Shown: positions 1-55,013 of the stretch, in pieces | How the letters are laid out: every line of letters begins with the position of its first letter | Position numbering within the stretch: the first letter of the stretch is position 1 | IMG/VR virus record: IMGVR_UViG_2880412407_000004 | DNA from: a virus | Lineage: Duplodnaviria; Heunggongvirae; Uroviricota; Caudoviricetes | Direction: 5' to 3' (one strand) | Length of the DNA stretch: 55,013 nucleotides | The notes under the pieces: generated by a model | What the model was told of the DNA's origin: nothing | Databases searched by the model: none | Seen by the model: only the letters and a program-made list of their open reading frames with translations | Translations under genes and position numbers: made by a program

Positions 1-1074
1 TCATTTGTCGATTTCAATTTTGTCCCATTCCCGTCCACGGCTGTCCCTATACCGCGCCGCCATTAAATCTGATTTATGCCCGAGAAGACGTTGAGCAAAC
101 TTATCGCCAATCTGGTTCCGGTATAGCCTCGCTGACAGGCTACGCAGTTCATGGAATGTTGGCGGGTTTCCATCAAATGAGAGTCCAGATGCATTTCTCG
201 CCTTTGTAAAATACTTTGATACTGTTTTCGGGGAAAGCGGATCGTGATGCTTTGATGCGATTATAGTTTCACTGCTGCTGGCCTCCCTGCATTTCTGTAG
301 TGTATCAGCCAATGAGATATTGAGCGCGTCAATCGTTAGCGTTAGCGGAATGGCGAGTTTAGCCCCTGTTTTACTCTGTTCAATGTGAAGATGGTTGTCG
401 TTTATGTCTGACCATTTCATTCTGCACAAATCGCCGACTCTCTGCCCTGTAACGACGGCCAAATCCATCGCCAGCCTTAGCCAGATAGGGAGAGGTTCGG
501 CTGCATGGTAAATCTCGACATACTCATTAGCTGTCAGCCTTGAGCGCCTTACTTCTGACTTTGCTGTACGGGTTGCTGTTACCGGATTCGTTGCAACATG
601 CCCCTCGGCTATTGCTTCACGAAAAACGTCAACAAGGGTTGACCTGATTAATTTTGCGGAAGCTGCTTTACCTTCTGCCACGTAGGTGTTTAGCATTGCT
701 GCCACTTCTTTCGTTGATATGTCAGTGAGCGGTTTGTCCGGCAATTTTCTTCGGATTGCCCTGATTTTGCTGGCGTAGTCGAGTAGAGTTTTCGGCCTGA
801 TCCCTCTTTCGGTGAGGATTCTTTCATATCGGTCAAGCCACACATGAAGAGTGATTGCGTCACCGCCTTTAATTCTGTCTATCAGTGATTTGCGTCCGCT
901 GTCTGAGAGTAACTCAATATTGGCCTGTATTGCTTCAGTGATTGCTATCCTCCTGTCTCGGCCTAATCCAAACTCTTTACCCGTCCTTGGGTCCCTGTAG
1001 CAGTAATATCCATTGTTTCTTATATAAAGGTTAGGGGGTAAATCCCGGCGCTCATGACTTCGCCTTCTTCCCAT
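1..1074 (-). CDS. int: Tyrosine integrase, lambda Int-like
   Basis: 357-aa ORF; near-identical to lambda Int over full length as recalled (MGRRRSHERRDLPPNLYIRNNGYYCY..., C-terminal HELRSLSARLY...DKIEIDK); 23-nt overlap with xis as in lambda. Confidence 0.95.
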   Translation of the reverse strand: MGRRRSHERRDLPPNLYIRNNGYYCYRDPRTGKEFGLGRDRRIAITEAIQANIELLSDSGRKSLIDRIKGGDAITLHVWLDRYERILTERGIRPKTLLDYASKIRAIRRKLPDKPLTDISTKEVAAMLNTYVAEGKAASAKLIRSTLVDVFREAIAEGHVATNPVTATRTAKSEVRRSRLTANEYVEIYHAAEPLPIWLRLAMDLAVVTGQRVGDLCRMKWSDINDNHLHIEQSKTGAKLAIPLTLTIDALNISLADTLQKCREASSSETIIASKHHDPLSPKTVSKYFTKARNASGLSFDGNPPTFHELRSLSARLYRNQIGDKFAQRLLGHKSDLMAARYRDSRGREWDKIEIDK

Positions 1075-1270
1075 TTCTGATCCTCTTCAAAAGGCTACCT
1101 GTTACTGGTCGATTTAAGTCAACCTTTACCGCTGATTCGTGGAACAGATACTCTCTGCCATCCTTAACCGGAGGAGGGAATATCCTGCATTCGCGCACCC
1201 ATCGACGAACTGTTTCAAGGCTTCTTGGGCGTCGCTGGCGAGCGTTCCACTCCTGAAGTGTCAAGTACAT
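1052..1270 (-). CDS. xis: Excisionase Xis
   Basis: 72-aa ORF MYLTLQEWNARQRRPRSLETVRRWVRECRIFPPPVKDGREYLF... matches lambda Xis; overlaps int start. Confidence 0.95.
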   Translation of the reverse strand: MYLTLQEWNARQRRPRSLETVRRWVRECRIFPPPVKDGREYLFHESAVKVDLNRPVTGSLLKRIRNGKKAKS

Positions 1271-1565
1271 CGCAAAGTCTCCGCAATTACACGCAAGAAA
1301 AAACCGCCATCAGGCGGCTTGGTGTTCTTTCAGTTCTTCAATTCGAATATTGGTTACGTCTGCATGTGCTATCTGCGCCCACAGCATCCAGTGGTCATAG
1401 CAGTCGCTGATGTTCTCGGCTTCGATAACTCTGTTGAATGGTTCTCCATTCCATTCACCTGTAACTCGGAAGTGCATTTATCATCGCCATAAAACAAAAC
1501 TCGCCGTAGCGAGTTCAGATAAAAGAAATCCCCGCGAGTGCGAGGATAGTTACTTGTTCATATTA

Positions 1566-1865
1566 TTAATCGTCAATGTATTTTGAGCATTGTGGGCAAT
1601 CATCGATCCCACAATACGATTCATATGCATCCTTTATTGCGTCGCGGGCTTCAGTAAGAGTATTGAATAAGTTGCAGCTATTATCTTTTTGATATAGGTA
1701 AGTTCCTAATTTATAAGCAGAAGAAGCATCATTTCCGCTGTCTAAAATTACATCGTTATGGATTCTGCACCTTGCAAGAACTCCTGATCCCATAAGGGTC
1801 TGCATAGCCCATTGCTCTTGATCTTCACACAAATCATGAATGCTCATTTCAACACCTCTCTTCAC
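1566..1865 (-). CDS. Hypothetical small protein, Ea8.5-like by position and motif
   Basis: 99-aa ORF in lambda b-region position; Cys-rich C-terminus (CGIDDCPQCSKYIDD); likely true start at MSIHDL. Confidence 0.4.
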   Translation of the reverse strand: MKRGVEMSIHDLCEDQEQWAMQTLMGSGVLARCRIHNDVILDSGNDASSAYKLGTYLYQKDNSCNLFNTLTEARDAIKDAYESYCGIDDCPQCSKYIDD

Positions 1866-1961
1866 GTTTCACACACGTTAAGATTAACAGTGTTTTTACA
1901 TGCTTTGGAAGATTTATTTTATAAAAACTCTTTTAATACAAATAGATATAATAGTTCACTA

Positions 1962-2759
1962 TTATAGCTCCTTTAATCGAGGCGGTTCTGGTAGAGGCAT
2001 CCAGTGGGTTACACCGCCAATTGGCTCATCGTCGTCGTACTCCAATGCGGTTATATAGAACCCGTCACGACGAGAATAAGAAATCCCGGACATTACAATG
2101 CCATCCGAAACAACAATAATGTCACCCGTTTCTTTCGGCATTCGCTCACTACAGCTTATCCAACCATCCGGAGTCACCGGAAGCGAGAACGGCAGCACAT
2201 CTCTGTGAACAAGTTTTTGCTGTGACAGGTTATCCAGAACTTTCTGTACTGCTGCATCACCGAATACACCAAGCGCATCTGCCATAACTCCTACAACCTG
2301 ATAAGCCTCAGCGCATACCGTGGATAAACCATCCGGAATTACCGGAGAGTTGCCGGGTTCTTTAATGTGCAAGCGAGGCTCACCATCTTTTGGTTCAGGC
2401 CACTGGCGCTCCATGTTGATCTTCAATTTATCTTCCATAGCAGCGGTAATTTCAGCATCGCTGATGCCAGCACGGCGCTGTGCATCCCACAACAGGAAAT
2501 GCATATCAGCCCACTCGCTGAGATCGTCTGGTTCGGCTGCGGCTTCCAGAGCCTCTTTTGAGAGGTGTTTCAGTGGACCAATGGGGCCAACGCAGCCAAA
2601 TGTGGAGTCAGACCATTTGGCATGCTCGTGGCGAATCAGTTCGCGTTCCAGTGATGCCAGTGCAATTCGTGCCAGTTCCATTTGTTCGCCACGAGTAAGC
2701 CCGTTTTCAAGCGGATTTTTAATGAACAATTCAATACGTTCTTTGGTAATAGTGGTCAT
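1962..2759 (-). CDS. Hypothetical protein; N-terminal MazG-like NTP pyrophosphohydrolase-like helices, C-terminal DUF551-like tail
   Basis: 265-aa ORF; segment EWADMHFLLWDAQRRAGISDAEITAAMEDKLKIN resembles MazG-type all-alpha NTP-PPase; C-terminal GGVTHWMPLPEPP resembles DUF551. Confidence 0.35.
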   Translation of the reverse strand: MTTITKERIELFIKNPLENGLTRGEQMELARIALASLERELIRHEHAKWSDSTFGCVGPIGPLKHLSKEALEAAAEPDDLSEWADMHFLLWDAQRRAGISDAEITAAMEDKLKINMERQWPEPKDGEPRLHIKEPGNSPVIPDGLSTVCAEAYQVVGVMADALGVFGDAAVQKVLDNLSQQKLVHRDVLPFSLPVTPDGWISCSERMPKETGDIIVVSDGIVMSGISYSRRDGFYITALEYDDDEPIGGVTHWMPLPEPPRLKEL

Positions 2760-2769
2760 TTGTTAGTCC

Positions 2770-3525
2770 TTAAACTGCTAGTTGCAATTGCATTTCAAAG
2801 CGGTCGCGTTGTTCACAATACGCAAGAGAACCAGGGCTATTGTGTGCCTCAATCCGTTCTACCATTAATGCTGCGCGTGTCTCTTTACTTGCAGGTGCAT
2901 AAGCCCCAGACCAGGCTTTATCAATACCGATGTTTCGAGCGACGTTCGTACTATCTGCGCTGGCTAAGGGTAATTTTGTGAATATCAGCGGATTTAACAT
3001 GCGCAATCCATGTAGTTTCGTAACCGGCTGACCATGCCCATCAACAATGTGACGAATCAGGTCTTTCATTCTGGCTACCGCAAGAGTTGGGCGCTTTACG
3101 TCATAGTCGCCACAACTACCGATAGCCACTCGCGGAAACTCATTGCACAAATGAATAAATCGCTCGTCACTTTCATTCATGTGCCACACTGGAACGCCAG
3201 CTAGTTTTCCGTGAGGCCACTCATTCAGAAGCGCATCATTTTCCTCCTCTCCGCCATCAATAACATCCGGGATAATGGCAAAATCTAATCCTGGGTGATT
3301 CTTCCAGCGAGCAACAAACTCGTAGTAATCGCTCCAGTCGATTTTGTTTTTGCCAGCTGCTTTCCAGGCGGTGAATGCACCGTTGTCCAGCGCGAACGAC
3401 TGACAGTATTCAGCCGCGAGATTGATCTGGCCTGAATGCGCAAAACTGATAAACGCATGTCGCCCTTTCCATGCTCTCATTGCGCACGTATCAGGAGTAA
3501 TAGGCCCACCGTGGTAGTGAATCAT
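2770..3525 (-). CDS. TGT-fold protein (tRNA-guanine transglycosylase / DpdA-like), tentative
   Basis: Likely start MIHYHGG at 3525; motif FALDNGAFTAW resembles the TGT-family DSGGF motif; further acidic motifs (IIPDVIDGGEEE, AIGSCGDYD). Confidence 0.3.
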   Translation of the reverse strand: MIHYHGGPITPDTCAMRAWKGRHAFISFAHSGQINLAAEYCQSFALDNGAFTAWKAAGKNKIDWSDYYEFVARWKNHPGLDFAIIPDVIDGGEEENDALLNEWPHGKLAGVPVWHMNESDERFIHLCNEFPRVAIGSCGDYDVKRPTLAVARMKDLIRHIVDGHGQPVTKLHGLRMLNPLIFTKLPLASADSTNVARNIGIDKAWSGAYAPASKETRAALMVERIEAHNSPGSLAYCEQRDRFEMQLQLAV

Positions 3526-3526
3526 C

Positions 3527-3934
3527 TCACTCTCCTTTGATGCGAATGCCAGTAGCGCGGATTGCATCGATGACTTCAGAAACTTTGTATGCCATTACCG
3601 TTTGGTAATCATCGTGAAAATCTGTTCGATGAAGCATGCTGCTACGTTCCGGGAGCAGTATTTCCCGCGCTTCCAGTTCTGCAATGCGCTTTTTTGCTGC
3701 TTCCAGTTCATCCAGTAATTCCAGCACGGTAGCCGGATTAGCCTTGGCAACAAAATCCCGGACTGGCTTACAATCAATCTCCGCAATGGGTTGATACGAT
3801 GTGTAGCCATGCTGTCTTGTATAACTACCGTGACGAATAACGAAAAAATCACCATTTATTTTTTTAGCCTGCCACTTATCTTCACCGGCTTTCTCTGCCG
3901 CTTCACGCAGTGCCTGAGAGTTAATTTCGCTCAC
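3527..3934 (-). CDS. Hypothetical protein (Ead/Ea22-like early-region protein)
   Basis: 135-aa ORF co-oriented in leftward early operon; coiled-coil segment LELLDELEAAKKRIAELEARE. Confidence 0.4.
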   Translation of the reverse strand: MSEINSQALREAAEKAGEDKWQAKKINGDFFVIRHGSYTRQHGYTSYQPIAEIDCKPVRDFVAKANPATVLELLDELEAAKKRIAELEAREILLPERSSMLHRTDFHDDYQTVMAYKVSEVIDAIRATGIRIKGE

Positions 3935-4152
3935 TTCGAACCTCTCTGTTTACTGATAAGCTCCAGATCCTCCTGGCAACTTGCACAAGTCCGACAACCC
4001 TGAACGACCAGGCGTCTTCGTTCATCTATGGGATCGCCACACTCACAACAATGAGTTGCGGATACAGTCTGGTAGTTCAGACGACGCATTTTTATTGCTG
4101 TATTGCGCTGTAATTCTTCGATTTCTGATGCTGAATCAATGATGTCTGCCAT
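3931..4152 (-). CDS. DksA/TraR-type C4 zinc-finger protein
   Basis: 73-aa ORF with CCECGDPIDERRRLVVQGCRTCASCQ (CxxC...CxxC) typical of TraR/DksA zinc finger. Confidence 0.5.
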   Translation of the reverse strand: MADIIDSASEIEELQRNTAIKMRRLNYQTVSATHCCECGDPIDERRRLVVQGCRTCASCQEDLELISKQRGSK

Positions 4153-4250
4153 CTTTCATTAATCCCTGAATTGTTGGTTAATACGCTTGAGGGTAAATGC
4201 GAATAATAAAAAAGGAGCCTGTAGCTCCCTGATGATTTTGCTTTTCATGT

Positions 4251-4466
4251 TCACCGTTCCTTAAAGACGCCGTTCAACATGCCGATCGCCAGGCTTAAAT
4301 GAGTCGGTGTGAATCCCATCAGCGTTACCGTTTCGCGGTGCTTCTTCAGTACGCTACGGCAAATGTCATCGACGTTTTTATCCGGAAAATGCTGTCTGGC
4401 TTTTTTGATTTCAGAATTAGCCTGACGGGCAATGCTGCGAAGGGCGTTTTCCTGCTGAGGTGTCAT
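4251..4466 (-). CDS. Hypothetical small early protein
   Basis: ORF 4251..4562; probable start MTPQQENALRSIARQANSEIKKARQHF; lambda b-region-like small ORF. Confidence 0.35.
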   Translation of the reverse strand: MTPQQENALRSIARQANSEIKKARQHFPDKNVDDICRSVLKKHRETVTLMGFTPTHLSLAIGMLNGVFKER

Positions 4467-4542
4467 TGAACAAGCCCCATGTCGGCAAGCATAAGCACAC
4501 AGAATATGAAGCCCGCTGCCAGAAAAATGCATTTCGTGGTTG

Positions 4543-4734
4543 TCATACCTGGTCTCTCTCATCTGCTTCTGCTTTCGCCACCATCATTTCCAGCTTTTGT
4601 GAAAGGGATGCGGCTAACGTATGAAATTCTTCGTCTGTTTCTACTGGTATTGGCACAAACCTGACTCCAATTTGAGCGAGGCTATGTGCCATCCCGATAC
4701 TCGTTCTTAATTCAACAGGAGATGCTTTGTGCAT
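4543..4734 (-). CDS. Hypothetical small protein (lambda orf63-like)
   Basis: 63-aa ORF in the lambda orf63 position upstream of orf60a/exo. Confidence 0.4.
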   Translation of the reverse strand: MHKASPVELRTSIGMAHSLAQIGVRFVPIPVETDEEFHTLAASLSQKLEMMVAKAEADERDQV

Positions 4735-4889
4735 ACAGTCCCTCGTTTATTATTTATCTCTTCAGCCAGCCGCTGTGCTTTCAGTGGATTTCGGATAACA
4801 GAAAGGCCGGGAAATACCCAGCCTCGCTTTGTAACGGAGTAGACGAAAGTTATCGTGCCTACCCGGATATTATCGTGAGGATGCTTCAT
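4707..4889 (-). CDS. Hypothetical small protein (lambda orf60a-like)
   Basis: 60 aa from [11 protein letters not shown]...; immediately downstream of exo as lambda orf60a. Confidence 0.4.
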   Translation of the reverse strand: MKHPHDNIRVGTITFVYSVTKRGWVFPGLSVIRNPLKAQRLAEEINNKRGTVCTKHLLLN

Positions 4890-5566
4890 TACCATTGCTC
4901 CCCATATACAAAACCAATTTCAGCCAGTGCCTCGTCCATTTTTTCGATGAACTCCGGCACCATCTCGTCAAAACTCGCCATGTACTTTTCATTCCGCTCA
5001 ATCACGACATAATGCAGGCCTTCACGCTTCATGCGCGGGTCATAGTTGGCAAAGTACCAGGCATCTTTTCGTGTCACCCACATGCTGTACTGCACCTGGG
5101 CCATGTAAGCCGATTTTATGGCCTCGAAACCACCGAGCCGGAACTTCATGAAATCCCGGGAGGTAAACGGGCATTTCAGCTCAAGGCCGTTGCCGTCACT
5201 GCATAAACCATCGGGAGAGCAGGCGGTGCGCATACTTTCGTCGCGATAGATGATCGGGGATTCAGTAACATTCACGCCGGAAGTGAACTCAAAGAGGGTT
5301 CTGGCGTCGTTCTCGTACTGTTTTCCCCAGGCCAGAGCCTTAGCGTTAACTTCCGGAGCCACACCGGTGCAAACCTCAGCCAGCAGGGTGTGGAAGTAGG
5401 ACATTTTCATGTCAGGCCACTTCTTTCCTGATCGGGGTTTTGCTATTACGTTGTGAATTTCTGAAGCTGTGATGACGCCGAGCCGTAATTTGTGCCACGC
5501 ATCATCCCCCTGTTCGACAGCTCTCACGTCGATCCCGGTACGCTGCAGGATAATGTCCGGTGTCAT
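4889..5566 (-). CDS. exo: Lambda exonuclease (Red alpha)
   Basis: 225-aa [39 protein letters not shown]... matches lambda Exo. Confidence 0.95.
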
Positions 5567-6348
5567 GCAGCCACCTTCTGTTCAGAGGCTTTCTGTTTCA
5601 GGAATCCAAGAGCTTTCACTGCTTCGGCCTGTGTCAGTTCTGACGATGCGCGAATGTCGCGGCGAAATATCTGGGAACAGAGCGGCAATAAGTCGTCATC
5701 CCATGTTTTGTCCAGGGCAATCAGCAGAGTGTTAATCTCCTGCATGGTTTCATCGTTAACCGGAGTGATGTCGCGTTCCGGCTGACGTTCTGCAGTGTAT
5801 GCGGTATTTTCGACAATGCGCTCGGCTTCATCCTTGTCATAGATACCCGCAAATCCGAAGGCCAGACGGGCACACTGAATCATGGCTTTATGCCGTAACA
5901 TCCGTTTGGGATGCGACTGCCACGGCCCCGTAATTTCTCTGCCTTCGCGGGTTTTGAATGGTTCGCGACGGCATTCATCCATCCACTCGGTAACGCAGAT
6001 CGGATGATTACGGTCCTTGCGGTAAATCCGGCATGTACAGGATTCATTGTCCTGCTCAAAGTCCATGCCATCAAACTGCTGGTTTTCATTGATGATGCGG
6101 GACCAGCCATCAACGCCCACCACCGGAACGATGCCATTCTGCTTATCAGGAAAGGCGTAAATTTCTTTCGTCCACGGATTAAGGCCGTACTGGTTGGCAA
6201 CGATCAGTAATGCGATGAACTGCGCATCGCTGGCATCACCTTTAAATGCCGTCTGGCGAAGAGTGGTGATCAGTTCCTGTGGGTCGACAGAATCCATGCC
6301 GACACGTTCAGCCAGCTTCCCAGCCAGCGTTGCGAGTGCTGTACTCAT
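5563..6348 (-). CDS. bet: Recombination protein Bet (Red beta)
   Basis: 261-aa [51 protein letters not shown]... matches lambda Bet. Confidence 0.95.
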
Positions 6349-6353
6349 CCGTT

Positions 6354-6650
6354 TTATACCTCTGAATCAATATCAACCTGGTGGTGAGCAATGGTTTCAA
6401 CCATGTACCGGATGTGTTCTGCCATGCGCTCCTGAAACTCAACATCGTCATCAAACGCACGGGTAATGGCTTTTTTGCTGGCCCCGTGGCGTTGCAAATG
6501 ATCGATGCATAGCGATTCAAACAGGTGCTGGGGCAGGCCTTTTTCCATGTCGTCTGCCAGTTCTGCCTCTTTCTCTTCACGGGCGATCTGCTGGTAGTGA
6601 CGCGCCCAGCTCTGAGCCTCAAGACGATCCTGAATGTAATAAGCGTTCAT
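6354..6650 (-). CDS. gam: Gam, RecBCD inhibitor
   Basis: 98-aa [24 protein letters not shown]... matches the short form of lambda Gam. Confidence 0.95.
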
Positions 6651-6704
6651 GGCTGAACTCCTGAAAATGGCTGTGAAAATATCGCCCGCGAAATGCCAGG
6701 CTGA

Positions 6705-6869
6705 TTAGGAAAACAGGAAAGGGGGGTAGTGAATGCTTTTGCTTGATCTCAGTTTCTGTATTAATATCCATTTTTTATAAGCGTCGACGGCCTCACGAAA
6801 CATCTTTTCATCGCCAATAAAAGTGGCGATAGTGAATTTAGTCTGGATAGCAATAATTGTTTGATCCAT
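6705..6869 (-). CDS. kil: Kil (host-killing, FtsZ inhibitor)
   Basis: C-terminal part of 96-aa [41 protein letters not shown]... resembles lambda Kil; overlaps cIII as in lambda. Confidence 0.6.
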
Positions 6870-7002
6870 TTTTCGGGACTCCTGGCTGATTAAGTATGTC
6901 GATAAGGCGTTTCCATCCGTCACGTAATTTACGGGTAATTCGTTCAAGTAAAGATTCGGAAGGGCAGCCAGCAACAGGCCACCCTGCAATGGCATATTGC
7001 AT
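6838..7002 (-). CDS. cIII: CIII (protease inhibitor stabilising CII)
   Basis: Hand translation of the reverse strand gives [47 protein letters not shown]..., matching lambda CIII; below the 60-aa ORF-track cutoff. Confidence 0.8.
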   Translation of the reverse strand: MQYAIAGWPVAGCPSESLLERITRKLRDGWKRLIDILNQPGVPKNGSNNYCYPD

Positions 7003-7074
7003 GGTGTGCTCCTTATTTATACATAACGAAAAACGCCTCGAGTGAAGCGTAATTGGTATGCGGTAACGCCGCGC

Positions 7075-7443
7075 TCAGGCGGCTTTGATAGTCATATCAT
7101 CTGGATCAAATATTCCTGATGTATCGATATCGGTAATTCTTATTCCTTCGCTACCATCCATTGGAGGCCATCCTTCCTGACCATTTCCATCATTCCAGTC
7201 GAACTCACACACAACACCATATGCATTTAAGTCTTTCGAAATTGCTATAAGCAGAACATGTTGCGCCAGCATGATTAATACAGCATTTAATAAAGAGCCG
7301 TGTTTATTTAGTCGGTATTCAGAGTCTGACCAGAAATTATTAATCTGGTGAAGTTTTTCCTCTGTCATTACGTCATGGTCGATTTCAATTTCTATTGATG
7401 CTTTCCAGTCGTAATCAATGATGTATTTTTTGATGTTTGGCAT
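7075..7443 (-). CDS. ea10: Ea10-like early protein
   Basis: 122-aa ORF at the lambda ea10 position between cIII and ral, same length as lambda Ea10. Confidence 0.55.
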   Translation of the reverse strand: MPNIKKYIIDYDWKASIEIEIDHDVMTEEKLHQINNFWSDSEYRLNKHGSLLNAVLIMLAQHVLLIAISKDLNAYGVVCEFDWNDGNGQEGWPPMDGSEGIRITDIDTSGIFDPDDMTIKAA

Positions 7444-7628
7444 CTGTTCATATCCTCACAGATAAAAAATCGCCCTCACATTGGAGGAGGGCAAAGAAGA
7501 TTTCCAATAATCAGAACAAGTCGGCTCCTGTTTAGTTACGAGCGACATTGCTCCGTGTATTCACTCGTTGGAATGAATACACAGTGCAGTGTTTATTCTG
7601 TTATTTATGCCAAAAATAAAGGCCACTA

Positions 7629-7829
7629 TCAGGCAGCTTTGTTGTTCTGTTTACCAAGTTCTCTGGCAATCATTGCCGTCGTTCGTATTGCCCATTTATC
7701 GACATATTTCCCATCTTCCATTACAGGAAACATTTCTTCAGGCTTAACCATGCATTCCGATTGCAGCTTGCATCCATTGCATCGCTTGAATTGTCCACAC
7801 CATTGATTTTTATCAATAGTCGTAGTCAT
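7629..7829 (-). CDS. ral: Ral, restriction alleviation protein
   Basis: 66-aa ORF MTTTIDKNQWCGQFKRCNGCKLQSECMVKPEEMFPVMEDGKYVDKW... matches lambda Ral in length and sequence. Confidence 0.8.
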   Translation of the reverse strand: MTTTIDKNQWCGQFKRCNGCKLQSECMVKPEEMFPVMEDGKYVDKWAIRTTAMIARELGKQNNKAA

Positions 7830-8023
7830 AAGGATAGTCCTGGTATTGTTCCATCACATCCTGAGGATGCTCTTCGAACTCTTCAAATTCTTCTTCCATA
7901 TATCACCTTAAATAGTGGATTGCGGTAGTAAAGATTGTGCCTGTCTTTTAACCACATCAGGCTCGGTGGTTCTCGTGTACCCCTACAGCGAGAAATCGGA
8001 TAAACTATTACAACCCCTACAGT

Positions 8024-8521
8024 TTGATGAGTATAGAAATGGATCTACTCGTTATTCTCGGACGAGTGTTCAGTAATGAACCTCTGGAGAGAACCATGTA
8101 TATGATCGTTATCTGGGTTGGACTTCTGCTTTTAAGCCCAGATAACTGGCCTGAATATGTTAATGAGAGAATCGGTATTCCTCATGTGTGGCATGTTTTC
8201 GTCTTTGCTCTTGCATTTTCGCTAGCAATTAATGTGCATCGATTATCAGCTATTGCCAGCGCCAGATATAAGCGATTTAAGCTAAGAAAACGCATGAAGA
8301 TGCAAAACGATAAAGTGCGATCAGTAATTCAAAACCTTACAGAAGAGCAATCTATGGTTTTGTGCGCAGCCCTTAATGAAGGCAGGAAGTATGTGGTTAC
8401 ATCAAAACAATTCCCATACATTAGTGAGTTGATTGAGCTTGGTGTGTTGAACAAAACTTTTCCCGATGGAACGGGAAGCATATATTATTCCCTATTGAGG
8501 ATATTTACTGGACTGAATTAG
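8024..8521 (+). CDS. sieB: Superinfection exclusion protein SieB
   Basis: 165-aa hydrophobic ORF on + strand between ral and N, the lambda sieB position and orientation. Confidence 0.65.
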   Translation: MMSIEMDLLVILGRVFSNEPLERTMYMIVIWVGLLLLSPDNWPEYVNERIGIPHVWHVFVFALAFSLAINVHRLSAIASARYKRFKLRKRMKMQNDKVRSVIQNLTEEQSMVLCAALNEGRKYVVTSKQFPYISELIELGVLNKTFPDGTGSIYYSLLRIFTGLN

Positions 8522-8577
8522 TTGCCAGCTATGATCCATATAATATTGAGATAAAGCCAAGGCCAATATCTAAGTAA

Positions 8578-8901
8578 CTAGGTAAGAGGAATCGATTTTC
8601 CCTTAATTTTCTGGCGTCCACTGCATGTTATGCCGCGTTCGCCAGGCTTGCTGTACCATGTGCGCTGATTCTTGCGCTCAATACGTTGCAGGTTGCTTTC
8701 AATCTGTTCGTGGTATTCAGCCAGCACTGTAAGGTCTATCGGATTTAGTGCGCTTTCTACTCGTGATTTCGGTTTGCGATTCAGCGAGAGAATAGGGCGG
8801 TTAACTGGTTTTGCGCTTACCCCAACCAACAGGGGATTTGCTGCTTTCCATTGAGCCTGTTTCTCTGCGCGACGTTCGCGGCGGCGTGTTTGTGCATCCA
8901 T
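8578..8901 (-). CDS. N: Antitermination protein N
   Basis: MDAQTRRRERRAEKQAQWKAANPLLVGVSAKPVNRPILSLNRKPKSRVESALNPIDLTVLAEYH... (107 aa) matches lambda N; ORF-track entry 8578..9033 begins upstream of the true start. Confidence 0.95.
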   Translation of the reverse strand: MDAQTRRRERRAEKQAQWKAANPLLVGVSAKPVNRPILSLNRKPKSRVESALNPIDLTVLAEYHEQIESNLQRIERKNQRTWYSKPGERGITCSGRQKIKGKSIPLT

Positions 8902-9059
8902 CTGGATTCTCCTGTTAGTTAGCTTTGGTTGTGTGTGGGAGTCGTAGTCCTGAACGAAAACACCCCGCAATGGCACATTGGCAGCTAATCCGGATTCGCA
9001 CTTCCGGCCAATGCTTCGTTTCGTATCACACACACCAAAGCCTTCTGCTTTGAATGCTG

Positions 9060-9090
9060 CCCTTCTTCAGGGCTTAATTTTTAAGAGCAT
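9060..9090 (-). promoter_or_regulatory. nutL (boxB hairpin GCCCTGAAGAAGGGC plus boxA-like TGCTCTTAA)
   Basis: Reverse complement of 9060-9074 is the lambda nutL boxB sequence; boxA-like element at 9082-9090. Confidence 0.65.
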
Positions 9091-9119
9091 CACCTTCATG
9101 GTGGTTAGTGCGTCCTGCT

Positions 9120-9195
9120 GATGCGCTTAGTATCACCGCTAGTGGTATTTGTGTCAACACCGCCAGAGATAATTTATCACCGCAGATGGTTATCT
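9120..9195 (-). promoter_or_regulatory. pL promoter with OL1-OL3 operators
   Basis: Three 17-bp TATCACCGC / ACACCGC operator-type sites (9131-9147, 9155-9171, 9174-9191); -35 TTGACA and -10 GATACT on the minus strand. Confidence 0.75.
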
Positions 9196-9352
9196 GTATG
9201 TTTTTTATATAGATTTATTTTTTGCAGGGTTGTGTGGCTTGGGAGGTGATCGAGAGATCAGAATTGCGTTGTTTAGTGAGTTGCACCTATTAATTTTAAA
9301 ATAAATACAATTGGTTATGTGTTCTTAGGTGGGGCGATCGTGAGGCAAAGAA

Positions 9353-9378
9353 AACCCGGCTCAGTAGCCGGGTTGATG
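9353..9378 (-). terminator. Putative intrinsic terminator downstream of the NYN gene
   Basis: On the minus strand ACCCGGCT-ACTG-AGCCGGGT hairpin followed by a T-rich run, between the NYN gene stop and OL. Confidence 0.4.
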
Positions 9379-9381
9379 GGA

Positions 9382-10239
9382 TTATCGTTTATTTCTTTGA
9401 TGTTTCTTTGCAGACTCAGCTTGAGTGTTTCCATACCTGCGTTTACCGCTATTGTTTTTTCCTCTAGGCTTGCCTTTTTTTCGAGCTTCCCACCAGTCAG
9501 GTGCCGGGTCTGGCTCAACATGTAAAGCATCGGCAAGTCCTGATATCAAGCTGTATGACTGAACTCCATCAATGTGCTCTGACAGTGATGGGGTAACATT
9601 CTGTCTTAGTGGATCAAGAATAAAATCAATACCTTTAATTCTGGCGTGTTTGGCGGCAGGCACAAAGTCTGAGTCCCCAGCAACAAGGACAATTACATCA
9701 ACAAGTTTTTCATAAGCTAAAGTCGTGATATCCATCCCTAGCTTGATATCAACTTGTTTTTGTTTGATGTCATAGTAAAAATCATCATTTGTCAGTTCAT
9801 CCCATTTTTTCGTTCCTTTCATCAGAGCATCAAGGGAGAATGTAGTTAGTTGCCATCGCTTATTATCAACAAGATTCCCTAATCTTAAGGCTGTTTTTCG
9901 AGTTTTTCTTAACTCTTCATGCAGCTCCGTTCTCAGAATATATGATTTTTCGAGTTTGAAATTCTTGCGACCAGGCGTCTTATTGCCAGGCTCAGGAAGT
10001 GGAAGGCGTGTTTGAATGTCGAGTGGTGGACAGTCATAGAAGTAAATTCTATAAAGCTCAAGCGGTTCCCTACGTTCTTGTGATTGACGTTTTCCATTAA
10101 GATGGGAAAGAACCATTGACCATATTACTTTCATTATGCATTGCGCAGTCAGTTCATGCTCGGCGAAGTGTTTACGATGCGTAGCATGAACACGCTGCAT
10201 GAAAAAACCCGCATCAATTAAAATTGCTGCTTTCTTCAT
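9382..10239 (-). CDS. NYN-domain (LabA/PIN-like) protein with highly basic C-terminal tail, at the rexAB position
   Basis: 285-aa ORF; N-terminal AILIDAGFF, QKQVDIKLGMDI and VIVLVAGDSDFVPAAKHARIKGIDFIL fit NYN-domain conserved acidic motifs; C-terminus ARKKGKPRGKNNSGKRRYGNTQAESAKKHQRNKR; co-oriented with and immediately downstream of cI. Confidence 0.6.
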   Translation of the reverse strand: MKKAAILIDAGFFMQRVHATHRKHFAEHELTAQCIMKVIWSMVLSHLNGKRQSQERREPLELYRIYFYDCPPLDIQTRLPLPEPGNKTPGRKNFKLEKSYILRTELHEELRKTRKTALRLGNLVDNKRWQLTTFSLDALMKGTKKWDELTNDDFYYDIKQKQVDIKLGMDITTLAYEKLVDVIVLVAGDSDFVPAAKHARIKGIDFILDPLRQNVTPSLSEHIDGVQSYSLISGLADALHVEPDPAPDWWEARKKGKPRGKNNSGKRRYGNTQAESAKKHQRNKR

Positions 10240-10366
10240 AAGAGTCCCAAAAAAATAGCCCAGAGCCGTTATGCAGATATTAACAATTGTCTGCGAACGG
10301 GGCTGGGCTTGGTTTAATTAATCTATGCCAAGTTGACTGTGCCGTCAACATAAAACTTACTTCCTA

Positions 10367-11083
<717 letters not shown>

Positions 11084-11087
11084 TTAA

Positions 11088-11160
11088 ATCTATCACCGCA
11101 AGGGATAAATATCTAACACCGTGCGTGTTGACTATTTTACCTCTTGCGGTGATAATGGTT
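11088..11160. promoter_or_regulatory. OR1-OR3 operators with divergent pRM and pR
   Basis: TATCACCGCAAGGGATA (OR3), TAACACCGTGCGTGTTG (OR2), TACCTCTTGCGGTGATA (OR1); -35 TTGACT and -10 GATAAT upstream of cro. Confidence 0.85.
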
Positions 11161-11171
11161 GCATGTACTAA

Positions 11172-11381
<210 letters not shown>

Positions 11382-11388
11382 ATAACCC

Positions 11389-11435
11389 CGCTCTTACACA
11401 TTCCAGCCCTGAAAAAGGGCATCCAATTAAACCAC
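11389..11435 (+). promoter_or_regulatory. nutR (boxA CGCTCTTAC, boxB GCCCTGAAAAAGGGC)
   Basis: Lambda nutR boxA and boxB sequences between cro and cII. Confidence 0.65.
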
Positions 11436-11499
11436 ACCTATGGTGTATGCATTTATTTGCATACATTCAATCAATTGTTATCTAAGGAAATACTTACAT

Positions 11500-11793
11500 A
11501 TGGTTCGTGCAAACAAACGCAACGAGGCTCTAAGAATCGAGAGTGCGTTGCTTAACAAAATCGCAATGCTTGGAACTGAGAAGACAGCGGAAGCTGTGGG
11601 AGTTGATAAGTCGCAGATCAGCAGGTGGAAGAGAGACTGGATTCCAAAGTTCTCAATGCTGCTTGCTGTTCTTGAATGGGGTGTCGTTGACGACGACATG
11701 GCTCGATTGGCGCGACAAGTTGCTGCGATTCTCACCAATAAAAAACGCCCGGCGGCAACCGAGCGTTCTGAACAAATCCAGATGGAGTTCTGA
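11500..11793 (+). CDS. cII: CII transcriptional activator
   Basis: MVRANKRNEALRIESALLNKIAMLGTEKTAEAVGVDKSQISRWKRDWIPKF... (97 aa) matches lambda CII; ORF-track entry starts upstream. Confidence 0.95.
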   Translation: MVRANKRNEALRIESALLNKIAMLGTEKTAEAVGVDKSQISRWKRDWIPKFSMLLAVLEWGVVDDDMARLARQVAAILTNKKRPAATERSEQIQMEF

Positions 11794-11815
11794 GGTCATT
11801 ACTGGATCAATCTAC
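11739..11815 (-). ncRNA. oop: OOP antisense RNA (position inferred from lambda)
   Basis: cII 3-prime end and cII-O junction are lambda-like; coordinates placed by analogy, not verified base by base. Confidence 0.3.
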
Positions 11816-11825
11816 AGGAGTCATT

Positions 11826-12725
11826 ATGACAAATACAGCAAAAATACTCAACTTCTGCAGAGGTAACTTTGCCGGACAGGAGCGTAATGTGGCAGATCTC
11901 GATGATGGTTACGCCAGACTATCAAATATGCTGCTTGAGGCTTATTCGGGCGCAGATCTGACCAAGCGACAGTTTAAAGTGCTGCTTGCCATTCTGCGTA
12001 AAACCTATGGGTGGAATAAACCAATGGACAGAATCACCGATTCTCAACTTAGCGAGATTACAAAGTTACCTGTCAAACGGTGCAATGAAGCCAAGTTAGA
12101 ACTCGTCAGAATGAATATTATCAAGCAGCAAGGCGGCATGTTTGGACCAAACAAAAACATCTCAGAATGGTGCATCCCTCAAAACGAGGGAAAATCCCCT
12201 AAAACGAGGGATAAAACATCCCTCAAATTGGGGGATTGCTATCCCTCAAAACAGGGGGACACAAAAGACACTATTACAAAAGAAAAAAGAAAAGATTATT
12301 CGTCAGAGAATTCTGGCGAATCCTCTGACCAGCCAGAAAACGACCTTTCTGTGGTGAAACCGGATGCTGCAATTCAGAGCGGCAGCAAGTGGGGGACAGC
12401 AGAAGACCTGACCGCCGCAGAGTGGATGTTTGACATGGTGAAGACCATCGCGCCATCAGCCAGAAAACCGAATTTTGCAGGGTGGGCTAACGATATCCGC
12501 CTGATGCGTGAACGTGACGGACGTAACCACCGCGACATGTGCGTGCTGTTCCGCTGGGCATGCCAGGACAACTTCTGGTCCGGTAACGTGCTAAGTCCGG
12601 CCAAACTCCGCGACAAGTGGACCCAGCTCGAAATCAACCGTAACAAGCAACAGGCAGTCGTGACAGCCAGTAAACCAAAACTCGACCTGACAAACACAGA
12701 CTGGATTTACGGGGGGGATCTATGA
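11826..12725 (+). CDS. O: Replication initiator O
   Basis: 299-aa ORF MTNTAKILNFCRGNFAGQERNVADLDDGYARLSNMLLEAYSGADLTKRQFKVLLAIL... matches lambda O; contains ori iterons. Confidence 0.95.
   Translation: MTNTAKILNFCRGNFAGQERNVADLDDGYARLSNMLLEAYSGADLTKRQFKVLLAILRKTYGWNKPMDRITDSQLSEITKLPVKRCNEAKLELVRMNIIKQQGGMFGPNKNISEWCIPQNEGKSPKTRDKTSLKLGDCYPSKQGDTKDTITKEKRKDYSSENSGESSDQPENDLSVVKPDAAIQSGSKWGTAEDLTAAEWMFDMVKTIAPSARKPNFAGWANDIRLMRERDGRNHRDMCVLFRWACQDNFWSGNVLSPAKLRDKWTQLEINRNKQQAVVTASKPKLDLTNTDWIYGGDL
12194..12300 (+). other. Lambda-type replication origin: four iterons plus AT-rich region inside O
   Basis: Repeats ATCCCTCAAAACGAGGG / ATCCCCTAAAACGAGGG / ATCCCTCAAATTGGGGG / ATCCCTCAAAACAGGGGG followed by an A-rich tract. 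Confidence 0.85.
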
Positions 12726-13423
12726 AAAACATCGCCGCACAGATGGTTAACTTTGACCGTGAGCAGATGCGTCGGATCGCCAACAACATGCCGGAACAGT
12801 ACGACGAAAAGCCGCAGGTACAGCAGGTAGCGCAGATCATCAACGGTGTGTTCAGCCAGTTACTGGCAACTTTCCCGGCGAGCCTGGCTAACCGTGACCA
12901 GAACGAACTGAACGAAATCCGCCGCCAGTGGGTTCTGGCTTTCCGGGAAAACGGGATCACCACAATGGAACAGGTTAACGCAGGAATGCGCGTAGCCCGT
13001 CGGCAGAATCGACCATTTCTGCCATCACCCGGGCAGTTTGTCGCCTGGTGCCGGGAAGAAGCATCCGTTATCGCCGGACTGCCAAACGTCAGCGAGCTGG
13101 TTGATATGGTTTACGAGTATTGCCGGAAGCGAGGCCTGTATCCGGATGCGGAGTCTTATCCGTGGAAATCAAACGCGCACTACTGGCTGGTTACCAACCT
13201 GTATCAGAACATGCGGGCCAATGCGCTTACTGATGCGGAATTACGGCGCAAGGCTGCCGATGAACTGACCTGTATGACAGCGCGAATTAACCGTGGTGAG
13301 ACGATACCTGAACCAGTAAAACAACTTCCTGTTATGGGCGGTAGACCTCTAAATCGTGCACAGGCTCTGGCGAAGATCGCAGAAATTAAAGCTAAGTTCG
13401 GACTGAAAGGAGCAAGTGTATGA
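12722..13423 (+). CDS. P: Replication protein P (DnaB helicase loader)
   Basis: 233-aa ORF MKNIAAQMVNFDREQMRRIANNMPEQYDEKPQVQQVAQIINGVFSQLLATFPASLANRDQNELNEIRRQW... matches lambda P. Confidence 0.95.
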   Translation: MKNIAAQMVNFDREQMRRIANNMPEQYDEKPQVQQVAQIINGVFSQLLATFPASLANRDQNELNEIRRQWVLAFRENGITTMEQVNAGMRVARRQNRPFLPSPGQFVAWCREEASVIAGLPNVSELVDMVYEYCRKRGLYPDAESYPWKSNAHYWLVTNLYQNMRANALTDAELRRKAADELTCMTARINRGETIPEPVKQLPVMGGRPLNRAQALAKIAEIKAKFGLKGASV

Positions 13424-13710
13424 CGGGCAAAGAGGCAATTATTCATTACCTGGGGACGCATAATAGCTTCTGTGCGCCGGACGTTGCCGCGCTAACAGGC
13501 GCAACAGTAACCAGCATAAATCAGGCCGCGGCTAAAATGGCACGGGCAGGTCTTCTGGTTATCGAAGGTAAGGTCTGGCGAACGGTGTATTACCGGTTTG
13601 CTACCAAGGAAGAACGGGAAGGAAAGATGAGCACGAACCTGATTTTTAAGGAGTGTCGCCAGAGTGCCGCGATGAAACGGGTATTGGCGGTATATGGAGT
13701 TAAAAGATGA
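13420..13710 (+). CDS. ren: Ren
   Basis: 96-aa ORF MTGKEAIIHYLGTHNSFCAPDVAALTGATVTSINQAAAKMARAGLLVIEGKVWRTVYYRFATKEE... matches lambda Ren. Confidence 0.9.
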   Translation: MTGKEAIIHYLGTHNSFCAPDVAALTGATVTSINQAAAKMARAGLLVIEGKVWRTVYYRFATKEEREGKMSTNLIFKECRQSAAMKRVLAVYGVKR

Positions 13711-13783
13711 CCATCTACATCACTGAGCTAATAACAGGCCTGCTGGTAATCGCAGGCCTTTTTATTTGGGGGAGAGGGAAGTC

Positions 13784-14224
13784 ATGAAAAAACTAACCTT
13801 TGAAATTCGATCTCCAGCACATCAGCAAAACGCTATTCACGCAGTACAGCAAATCCTTCCAGACCCAACCAAACCAATCGTAGTAACCATTCAGGAACGC
13901 AACCGCAGCTTAGACCAAAACAGGAAGCTATGGGCCTGCTTAGGTGACGTCTCTCGTCAGGTTGAATGGCATGGTCGCTGGCTGGATGCAGAAAGCTGGA
14001 AGTGTGTGTTTACCGCAGCATTAAAGCAGCAGGATGTTGTTCCTAACCTTGCCGGGAATGGCTTTGTGGTAATAGGCCAGTCAACCAGCAGGATGCGTGT
14101 AGGCGAATTTGCGGAGCTATTAGAGCTTATACAGGCATTCGGTACAGAGCGTGGCGTTAAGTGGTCAGACGAAGCGCGACTGGCTCTCGAATGGAAAGCG
14201 CGATGGGGAGACAGGGCGGCATGA
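13784..14224 (+). CDS. ninB: NinB (Orf recombination mediator)
   Basis: [81 protein letters not shown]... matches lambda NinB. Confidence 0.85.
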
Positions 14225-14403
14225 GACGACAGCGACGAAGTTTCACCGACATCATCTGCGAAAACTGCAAATACCTTCCAACGAAACGCTCCAGAAATAA
14301 ACGCAAGCCAATCCCAAAAGAATCTGACGTAAAAACCTTCAACTACACGGCTCACCTGTGGGATATCCGGTGGCTAAGACATCGTGCGAGGAATACAAGG
14401 TGA
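14221..14403 (+). CDS. ninE: NinE-like small protein
   Basis: 60-aa [60 protein letters not shown] within ORF 14161..14403. Confidence 0.55.
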
Positions 14404-14570
14404 TTGACCCAAATCGAAGTTACGAACAAGAAAGCGTCGAGCGGGCTTTAACGTGCGCTAATTGCGGTCAGAAGCTGCATGTGCTGGAAGTTCACGTGTG
14501 TGAGTACTGCTGTGCAGAGCTGATGAGCGATTCGAATAGCTCGATGCACGAGGAAGAAGATGATGGCTAA
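14400..14570 (+). CDS. ninF: NinF-like small zinc-ribbon protein
   Basis: GTG-start [56 protein letters not shown] within ORF 14358..14570. Confidence 0.5.
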
Positions 14571-15183
14571 ACCAGCGCGAAGACGATGTAAAAACGATGA
14601 ATGTCGGGAATGGTTTCACCCTGCATTAGCTAATCAGTGGTGGTGCTCTCCAGAGTGTGGAACCAAGATAGCACTCGAACGACGAAGCAAAGAACGCGAA
14701 AAAGCGGAAAAGGCAGAAAAGGCAGCAGAGAAGAAACGACGACGAGAGGAGCAGAAACAGAAAGATAAACTTAAGATTCAAAAACTCGCCTTAAAGCCCC
14801 GCAGTTACTGGATTAAACAAGCCCAACAAGCCGTAAACGCCTTCATCAGAGAAAGAGACCGCGACTTACCATGTATCTCGTGCGGAACGCTCACGTCTGC
14901 TCAGTGGGATGCCGGACATTACCGGACAACTGCTGCGGCACCTCAACTCCGATTTGATGAACGCAATATTCACAAGCAATGCGTGGTGTGCAACCAGCAC
15001 AAAAGCGGAAATCTCGTTCCGTATCGCGTCGAACTGATTAGCCGCATCGGGCAGGAGGCAGTAGAGGAAATCGAATCAAACCATAACCGCTATCGCTGGA
15101 CTGTCGAAGAGTGCAGGGCCATCAAGGCGGAGTATCAACAGAAACTTAAAAAACTGCGAAACAGCAGAAGTGAGGTTGCATGA
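14560..15183 (+). CDS. ninG: NinG (Rap, recombination-promoting nuclease)
   Basis: 207-aa ORF with conserved Cys clusters ([10 protein letters not shown]...CSPECG; CISCG...CVVCNQHK) as in lambda NinG. Confidence 0.85.
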
Positions 15184-15845
15184 ATATCTACGAAAGAATT
15201 GATGGCAGCAAATACCGAAATATTTGGGTAGCTGGCGATCTGCATGGATGCTACACGAACCTGATGAAAAAACTGGAGACGATAGGATTCGACACCAAAA
15301 AAGACCTGCTTATCTCGGTGGGCGATTTGGTTGATCGCGGTACAGAGAACGTAGAATGCCTGGAATTAATCACATTCCCCTGGTTCAGAGCTGTACGTGG
15401 AAACCATGAGCAAATGATGATTGATGGCTTATCAGAGCGTGGAAACGTCAATCACTGGCTGCTTAATGGCGGTGGCTGGTTCTTTAATCTCGATTACGAC
15501 AAAGAAATTCTGGCTAAAGCTCTTGCCCATAAAGCAGATGAACTTCCGTTAATCATCGAACTGGTGAGTAAAGGAAAAAAATATGTCATCTGCCACGCCG
15601 ATTATTCTTGTGATAAATACGAGTTTGGAAAGCCAGTTGATCATCAGCAGGTAATCTGGAACCGCGAACGAATCAGCAACTCACAAGACGGGATCGTGAA
15701 AGAAATCAAAGGCGCGGACACGTTCATCTTTGGTCATACGCAAGCAGTGAAACCACTCAAATTTGCCAACCAGATGTATATCGATACTGGCGCAGTGTTC
15801 TGCGGAAACCTCACATTGATTCAGGTACAGGGAGAAGGCGCATGA
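15180..15845 (+). CDS. ninI: Ser/Thr protein phosphatase (lambda PPase, NinI)
   Basis: 221-aa ORF with calcineurin-like metallophosphatase motifs GDLHG, GDLVDRG, GNHE; matches lambda phosphatase. Confidence 0.9.
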
Positions 15846-15974
15846 GACTCGAAAGCGTAGCTAAATTTCATTCGCCAAAAAGCCCGATGATGAGCGACTC
15901 ACTACTGGCCACAGTTTATTGGTTTTCGTAACTGAGTCATTTTATTATTTTATTGCAACTTTTAATCTTTTATA

Positions 15975-16020
15975 GTGCGAAATAAATGGAGCTAGCATTC
16001 ATTTCGCACTTTATGTTTTT
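15975..16020 (+). terminator. Putative terminator after the nin operon
   Basis: Inverted repeat GCGAAAT...ATTTCGC followed by a T-rich segment. Confidence 0.3.
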
Positions 16021-16056
16021 GTTGGACTTATGTTATTTTGATTGAATTCAATTCAG

Positions 16057-17016
16057 TTAAAAAAAGAAGGTGATTGCTCCATTTATAAATGAATAGTCAT
16101 CCCCTGTCTTGAATTCTGATGTTACTTTATTAAATGCTAGTGTGAAGGCTACAGGTGCATACCCAATTGTTGCGCCAACTTGATATTCATCAACAGTTTT
16201 GTTTAGCGATACTGTTGTTTGTTTCGTCTGTATTGTTTTTCCTTCGAGAGTATAGTTGCGATTGACATCTCGTCTTTCCATACCTGCAAAAATCTTGTAT
16301 TTGAATCCGCTTGTATCGGACATATGCATTAAACCACGGGGAGCCAGCAGACCAAAGCCATTATCCGAATTGAAGGTTTTATCATTACCAATGGCAATGG
16401 TTGCGCCATATGCTACATATTGAAATAAGTTTCCAGTAACAGCAGAAACTTCAGGGTATAATCCAACATTAGCACCTAAAATATCCATACTTGGTGTCAT
16501 GGATAGCATCCCTTTTACAGTATAACCGTAGCGATTCTCTATTTGATCATCCCATGCATGATATTTTTCTGCCCCAATAATCTCATGAGCTTTATTTTGT
16601 ACTTTCTGACCGCCTGCGTCGGGGCCAACAACACCTATGTCAGTACCTAATCGATAGCGAATCCAGTCATTCGCAAGGGAGTTCCATTCAATACCTGTGT
16701 GAGTGTATGCGCTAAAAGCTCTGTCTCCAGTTACAGCTGTGTTGTGTCTTTTATTACTGCCTGATGGAGAGTAAATATCTTGCGCAATATGGAGAGATAA
16801 TTGGCTCGAGTCTGAGATATCGTGGCTATATCCCAGAAATAAGCCTTGTGAGTAATCATCTCTGTTTTCATGTTTATTGCCATAAATATCATTAAGTATT
16901 GGTTGAAACTTCCCTGCATCATCATTTGCTAATGATAATGCAAGGCTGTTCGCGATAGCTGAACACGTGGTAAATGACAGAGCAATAAAGACGCCAGCGA
17001 TGACACTTTTTTTCAT
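16057..17016 (-). CDS. Predicted outer-membrane beta-barrel protein (signal peptide, C-terminal aromatic residue); AT-rich cargo gene
   Basis: 319-aa ORF with N-terminal signal-like MKKSVIAGVFIALSFTTCSAIANSLA, alternating Gly/Tyr-rich amphipathic segments, terminal FFF; opposite orientation to flanking phage genes. Confidence 0.55.
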   Translation of the reverse strand: MKKSVIAGVFIALSFTTCSAIANSLALSLANDDAGKFQPILNDIYGNKHENRDDYSQGLFLGYSHDISDSSQLSLHIAQDIYSPSGSNKRHNTAVTGDRAFSAYTHTGIEWNSLANDWIRYRLGTDIGVVGPDAGGQKVQNKAHEIIGAEKYHAWDDQIENRYGYTVKGMLSMTPSMDILGANVGLYPEVSAVTGNLFQYVAYGATIAIGNDKTFNSDNGFGLLAPRGLMHMSDTSGFKYKIFAGMERRDVNRNYTLEGKTIQTKQTTVSLNKTVDEYQVGATIGYAPVAFTLAFNKVTSEFKTGDDYSFINGAITFFF

Positions 17017-17408
17017 ATGTTATTGTCTTCCTTTTTTTTGAATGGTGCGCGTATTTTACATACATGAGTTTGTAATACAAGGTGCGTAATCAATATGATG
17101 TTTTATAATTGCGTGAGACAATTGATTTATTCGTTTTTTATTGTTGTTTTTATTATCTTTTAATGTAACGGTGTTTTTATTAGGTGTGTTTGTGTGGTGT
17201 TTTATGTTTTTATAATTTTTATTTTATTAAATTTAAATGCATTAGTAATGGCTATTCTATATAGCAATATAAGAACTGTTACAAAAAAAGGGGGGGGGCA
17301 ATTACAGGTAGTTATGGATGATGAGTGAAACAGATATTGGAGAACCGGGGAATGAATGATGTCTGAGTCTTATATATCAGAACTCCTTCGCTGTCGCTGG
17401 GGGCTCCT

Positions 17409-18182
17409 GTGCTTATGTCGTTTCCCCGATTCGGTTTTGAACGATTACCGAATGTTGAAGAATTATGCCAAAATATAGAAAGGATTTACTGCATGAATAC
17501 CCAATATTTACAGTATGTTCGTGAGCAACTTATGGCAGCTACTGCTGACTTGAACGGAGCAACGAAAGGCCAGCTCGAAGCCTGGCAGGAGCATGCACAA
17601 TTTGATACTGGTACATACAAACGAAAGAAGCCGCGCATTCTGGATGTGGTAACTGGCAAGATGATTACGCTGGATAATACGCCGACTTCCGGTAAGCAGT
17701 CGTACGCAAAAGGTTCATCCATTGCTTTGGTCAGCCCGGTTGAATTCTCAACCTCTTCATGGCGCCGCGCGGTTTTGTCTCTCGATGAACATCAGAAAGC
17801 ATGGTTGCTTTGGTGTTACAGCGAAAGCGTTCGATGGGGGCATCAGGTCACCATAACGCAATGGGCATGGAGCGAGTTTAAAGATTTGTTAAGTAACAGA
17901 AAAATTGCAGGTAAGACACTGGATCGCCTGAAGACGTTAATCTGGCTGGCTGCACAGGATGTGAAGAGCGAACTTGCAGGGCGTGAGGCCTATGAATACC
18001 AGACACTGGCATCATTGGTGGGAGTGACAACAAAAAACTGGTCCGAGACATTTACTGAACGCTGGGTTGCAATGAAGCACATTTTTCTACAGCTTGATAG
18101 TGATGCTTTATTGCTTGTGACGAAAACACGTTCAAAACAAAAGGCAGCATTTTTACAGCAAAATATTGCAAAACTGGATTAA
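17409..18182 (+). CDS. Putative late-gene antiterminator (Q-like) assigned by position; family uncertain
   Basis: 257-aa ORF (possible true start MNTQYLQY at 17493) between the nin region and a hairpin plus T-run; occupies the lambda Q position but is unlike lambda Q. Confidence 0.35.
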   Translation: MLMSFPRFGFERLPNVEELCQNIERIYCMNTQYLQYVREQLMAATADLNGATKGQLEAWQEHAQFDTGTYKRKKPRILDVVTGKMITLDNTPTSGKQSYAKGSSIALVSPVEFSTSSWRRAVLSLDEHQKAWLLWCYSESVRWGHQVTITQWAWSEFKDLLSNRKIAGKTLDRLKTLIWLAAQDVKSELAGREAYEYQTLASLVGVTTKNWSETFTERWVAMKHIFLQLDSDALLLVTKTRSKQKAAFLQQNIAKLD

Positions 18183-18227
18183 AAGTCATATACTTCATGC
18201 AAATTTGGTATGTTGTAAAAAATGTAT

Positions 18228-18257
18228 AAACCCGCTGCCGAGTGGGTTTTTTTATGC
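18228..18257 (+). terminator. Candidate tR-prime-like terminator or qut-region hairpin downstream of the Q-like gene
   Basis: AAACCC-(10 nt)-GGGTTT stem followed by a run of T. Confidence 0.4.
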
Positions 18258-18350
18258 CCTGAGTTGTACTTGTACGGTAAACATGCTGGCTGCTATGTAA
18301 TAGAGTTTTTTTAGCCTGTAACCTCTTGACGGCATTGAATTGCTTTTGTT

Positions 18351-19109
18351 ATGAGTTGTAAGCCAATGTTATCATCTTGTATTGGGGGGGTTATGAAGGA
18401 TGGTGCGCTGCTCAGGAGTTCTTCACTTTTTATTGCCTACATGGGATGCCTTGGATGGGGGAGTGCTTATTTCTATGGATGGGGTACTTCTTTTTACTAC
18501 GGCTTCCCATGGTGGATTGTAGGTGCAGGTGTTGATGATGTTGCCAGAAGTTTATTTTTTGCAGTTATCGTCATTGCTATATTTCTTATCGGTTGGGGTA
18601 TTGGTGTTGTATTCTTTTTCGCAGTGAAAAGAAAACATTCTATGCAAGAGCTAAATGTATTTCGCCTTTATTTTGCTGTGGAATTATTGTTTGTGCCGGC
18701 AATTATTGAGTTTTCTATATTGAGACAGAAGATTCAGGTACCTCTTTTGCTACTGTCAGCAGCGATTGCGCTGGCGGTTACAATTTCGATAAGATCTTAT
18801 GGGCGATTTTTATCGGTATCATGCTTCTATGATAAGCCATTTATAAAAAAACATTTTTTTGAGATTGTGATGATTGCTTTTGTGGCATATTTCTGGCTTT
18901 TTTCATTTCTGACAGGATATTACAAACCACAGTTTAAGAAAGAATATGAAATGATTAATTATAATGATGGTTGGTATTATGTTCTTGCTCGTTATGATAA
19001 TTGTCTGGTTTTGTCTACTTCTTTCAATGCAGGTAGTAAAAGGTTTGTCATTTATCAATCAGCACAAGATAAGAATCTTCAGGTTGATATTGTAAGGACC
19101 AGAATTTAA
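18351..19109 (+). CDS. Multi-pass inner-membrane protein of unknown function; AT-rich cargo at the stx-equivalent position
   Basis: 252-aa ORF with several hydrophobic helices (WWIVGAGV..., FFAVIVIAIFLIGWGIGVVFFFAV, VPLLLLSAAIALAVTISI, IVMIAFVAYFWLFSFL) and a C-terminal soluble region; low GC relative to phage backbone. Confidence 0.55.
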   Translation: MSCKPMLSSCIGGVMKDGALLRSSSLFIAYMGCLGWGSAYFYGWGTSFYYGFPWWIVGAGVDDVARSLFFAVIVIAIFLIGWGIGVVFFFAVKRKHSMQELNVFRLYFAVELLFVPAIIEFSILRQKIQVPLLLLSAAIALAVTISIRSYGRFLSVSCFYDKPFIKKHFFEIVMIAFVAYFWLFSFLTGYYKPQFKKEYEMINYNDGWYYVLARYDNCLVLSTSFNAGSKRFVIYQSAQDKNLQVDIVRTRI

Positions 19110-19239
19110 TTGGCTGCATAAATAATATTTTAAGTTGCAAGTTGGCTATTCGTAGGAATAGAACCTTAGGCATGCTGAATGCGTTTTCTGAACATTGTTT
19201 TATAAACTGTGTCTGCTTGCTGTTGTGATCCTGCTTTTA

Positions 19240-29783: not shown

Positions 29784-29973
29784 ACTGCAGGCGCTGCGTC
29801 AGGCGCGCCTTGATTTATTAACCGGTAAACGGGTGGTGTCTGTCCAGAAAGATGGTCGCAGAATTGAATATACGGCGGCTTCTCTGGATGAGCTTAACCG
29901 GGCGATCAATGATGCGGAGTCGGTACTGGGGACAACCCGGCGTCGCCGTCGTCCGCTGGGAGTGAGGTTATGA
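29767..29973 (+). CDS. W: Head-tail joining protein W
   Basis: 68-aa ORF; LTGKRVVSVQKDGRRIEYTAASL resembles lambda gpW. Confidence 0.9.
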   Translation: MVTVAELQALRQARLDLLTGKRVVSVQKDGRRIEYTAASLDELNRAINDAESVLGTTRRRRRPLGVRL

Positions 29974-31562
29974 AACGAACGCCTGTCCTGATTGATGTGA
30001 ACGGCGTTCCGCTTCGTGAGAGTCTCAGCTACAACGGGGGCGGTGCAGGATTTGGCGGGCAAATGGCGGAGTGGTTGCCACCGGCGCAGAGTGCCGATGC
30101 GGCCCTGCTGCCCGCGTTGCGTCTGGGGAATGCCCGGGCAGATGATCTGGTGCGCAATAACGGAATAGCGGCCAATGCGGTGGCACTGCATAAGGATCAC
30201 ATTGTCGGGCATATGTTTCTTATCAGCTACCGTCCGAACTGGCGCTGGCTGGGGATGCGGGAGACCGCAGCAAAAAGCTTTGTCGATGAGGTGGAGGCGG
30301 CCTGGTCGGAATACGCCGAAGGGATGTCTGGCGAGATCGACGTGGAAGGAAAACGCACGTTCACGGAATTTATCCGTGAAGGTGTGGGCGTTCATGCGTT
30401 TAACGGCGAAATCTTTGTGCAGCCGGTCTGGGATACGGAAACCACGCAGTTATTCCGTACGCGTTTTAAAGCCGTGAGTCCGAAACGGGTGGACACGCCA
30501 GGACACGGTATGGGGAACCGTTTTCTGCGGGCCGGGGTGGAGGTCGATCGATATGGCCGTGCCGTTGCGTACCATATCTGTGAGGATGATTTTCCTCGCT
30601 CCGGGAGTGGACGATGGGAACGGATCCCGCGTGAACTTCCCACCGGGCGTCCGGCCATGCTGCATATTTTCGAGCCGGTGGAGGACGGGCAGACCCGTGG
30701 GGCCAACCAGTTTTACAGCGTCATGGAACGGCTGAAGATGCTCGATTCCCTGCAGGCAACACAGCTTCAGTCGGCCATTGTGAAAGCCATGTATGCAGCG
30801 ACGATTGAAAGTGACCTTGATACCGAAAAGGCCTTTGAATATATCGCCGGTGCGCCGCAGGGGCAGAAGGATAATCCGCTTATTAATATTCTGGAGAAGT
30901 TCTCCAGCTGGTATGACACGAATAACGTGACGCTGGGTGGTGTCAAAATTCCGCACCTTTTCCCCGGGGATGATCTGAAACTACAGACTGCGCAGGATTC
31001 AGACAATGGATTTTCGGCGCTTGAACAGGCGCTGCTGCGGTATATCGCCGCCGGTCTTGGCGTTTCCTACGAACAGTTGTCCCGTGATTACTCGAAGGTC
31101 AGTTATTCAAGTGCCAGGGCCTCTGCCAATGAGTCGTGGCGCTATTTTATGGGGCGGCGAAAATTTATTGCGGCCCGGCTGGCCACGCAGATGTTTTCCT
31201 GCTGGCTGGAAGAGGCACTTCTTCGGGGGATTATCCGTCCGCCACGGGCGCGTTTTGATTTTTATCAGGCGCGATCAGCCTGGTCACGGGCAGAGTGGAT
31301 TGGTGCCGGAAGAATGGCCATTGACGGGCTCAAGGAGGTTCAGGAATCGGTGATGCGCATTGAGGCCGGACTGAGCACGTATGAGAAAGAGCTGGCGCTG
31401 ATGGGCGAGGATTATCAGGACATTTTCCGCCAGCAGGTCAGGGAATCTGCAGAGCGGCAAAAAGCCGGACTCTCACGTCCGGTGTGGATAGCGCAGGCGT
31501 ATCAGCAGCAGATAGCGGAGAGTCGCAGGCCGGAAGAGGAGACAACACCCCGTGAGACGTAA
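29970..31562 (+). CDS. B: Portal protein B
   Basis: 530-aa ORF collinear with lambda gpB (533 aa). Confidence 0.95.
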   Translation: MKRTPVLIDVNGVPLRESLSYNGGGAGFGGQMAEWLPPAQSADAALLPALRLGNARADDLVRNNGIAANAVALHKDHIVGHMFLISYRPNWRWLGMRETAAKSFVDEVEAAWSEYAEGMSGEIDVEGKRTFTEFIREGVGVHAFNGEIFVQPVWDTETTQLFRTRFKAVSPKRVDTPGHGMGNRFLRAGVEVDRYGRAVAYHICEDDFPRSGSGRWERIPRELPTGRPAMLHIFEPVEDGQTRGANQFYSVMERLKMLDSLQATQLQSAIVKAMYAATIESDLDTEKAFEYIAGAPQGQKDNPLINILEKFSSWYDTNNVTLGGVKIPHLFPGDDLKLQTAQDSDNGFSALEQALLRYIAAGLGVSYEQLSRDYSKVSYSSARASANESWRYFMGRRKFIAARLATQMFSCWLEEALLRGIIRPPRARFDFYQARSAWSRAEWIGAGRMAIDGLKEVQESVMRIEAGLSTYEKELALMGEDYQDIFRQQVRESAERQKAGLSRPVWIAQAYQQQIAESRRPEEETTPRET

Positions 31563-33056
31563 TCTTTCACACATTATTGCCGCAGCATTCAATGAACCGC
31601 TGCTTCTGGAGCCCGCCTATGCGCGGGTTTTCTTTTGCGCGCTCGGGCGCGAGATGGGGGCAGCAAGTCTTTCGGTACCACAGCAGCAGGTACAGCTTGA
31701 TGCTCCCGGAATGCTGGCTGAAACGGACGAGTACATGGCCGGAGGTAAACGACCGGCCCGTGTTTACCGGGTGGTGAACGGTATTGCTGTACTGCCGGTG
31801 ACCGGCACGCTGGTGCACCGGCTGGGGGTATGCGGTCATTTTCCGGAATGACAGGCTATGACGGCATTGTCGCCTGTCTTCAGCAGGCAATGGCGGATAG
31901 CCAGGTGCGGGGCGTACTGCTGGACATTGACAGTCCGGGCGGGCAGGCCGCCGGCGCGTTTGACTGCGCTGACATGATTTACCGCCTCCGTCAGCAGAAG
32001 CCGGTCTGGGCACTGTGCAATGACACGGCCTGTTCTGCAGCCATGCTGCTGGCGTCGGCCTGCTCCCGACGGCTGGTTACCCAGACATCCCGTATCGGCT
32101 CCATTGGCGTGATGATGAGCCATGTCAGCTATGCCGGTCATCTGGCGCAGGCCGGTGTGGATATCACGCTGATTTACTCAGGGGCGCACAAGGTGGATGG
32201 CAATCAGTTTGAAGCCTTACCGGCAGAGGTTCGCCAGGACATGCAGCAGCGCATTGATGCGGCGCGCCGGATGTTTGCCGAAAAAGTGGCCATGTTTACC
32301 GGTCTGTCTGTTGATGCCGTCACGGGAACAGAGGCCGCCGTTTTTGAAGGTCAGTCCGGGATTGATGCCGGGCTGGCGGATGAATTAGTCAATGCGTCGG
32401 ATGCCATCAGTGTGATGGCCACGGCGCTGAACAGTAATGTCAGAGGAGGCACTATGCCGCAATTAACTGCAACGGAAGCCGCCGCGCAGGAGAACCAGCG
32501 AGTGATGGGGATCCTGACATGCCAGGAAGCGAAAGGACGTGAACAGCTTGCCACGATGCTGGCAGGACAACAGGGCATGAGCGTTGAACAGGCCCGGGCG
32601 ATTCTGGCCGCGGCGGCACCGCAGCAGCCGGTGGCATCCACGCAGAGTGAAGCCGATCGCATTATGGCGTGTGAAGAAGCGAACGGTCGTGAACAACTGG
32701 CGGCAACGCTGGCGGCGATGCCGGAGATGACGGTGGAAAAAGCCCGCCCGATCCTGGCTGCTTCACCGCAGGCGGATGCCGGACCCTCACTCCGTGATCA
32801 GATCATGGCACTGGATGAGGCAAAAGGGGCTGAGGCGCAGGCTGAACAGCTGGCTGCCTGCCCGGGAATGACTGTGGAGAGCGCCCGGGCTGTGCTGGCT
32901 GCGGGATCAGGTAAGGCAGAACCGGTCTCTGCATCCACAACCGCCCTGTTTGAACGCATCATGGCGAACCATTCACCGGCAGCGGTACAGGGTGGCGTGC
33001 CACAGACGTCAGCAGACGGTGATGCGGACGTGAAAATGCTCATGGCTATGCCATGA
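31552..33056 (+). pseudogene. C: Head protease/scaffold gene C (with nested Nu3 region), interrupted by a single-base deletion; triplicated scaffold repeat
   Basis: ORFs 31552..31851 and 31830..33056 align to lambda gpC across a frame break at G-run 31824-31828; three about 40-aa repeats in the C-terminal part. Confidence 0.8.
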
Positions 33057-33092
33057 AGTCAGTGCTGACCATCAACAGGAGGTTTTTACAAT

Positions 33093-33440
33093 ATGGTAAC
33101 GAAAACCATCACTGAACAGCGTGCGGAAGTACGTATTTTTGCCGGTAATGATCCGGCTCATACCGCCACAGGCAGCAGCGGGATTTCCTCGGCAACACCG
33201 GCACTGACGCCCCTGATGCTGGATGAAGCCAGCGGGAAACTGGTGGTCTGGGACGGACAGAAAGCCGGTAGTGCGGTTGGCATACTGGTACTGCCGCTTG
33301 AAGGCACAGAGACGGTACTGACGTATTACAAGTCGGGGACCTTTGCGACGGAGGCAATCCGCTGGCCTGACAGTGTGGATGAACACAAAAAGGCAAATGC
33401 CTTTGCCGGCAGTGCCCTGAGTCACGCGGCGCTGCCGTAA
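33093..33440 (+). CDS. D: Head decoration protein D
   Basis: 115-aa ORF; NDPAHTAT...TPLMLD...KLVVWDG...FYKSGTF-like motifs match lambda gpD. Confidence 0.9.
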   Translation: MVTKTITEQRAEVRIFAGNDPAHTATGSSGISSATPALTPLMLDEASGKLVVWDGQKAGSAVGILVLPLEGTETVLTYYKSGTFATEAIRWPDSVDEHKKANAFAGSALSHAALP

Positions 33441-33497
33441 CACGTTATCAGGCCACCGCGGTGGCCTGACTGATTTCTGAATGAAAGGAACTGATTT

Positions 33498-34526
33498 ATG
33501 GGATTGTTTACGACCCGCCAGTTACTCGGTTATACCGAACAAAAAGTGAAATTTCGTGCGCTGTTTCTGGAGCTGTTTTTCCGCCGTACGGTGAATTTCC
33601 ATACCGAAGAGGTGATGCTGGACAAAATTACCGGAAAAACGCCGGTGGCGGCCTATGTCTCCCCGGTTGTTGAAGGAAAAGTGCTGCGTCATCGCGGTGG
33701 TGAAACCCGCGTGTTACGTCCGGGCTACGTCAAGCCGAAACACGAATTTAATTACCAGCAGGCGGTTGAGCGTCTTCCCGGTGAAGATCCGGCTCAACTG
33801 AACGACCCGGCCTACCGTCGTCTGCGTATCATCACCGATAACCTCAAACAGGAAGAGCATGCCATTGTCCAGGTGGAAGAAATGCAGGCGGTGAATGCCG
33901 TGCTGTATGGCAAATACACCATGGAAGGGGATCAGTTTGATACTGTCGAGGTGGATTTTGGACGCTCTGAAGGAAATAACATTGAGCAGGCCGACGGTAA
34001 AAAATGGTCTGAGCAGGACCGTGATACGTTTGATCCGACGCATGATATTGACCTCTACTGCGATCAGGCCAGCGGTCTTGTGAATATTGCCATTATGGAC
34101 GGTACTGTCTGGCGTCTGCTGAATGGTTTTAAGCTGTTCCGAGAAAAACTGGATACCCGTCGCGGCTCAAATTCACAACTCGAAACGGCAGTGAAAGACC
34201 TGGGGGCGGTGGTGTCTTTCAAAGGGTATTACGGCGATCTGGCCATTGTGGTGGCGAAAACGTCTTATGTGGCAGAGGACGGTACCGAAAAACGTTATCT
34301 GCCGGAGGGCACGCTGGTCCTGGGAAATACGGCTGCAGATGGGATCCGTTGTTACGGTGCCATTCAGGATGCGCAGGCGTTGTCCGAAGGTGTGGTGGCT
34401 TCTTCCCGTTACCCGAAACACTGGCTGACCGTGGGCGATCCGGCCCGTGAATTTACCATGACGCAGTCCGCACCGCTGATGGTGCTGCCGGATCCGGATG
34501 AGTTTGTGGTGGTGCAGGTGAAATAA
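33498..34526 (+). CDS. E: Major capsid protein E
   Basis: 342-aa ORF collinear with lambda gpE (341 aa): PGYVKPKHE, AYRRLRII, VEEMQAV, KLDTRRGSNS, GDPAREFTM, SAPLM, DPDEFV. Confidence 0.95.
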   Translation: MGLFTTRQLLGYTEQKVKFRALFLELFFRRTVNFHTEEVMLDKITGKTPVAAYVSPVVEGKVLRHRGGETRVLRPGYVKPKHEFNYQQAVERLPGEDPAQLNDPAYRRLRIITDNLKQEEHAIVQVEEMQAVNAVLYGKYTMEGDQFDTVEVDFGRSEGNNIEQADGKKWSEQDRDTFDPTHDIDLYCDQASGLVNIAIMDGTVWRLLNGFKLFREKLDTRRGSNSQLETAVKDLGAVVSFKGYYGDLAIVVAKTSYVAEDGTEKRYLPEGTLVLGNTAADGIRCYGAIQDAQALSEGVVASSRYPKHWLTVGDPAREFTMTQSAPLMVLPDPDEFVVVQVK

Positions 34527-34529
34527 TCC

Positions 34530-34961
34530 GTGAGCGGAGGCGAAATGCCCCCGTGTCTTTTTTCACAGGGGGCTGATATGGCAACAAAAGAAGAAAATCA
34601 GAAACGTCTTCGTCAACTGGCTGGCCTGCTGGGGCGCGAGGCGGATATGTCGGGGAGTGCTGCGGATATTGCGCAACGTGTGTCTGAGTGGGAAGAGGAG
34701 CTTGCTGCTTCCCGGGAGGGCATTATGCCTGGTGATGAGAGCGGGCCTGAGCAAAATCACACAGACGATGGTGAGCAGTTGCACAACACTGATGCTACGG
34801 ATGATGTTAAAGCGGTCCGTGTGCGGAAATGCCTGCATGTGATGGGGTATTGCCCGGAGACAGGCCGTCCCGTTGAACTGACGTACCGGGGCATGCGTGT
34901 TCTGGTGCCATCACCACTGGCGACAGCCATGATACAGCACGGAACGGCTGAGCATGCGTGA
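34530..34961 (+). CDS. FI: DNA-packaging protein FI (by position)
   Basis: 143-aa acidic ORF between E and FII; weak similarity to lambda FI; probable start MATKEENQ at 34578. Confidence 0.55.
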   Translation: MSGGEMPPCLFSQGADMATKEENQKRLRQLAGLLGREADMSGSAADIAQRVSEWEEELAASREGIMPGDESGPEQNHTDDGEQLHNTDATDDVKAVRVRKCLHVMGYCPETGRPVELTYRGMRVLVPSPLATAMIQHGTAEHA

Positions 34962-35306
34962 TTTTCAGAATGCCTTTGATGCTGCCCTTGCCGGGTGGAC
35001 AGCACGATTGTTGAAGTGATGGGGCTCTGTGCGCAGTTCACCTCGGGGGCACAGTGTGGCAGCGAAGTTCAGGGGGTTTTTGACGATCCGGAGTCGCTGG
35101 GGTTTGCCGGTAGCGGGGTCCGTATTGAAGGAAGCTGCCCGTCATTATTTGTACGGACGGATACGGTTCGTGCTGTGCGGCGTGGTGACACGCTGACCAT
35201 TAATGGTGAGACATTCTGGGTGGATCGTCTTTCTCCGGATGACGGGGGCAGTTGTTATCTCTGGCTCAACCGTGGGCAACCACCGGCAGTTAACCGGCGA
35301 CGATAA
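34954..35306 (+). pseudogene. FII: Head-tail joining protein FII, interrupted by a single-base deletion near the 5-prime end
   Basis: ATG at 34954 encodes MRDFQNAFDAALAG then stops; ORF 34995..35306 continues as lambda FII (SGAQCGSEVQGVFDDPE...VRTDTVR...RGDTLTI...FWVDRLSPDDGGSCYLWL...PPAVNRRR); break at GGG 34993-34995. Confidence 0.75.
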
Positions 35307-35320
35307 ACGCAGGGTGAATT

Positions 35321-35853
35321 ATGGCGATAAAAGGGCTTGATCAGGCGATTGAAAATCTGAGCCGGGTTCGTAAAAACGCCATTCCGGCGGCTTCAGCAAT
35401 GGCCATTAACCGCGTGGCCACAACGGCGATTAATCAGTCTTCGTCACAGGTTGCCCGGGAGACCAGGGTGAGCCGGAAACTGGTAAAGGAACGGTCCAGA
35501 CTGAAACGGGCCACGGTCAGAAATCCGAATGCCAGAATTATCGTTAACCGCGGTGATCTCCCGGTGATTAAGCTGGGGATCAGGATGCCGGGGCGTCGTC
35601 CGGACAGCATACTCAAAGCCGGTCAGCATCGTTATCAGCGGGCATTTATTCAGCGATTAAAAAATGGTCGCTGGCATGTCATGCAGCGTGTGGCCGGGAA
35701 AAACCGTTACCCCATTGATGTGGTGAAAATCCCGATGGCGGCCCCACTGAAACAGGCGTTTGATGAAAACGTTGACCGTATCCGGCGTGAACTCCTGCCG
35801 GAGAACTGGCATATGCGCTGAAACAACAACTGAGGATTGCGATAAAACGATGA
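35321..35853 (+). pseudogene. Z: Tail protein Z, C-terminus out of frame (single-base deletion near 35803)
   Basis: MAIKGLDQAIENLSR...AINRVA...QVARET matches lambda gpZ; restoring one base after CCGGAG gives EELAYALKQQLRIAIKR-stop matching the lambda Z C-terminus and overlapping the U start. Confidence 0.7.
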
Positions 35854-36244
35854 AACATACTGATATCCGTGCTGCAGTGCTGGATGCACTGGAGCTGCAT
35901 GAACACGGGCGACGCTGTTTGATGGTCGCCCCGTTGTTTTTGACGAAGAGGATTTTCCCGCGGTCGCGGTTTATCTGACGGATGCAGAGTATACCGGTGA
36001 AGAGCTGGATGCGGATACCTGGCGGGCCACACTGCATATTGAAGTTTTCCTGCCTGCTCAGGTGCCGGATTCAGAGCTGGATTCGTGGATGGAGTCCCGG
36101 ATTTATCCGGCGATGTCCGCGATCCCTGCACTGGCAGGGATGATTACCACGATGGTTCAGCAGGGCTATGACTATCGTCGTGATGACGATATGGCGTTAT
36201 GGAGCTCTGCAGATTTGACTTATTCCATTACATACGAGATGTGA
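35850..36244 (+). pseudogene. U: Tail protein U, interrupted by a single-base deletion
   Basis: MKHTDIRAAVLDALELHEHG then frame break at GGG 35906-35908; ORF 36062..36244 ([60 protein letters not shown]) matches the lambda U C-terminus. Confidence 0.8.
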
Positions 36245-36251
36245 GGACGAT

Positions 36252-37004
36252 ATGCCAACACCAAATCCCCTGGCGCCGGTAAAAGGTGCCGGTACCACTC
36301 TGTGGGTTTACACCGGCAAGGGTGATGCTTATGCAAACCCGTTGTCAGATGATGACTGGCAGCGACTGGCTAAGGTGAAGGATCTGACGCCGGGCGAGAT
36401 GACGGCAGAATCCTACGATGATAACTACCTGGATGATGAAGACGCGGACTGGAGCGCGACCGGGCAGGGACAGAAATCTGCAGGTGATACCAGTTTTACA
36501 CTGGCCTGGAAACCGGGAGAAGAAGGTCAGAAAGGGCTTATAGGCTGGTTTGAAAGCGGGGATGTGCGGGCCTATAAAATCCGTTTTCCGAATGGCACGG
36601 TGGATGTGTTTCGTGGCTGGATCAGCAGTATCGGTAAGGCAGTGACGGCGAAAGAAGTGATCACCCGAACAGTGAAAGTGACCAACGTGGGCAAACCTTC
36701 CGTGGCGGAAGAACGCAGCGAAATTACGCCGGCCACTGCAATTAAGGTGACACCGACATCCGGTACCGTGGAAAAAGGAAAAACAACCACCCTGACTGTT
36801 TCTTTTGAGCCGGAAAGTGCAACCGACAAGACGTTCAGAGCGGTTTCCGCCGATCCGTCAACGGGAACCATTGCTGTGAAAGATATGGTGATCACTGTGA
36901 CGGGGGTTAAGGCTGGAAAAGTGAGTATCCCCGTGATTTCCGGTAATGGTCAGTTTGCCACGGTAGCTGAAGTCACCGTTACTGAAGCGGGCGCTGCAGG
37001 GTAA
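36252..37004 (+). CDS. V: Major tail protein V (with C-terminal Ig-like domain)
   Basis: 250-aa ORF collinear with lambda gpV. Confidence 0.9.
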
Positions 37005-37017
37005 ACGGAGGTCATAC

Positions 37018-37449
37018 ATGTTTCTGAAAACAGAACAATTTGAATATAACGGTGTGTCTGTCACGCTTTCCGAATTGTCTGCGCTGCAGCGTATTGAGCA
37101 TCTTGCCCTCCTGAAACGGCGTGCAGAACAGGCAGAATCCAGCGGCAACCTGCAGGTAAGCGTGGAAGATCTCGTCAGAACCGGCGCGTTTCTGGTGGCG
37201 ATGTCCCTGTGGCATAACCATCCGCAGAAAACGGGGTCACCGTCAATGAATGAGGCCGTGATGCAGATTGAGCAGGAAGTCCTGACCACCTGGCCTGCTG
37301 ATGCCATTGCCCGGGCGGAAGATGTGGTGTTGCGTCTGTCCGGGATGAGCGGGCCTGTTCATGTGGATACGGATATTACCGAAGTGGCGAAAAATAACGC
37401 GCTGACTGATGATGATTTTTCTGCGGGAAAGTCTTCGACGGCGAGCTGA
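37018..37449 (+). CDS. G: Tail assembly chaperone G
   Basis: 143-aa ORF at the gpG position, ending just after the slippery site. Confidence 0.85.
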   Translation: MFLKTEQFEYNGVSVTLSELSALQRIEHLALLKRRAEQAESSGNLQVSVEDLVRTGAFLVAMSLWHNHPQKTGSPSMNEAVMQIEQEVLTTWPADAIARAEDVVLRLSGMSGPVHVDTDITEVAKNNALTDDDFSAGKSSTAS

Positions 37450-37889
37450 ATTTTGCCCTCAGACTGGCGCGTGAGATGGGGAGGCCTGACTGGCGCGCCA
37501 TGCTTGCCGGGATGACATCCACCGAATATGCCGACTGGCGACATTTTTACCGCACGCATTATTTTCACGATACCCAACTGGATATGCATTTTTCCGGGCT
37601 GACGTACGCTGTACTCAGCCTGTTTTTTTGCGATCCGGATATGCATCCCTCTGATTTCAGTCTGCTTGTCCCCCGGCATGAGGAAGAGCAGGTGGAGAGG
37701 CCGGATGAGGACAAAATGCTGATGCAGAAAGCGGCAGGACTTGCCGGAGGCGTCCGGTTCGGTGGGGACGGAGGGCGCGATATTTTATCGTCTGCGGATG
37801 TGGCGGATGTCATGGTGGATGATGCCGCATTAATGATGGCTTCAGCGGGGATTTCCGGAGGTGTGAGATATGTCCCAGCCGGTTGGTGA
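37018..37889 (+). CDS. GT: Tail assembly chaperone G-T fusion made by programmed -1 ribosomal frameshift
   Basis: Slippery heptamer G GGA AAG at 37425-37431 in the G frame; ORF 37476..37889 lies in the -1 frame relative to G. Confidence 0.8.
37425..37431 (+). promoter_or_regulatory. Programmed -1 frameshift slippery site GGGAAAG
   Basis: Identical heptamer and frame arrangement to the lambda G/GT recoding site. Confidence 0.8.
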
Positions 37890-40448
37890 TCTTGTTATTG
37901 ACCTTAGTCTGGATGCGGTCCGTTTCGATGAGCAGATGAGCCGGGTAAGGCGTCATTTTTCAGGTCTGGATACCGACGCCAGAAAAACCGCCAGTGCTGT
38001 TGAACAGGGCCTGAGCCGCCAGGCGCTGGCTGCACAAAAAGCCGGGATTTCCGTCGGGCAGTATAAAGCGGCCATGCGAACCCTGCCCGCACAGTTTACG
38101 GATATCGCCACGCAGCTTGCCGGTGGTCAGAATCCCTGGCTGATCCTGCTGCAACAGGGCGGTCAGGTGAAGGACTCCTTCGGCGGGATGATCCCCATGT
38201 TCAGGGGGCTTGCCGGTGCGATCACCCTGCCGATGGTCGGGGTCACCTCGCTGGCGGTGGCGACAGGTGCGCTGGCGTACGCCTGGTACCAGGGGATTCC
38301 ACGCTTTCAGCGTTTAATAAAACCCTGGTTCTTTCCGGTAATCAGTCCGGACTGACTGCCGATCGCATGCTGACGCTCTCCAGAGCCGGACAGGCCGCAG
38401 GGCTGACGTTTAACCAGGCGAGTGAGTCACTGGCAGCCCTGGTGAATGCCGGTGTGCGTGGTGGTGAACAGTTTGATGCCATCAACCAGAGTGTCGCGCG
38501 TTTTGCTTCTGCATCCGGTGTGGAGGTGGACAAGGTTGCAGAGGCTTTCGGAAAACTGACCACCGACCCTACGTCGGGGCTGATTGCGATGGCGCGCCAG
38601 TTCCGTAACGTGACGGCAGAGCAGATTGCGTATGTTGCGCAGCTGCAGCGTTCCGGTGATGAGGCCGGGGCCTTACAGGCGGCGAACGATATCGCCACGA
38701 AAGGCTTTGATGAGCAGACCCGTCGCCTGAAAGAAAACATGGGGACACTGGAGACCTGGGCGGATAAAACCGGGAAGGCATTCAAATCGATGTGGGATGC
38801 CATTCTGGATATCGGTCGTCCTGAGTCCTCAGCGGATATGCTCGCCAGTGCACAGAAGGCATTTGATGAGGCGGATAAAAAATGGCAGTGGTACCAGAGC
38901 CGGAGCCAGCGCCGGGGAAAAACCGCCTCTTTTCGTGCGAACCTTCAGGGTGCATGGAATGACCGGGAAAATGCCCGTCTGGGGCTGGCAGCGGCCACGC
39001 TGCAGTCGGATATGGAAAAAGCCGGTGAACTGGCCGCCAGGGACCGGGCCGAACGGGACGCATCACAGCTGAAGTATACCGGAGAGGCGCAGAAGGCGTA
39101 TGAGCGTCTGCTGACGCCGCTGGAGAAATATACCGCCCGTCAGGAAGAACTGAATAAGGCCCTGAAAGACGGGAAAATCCTGCAGGCGGATTACAACACG
39201 CTGATGGCGGCGGCGAAAAAGGATTATGAATCGACGCTGAAAAAGCCGAAGTCGTCAGGAGTCAAAGTGTCAGCCGGTGAGCGTCAGGAAGACCAGGCGC
39301 ATGCTGCCCTGCTGGCGCTTGAAACCGAGCTCCGGACGCTGGAAAAACACAGCGGTGCGAATGAGAAAATCAGCCAGCAGCGTCGCGATTTATGGAAAGC
39401 GGAAAATCAGTATGCGGTCCTGAAAGAGGCAGCCACGAAACGGCAGTTATCTGAGCAGGAAAAATCCCTGCTGACCCATGAGAAAGAGACGCTGGAGTAC
39501 AAACGCCAGCTGGCTGAGCTGGGAGACAAAGTTGAACACCAGAAACGGCTGAATGAGCTGGCACAGCAGGCTGCGCGGTTTGAGCAGCAGCAGGGCGCGA
39601 AGCAGGCGGCAATCAGTGCCCAGGCGCGGGGCCTCACCGACCGTCAGGCGCAGCGGGAGTCGGAAGAGCAGCGCCTTCGTGACGTGTACGGTGATAATCC
39701 GGATGCGCTGGCGAAGGCCACATCGGCACTGAAGAACACCTGGTCTGCGGAGGAGCAGCTTCGTGGAAGCTGGATGGCCGGTCTGAAGTCCGGCTGGGGC
39801 GAGTGGGCAGAAAGTGCGACGGACAGTTTTTCGCAGGTTAAAAGCGTGGCCACGCAGACCTTTGACGGTATTGCACAGAATATGGCAGCGATGCTGACCG
39901 GCAGCGAACAGAACTGGCGTGGTTTCACCCGTTCTGTGCTCTCCATGCTGACAGAGATTTTTCTGAAGCAGGCGATGGTGGGGATAGTCGGGAGTATCGG
40001 CAGCGCCATTGGCGGTGCTTTCGGTGGTGGTGCGTCTGCCTCCACGGGGACGGCCATTCAGGCTGCGGCGGCGAACTTCCATTTCGCGACCGGGGGATTT
40101 ACGGGGACGGGGGGTAAATATGAACCTGCGGGAATTGTTCATCGCGGGGAGTTTGTCTTCACGAAGGAAGCAACCAGCCGGATTGGCGTCGGCAACCTGT
40201 ACCGCCTGATGCGGGGCTATGCGGAAGGTGGTTATGTGGGCGGTGCCGGAAGTTCGGCGCAGATGCGGCGGACGGAAGGCATTAATTTTAATCAGAACAA
40301 TCACGTGGTGATTCAGAACGACGGCACCAACGGACAGGCGGGGCCGCAGCTGATGAAGGCGGTGTATGACATGGCCCGCAAGGGGGCGCAGGATGAGATT
40401 CAGGCGCAGATGCGTGATGGCGGCGTCTTTTCCGGAGGCAGGCGATGA
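37870..40448 (+). pseudogene. H: Tape measure protein H, interrupted by a single-base deletion
   Basis: ORFs 37870..38355 (161 aa) and 38367..40448 (693 aa) together align to lambda gpH (853 aa); break near 38296 (CAGGGGATTCC where lambda has CAGGGGAATTCC). Confidence 0.9.
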
Positions 40449-40774
40449 AAACATTTCGCTGGAAAGTGAAGCCGGATATGGAGGTGAACTCGCAGCCATC
40501 GGTGCGTGAAGTGCGTTTTGGTGACGGGTACTCACAGCGTATGGCGGCAGGGCTGAATGCTGACCTGAAAACATACCGTGTGACGCTTTCCGTGACCCGG
40601 GAGGAGGCCCGGCATCTGGAAGCGTTCCTGGCAGAGCACGGAGGCTGGAAGGCATTTTTGTGGAAGCCACCCTATGCATACCGGCAGATAAAGGTGACCT
40701 GTGCCGGGTGGTCTGCGCGGGTCGGGATGTTGCGCGTTGAGTTCAGCGCGGAGTTTAAGCAGGTGGTGAACTGA
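40445..40774 (+). CDS. M: Tail protein M
   Basis: 109-aa ORF at the gpM position, same length as lambda gpM. Confidence 0.9.
   Translation: MKTFRWKVKPDMEVNSQPSVREVRFGDGYSQRMAAGLNADLKTYRVTLSVTREEARHLEAFLAEHGGWKAFLWKPPYAYRQIKVTCAGWSARVGMLRVEFSAEFKQVVN

Positions 40775-55013: not shown

Follow-up and report, generated by a model that had tools for sequence, protein, structure and literature searches.

The open reading frame designated ORF B, carried by a lambdoid prophage of Shiga-toxigenic Escherichia coli O121:H19, is a true member of the phage DpdA family, and we hold, with moderate confidence, that its product is a minimal guanine transglycosylase of the 'DpdA-only' group, which would depend on preQ0 from the host and has no partner in the adjacent ORF A. 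This reading is built on the family membership of ORF B, its fold, the conservation of its active site, purifying selection, the absence of preQ0 genes and the unconserved linkage of the two genes, each demonstrated below. Positions refer to the window, that is, the whole stretch of phage DNA that was analysed, with a length of 55,013 nucleotides. The elements that define the locus are the following:

2770-3525, minus strand: ORF B, 251 amino acids; phage DpdA-family (TGT-superfamily) predicted guanine transglycosylase of the 'DpdA-only' type
3532-3538, minus strand: Shine-Dalgarno sequence AAAGGAG serving the ATG at 3525, which overlaps the Ead/Ea22 gene at its end; read directly from the sequence
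3527-3934, minus strand: Ead/Ea22-like gene (PF13935, E 2.6e-17), directly upstream of ORF B and apparently translationally coupled to it
1962-2759, minus strand: ORF A, 265 amino acids; EaA-type mosaic of an N-terminal module, DUF550 and DUF551
9129-9157, minus strand: pL-type promoter TTGACA-17-GATACT, from which the leftward N-antiterminated operon with both open reading frames is most likely transcribed

In the PGAP annotation, the genes are arranged in the order N, cIII, kil, gam, bet, exo ... ORF B, ORF A, xis, int. An earlier note on this DNA had pointed out both open reading frames, which are indeed present at the stated positions, on the minus strand, and had assigned them to the b-region; they belong instead to the 'ea' interval between xis and exo in the pL operon, and not to the classical lambda b region.

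The mechanical open reading frame of ORF B extends from 2770 to 3567, and the start at 3525 is preferred because of the Shine-Dalgarno sequence, the position of the upstream stop, the starts of the homologues and the PGAP call. The stop codon of the Ead/Ea22 gene (3529..3527) is located one base ahead of the ATG of ORF B, MIHYHGG forms the N-terminal start in all homologues, and the CDS called by PGAP yields the same 251 amino acids (WP_000582238.1). The ATG at 3567 was rejected as a start, as it falls inside the Ead/Ea22 gene, and it is also disfavoured by the homologues, which do not reach upstream of 3525. Among 80 related loci, 39 have a member of the Ead/Ea22 family upstream of the dpdA-like gene.

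Several independent comparisons bear out the TGT-type fold and the DpdA-like identity that the earlier note had proposed for ORF B from short motifs. The protein matches phrog_887, annotated as 'queuine tRNA-ribosyltransferase', with an E value of 1.8e-103, and hhalign of a 54-sequence ORF B profile against an alignment of the DpdA proteins of CAjan, Iggy and Rosebush, which served as the experimentally validated phage references, gave 99.2% (E 3.3e-19) over 169 columns, with all motifs in register. The Iggy DpdA also retrieves ORF B directly when searched against the window by tblastn (E 4.3e-10). Structure prediction with AF2 produced a confident (beta/alpha)8 TIM barrel (pLDDT 91.6); in this predicted model, the barrel is structurally closest to TGT-type enzymes, and the top matches in a BFVD structure search were phage DpdA-type proteins, while Foldseek against the PDB returned generic TIM barrels only, headed by tryptophan synthase alpha and similar enzymes. 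Neither the single sequence nor the 54-sequence profile had any match in Pfam, NCBIfam, PADLOC or the PDB sequences, and PF01702 (TGT) did not match ORF B at E <= 1. The DpdAs of CAjan, Iggy, Rosebush, MED16, 7-11 and HK106 likewise lack a PF01702 match, and hence this part of the HMM comparison is uninformative, since validated phage DpdAs fail it too, and missing Pfam matches are not counted as a refutation for the same reason; DpdA profiles (phrog_887 and hhalign) gave the positive part. A Zn site (CXCX2C...H) is absent from ORF B, in which Cys 14, 41, 127, 138 and 237 are unclustered, and the DpdAs of CAjan, Iggy and Rosebush have no Cys cluster either. The pI of the CAjan and Iggy enzymes is similar to that of ORF B, and neither pI nor the absence of a Zn site, both considered as dividers of DNA-acting enzymes from others, discriminates between them. 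In a search of 5.8 billion proteins, more than 7800 homologues were found at E <= 0.001; a profile repeat of this search recovered the same close family, and the diverse homologues came from a representative-library search.

The putative active site is organized around two motifs:

3373-3390, minus strand: LDNGAF motif, residues 46-51, with D47 as putative general acid/base and F51 as putative base-stacking gate
2950-2961, minus strand: SADS motif, residues 189-192, with D191 as putative nucleophile

Both the LDNGAF motif and the further acidic motifs that had first drawn attention to ORF B are present, the latter being IPDVID (D87) and SADS (D191). LDNGAF is aligned with the LDSGAF of CAjan and Iggy DpdA, its D-x-x-x-F spacing is the same as that of Asp95/Phe99 in bacterial DpdA, and D47 is invariant in both alignments of ORF B homologues (A1 and A2). 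SADS is aligned with the SCDSS of CAjan DpdA, and D191 has counterparts in Asp256 of bacterial DpdA and D248 of Cap10. Across 54 homologues with identities down to 34%, D47, H172, S189, D191 and S192 are invariant, and so the motifs are features of the family and not chance strings; D87 is conserved in at least 90% of the 54 sequences, and the set of conserved active-site residues comprises D47, F51, D87, H115, H172 and D191. The invariant H172 is aligned with H187 of CAjan DpdA; a conserved histidine at 'position 196', in the numbering of the paper itself, separates DpdA from DpdA2 (PMC6884629). On sequence grounds, ORF B has the three aspartates expected of a TGT active site, with predicted roles in acid/base catalysis, base recognition and nucleophilic attack, and their order and spacing suggest that D47, D87 and D191 correspond to Asp95, Asp130 and Asp256 of bacterial DpdA. 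The catalytic residues of ORF B would match Asp95 and Asp256, which are mutationally validated in that enzyme. ORF B is also under purifying selection, with a dN/dS of 0.014-0.023 against its homologues and saturated synonymous sites.

For the substrate of the enzyme (DNA), the inserted base, the extent of modification and any advantage in the face of restriction, we rely on inference. [quoted passage not shown] The base would most likely be preQ0 from the FolE/QueD/QueE/QueC pathway of the host, because the prophage is devoid of preQ0 synthesis genes: tblastn with FolE, QueD, QueE and QueC of Iggy found none in the whole window (best E 0.12), and the PGAP annotation of the identical prophage contains no FolE/QueD/QueE/QueC, Gat-QueC, ArcS or QueF. 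On its own, a phage DpdA expressed in E. coli inserts dPreQ0, drawing on host preQ0, in the wild type but not in a queD deletion mutant (PMC10516641). Judging from the DpdA-only phages that have been tested, modification by ORF B is probably sparse and sequence-specific. The enzyme would be made during lytic growth, given its position in the pL, N-antiterminated operon. A conserved neighbour acting as the missing preQ0-to-ADG enzyme was considered and rejected, as clustering of the neighbours at the 80 loci revealed no conserved partner.

The closest known relatives are the 'DpdA only' (group 3) phages listed in Supplementary Data 1 of Hutinet 2019 (Nat Commun, PMC6884629), including BTP1 (SIU02687), SPN3UB (YP_007011024), SfI (YP_009147480) and HK106 (YP_007151699); the group also holds 7-11, SEN1 and MED16. 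ORF B is 92.8% identical to the BTP1 and SPN3UB proteins, about 67% to that of SfI and 35-38% to those of HK106, 7-11 and MED16, and it shares with the group a single dpdA in a phage without preQ0 genes, a host with the full queuosine pathway and, for many members, a place in the early-left accessory region of a temperate enterobacterial phage. It differs in being a prophage copy from E. coli O121:H19 whose annotation goes no further than 'hypothetical protein', and in that the assayed members, 7-11 and MED16, are virulent and only about 35% identical to it. The call on ORF B was correct, but its kind had already been catalogued: the earlier remark on a module not usually noted in lambda-type phages does not hold for ORF B, since orthologues in HK106, SfI, SPN3UB and BTP1 were catalogued in 2019 (PMC6884629). 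No experimental test of such an enzyme from a lambdoid or P22-like DpdA-only phage came up in literature searches, nor is the dpdA gene mentioned in the paper on the BTP1 transcriptome.

The DpdA1 enzymes of the Queuovirinae (CAjan, 9g and Iggy) share with ORF B a homologous TIM-barrel core, the motifs LD(S/N)GAF, P-x-(W/F)-H, K-x-H-(G/A) and S-x-DS, and the lack of a Zn-binding Cys cluster, and the CAjan DpdA is genetically essential for dPreQ0 insertion. They differ in showing only about 22-27% identity to ORF B over the aligned region, in being about 55 amino acids longer, at the ends, in being encoded beside folE/queD/queE/queC, and in modifying 16-32% of G with clear restriction protection. 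Bacterial DpdA (PDB 7UI4) shares with ORF B the proposed double-displacement chemistry, and equivalents of its Asp95, Phe99, Asp130, His181 and Asp256 are predicted in ORF B. At 413 amino acids, however, the bacterial enzyme carries Ins1-3 and an Ins8 of 128 residues anchored by a CXCX2CX22H Zn site, and it requires the DpdB ATPase, none of which accompanies ORF B; no dpdB or dpdC is present in the prophage annotation, and the PADLOC DpdA model does not match ORF B.

In contrast to the DpdA1 phages, the assayed DpdA-only phages 7-11 and MED16 contain dADG at only 0.02% and 0.13% of G, respectively, and the MED16 DNA was not shielded from the restriction enzymes that were tried. Such trace modification in relatives that are about 35% identical to ORF B implies that DNA may not be the physiologically relevant target, and the very strong sequence constraint on ORF B is surprising for so marginal a DNA phenotype. 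It is therefore conceivable, although we consider it unlikely, that ORF B is a TGT-superfamily enzyme acting on tRNA or on a Cap10-like protein-linked 7-deazaguanine, in which case it might be a counter-defence or host-manipulation factor. Cap10 of type IV CBASS (PDB 9NTN chain B) is likewise a compact TGT-family barrel without a Zn site, with an Asp-Ser/Asn base-reading motif and a His/Asp catalytic pair (H226/D248) that the H172/D191 of ORF B resembles. Its sequence identity to ORF B, on the other hand, is 9%. Cap10 works on a protein-linked deazaguanine and is encoded together with a CD-NTase and the QueC-like Cap9 in a defence operon; of this system, ORF B has only the fold similarity. By sequence, the ORF B family is nearer to the DNA-modifying phage DpdA1 (E 3e-19); the Zn motif is missing from the CAjan and Iggy DpdAs as well, and their pI is similar, so that neither feature discriminates. 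Neither a CD-NTase nor a Cap9/QueC-like or Qat gene was found near ORF B, whether in the prophage annotation, by QueC tblastn of the window or with PADLOC, and 7-deazaguanine is actually present in the DNA of 7-11 and MED16. A related and rather improbable idea, drawn from Cap10 as the best structural match, the trace modification in relatives and the strong purifying selection, is that DNA protection may not be what the compact DpdA-only enzymes without a Zn site do in temperate enterobacterial phages; if this were true, their target could be a different molecule that bears guanine or deazaguanine, such as tRNA or the deazaguanylated CD-NTase/Qat intermediates of host defence, and the enzymes could be early-lytic counter-defence or host-reprogramming factors.

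The neighbour of ORF B, ORF A, is composed of three parts:

2646-2759, minus strand: N-terminal module of about 38 amino acids (MTTITKERIELFIKNPLENGLTRGEQMELARIALASLE), called by PGAP as a separate partial pseudogene
2349-2636, minus strand: PF04447 (formerly DUF550), MazZ-type dATP/dGTP pyrophosphohydrolase domain, residues 42-137 (E 1.1e-41)
1980-2165, minus strand: PF04448 (DUF551) C-terminal domain, residues 199-260 (E 7.5e-14)

The PF04447 match scores 141.4 bits against a cut-off of 23, and the motifs K68-E69-x-x-E72 and E82-x-x-D85 have residues that are invariant in the alignments A4 and A5; ExxE...ExxD motifs are typical of all-alpha NTP pyrophosphohydrolases. These two domain matches agree with the previous description of ORF A as a MazG-like pyrophosphohydrolase fused to a DUF551-like tail. 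An AF2 model of ORF A reached a pLDDT of only 39, from too shallow an alignment, and its MazG-like fold is predicted from Pfam and the motifs. ORF A is 47.7% identical to P22 EaA over its full length and has the same PF04447 plus PF04448 architecture; the 265-residue form in E. coli is annotated as 'DUF550 domain-containing protein'. The activity of DUF550 is known from a DUF5664-DUF550 fusion in Acinetobacter phage SH-Ab 15497, a Z-genome phage in which the gene adjoins purZ, whereas ORF A is not a fusion of this kind, and no purZ, datZ or dpoZ is annotated in the matching prophage record.

That ORF B and ORF A might form a joint DNA-modification or nucleotide-pool unit, as the earlier note had suggested, for example with ORF A lowering dGTP or supplying a precursor and so favouring modified G, is highly improbable. 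In its favour, ORF A follows ORF B on the same strand after a gap of 10 nt, a Shine-Dalgarno sequence precedes each gene, the roughly 200 E. coli genomes with this dpdA allele include about 100 in which the two genes are contiguous, and DUF550 enzymes do serve base replacement in Z-genome phages. Nevertheless, a DUF550 gene was found within 5 kb of a dpdA-like gene at only 11 of 80 viral loci, 7 of which belong to the same prophage type (DpdA at least 99% identical), and near dpdA in just 4 of 63 loci whose DpdA is 67-94% identical. MED16, 7-11 and HK106 have dpdA without a DUF550 neighbour, and DpdA chemistry is a post-replicative base exchange that requires no change in the dNTP pool (PMC10516641). 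The gene downstream of dpdA varies freely: next to near-identical dpdA alleles, it keeps only the 38-residue N-terminus, while the C-terminus is DUF550 plus DUF551, DUF551 alone or something else, and this module, staying in place as the C-terminal modules swap, marks a mosaic recombination joint in ORF A. A query with both genes matched 2795 of 5426 E. coli genomes in any part, against 203 for the dpdA allele alone; the tool does not specify the matched part, and the excess is taken as mostly ORF A-type (EaA) sequence, in which case the adjacency of ORF A and ORF B is expected from their shared position. ORF A is best read as an unrelated EaA-type protein that fills the adjoining slot in an accessory region of high recombination, a chance neighbour and not a demonstrated partner of ORF B, and a module is not supported.

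There is a very slight chance that ORF B is a functionless passenger in a defective prophage, its resemblance to DpdA being historical only. According to the annotation, the prophage bears an IS66 element, one gene interrupted by a stop codon and others that are truncated or frameshifted, and given the IS insertions it may yield no phage at all; ORF B is, moreover, labelled a hypothetical protein in RefSeq in all E. coli genomes carrying the allele. Such decay is at odds with an intact gene that has a Shine-Dalgarno sequence and apparent translational coupling, retains all catalytic residues, has homologues in the thousands and shows the low dN/dS with saturated synonymous sites given above. 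A TIM-barrel enzyme unrelated to TGT/DpdA, with LDNGAF as a coincidence, would fit the missing PF01702 match and the generic barrels at the top of the Foldseek list, but it is strongly disfavoured and scarcely credible in view of the hhalign result, the direct tblastn match of Iggy DpdA, the DpdA-type BFVD matches and the validated phage DpdAs that equally lack a PF01702 match.

The assignment of ORF B as a DpdA-only enzyme is of value for annotation, as it places in the DpdA family of DNA 7-deazaguanine insertases a protein that about 200 complete E. coli genomes, among them outbreak-type STEC O121:H19, list as 'hypothetical protein'. It is conceptually not new, the subfamily of BTP1, SPN3UB, SfI and HK106 having been catalogued in 2019. 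It raises the question of what a temperate phage gains from a lone DpdA that relies on host preQ0, given the trace modification in two assayed relatives, and ORF B or its orthologues in plaque-forming phages such as BTP1 and HK106 would offer a convenient system in which to address it.

ORF B (2770..3525, minus strand, 251 aa) is supported by four independent lines, namely a PHROG match, sequence and profile homology, predicted fold and a conserved active site, as a member of the phage DpdA branch of the tRNA-guanine transglycosylase (TGT) superfamily, as the earlier note had proposed. Its PHROG match is 887, 'queuine tRNA-ribosyltransferase' (E 1.8e-103), and tblastn finds matches in 115 phage records, with 35-37% identity to the proteins of MED16 and 7-11, and 27% identity to those of Iggy-type Pseudomonas phages, whose DpdA is validated; an Iggy DpdA query in turn matches the window at E 4e-10 (tblastn). 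A 54-homologue profile set against the CAjan/Iggy/Rosebush DpdA alignment gives 99.2% probability (E 3.3e-19, 169 columns), with LD(N/S)GAF, P-x-(W/F)-H, K-x-H-G and S-x-DS in register; LDNGAF occupies residues 46-51 of ORF B. No match was found in Pfam, NCBIfam, PADLOC or PDB sequences (the last by phmmer or the 54-sequence profile). The earlier note would have counted such a lack of a significant HMM hit against the assignment, but it is uninformative, since neither PF01702 nor any other Pfam family is matched at E <= 1 by the experimentally validated DpdAs of CAjan, Iggy and Rosebush; CAjan DpdA matches the PADLOC DpdA model weakly (E 0.0013), and phage DpdAs are not covered by current HMM libraries. 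Both ORFs are present as first described, and the start of ORF B at 3525 is taken as correct, although the mechanical ORF reaches an ATG at 3567, because it is preceded by an AAAGGAG Shine-Dalgarno, lies one base past the stop codon of the upstream gene, agrees with the homologues' N-terminus (MIHYHGG) and is called by PGAP as an identical 251-aa CDS. Purifying selection on ORF B is strong, unusually so for an accessory 'ea-region' gene, with a dN/dS of 0.014-0.023 against three homologues of 93-94% amino acid identity, synonymous sites being saturated.

The AlphaFold2 model of ORF B is a confident eight-stranded beta/alpha barrel (pLDDT 91.6, pTM 0.89) with a TGT-type fold. A Foldseek search of the PDB was unspecific, and significant matches among predicted viral structures were mostly phage proteins, either named 'queuine tRNA-ribosyltransferase' or without a name. 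The nearest structural neighbour is Cap10, a TGT homologue from type IV CBASS that acts on protein.

Structural comparison of the ORF B model (rank, entry, protein, score)
1, 9NTN_B, Cap10, 15.5
2, 7UI4, bacterial DpdA, 14.6
3, 3UNT, bacterial TGT, 13.3
4, 1IQ8, archaeosine TGT, 13.3

Homologues down to 34% identity all share D47, H172, S189, D191 and S192, and 90% or more of them have D87 and H115. Judged from motif order and spacing, their predicted counterparts are Asp95/Phe99, Asp130, His181 and Asp256 in bacterial DpdA, where Asp95 and Asp256 are essential by mutagenesis, and D73/S74, D122, K154, H226 and D248 in Cap10. By homology, the reaction would be a double-displacement base exchange, with D191 as the putative nucleophile and D47 as the candidate general acid/base. 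Unlike bacterial DpdA, ORF B has neither the CXCX2C...H zinc site nor the large Ins8 insertion; the DpdAs of CAjan and Iggy have no Cys cluster either.

The window is a lambdoid prophage, and over its first 12 kb it shows 100% identity to one that several genomes of Shiga-toxigenic E. coli O121:H19 carry beside torS. All early-left genes are read from the minus strand, in the order N, cIII, kil, gam, bet, exo, several small ea-type genes, DksA-like zinc finger, Ead/Ea22-like, ORF B, ORF A, ea8.5-like, xis and int; the two ORFs occupy the xis-exo 'ea' interval and not the classical b region in which they had been placed.

1962..2759, minus strand, ORF A (265 aa, DUF550 and DUF551)
2770..3525, minus strand, ORF B
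3527..3934, minus strand, Ead/Ea22-like gene, directly upstream of ORF B
3931..4152, minus strand, DksA-like zinc finger
9157..9129, minus strand, perfect pL-type promoter, TTGACA-17-GATACT

Given this promoter and layout, we infer that ORF A and ORF B are both delayed-early, N-antiterminated genes. An IS66-family element (tnpA, tnpB, tnpC; 21792..24443, plus strand) is inserted in the late region, adjoining a DUF6645 gene with an internal stop, and in the matching genome record an antiterminator is truncated and a Rha gene frameshifted; together these suggest that the prophage is defective. In the best-matching genome, NZ_CP027454.1, identity to the window is no longer complete past the first 12 kb (12000..22500), by about 22.5 kb the coordinates have shifted by 1 nt, and the tail genes are interrupted by an IS600 that is missing from the window. 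An LpxR-family lipid A deacylase gene (16057..17016, minus strand) is a moron flanked by a truncated antitermination gene and a second Q gene, as PGAP annotates the identical prophage. At the rex position, between N and the cI-type repressor, lies one 285-aa ORF (9382..10239, minus strand), which PGAP divides into an NYN-domain protein and a partial gene, and which may encode a prophage defence or exclusion function. The early-left region also holds a Ral-family antirestriction gene (7629..7829, minus strand), and therefore a classical anti-restriction function is already on board, as well as a SieB superinfection-exclusion gene (8024..8521, plus strand).

The MazG-like call for ORF A with DUF551 is borne out by PF04447 (formerly DUF550, now 'dATP/dGTP pyrophosphohydrolase'; E 1.1e-41) and PF04448 (DUF551; E 7.5e-14), and P22 EaA is 47.7% identical over the full length; as its AF2 model is of low confidence (pLDDT 39), the probable MazG-like fold is read from Pfam and the ExxE...ExxD motifs. 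The proposal that the two genes form a DpdA and NTP-PPase module is not supported, since the DUF550 linkage is not conserved and the downstream gene varies. Of the 80 IMG/VR loci that carry a dpdA-like gene (identity 67-100%), 11 have DUF550 within 5 kb, and seven of these are the same prophage type with DpdA at least 99% identical; the more divergent loci have it at 4 of 63, and it is absent at the MED16, 7-11 and HK106 loci. Downstream of near-identical dpdA alleles (loci L006-L021 and L060), the ORF always keeps an N-terminal module of ~38 aa, MTTITKERIELFIKNPLENGLTRGEQMELARIALASLE (2646..2759, minus strand, annotated by PGAP as a separate pseudogene), followed by DUF550+DUF551, DUF551 alone or unrelated sequence, a pattern that reads as a mosaic recombination joint inside the coding sequence. 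At other loci, what follows dpdA is a RusA-like gene, so assigned by its N-terminal sequence, or one with no relation to the genes of the window. Neighbour clustering of the 80 loci gave no recurrent protein cluster besides Ead/Ea22 upstream (39/80) and EaA-type downstream ORFs sharing N-terminal or DUF551 modules (35/80, single-linkage). Of 5426 complete E. coli genomes, 203 carry the dpdA allele, and in 100 of these it directly adjoins this ORF A; the two-gene query, with any part matching and the part not specified, hits 2795 genomes, with as many as 9 places per genome. If the excess is mostly ORF A-type sequence, to which we attribute it, adjacency is expected from the common place of the two genes in a mosaic region. 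The DpdA reaction takes place on DNA after replication and uses a free base (PMC10516641), dGMP and dAMP for 2-aminoadenine genomes are the products of the sole characterised DUF550 enzyme, and nothing connects the two chemistries.

FolE, QueD, QueE and QueC are not encoded in the window, and therefore the ORF B enzyme must draw on host-made base. E. coli produces preQ0 and preQ1 for queuosine. A lone DpdA fed in this way is feasible, because Vibrio phage nt-1 DpdA2 alone puts dPreQ0 into plasmid DNA in wild-type E. coli, and none in a queD deletion mutant (PMC10516641). A modest outcome would be expected: dADG amounts to ~0.02% of G in Salmonella phage 7-11 and ~0.13% in Pantoea phage MED16, where the tested restriction enzymes were not blocked, and phages also encoding preQ0 synthesis modify 16-32% of G. 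For the BTP1/SPN3UB/SfI/E. coli subfamily we infer substrate, product and benefit, no assay of any member having been found in the literature. The similarity to Cap10, the fact that assayed relatives modify their DNA only in traces and the very strong constraint on the sequence together leave a slim chance that the real target of ORF B is something other than DNA.

The earlier note's view that such genes usually go unnoted in lambda-type phages is outdated: Hutinet et al. 2019 described a third group of 76 phages encoding DpdA only, and their Supplementary Data 1 names HK106, SfI, SPN3UB and BTP1 by accession (PMC6884629). With BTP1 and SPN3UB proteins 92.8% identical to ORF B, and the BTP1 gene already named 'queuine tRNA-ribosyltransferase' in RefSeq, this kind of gene is known from that catalogue. 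What is mildly new is that its E. coli copies still bear the label 'hypothetical protein', and that Cap10 is the closest structural match of the predicted fold.

Follow-up and report, generated by a model that had tools for sequence, protein, structure and literature searches.

What has taken the place of the exclusion genes rexA and rexB in a prophage whose immunity region otherwise follows that of lambda, and what might the replacement do? This question is raised by a 55,013-nt stretch of DNA from a member of the Caudoviricetes (IMG/VR record IMGVR_UViG_2880412407_000004), in the following referred to as the window. Alignment with lambda (NC_001416) matches window positions 8042-9374 to lambda 34500-35826 at 96% and positions 10360-11540 to lambda 37219-38400 at 98%. 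BLAST breakpoints place a 985-bp cassette between these two flanks (Table 1). It stands in for lambda 35827-37218, which comprises rexB, rexA and the cI-rexA spacer. The GC content of the cassette is 41% compared to 50% for the window and equals that of lambda rexAB. An earlier sequence-only reading had described the replacement of rexAB by a single NYN nuclease-like gene and interpreted it as a prophage exclusion or defence gene that is expressed together with the repressor and ends at a hairpin terminator of its own. The observation was confirmed, and the interpretation is supported in part. One point that did not stand concerns the terminator. The left joint of the cassette coincides exactly with the foot of hairpin 9374..9353, and lambda shows the identical stem and U-rich tail at the corresponding position. 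This means, the hairpin is lambda tImm, a part of the lambda backbone.

Table 1. Features of the cassette and its immediate surroundings (positions in the window)
Feature	Position	Strand	Basis
Cassette	9375..10359		BLAST breakpoints vs lambda NC_001416; base composition
NYN-domain (PIN-like) nuclease-like gene, 285 aa	9382..10239	-	Profile, alignment, predicted fold
Leader RNA: hairpin, one A, U7	10250..10311	-	Fold, covariation, covariance model
Sigma70-like promoter of the cassette, TTGACG-17 nt-TAGATT	10320..10348	-	Prediction
Inverted repeat GTTGAC-N6-GTCAAC over the -35 box, operator-like	10332..10349	-	Sequence inspection
Probable Shine-Dalgarno sequence GGGA, directly 3' of the U-tract	10245..10248	-	Sequence reading, inference
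tImm counterpart, terminator hairpin 3' of the gene, lambda backbone	9353..9374	-	Lambda alignment
Lambda-type cI repressor gene, directly upstream of the cassette, co-oriented	10367..11080	-	
Predicted pL, TTGACA-17 nt-GATACT; downstream of the cassette, reading away from it	9129..9157	-	

The NYN ORF of the cassette is intact and encodes a protein that contains the motifs quoted in the first reading (AILIDAGFF, VDIKLGMDI, VLVAGDSDF) and a K/R-rich tail. Profile, fold and motifs all assign this protein to the NYN domain family. It matches Pfam NYN (PF01936) with 36.8 bits at a gathering score of 24.2, the match comprising residues 158-205 only. A weak partial match was obtained with NCBIfam TIGR00288 (29.6 bits, cut-off 178). 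The AlphaFold model is confident with the exception of the tail (pLDDT 87.9, pTM 0.81) and has the PIN-like alpha/beta fold of the NYN family, and a Foldseek match to MARF1 agrees with this assignment. Both profile search and structure prediction had been proposed as checks in the first reading, and both bear out its NYN nuclease-like protein. When solved structures were searched by sequence, neither profile nor single-sequence searches yielded anything meaningful; only the comparison of folds succeeded. Six aspartates, D9, D69, D164, D170, D189 and D191, are invariant among 43 aligned relatives that share 41-86% identity with the window protein. By their conservation, these acidic residues are predicted to bind metal, and the protein is a predicted metal-dependent nuclease. 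In the same alignment, several basic residues are invariant as well, and so is a PxWW motif. The motif precedes the basic, disordered C-terminal tail (residues ~256-285). The NYN domain of MARF1 (PDB 5yaa) and the LabA-like VPA0982 (PDB 2qip) share only 16-18% identity with the cassette protein. In contrast to both, it carries two insertions (approximately residues 70-97 and 121-160) as well as the PxWW motif and the basic tail, is borne on mobile elements and lacks an OST-HTH/LOTUS or other LabA partner domain, none of which was found in a Pfam search.

Among 5.8 billion proteins searched, 7033 relatives were detected. Most of them have 250-290 aa and align over nearly their full length, and they originate from many Gammaproteobacteria. 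PHROGs places the protein into phrog_5783 (E = 3e-119), a family of unknown function. In PADLOC, there are only two short sub-threshold matches of 46 residues, one to HEC-09 (E = 2e-4) and one to the NYN model PDLC01154 (E = 1.4e-3), and no full-length significant match to any system protein model of PADLOC-DB v2. Neither PADLOC (2023), PHROGs and NCBIfam nor the searchable literature assigns a function to the protein. This agrees with the view of the sequence-only reading that it does not belong to a characterised system.

Upstream of the gene, the cassette carries a conserved leader RNA. It is the most distinctive feature of the cassette and had been missed in the first reading. The leader hairpin (10309..10257, minus strand) has 53 nt and consists of three parts with stems of 7, 5 and 5 bp and a 12-nt loop. 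It is followed by one A and a U7 tract at 10255..10249. Judged by its sequence, this arrangement resembles an intrinsic terminator. The distance between the U-tract and the start codon is 10-16 nt in the window and at most ~50 nt elsewhere. Eight homologous loci were analysed first, followed by 48 distinct upstream regions taken from viral contigs and later by loci from Thermus, Xanthomonas and Aeromonas plasmids as well as from Campylobacter, where the hairpin is simpler. Every homologous locus examined has the same order of promoter, hairpin, U-tract and gene. These loci reside in prophages, plasmids and chromosomes and come from several phyla. The inverted repeat that covers the -35 box and resembles an operator in sequence was found again in many, not all, of them.

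Two structural classes of the leader can be distinguished. For class A, to which the window leader belongs, 15 distinct sequences were aligned. In this alignment, 97.3% of the cells are paired compared to 27-45% in slid controls, in which the pairing partners were displaced by one to three columns. Compensatory double changes occur in 13 of the 17 pairs. G-U pairs are only found on the sense strand, which points to a site in RNA and not in DNA. Class B is composed of two stems with conserved internal loops between them (5' side NAC, 3' side CNAC(C)), with 97.6% of the cells paired and compensatory changes in 9 of 15 pairs. Class B leaders go with the more distant proteins. A covariance model built for class A scores 82.4 bits for the window leader. 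Across class A loci it yields 58-83 bits and exactly one match per locus, always on the strand of the gene and just 5' of it. No other match reached 27 bits within the 397 kb covered, and none was obtained in lambda or in loci with other occupants of the slot. The class A model does not detect class B leaders. In Rfam 15, no match to the leader was found in the window at E values up to 10, and none at gathering thresholds in 14 homologous loci.

The hairpin is under stronger constraint than its surroundings. In six loci whose ORFs share 76-88% nucleotide identity with that of the window, all 54 of 54 nt of the hairpin are identical. In the same loci, identity amounts to 47-70% at third codon positions and to 69-85% in the adjoining promoter regions. 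Furthermore, the predicted promoter is found at a fixed distance in all 24 distinct class A loci (score 8-12 of 12). The RNA model starts 2 nt ahead of the stem, and 6-16 nt separate this start from the end of the -10 hexamer (8 nt in the window). Therefore, the transcript should begin at the foot of the hairpin, which leaves only ~0-10 nt from the predicted start of transcription to the hairpin. A 23-codon ORF (10280..10351, minus strand) that overlaps both promoter and hairpin was considered as a candidate for a peptide antitoxin. It was rejected since its start is located upstream of the predicted transcription start and since the region varies by compensatory base pairs and not codon-wise.

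This architecture has consequences for the expression of the gene. The sequence-only reading had expected simple co-transcription with cI from pRM. This is unlikely, because the conserved terminator-like hairpin and the cassette promoter are located between cI and the gene. Between U-tract and start codon, there is no space for a promoter, so the mRNA of the nuclease must originate from read-through at the leader terminator. If read-through is the only source, the hairpin RNA should be present in large excess over nuclease mRNA and protein, as in type III loci. A riboswitch-type attenuator does not fit, as no stretch 5' of the hairpin is available for folding into an alternative antiterminator. 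Constraint on the hairpin sequence, loop included, exceeds that on the protein. Only a single protein is encoded in the cassette, whose hosts belong to several phyla. From this combination, the simplest inference is recognition of the RNA by the NYN protein itself.

Toxin and abortive-infection modules under the control of an RNA have been described before, but none is known to combine an NYN toxin with a single-hairpin leader. The closest parallel in layout is provided by type III toxin-antitoxin systems, in which promoter, RNA, terminator and toxin gene follow each other and the terminator sets the RNA:toxin ratio (PMC3401426). Like ToxIN, CptIN and TenpIN, the cassette is composed of a promoter (predicted -35 and -10 boxes upstream of the RNA), a non-coding RNA, an intrinsic terminator in front of the gene and a, here predicted, nuclease gene. 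It is carried by plasmids and phages, too, and its terminator should ensure a high RNA:toxin ratio. By analogy, the leader may neutralise the NYN protein by direct binding. In contrast to type III loci, the RNA is a single hairpin instead of a tandem-repeat array (Tandem Repeats Finder detected no tandem repeats in 9300-10450), and the protein has an NYN and not a ToxN/Kid-like fold, with no Pfam or PADLOC match to a ToxN/AbiQ/CptN/TenpN-type toxin. Without repeats and without a ToxN-like fold, it is not a canonical type III system. A second parallel is RCd22, an RNA encoded upstream of AbiF in a C. difficile prophage, which acts as attenuator in cis and as RNA antitoxin in trans (PMC12373285). 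There as here, a single-protein prophage gene is preceded by a conserved structured RNA. However, AbiF belongs to the unrelated Abi_2, HEPN-like family, the RNA motifs are unrelated, and the cassette contains no Rfam motif.

With RexAB and BstA of Salmonella phage BTP1, the cassette shares the slot, directly 3' of cI, co-oriented with it and upstream of pL and N, as well as the character of a low-GC accessory cassette. Neither of them is related to the NYN protein in sequence or fold: No similarity to RexA or RexB was found, and the only Pfam and PADLOC matches were to NYN-domain models. RexAB consists of two proteins and depolarises the membrane; BstA is a KilA-N protein that comes with a DNA element for self-immunity. 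HEC-09 and PDLC01154 are NYN-domain proteins associated with defence loci, and their similarity to the cassette protein is weak and limited to the catalytic core. HEC-09 differs in that only ~45 residues match and in that it has an N-terminal HTH-like domain. Outside bacteria, Regnase-1/ZC3H12A, an RNase of the NYN/PIN-like type, recognises stem-loops and controls itself in a feedback loop by cleavage of its own mRNA. The likeness consists in an NYN/PIN-like enzyme together with a stem-loop in its own transcript; the differences are that Regnase-1 is eukaryotic, that its target stem-loops are located in 3' UTRs and that no terminator is involved. DS-3 from the DefensePredictor study, with a PIN domain split between N and C terminus, was considered as a member of the same family and rejected. 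According to Table S8 of that study, DS-3 (WP_022645725.1) has 340 aa (MSRMIIDTNILYS...) and is unrelated in sequence and length to the cassette protein.

The slot between cI and pL is not reserved for one system. When 5426 complete E. coli genomes were searched with both lambda-like flanks joined, prophages with the same flanks were found to carry different cassettes after cI. In addition to rexAB and the NYN gene, the occupants comprise a KilA-N protein, a P63C-domain protein, a ParA-family protein, a DUF1828 protein with a second gene and a protein with the C-terminal domain of BstA. This variety agrees with the assumption of the first reading that the slot is a site for exclusion genes. 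That the slot is a hotspot had been known before: bstA is located downstream of cI, and the cI-N region, which in other cases contains rexAB, has been described as a hotspot of mosaicism (PMC8585504). Its NYN occupant is uncharacterised.

Homologues of the NYN gene were found in a variety of other contexts. A Brenneria prophage carries one with 81% identity after cI, combined with a different replication module. In Edwardsiella prophages (54-58%), the gene is flanked by the gene of antiterminator Q and the holin gene and runs on the opposite strand, and in Halomonas and Shewanella (~50%), beside the integrase gene at prophage ends. Further phage homologues come from Proteus, Burkholderia, Dorea, Streptococcus and Lactococcus. 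Using tblastn, 170 plasmid records were identified, 129 of them conjugative. They include Campylobacter pTet-type plasmids (136 records) and plasmids of Xanthomonas, Aeromonas and Thermus. On an IncP-like Pseudomonas plasmid, the homologue adjoins higBA and mvaT, and on Acinetobacter Rep_3 plasmids, an HTH/ImmA pair and toxin-antitoxin genes. In E. coli, an intact copy is present in 74 of the 5426 complete genomes and always resides in a prophage. These contexts are overwhelmingly accessory slots of prophages and plasmids, as fits a conflict-related gene. Some members are found outside prophage accessory slots: In Proteus, the homologue is a conserved single chromosomal gene adjoining glmS, and on a Thermus plasmid, it is located between a helicase gene and an N6-methylase gene. 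The cassette is best explained as a self-contained mobile unit composed of a promoter, a structured RNA with terminator and an NYN gene.

The association of an NYN gene with a conserved hairpin-terminator that always precedes it suggests an uncharacterised RNA-controlled toxin or phage-defence module. The following model can be proposed. Most transcripts, either from the cassette promoter or from pRM/pRE via cI, would end at the leader terminator and yield a ~60-nt hairpin RNA. Read-through alone would generate a small amount of nuclease mRNA. The NYN protein would bind the leader as its inhibitor, or cleave it for autoregulation. In the lysogen, the leader RNA would hold a toxic RNase in check. 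Upon infection, e.g. by shutoff of host transcription or RNA decay, the RNase would be released and cause abortive infection or exclusion. The same release would follow the loss of the element and result in addiction. This model supposes that the protein is toxic, that its substrate is RNA and not DNA, that termination is efficient, that RNA and protein interact and that the outcome is directed against phages. To the core of the model, a toxic NYN RNase restrained by its leader RNA and used for abortive infection or exclusion and possibly for addiction to the element, we assign an even chance. The more far-reaching proposal is that NYN nuclease and ~60-nt hairpin represent a new type III-like class of RNA-antitoxin toxin-antitoxin or abortive-infection systems, characterised by a single hairpin and a PIN-like toxin, which would be distributed, by way of temperate phages and conjugative plasmids, over Proteobacteria, Deinococcota and probably Firmicutes and use the RexAB slot in some prophages with lambda immunity. 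It is put forward tentatively and is rather doubtful. Several observations count against a role in defence, among them the contexts in Proteus and Thermus. In addition, HEC-09, an NYN candidate that is a different protein, gave no protection against any phage of the panel used (bioRxiv 2024.01.29.577857). The DefensePredictor study cloned the E. coli protein NYND (WP_001399740.1, 215 aa), which received no system name and was, hence, not validated. Both failures speak against the defence reading, with NYND being comparable by its NYN domain alone.

How do other explanations compare with this model? The mRNAs of RNase III and RNase E are controlled by the enzymes they encode, and autoregulation of RNases via leader hairpins is established knowledge. 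Accordingly, the leader might only be a cis-acting autoregulatory or attenuating element, and the NYN enzyme might serve the mobile element in another way than as a defence or addiction toxin, e.g. by processing or degrading particular host or phage RNAs and thereby adjusting lysogeny, or by the destruction of RNAs that the host uses for defence. The position of the conserved hairpin directly 5' of the ORF would suit such a role, as would the two other NYN candidates without defence activity and the occurrence on conjugative plasmids near large SNF2/helicase genes and a relaxase gene, settings that are shared by anti-defence genes. By contrast, the slots between cI and pL, between Q and the holin gene and next to the integrase gene, where the NYN gene often runs against the lytic genes, fit morons expressed in the lysogen, the first of these slots is also home to the abortive-infection systems RexAB and BstA, and toxin-antitoxin genes are frequent neighbours. 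Moreover, a terminator in front of the gene that keeps the RNA far above the mRNA exceeds the needs of simple feedback. Taken together, pure cis-autoregulation appears unlikely. The frequency of plasmid carriage, mostly on conjugative plasmids, the vicinity of other toxin-antitoxin pairs and the similarity to an RNA-antitoxin locus would also agree with a module that stabilises prophages and plasmids by addiction without any role against phages. However, type III systems and many further toxin-antitoxin systems fulfil both functions, so that this explanation overlaps with the main one more than it competes with it, and the neighbours in the hotspot are exclusion systems. A purely stabilising function is considered improbable.

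Still further down ranges a DNA nuclease, a PIN-like enzyme of the FEN/5'-exonuclease type with replication or recombination intermediates formed by incoming DNA as its substrates, which we regard as very improbable. The least weight of all is given to a housekeeping LabA-type NYN protein that entered the prophage by chance. The chromosomal gene conserved in Proteus would be in line with it, and some homologues are named LabA or DUF88 family in their sources. The scarcity of intact copies in E. coli and their confinement to prophages, the near-complete restriction of all contexts to mobile elements, the missing LabA partner domain and the low GC content of the cassette argue against it. The distribution on mobile elements largely refutes a housekeeping role. 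A housekeeping LabA-type protein, which the sequence-only reading had named as the finding that would speak against a defence gene, does not agree with these contexts; a broad chromosomal presence outside mobile elements is not the pattern observed.

The preferred reading of an RNA-controlled NYN RNase has practical aspects, too, since the gene is easily overlooked. In RefSeq (PGAP), the intact ORF is broken up into two entries, a 146-aa "NYN domain-containing protein" and, for the N-terminal part, a pseudogene with the label "PIN domain-containing" or "hypothetical". The full CDS is retained in NC_049953, a phage record of RefSeq. The probable reason for the split is a common truncated allele. 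The leader is found in 275 of the 5426 E. coli genomes, and at least 80% of the ORF in only 74 of them. About 200 genomes, mainly O157:H7, contain only promoter, leader and the first 348-355 nt. One example is ECs_0273, located beside cI in the defective Sakai prophage Sp1. Screens that employ bare ORFs or the RefSeq annotation with the gene split in two could miss the activity of such genes, and this may bear on the failure of NYN candidates in defence screens.

A lambda-type prophage of E. coli O121 genomes and the O121:H19 Stx2a-converting phages carry the cassette instead of RexAB; in the window itself, peptide-motif searches revealed no stx genes. With ~1 kb, it offers a compact genetic system to study how a terminator sets an RNA:toxin ratio. 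If the leader controls or neutralises the nuclease, the cassette would represent a widespread, previously unlisted RNA-protein toxin or defence module. This would add a new structured RNA family to a field that so far comprises very few, like the ToxI-type repeats and the abiF motif.

The leader RNA keeps company with the NYN nuclease-like gene even where this gene is no longer complete. About 200 E. coli genomes carry a truncated allele that retains the promoter and leader RNA together with the gene's first 348-355 nt, whereas its catalytic C-terminal half is missing. It adjoins cI in a defective lambda-like prophage and is exemplified by ECs_0273 in prophage Sp1 of E. coli O157:H7 Sakai (L112). 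All 275 leader-positive E. coli genomes (275/275) have at least the 5' part of the NYN gene, and among them no free-standing leader without this part was seen.

The cassette promoter has a TTGAC-N6-9-GTCAA inverted repeat over its -35 box. The same repeat is present at the homologous loci L015, L023, L046, L057, L060, L086, L088 and L111, i.e. in many family members, albeit not in all. Judged from its sequence, its role may be that of an autoregulatory operator or, alternatively, of a divergent -35 box. At L033, L040, L045 and L005, a second TTGACA is located ~30 nt farther upstream. In the predicted minimum-energy fold of the leader, the CCA immediately 5' of the hairpin pairs with the UGG of the probable Shine-Dalgarno region past the U-tract, so that translation of read-through transcripts might also be masked. 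This pairing is also possible in several close relatives.

Homologues were also found on plasmids and in other phages. The Thermus thermophilus plasmid pTthSNM1-7b (L108) encodes one with 44% identity and its own leader composed of promoter, hairpin and U-tract. Its neighbours are a helicase-related gene on one side and a large N6-DNA-methylase gene on the other, an embedded position resembling those from which defence candidates are nominated. On Campylobacter pTet-type conjugative plasmids (L110; 136 plasmid records), the NYN family is a standard gene that adjoins a very large SNF2-related gene, with a relaxase gene close by; here, the leader is a simpler hairpin. Gp9 ('Cpp15') of Burkholderia phage phiE202 is a further family member. 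The NYN-carrying Edwardsiella prophage (L015) additionally displays matches to two known RNA families (see table).

In E. coli prophages with lambda-type cI (L026, L027, L028, L025), the cI-pL slot holds other uncharacterised proteins: a KilA-N protein of 253 aa, a 311-aa protein with a P63C domain, a DUF1828 protein accompanied by a 180-aa partner, and a member of the ParA family. They are candidates for further exclusion genes. Elsewhere in the window, an LpxR-family gene just upstream of the antiterminator gene Q looks like another lysogenic-conversion accessory gene. Downstream of Q, an ORF without Pfam match precedes a NanS-p-like esterase gene. This order is typical of Stx phages; even so, the window yielded no stx genes in peptide-motif searches.

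Locations of features in the window and, where indicated, in the Edwardsiella prophage
Feature	Location	Strand	Remark
NYN gene	9382-10239	(-)	intact, 285 codons
CCA-UGG pairing	10245-10256 with 10310-10313	(-)	predicted
Inverted repeat	10332-10349	(-)	
LpxR-family outer-membrane protein	16057-17016	(-)	319 aa; Pfam E = 7e-40, lipid A deacylase family
Antiterminator Q	17409-18182	(+)	strand opposite to LpxR-family gene
252-aa ORF, then NanS-p-like esterase	18351-21501	(+)	esterase: SASA + DUF6645
IS3-family transposase	48851-49669	(-)	rve, HTH_21; inserted in late or tail region
C4 antisense RNA / isrK RNA matches	L015, 10900-11088	(-)	above Rfam thresholds; near ant/immunity region

The intact NYN ORF is represented by a single CDS in the phage RefSeq record NC_049953. 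In contrast, RefSeq/PGAP splits it into two features at L001, L003 and L004: a 146-aa NYN protein (117 aa in one genome) and an N-terminal pseudogene labelled 'incomplete'. Searches based on RefSeq proteins will reveal only fragments of the NYN family in E. coli.

Follow-up and report, generated by a model that had tools for sequence, protein, structure and literature searches.

A lambdoid prophage cassette with an AT-rich leader and a gene very probably encoding the known outer-membrane lipid A 3'-O-deacylase LpxR

LpxR proteins have been described in Salmonella enterica serovar Typhimurium, for which a structure is available (PDB 3FID, described as a 12-stranded barrel; PMC6863877), and in EHEC and EPEC, where the gene lies on prophages of strains Sakai (ECs_0814, Sp3), EDL933 (Z0955, CP-933K) and E2348/69 (E2348C_0684, PP2). 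The Sakai protein removes the 3'-acyloxyacyl unit from lipid A in a Ca2+-dependent manner and lowers phagocytosis and TLR4 signalling, and its gene needs both Pch and Ler and is transcribed with the LEE, according to Ogawa et al. 2018 as summarized in PMC6393859, PMC6863877 and PMC7649339. lpxR belongs to the LEE/Ler modulon (PMC9263587); Ler activates Z0955 5-fold and E2348C_0684 21- to 35-fold, and acts by antagonising H-NS (PMC3891560). When yhaO or yhaJ is mutated, Z0955 declines along with the LEE (PMC4699771). The Z0955 protein has been detected in O157:H7 proteomics among membrane-associated (candidate lipo)proteins (PMC3210124), and PMC6863877 puts LpxR forward as a vaccine antigen conserved in EHEC and EPEC. 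Salmonella lpxR is an H-NS repression target according to genome-wide data cited in PMC5122947, which also describes its co-regulation with a type III secretion regulon via HilD. The activators differ, i.e. HilD for Salmonella lpxR and Ler plus Pch for E. coli lpxR.

We analysed a 55,013-nucleotide stretch of viral DNA (IMG/VR record IMGVR_UViG_2880412407_000004; hereafter the window). It contains a minus-strand open reading frame of 319 amino acids (16057..17016, ATG to TAA) that we identify with high confidence as lpxR, a prophage cargo gene for an outer-membrane lipid A 3'-O-deacylase. The protein matches the Pfam LpxR family (PF09982) with 137.4 bits (curated cut-off 26 bits; E=6.8e-40) over residues 10-318 and profile positions 2-320 of 323, and has no match among the NCBIfam models. 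It is 100% identical to Sakai ECs_0814 (annotated in prophage Sp3 as 'lpxR: lipid A 3'-O-deacylase'), E2348/69 WP_000750155.1 and phage 434 UMO75329.1 (CPT_434_65, annotated as 'outer membrane beta-barrel lipid A deacylase'). The preliminary description had given the product as a predicted outer-membrane beta-barrel protein; this generic reading stands, but the protein is 100% identical to the characterised EHEC LpxR, an enzyme and not a porin or adhesin. The lpxR observation is real, and the specific identity of the protein is already known.

Comparison with Salmonella LpxR, whose precursor also has 319 residues, places this identity on a structural footing. The window protein aligns with 3FID at E=3.6e-153, with 74% identity and one 1-residue gap across the 296-residue mature chain. 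This agreement along the full mature chain upholds the earlier prediction of an outer-membrane beta-barrel, and the protein would be expected to adopt the 12-stranded fold. Homology models of the identical protein show a pairwise deviation between models of <0.5 A (PMC6863877). In our alignment, residues N31, D32, S56, K89, Q140, H144, E150 and Y152 correspond to N9, D10, T34, K67, Q118, H122, E128 and Y130 of the Salmonella enzyme (mature numbering). These eight active-site or nearby positions are all kept, except that mature residue 34 is Thr in Salmonella LpxR and Ser (S56) in window LpxR; among five aligned homologues the active-site positions are likewise invariant, except for position 56, which is Ser or Thr. 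K67 and Y130 are reported as further residues of the site in Salmonella LpxR by Rutten et al. 2009. The catalytic and Ca2+-binding list comprises N9, D10, T/S34, Q118, H122 and E128, and PMC6863877 gives these residues for the EHEC protein as well.

The first 22 residues (MKKSVIAGVFIALSFTTCSAIA; 16951..17016, minus strand) form a predicted signal peptide, in which a basic n-region and a hydrophobic core precede an AxA site; signal peptidase I cleavage is predicted after A-I-A, and the chain continues with NS. The C-terminus (...ITFFF) ends in an aromatic residue, and an aromatic terminal residue is typical of barrel proteins. As read from the sequence, a Sec signal peptide and an aromatic C-terminal residue for outer-membrane insertion are both present.

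Two other readings of the protein need to be weighed against LpxR. One is that an atypical lipobox (FTTC18S) directs lipidation of Cys18, so that mature LpxR would be a lipoprotein and not a barrel processed by signal peptidase I. A proteomics study does count Z0955 as a candidate lipoprotein, with FTTC18S as its atypical motif (PMC3210124), and the window protein has exactly F15-T16-T17-C18-S19. However, FTTC deviates from the usual lipobox at positions -3 to -1, Cys18 is missing in both a plasmid-borne E. coli homologue and a Citrobacter homologue, the mature Salmonella chain in the crystal aligns from residue 24 (chain residue 2 = S24), past the A-I-A site, and the barrel fold does not need a lipid anchor; we consider lipidation highly improbable. 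Still more remote is a porin-like or 'SfpA-like' outer-membrane protein that acts mainly in transport or adhesion and not in catalysis, which is how ECs0814, Z0955 and E2348C_0684 were formerly annotated. The LpxR family is the sole Pfam match, with no porin or adhesin family; the 74% identity to a solved LpxR enzyme comes with the full catalytic and Ca2+-binding set; the name lpxR is used in current RefSeq and Sakai annotation; and the Sakai protein has reported deacylase activity (Ogawa et al. 2018, summarized in PMC6393859).

For LpxR as the preferred identity, the literature on identical proteins provides the enzymatic activity, the effect on immunity and the control by Ler and Pch. The precursor would be exported via its 22-residue signal peptide and form a beta-barrel of 12 strands in the outer membrane, where a Ca2+-dependent active site (N31, D32, S56, Q140, H144 and E150) would hydrolyse the ester at the lipid A 3' position. 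Removal of the 3'-acyloxyacyl unit would leave hexa-acylated lipid A under-acylated, and under-acylated lipid A would be a weaker TLR4/MD-2 agonist, with less inflammation and phagocytosis as a result. The suggestion that the gene could alter surface properties agrees with the literature on identical proteins, specifically for lipid A acylation (Ogawa et al. 2018, as summarized in PMC6393859, PMC6863877 and PMC7649339). On the further suggestion of altered access to phage receptors, we came across evidence in neither direction. lpxR is a virulence-associated lysogenic-conversion gene, with which attaching-and-effacing E. coli can under-acylate their endotoxin while deploying type III secretion and so lower TLR4 signalling. 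For the 55-kb window, the lpxR result leaves current understanding unchanged; the gene identifies the prophage as one with virulence cargo, and the value of the window lies in its annotation and in the cassette boundaries.

We then compared the gene organization around lpxR. All neighbouring phage genes are on the plus strand, and lpxR lies on the opposite strand between the nin genes and Q, as had been noted. On its left are NinG (14560-15183), a NinI-type Ser/Thr phosphatase (15180-15845) and a 29-amino-acid lambda-type Q remnant ORF (15842..15931), in which an N-terminal match is followed by divergent sequence (remnant 70 bp); phage 434 annotation calls the remnant an N-terminal Q fragment, and RefSeq genomes list it as a partial antitermination pseudogene. 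On its right are a YlcG-family small ORF of 40 amino acids (17356..17478) and, as the divergent neighbour of lpxR, a Q82-type late antiterminator of 229 amino acids (17493..18182; PF06323, E=8.7e-92). The YlcG-family ORF, annotated in RefSeq genomes and phage 434 and homologous to phage 82 orf45, is the first gene of a phage-82/DLP12-type late-regulator module; it falls within the interval (16057-17400) that the preliminary description had assigned to the barrel gene and its upstream region. Q most likely starts at ATG 17493 (MNTQYL...) and not at GTG 17409. The MNT start is annotated in phage 434, Sakai and other genomes, and the Q gene DNA is 87-89% identical to Q of PhiR47_2 and phage 82. 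Four NleG-family type III effector genes are also present on this prophage, in keeping with a LEE-positive host.

Between the lambda-type nin region with its Q remnant and the phage-82-type ylcG-Q module sits a cassette of 1434 bp (15913..17346) that consists of a hairpin, lpxR and an AT-rich control region, with 35.8% GC (taken over 15913-17355). Its left edge is placed where megablast homology to lambda and relatives ends (15912 = lambda 43956), and its right edge where homology to phage 82 (rus-orf45-Q, X92588.1) and PhiR47_2 begins (17347, read from query position 148-149 of 17200-17750). Phage 82 has rus-orf45-Q without lpxR. The cassette would qualify as a lambdoid-phage 'moron', being a discrete insertion of deviant GC with its own predicted promoter and terminator that is missing from a related phage. 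The proposal of a lysogenic-conversion cargo gene is borne out by this 1.43-kb low-GC cassette, which is found in lambdoid prophages and in temperate phage 434.

The surroundings of the cassette vary among known copies. Sakai has the same gene order as the window (NinG, phosphatase, lpxR on the opposite strand, Q82-type Q and a membrane protein), and its lpxR coding sequence differs from the window copy by two synonymous nucleotides (99.8% identity). E2348/69 has another nin region to the left of lpxR, which there too is flanked by a lambda Q remnant and ylcG-Q. The leaders of Sakai and E2348/69 are ~97% identical to that of the window, with a few substitutions and a shorter G tract (G7 vs G9). 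The host prophages of Sakai, EDL933 and E2348/69 differ elsewhere from the window prophage. Phage 434 is a classical laboratory phage, free and temperate, which was isolated in the 1950s and comes from a non-LEE background. It has the same cassette between a lambda Q remnant and a ylcG-Q82-like Q, with 98.7% DNA identity over 15850-17420 and G6 in its leader against G9 in the window. About one-third of the window's first 25 kb is not common to phage 434.

More distant copies share much less DNA. A plasmid-borne E. coli homologue (WP_032220516.1, pJNE23-001_1) and that of Citrobacter sp. ANG330 have the same length as window LpxR and invariant active-site positions, with 80% and 73% protein identity, respectively. 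Their upstream DNA is AT-rich too (30% GC for the plasmid homologue and 32% GC for Citrobacter sp. ANG330). The plasmid copy lies among IS remnants and not in a lambdoid prophage, and aligns with the window only in the coding sequence, ~46 bp of proximal leader and the hairpin; the Citrobacter copy aligns only in the coding sequence. A peptide-pattern scan of genome contigs found one locus (Citrobacter), with patterns too specific to gauge distribution outside E. coli.

Downstream of lpxR, 47 nt after the stop codon, is a perfect inverted repeat (arms of 15 bp, loop of 7 nt; 15974..16010), which is probably the lpxR transcription terminator. On the minus strand the RNA folds at -19.1 kcal/mol (z = -7.0; none of 200 shuffles as good) and on the plus strand at -16.4 kcal/mol (z = -2.8). 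The hairpin region is kept (80%) beside the diverged plasmid lpxR copy. A simple terminator scan called no terminator here; the hairpin emerged from inspection and folding of the sequence. A T-rich run (16011-16025) follows it on the plus strand, so the hairpin may also act on rightward pR-derived transcription.

The lpxR control region and 5' leader (17017..17346) is the lowest-GC stretch of the window, at ~29% GC. Over 17017-17355 the GC content is 29.2%, compared with 50.0% for the window, and equally low values occur in 0.2% of all 339-bp windows; the lowest 339-bp stretch of the whole 55 kb is 17000-17338 (27.4% GC), and the leader core (17040-17290) has 25.1% GC. Its plus strand is T-rich (T 145, A 95, G 73 and C 26 over 17017-17355), and it holds 12 A/T tracts of at least 4 bases, i.e. 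35 per kb vs 11.5 per kb window-wide. An AT-rich and T-tract-rich upstream region had been reported before, and this holds; its length of 390 bp does not, as the spacer measures ~330-340 bp and the YlcG-family ORF begins at 17356.

Several candidate elements lie in this leader. As read from the sequence, a Shine-Dalgarno AAGGAAG (17027..17033, minus strand) is located 10 nt 5' of the lpxR ATG, with a ribosome-binding site annotated at the equivalent position in phage 434, and a candidate proximal promoter (17053..17080, minus strand) combines a -35-like TTGTAT (17075-17080), a 16-nt spacer and a -10 TAAAAT (17053-17058). The upstream DNA that can be aligned with the diverged plasmid copy is limited to the ATGTAAAATAC block and ~46 bp 5' of the ATG. 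A consensus scan made no call for the proximal promoter; it gave 9/12 matches to a distal promoter-like site (GTAACA-17-TAGAAT; 17254..17282, minus strand), directly downstream, in the lpxR sense, of an A7G9 homopolymer tract (C9T7 in the lpxR sense; 17283..17298) whose length varies between copies. The scan found five sites vs 6.2 expected from shuffles and no sigma-70 promoter above expectation; promoter-like sites are no commoner than in shuffles, and the promoter positions are therefore only candidates. A 44-amino-acid plus-strand ORF in the leader (17194-17328) was rejected as a gene because it spans the G tract, so that its frame differs between copies. An Rfam scan of 15700-17600 (E up to 1) returned no RNA family, so neither a known sRNA nor a known riboswitch is present in the leader.

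The composition of this leader, low in GC and rich in A/T tracts, is as expected for an H-NS-silenced, horizontally acquired promoter. Ler antagonises H-NS and activates identical lpxR copies, so the earlier idea of an H-NS-silenced lpxR promoter is indirectly supported, with the Ler/Pch literature concerning loci with an identical protein and a ~97% identical leader. We infer H-NS binding at the leader, as we do the promoter positions and the role of the terminator. An H-NS/Pch ChIP paper reports H-NS at prophage effector genes whose expression goes with that of the LEE (PMC4764244); ECs0814 is not named in its text or supplements, and a literature search found no report of direct H-NS binding at this lpxR promoter or of its derepression in an hns mutant. 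With up to 2 mismatches allowed, 15913-17355 contains no match to the high-affinity H-NS motif TCGATAAATT. In a resting lysogen, the AT-rich control region would most likely be silenced by H-NS, and lpxR would be switched on by Ler and Pch alongside the LEE type III secretion regulon. MicF control has been reported for Salmonella lpxR. Here, MicF shows a 9-nt match of its 5' end to codons 31-33, and the best duplex (-13.3 kcal/mol) is equalled by 20% of shuffled seeds, so the pairing is no better than with shuffled seeds.

Another possibility is that lpxR is a silent passenger that is never expressed in this host and that the AT-rich spacer is a compositional residue without a regulatory role. 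The identical gene in phage 434, outside any LEE context, would fit this, as would the failure to find a strong consensus promoter and the ~46 bp 5' of the ATG as the only upstream DNA common with the diverged plasmid copy. Yet of 5426 complete E. coli genomes, 619 have both lpxR and its leader: every genome with the gene also has the 339-bp leader, in one copy and with 95-99% identity. For the coding sequence, identity in these genomes is at least 99%, and the protein is identical in 44 of the 48 readable IMG/VR copies, which suggests purifying selection or recent spread. Moreover, identical loci rank among the strongest Ler-activated non-LEE genes (PMC3891560), and the four NleG genes imply a LEE-positive host. 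A silent passenger is very unlikely in this host, and we favour an lpxR that is most likely silenced by H-NS and activated by Ler and Pch. Phage 434 shows that the cassette is not confined to hosts with Ler and Pch; in hosts that lack both, lpxR may be silent.

Two loose ends remain at the lpxR locus: the G tract of the leader is hypervariable, and there may be cross-talk with Q. The control region immediately precedes ylcG-Q and lies on the route of pR-derived delayed-early transcription. To arrive at Q, this transcription has to pass the lpxR terminator hairpin and traverse lpxR in the antisense direction. A filament of H-NS on the control region, relieved by Ler/Pch, could therefore couple the virulence regulon to prophage late genes. 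Prophage induction could also shut lpxR off by antisense transcription, and the C/G tract at the distal leader end (G6 to G9) could add heritable, phase-like variation in lpxR or Q output. That the control region does more than drive lpxR in any of these ways seems very unlikely to us. The sole hints of such a wider role come from the adjacent 'late gene regulator' E2348C_0685, which Ler activates 2-fold in EPEC (PMC3891560), and from the length polymorphism of the tract, which is G9 in the window, G8 in strain 2014C-4423, G7 in Sakai and E2348/69, and G6 in phage 434. Among 50 IMG/VR contigs, the tract reads C6 in 20, C7 in 25 and C8 in five, next to T6-T8.

The minus strand at 16057–17016 contains a 319-codon open reading frame (ORF) with an ATG start and a TAA stop, which is the coding sequence of lpxR. 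Every neighbouring phage gene runs on the plus strand, i.e. the NinG gene (14560–15183, PF05766), a NinI-type Ser/Thr phosphatase gene (15180–15845), a YlcG-family ORF (17356–17478) and a phage-82-type Q antiterminator gene (17493–18182, PF06323), so the opposite orientation claimed in the preliminary description holds. Its claim of extremely AT-rich upstream DNA is also borne out: GC content is 29.2% over 17017–17355 versus 50.0% for the window, 0.2% of stretches of equal length are as low, the minimum-GC 339-bp stretch in all 55 kb lies at 17000–17338 (27.4%) and the AT-rich core (17040–17290) has 25.1% GC. This upstream DNA is rich in T on the plus strand and carries A/T tracts of at least four bases at three times the window density. 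The observation of a minus-strand ORF with AT-rich DNA is real and well beyond chance. The spacer is, however, ∼330–340 bp long rather than ∼390 bp, because the YlcG-family ORF fills 17356–17478 and the most likely start of Q is position 17493, not the GTG at 17409.

The 319-aa product is LpxR, a lipid A 3'-O-deacylase. The only Pfam family that it matches is LpxR (PF09982, E = 6.8e-40, full length), and the only solved structure is Salmonella LpxR (3FID, E = 3.6e-153, 74% identity), with one single-residue gap across the entire 296-residue mature chain. The catalytic and Ca2+-binding residues listed for LpxR (PMC6863877) are all kept in the sequence alignment (N31, D32, S56, Q140, H144 and E150, i.e. 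N9, D10, T/S34, Q118, H122 and E128 in Salmonella mature numbering); K89 and Y152 are likewise conserved. The N-terminus reads as a typical Sec signal peptide ending in A-I-A, residue 24 is where the crystallised mature Salmonella chain starts aligning, and the last residue is Phe. Protein identity is 100% to LpxR of phage 434 (UMO75329.1), ECs_0814 in prophage Sp3 of O157:H7 Sakai (annotated 'lpxR, lipid A 3'-O-deacylase') and WP_000750155.1 of EPEC E2348/69. The preliminary description of an outer-membrane protein gene was thus correct but unspecific, and novelty is lost because the protein is identical to the characterised Sakai LpxR; lpxR was already known, and its position had been described before.

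Two other labels bear on the protein. That of an SfpA-like porin is not supported, since no family match backs it and the current annotation has replaced it. A lipoprotein has been suggested by the FTTC18S motif assigned to Z0955, the lpxR of EDL933, in a proteomics study (PMC3210124). This motif corresponds to residues 15–19 of the window LpxR, but it is atypical and its Cys is not conserved among homologues.

We delimit the lpxR cassette to 15913–17346 (1434 bp, ∼36% GC; 35.8% over 15913–17355) because lambda homology, which spans the nin region, ends at 15912, 70 bp inside lambda Q, and similarity to phage 82 rus-orf45-Q begins at 17347, 9 bp ahead of the ylcG-like ORF. At the recombination joint lies a 29-aa Q remnant ORF (15842–15931, plus strand) with residues 1–20 identical to lambda Q; the functional antiterminator of the prophage is the phage-82-type Q and not this remnant. 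The mosaic junction with the lambda-type remnant is also kept in phage 434, Sakai Sp3 and E2348/69 PP2. A probable terminator, a perfect 15-bp-stem hairpin (15974–16010), lies 47 nt past the lpxR stop; RNA folding on the lpxR strand gives −19.1 kcal/mol (z = −7.0). It may act in both directions, because a T-rich run follows it on the plus strand. The AT-rich leader contains, on the minus strand, a Shine-Dalgarno AAGGAAG (17027–17033), a candidate proximal promoter TTGTAT-16-TAAAAT (17053–17080) and a distal promoter-like site GTAACA-17-TAGAAT (17254–17282). No Rfam family matches the lpxR region.

The lpxR coding sequence is present in 621 of 5426 complete E. coli genomes, with at least 99% identity in 619. 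Each of these 619 also holds a single copy of the leader (95–99% identity), so gene and leader travel together. Among the carriers listed are O157:H7, O55:H7, O111, O121:H19 and O103 strains and EPEC E2348/69; the best match to 15850–17420 is an O121:H19-type strain group (99.9%), and phage 434 is the only carrier of the cassette among deposited phage genomes. LpxR is readable in 48 of 50 leader-containing IMG/VR contigs, being identical in 44 and different at one residue in four. The remaining two E. coli copies are ∼83% identical and lie on plasmids. The copy on pJNE23-001_1 (NZ_AP045065.1 48957–49916) represents a second E. coli LpxR lineage (80% protein and 83% DNA identity). It shares the terminator hairpin, is preceded by AT-rich DNA of its own (30% GC) and sits among IS remnants near an M91 zinc metallopeptidase gene. 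The only non-coding DNA alignable with this diverged copy is the hairpin and the ∼46 bp of leader nearest the gene, the ATGTAAAATAC block among them, which mildly supports the putative proximal promoter and the hairpin as a probable part of the lpxR unit.

Directly adjoining the distal promoter-like site is an A7G9 homopolymer tract (17283–17298) in the lpxR–ylcG spacer. Its length varies between otherwise near-identical leader copies: G9 in the window, G8 in strain 2014C-4423, G7 in Sakai and E2348/69, and G6 in phage 434, while the 50 IMG/VR contigs have C6 (n = 20), C7 (n = 25) or C8 (n = 5). This G6–G9 variation, a modest loose end, could stem from strand slippage or from sequencing errors in the homopolymer.

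The literature on function and regulation concerns proteins identical to the window LpxR. As summarized in later papers (PMC6393859, PMC6863877 and PMC7649339), Ogawa et al. (2018, Cell Microbiol 20:e12806) reported that lpxR depends on Pch and Ler and is transcribed along with LEE, and also lipid A 3'-O-deacylase activity, and stronger TLR4-dependent NF-kB and p38 signalling and higher phagocytosis for a Sakai lpxR mutant. Independent transcriptomics agree with the regulation summarized from that study: Ler activates Z0955 5-fold in EDL933 and E2348C_0684, the EPEC lpxR, 21- to 35-fold (PMC3891560), the LEE/Ler modulon includes lpxR (PMC9263587), and Z0955 decreases along with LEE in yhaO and yhaJ mutants (PMC4699771). 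The preliminary description also proposed H-NS silencing of the promoter. This idea appears well motivated because the positive effect of Ler is described as H-NS antagonism (PMC3891560) and H-NS repression of Salmonella lpxR is supported by genome-wide data as cited in PMC5122947; our literature search found no report of direct H-NS occupancy at the lpxR promoter. The ylcG-Q late-regulator module lies right beside the AT-rich DNA that responds to Ler, and the adjoining Q gene was reported to be activated 2-fold by Ler in EPEC (PMC3891560), a further modest loose end. The sRNA MicF is a reported repressor of Salmonella lpxR. In the window, 9 nt (AAUGAUGAU) perfectly complementary to the MicF 5' end lie at 16910–16930 (lpxR codons 30–34, over the catalytic N-D-D codons), and 20% of shuffled seeds give a duplex energy at least as good.

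Low-GC DNA at the prophage's right end (50179–54240) holds four NleG-family (PF06416) type III effector genes, three on the plus strand (50179–50754, 51039–51626 and 51694–52329) and one on the minus strand (53590–54240). This cargo marks the prophage as an element that carries effectors in a LEE-positive strain, and fits a host offering the LEE regulators Ler and Pch. Although lpxR could be a silent passenger in hosts that lack Ler and Pch (e.g. laboratory lysogens of phage 434), this is unlikely in the host of the window, given that the prophage carries NleG genes and that the leader is conserved. Among the NleG genes lie two minus-strand ORFs (52457–53515, 352 aa; 54254–54673, 139 aa) with no Pfam match, which may encode additional effectors or other cargo; they sit where GC content is the second lowest in the window (52877–53215, 28.6%).

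Downstream of Q, a SASA/DUF6645 carbohydrate esterase gene is broken into two ORFs (19651–20193 and 20254–21501) and is annotated with an internal stop in a near-identical genome; an IS66-family element follows (transposase 22887–24443; region 19651–24443). Just past Q, a gene at 18351–19109 encodes a 252-aa multi-pass membrane protein that matches neither Pfam nor NCBIfam. The gene, which includes the window's third-lowest-GC stretch (18805–19143, 29.5%), is also kept in phage 434, Sakai (ECs_0816) and E2348/69.

Follow-up and report, generated by a model that had tools for sequence, protein, structure and literature searches.

A relative of the gene analysed here on which data are published is STM1630 of Salmonella, which encodes a protein of unknown function, lies between steB and sseJ, and is missing from S. 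Typhi (PMC6785131 S1 Text; 10.1101/450098). Signature-tagged STM1630 mutants are reported to be attenuated both in calves and in chicks, and H-NS to bind the gene; expression is seen in SPI-2-inducing medium as well as inside macrophages. The invasive ST313 lineage has a broken -10 element in STM1630, and deletion of the gene in strain 4/74 raised intramacrophage fold-replication (PMC6785131 S1 Text; 10.1101/450098). STM1630 has its own mapped promoter, and the lack of STM1630 insertions in transposon libraries is attributed to the binding of H-NS to the gene (PMC6785131 S1 Text). The gene also belongs to a set that is co-regulated with SPI-2 (PMC2639726). An STM1630 mutant was hypermotile in a screen, and this mutant is missing from those verified in the follow-up study. 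Altogether, the phenotypes reported for STM1630 are modest.

Several phage-borne systems are also comparable. Lambdoid morons, independently transcribed accessory genes of the region between Q and the lysis genes such as stxAB of Stx phages and the lambda genes bor and lom, have a deviant base composition, a promoter-like site and flanking terminators, and are dispensable. In Stx1a phages, the antiterminator gene Q is followed by stx1A and stx1B, by yjhS, and then by the holin gene. Lambda RexB, P22 SieA and T4 Imm are multi-pass inner-membrane exclusion proteins, each encoded by a single gene.

The DNA examined here (the window) is a stretch of 55,013 nt. An open reading frame for 252 aa at 18351-19109 on the plus strand is present and intact in it, and was originally described as an AT-rich gene for a multi-pass membrane protein at the position where Stx phages carry stxAB. 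The gene is almost certainly a member of the STM1630 family of accessory membrane proteins.

The prophage and the interval between Q and nanS-p

E. coli O121 RM8352 matches the first 50 kb of the window at 100% identity (0 mismatches), and the window is a decayed lambdoid (lambda-like) prophage of E. coli O121:H19. Frameshifts are annotated in the terminase and protease genes, several tail genes, the tape-measure gene and J, and nanS-p is separated from the holin gene by an IS66 element. The intact cargo consists of lpxR, the STM1630-family gene, a DUF3927 gene and lom, and the right end of the prophage holds four nleG genes and one IpaB/EvcA-family effector gene, all intact. The same prophage carries a sieB gene (8096-8521) and a separate cassette at 24666-25803 with class II holin, lysozyme and lysis-protein genes. 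The features surrounding the gene are as follows.

16057-17016, minus strand: lpxR (lipid A 3'-O-deacylase family; Pfam PF09982, E 7e-40), an AT-rich cargo neighbour
17493-18182, plus strand: Q antiterminator gene of a non-lambda (phage 82-like) type (Pfam PF06323, E 8.7e-92; RefSeq)
18166-18194, plus strand: candidate late promoter PR' (TTGCAA-17-TATACT) that straddles the 3' end of Q
18228-18256, plus strand: tR'-like intrinsic terminator, a hairpin (18228-18249) with a 9-bp stem followed by a T-run
18326-18355, plus strand: candidate own promoter of the gene, TTGACG (18326-18331), an 18-nt spacer, TGt and TATGAG (18350-18355)
18393-19109, plus strand: STM1630-family (PF27470) coding sequence, 238 aa, with the start revised from 18351
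19195-19353, plus strand: gene for a DUF3927 small membrane protein of 52 aa (Pfam PF13064, E 3e-14; PHROG 1470)
19364-19568, plus strand: candidate STnc100/PasD-like prophage sRNA (Rfam RF02076)
19651-21501, plus strand: nanS-p-type sialate O-acetylesterase (DUF1737/SASA) pseudogene with an internal stop, the right border of the cargo interval

The gene is set as originally described, with Q ending at 18182, the hairpin and T-run following it, and the nanS-p-type gene beginning at 19651; it is the first gene after Q, the promoter-like site and the intrinsic terminator. The Q reading frame is open from 17409, RefSeq starts the gene at 17493, and the phage 434 record calls it Q82-like. The site overlapping the end of Q matches the promoter consensus at 9 of 12 positions, with a predicted transcription start at about 18201, and it is named as a candidate PR' by its position and consensus. 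The hairpin downstream of it folds at -15.9 kcal/mol (z -2.6), is presumed to be the target of Q antitermination, and has a counterpart in the phage 434 record, where a terminator is annotated at the equivalent place. The order of Q end, promoter-like site and hairpin is the layout that would be expected of a late promoter with a Q-antiterminated terminator. The candidate own promoter of the gene has an extended -10 element (TGt before TATGAG) and is common to the window and to loci of E. albertii (L015), an Escherichia sp. (L016) and an ETEC LT plasmid (L004), the farther flanks of which are unrelated to each other. Both promoters are candidates predicted at the level of the consensus. At the other end of the cassette, a strong terminator (hairpin 19539-19557 and a run of seven T, to 19563; z -4.5) ends the sRNA candidate and closes the cassette. 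The match of that candidate to RF02076 scores 44.1 bits (E 1.3e-7), which is below the gathering score of 47.

The nanS-p gene of the window is 96% identical to yjhS of the Stx1a phages, with homology starting at the first bases of the gene, and the membrane-protein gene fills the same interval between Q and nanS-p that stx fills in Stx phages. No stx gene, and no genes for AB5 A and B subunits, were found between Q and nanS-p of the window, where the interval contains the membrane-protein gene, the DUF3927 gene and the sRNA-like element. The original prediction, that the gene occupies the stx position in a prophage lacking stx there, thus held when compared with the stx1AB genes in the same interval of the Stx1a phages. 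The gene also recurs at this position elsewhere. In addition to its occurrence in phage 434, STEC 88-3493 has an allele with about 57% amino acid identity immediately 3' of a different Q, and a methyltransferase gene and tRNA genes come next there. In O157:H7 86-24, about 870 bp separate the gene from the holin gene downstream of it, and the DUF3927 gene lies within this spacer.

Phage 434 has the same gene order (lpxR, ylcG, Q, the membrane-protein gene, the DUF3927 gene and nanS-p), and between the end of Q and nanS-p the DNA of the window and that of phage 434 are 99.5% identical. The product of the phage 434 gene CPT_434_68 (OL657226), annotated as a 'putative membrane protein', is 100% identical to that of the window. 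The phage 434 prophage is functional and its nanS-p is intact, whereas nanS-p of the window has an internal stop and is followed by IS66. In phage 434B, the whole segment has been swapped for DLP12 DNA and the phage still plates; since 434B is viable without the segment, the gene is dispensable for phage growth.

The gene has a G+C content of 36.3%, compared to a window mean of 50.1%, and a third-position G+C content (GC3) of 31%; in a sliding-window comparison it fell within the lowest 3.9% of windows of equal size. The AT-rich block exceeds the gene, extending from about 15.4 to 19.7 kb and taking in lpxR, ylcG and part of Q. The description of the gene as foreign-looking cargo is borne out by its low G+C content and by the terminators on both sides of it; judged by 434B, it is also dispensable.

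Start codon, family membership and distribution

The open reading frame at 18351-19109 exists as predicted; the product of 252 aa assigned to it, however, is most likely too long, and comparison of sequences places the probable start at the ATG at 18393, 42 nt 3' of the ATG at 18351, giving a protein of 238 aa. This start is preferred because homologues are 237-238 aa long and align from the methionine at 18393, because the 14-codon extension back to 18351 is unconserved among them, and because the ATG at 18351 sits within the -10 hexamer of the conserved candidate promoter. The extension is out of frame in the Escherichia sp. copy (L016), which is 94% identical to the gene. A run of seven G residues (18384-18390) lies just 5' of the ATG at 18393. 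The RefSeq annotation starts the gene at 18366. Comparison of the gene with nine homologues gave dN/dS values of 0.05-0.18, with synonymous divergence ranging from 0.2 to above 2, and the reading frame was unbroken in every locus compared. The dN/dS values indicate that this is a real gene under purifying selection.

The protein is 46% identical to Salmonella STM1630 (P0075) across the full 238 aa (E 1.3e-70); P0075 was identified as STM1630 because its gene adjoins sseJ (a Sif/GDSL-lipase gene) and matches the published STM1630 deletion primer. All 103 relatives in a large protein database (103 of 103) carry a precomputed assignment to Pfam PF27470, and 'STM1630 family protein' is the RefSeq name of some identical copies from E. 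coli. The protein has the architecture of the family, with a conserved Gly/aromatic-rich N-terminal helix pair, further helices, a C-terminal beta domain and a length of about 238 aa. It also matched PHROG 1521 (E 2e-154), a group in the category of unknown function. Copies of Pfam and NCBIfam that do not include the PF27470 model gave 0 matches for the protein, and the PADLOC models of defence systems, which would miss a defence function not yet described, gave 0 matches at E <= 0.1. No signature of a holin, toxin, enzyme or known defence protein was thus recognised in these searches. Membership of the family gives no mechanism.

PF27470 is labelled 'TfpB'. Literature on 'TfpB' yielded only the Tfpb pilus class, the TfpB motor of A. 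baylyi, TfpY/FimB, and acronyms from chemistry and anaesthesia, and none of the members of the cluster is named TfpB. Since no source of the label could be traced, it was treated as uninformative.

The family has few members. Only 72 proteins, from Enterobacteriaceae, Pasteurellaceae and a few Neisseria species, were retrieved when 1.84 billion cluster representatives were searched with a profile, and a locus search with the closer alignment retrieved only 6 species-representative loci. The members from Pasteurellaceae (Avibacterium, Gallibacterium, Pasteurella, Actinobacillus, Mannheimia and H. ducreyi) are 23-34% identical. Among 5426 complete E. coli genomes, 679 records (~680) contain a copy that is at least 99% identical, and the carriers include O157:H7, O121, O145, O103 and O111 strains; roughly one complete E. 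coli genome in eight thus has a near-identical gene, and most of these genomes belong to Shiga-toxin-producing lineages. Among 50,697 phage records, only phages 434 and 2B8 (three records) carry the gene. Fragment PHROGs matching parts of the protein suggest that split copies exist in some phages. Most homologues lie outside phages, and the contexts are as follows.

ETEC plasmids: homologue about 870 bp from eltAB, in divergent orientation
Shigella virulence plasmid pWR501 (106 Shigella plasmid records): amid hypothetical genes and IS elements
Canine E. coli isolate: adjoining the pap operon and a MarR-family gene
UTI89: adjoining iroBC, as a pseudogene
Salmonella IncFII plasmid: neighbours not conserved
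Salmonella chromosome: adjoining sseJ, syntenic in subspecies enterica, diarizonae and arizonae
C. rodentium: downstream flank as in Salmonella, lpxR upstream
Neisseria, Avibacterium and H. ducreyi: a single gene between housekeeping genes

The DUF3927 gene accompanies near-identical alleles only, and adjacency to lpxR is limited to the module of the 434 type and C. rodentium. Because both linkages are limited and the neighbours vary, the family has no partner gene that is shared by all of its members; relatives occur singly on virulence plasmids, in pathogenicity islands and in the chromosomes of host-associated Proteobacteria. A position near virulence loci is equally expected of a hitch-hiking mobile gene or of a defence gene.

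The window protein agrees with STM1630 in length and in the predicted helices and beta domain, and both genes adjoin virulence genes. The AT-richness of the window gene has a parallel in the reported binding of H-NS to STM1630. STM1630 is a stable chromosomal gene beside sseJ, whereas the window gene lies in the late region of a prophage after Q.

The predicted membrane protein

Hydropathy and charge distribution predict five membrane segments; the positively charged loops KRKH and R..R...K...KKH would face the cytoplasm, with the N-terminus on the same side and the C-terminal domain across the membrane. The protein is accordingly predicted to have five transmembrane helices, a cytoplasmic N-terminus and a periplasmic beta domain of about 55 aa at the C-terminus. 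An AlphaFold model (49 sequences; pLDDT 79, pTM 0.72) contains helices at residues 10-36, 47-79, 84-111, 116-137 and 155-181, and five strands between residues 184 and 235. The originally proposed AT-rich gene for a protein with several transmembrane helices and a soluble C-terminal domain was therefore recovered, in the form of a gene of 36.3% G+C with five predicted helices and a C-terminal beta domain. No structural relative was found in the PDB or BFVD, and a search of PDB chains with the family profile returned nothing below E = 5.

Across 49 sequences of the family, the conserved positions are small residues (11, 15, 25, 31, 33 and 37), aromatic residues (22, 26, 28, 185 and 195), Pro39 and Gly175; no charged, polar or catalytic residue is conserved family-wide in this set. 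Among enteric members, the stretch G21-W-G-S-A25-Y-F-Y-G29-W-G-x-S33-x-Y-Y-G37 is invariant, as are D48, A51, R52 and S53. Given that no polar residue is conserved across the family, the protein is probably not an enzyme. The pattern of conservation would fit tight helix packing or oligomerisation, together with a binding surface that faces the periplasm.

Candidate functions and their bearing on lambdoid prophages

The roles originally put forward were exclusion, abortive infection and host interaction, and of these, host interaction alone is backed from outside the window, by the data on STM1630 and by the virulence neighbourhoods of the family. On these grounds, the gene could well be a moron of the decayed lambdoid prophage that encodes a non-enzymatic inner-membrane protein concerned with the envelope or with host interaction, a reading that is held tentatively. 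As would be expected of a moron, the base composition deviates from that of the phage backbone (36.3% versus 50.1% G+C), the segment is dispensable in 434B, and stx occupies the same interval of the Stx1a phages. Terminators at 18228-18256 and 19539-19563 flank the cassette, and the candidate promoter shared across unrelated contexts may serve the gene itself. The gene is, moreover, intact in a prophage in which nanS-p and morphogenesis genes are broken. Unlike stxAB, bor and lom, the product is neither a toxin nor an outer-membrane or lipoprotein factor, as it is predicted to reside in the inner membrane.

By analogy with STM1630, the protein may act in the lysogen on a property of the envelope or of the interaction with the host, and this part of the reading is put forward somewhat more cautiously. 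The lean towards such a role follows from the STM1630 data and from the virulence-locus neighbourhoods of the family, and the presence of lpxR, lom and four nleG effector genes in the same prophage is also counted in its favour, whereas pseudogene copies, such as that of UTI89, count against it. The invariant ladder of small and aromatic residues in helix 1 would serve packing or oligomerisation, and binding would fall to the beta domain and to helix 2 at its periplasmic end (D-x-x-A-R-S). The gene would be expressed from its own sigma-70 promoter and, by analogy with STM1630, be silenced by H-NS, and its product would act mainly in the lysogen, as the Salmonella homologue appears to do. Read-through dependent on Q would add a burst of expression on induction. 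The very high expression on induction proposed originally would follow from the consensus-level PR'-like promoter and the terminator, in a prophage that is decayed.

The position of the gene, as the first of a presumed late transcript, and the multi-pass nature of its product would also be compatible with a late accessory function of the phage, as a holin, antiholin, lysis-timing or virion-release factor, and in O157:H7 86-24 the gene does lie within 1 kb (about 870 bp) of the holin gene. Usual holins are short, however, and a protein of 238 aa with five transmembrane helices and a beta domain is unlike them. Homology to a known holin or lysis accessory protein, which the original prediction had singled out as decisive against it, was not found, in that Pfam, NCBIfam and PHROG gave no holin, antiholin, spanin or lysis match; furthermore, class II holin, lysozyme and lysis-protein genes are present elsewhere in the prophage, 434B forms plaques without the segment, and most homologues are outside phages and distant from lysis genes. 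A lysis role is thus largely refuted and is considered highly improbable. Equally little credence is given to a passenger reading frame without function that is kept by linkage in a decaying prophage. The decay of the prophage and the pseudogene copies elsewhere speak for such a passenger, but the frame is intact while nanS-p and many structural genes are broken, about 680 complete genomes hold a copy at least 99% identical, and the dN/dS of 0.05-0.18 refutes a dead passenger at the level of sequence evolution. The 'TfpB' label of PF27470 and the distant homologues in Neisseria and Pasteurellaceae raised a further candidate, a type IV pilus accessory protein related to FimB/TfpY, since TfpY-like proteins are about 235-245 aa long, with N-terminal transmembrane helices and a periplasmic C-terminal domain (PMC11841053). 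The model, however, has five helices and an all-beta domain, as against the three helices and mixed alpha/beta domain of TfpY (PMC11841053), a pilin gene is adjacent in none of the contexts examined, and 72 proteins among 1.84 billion representatives do not make up the widespread TfpY family. The pilus reading was rejected, as both architecture and context contradict it, and its probability is put at next to nothing.

A protein for superinfection exclusion, abortive infection or bacteriocin immunity, which perhaps forms or blocks a channel and guards the lysogen, is an unlikely but more serious alternative. A lone membrane-protein gene that lacks a conserved partner and is found in prophages, plasmids and islands is typical of defence or orphan immunity genes, and the ladder of helix 1, with small residues spaced four apart, resembles that of channel-forming membrane proteins. 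The window protein also shares with RexB, SieA and Imm a multi-pass inner-membrane character and a single gene, but no sequence or fold similarity to exclusion proteins of this type was found. The adjoining DUF3927 gene is labelled 'TciB-like ... resistance to colicin', a label given by similarity only. This 'tciA/tciB' colicin-tolerance lead was followed and dropped, as it traces only to a similarity-based, P1-type annotation of the DUF3927 neighbour. Against exclusion, PADLOC gave no match, the PDB and BFVD contain no structural relative, and the gene is confined to two phages (three records) among 50,697 phage records. A host-directed role better suits the Salmonella copies, which have long been syntenic beside sseJ and whose expression and phenotypes are linked to infection.

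Beyond the tentatively preferred reading of an envelope or host-interaction moron, a broader and rather doubtful proposal is that PF27470 represents a new class of single-gene, mobile inner-membrane modules, in which the helices bearing the glycine/aromatic ladder would form an oligomeric channel or scaffold that, with the periplasmic beta domain as a sensor, would confer a selectable envelope phenotype. That phenotype might be protection against the entry of phages or bacteriocins, or survival in the host, and it would explain the repeated capture of the gene beside toxins and effectors, as at the stx position, near eltAB, beside sseJ and on the Shigella virulence plasmid.

Public databases already list the gene, its family and its occurrence in phage 434. 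With entries for phage 434 and for hundreds of pathogenic E. coli, the gene is prophage cargo of an ordinary kind, and specialists would not be surprised by a membrane-protein moron downstream of Q. What is added here is the start codon, the link to the STM1630 literature, the recurrent placement near toxins and effectors, and the conserved promoter-like element. The outcome would chiefly fill a gap in annotation and would not overturn anything. The presence of the same protein in phage 434 makes its function accessible to simple lysogen genetics, and a role in the envelope or in exclusion, if true, would add another lysogenic-conversion function to the 'cargo bay' between Q and the lysis genes of lambdoid phages.

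Prophage decay and further cargo

The prophage in the window (19651-24500, 27857-48528) is decayed. The nanS-p gene carries an internal stop, and it is separated from the holin gene by an insertion element:

21849-24443, IS66-family element (tnpA, tnpB, tnpC)

The terminase large subunit, protease, tape-measure and J genes are frameshifted according to the annotation of the identical RefSeq record, and several head-tail and tail genes are likewise annotated as frameshifted there; these annotated frameshifts could instead be assembly errors.

The window holds other cargo as well. The right end (50179-55013) is an AT-rich effector locus, and AT-rich islands house both the sieB-family gene and the NYN-domain region, which are possible defence cargo.

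8096-8521, sieB-family exclusion gene, adjoining the N gene
9382-10239, NYN-domain gene and truncated ORF, between N and the repressor gene
50179-50754, first of four NleG-family genes
51039-51626, second NleG-family gene
51694-52329, third NleG-family gene
53590-54240, minus strand, fourth NleG-family gene
54423 to the window end, IpaB/EvcA-family gene

Candidate small RNAs beside the membrane-protein gene

A candidate for the sRNA STnc100 was found between the DUF3927 gene and nanS-p, and a strong terminator (19539-19557) closes this stretch; the candidate's score lies slightly below the Rfam gathering score of 47.

19364-19568, plus strand, STnc100 sRNA candidate (Rfam RF02076, 44.1 bits, E 1.3e-7)

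In phage 434, the third "putative membrane protein" ORF (L001:5229-5417) overlaps the stretch that matches RF02076; because of this overlap, the ORF may not be a protein gene at all but an sRNA. According to a 2026 preprint (10.64898/2026.05.13.724894), STnc100 and the PasD sRNA are related, and STnc100 often occurs close to prophage genes for Pas sRNAs; some of these Pas genes are in turn associated with genes for esterases.

A further short RNA is conceivable at the predicted late promoter, where termination at the hairpin would yield a transcript of ~55 nt (18201-18256, plus strand) if this promoter is active in lysogens. In Stx phages, short PR'-tR' transcripts of this kind function as sRNAs.

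Neighbours of STM1630-family genes

Upstream of the membrane-protein gene, at 15842-17478, a Q remnant is followed by lpxR on the opposite strand, ylcG and a phage 82-type Q gene, and it looks as though a module swap imported lpxR, Q and the membrane-protein cassette jointly, as a single AT-rich block.

15842-15913, remnant of a Q (antitermination) gene, annotated without its C-terminus
16057-17016, minus strand, lpxR, after the Q remnant

In C. rodentium (L003 4863-6717), a split lpxR, with 70-75% identity over its two parts, lies 178 bp from an STM1630-family member with no Q in between. This pair occupies the chromosomal site that holds sseJ-STM1630 in Salmonella (L023), and frmA-like, MCP and LysR genes lie downstream of the site. 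The recurrent adjacency of lpxR to family members might be functional, or it might be a relic.

The window's membrane protein is also encoded, at 100% identity, on a 3-kb contig labelled as a Veillonella sp. MAG (JAIITD010000172.1), together with a DUF3927 protein and a nanS-p N-terminus that are each 100% identical to those of the window; this contig is almost certainly mis-binned Escherichia DNA.

On ETEC plasmids (L004-L007 3987-6714), eltAB, which encodes the heat-labile enterotoxin, lies ~870 bp from a family member in divergent orientation, and a promoter-like element, TTGACG-18-TGtTATG, is common to this member and the window copy. The STM1630 family therefore adjoins an AB5 toxin operon on these plasmids, and in the window it stands at the stx position.
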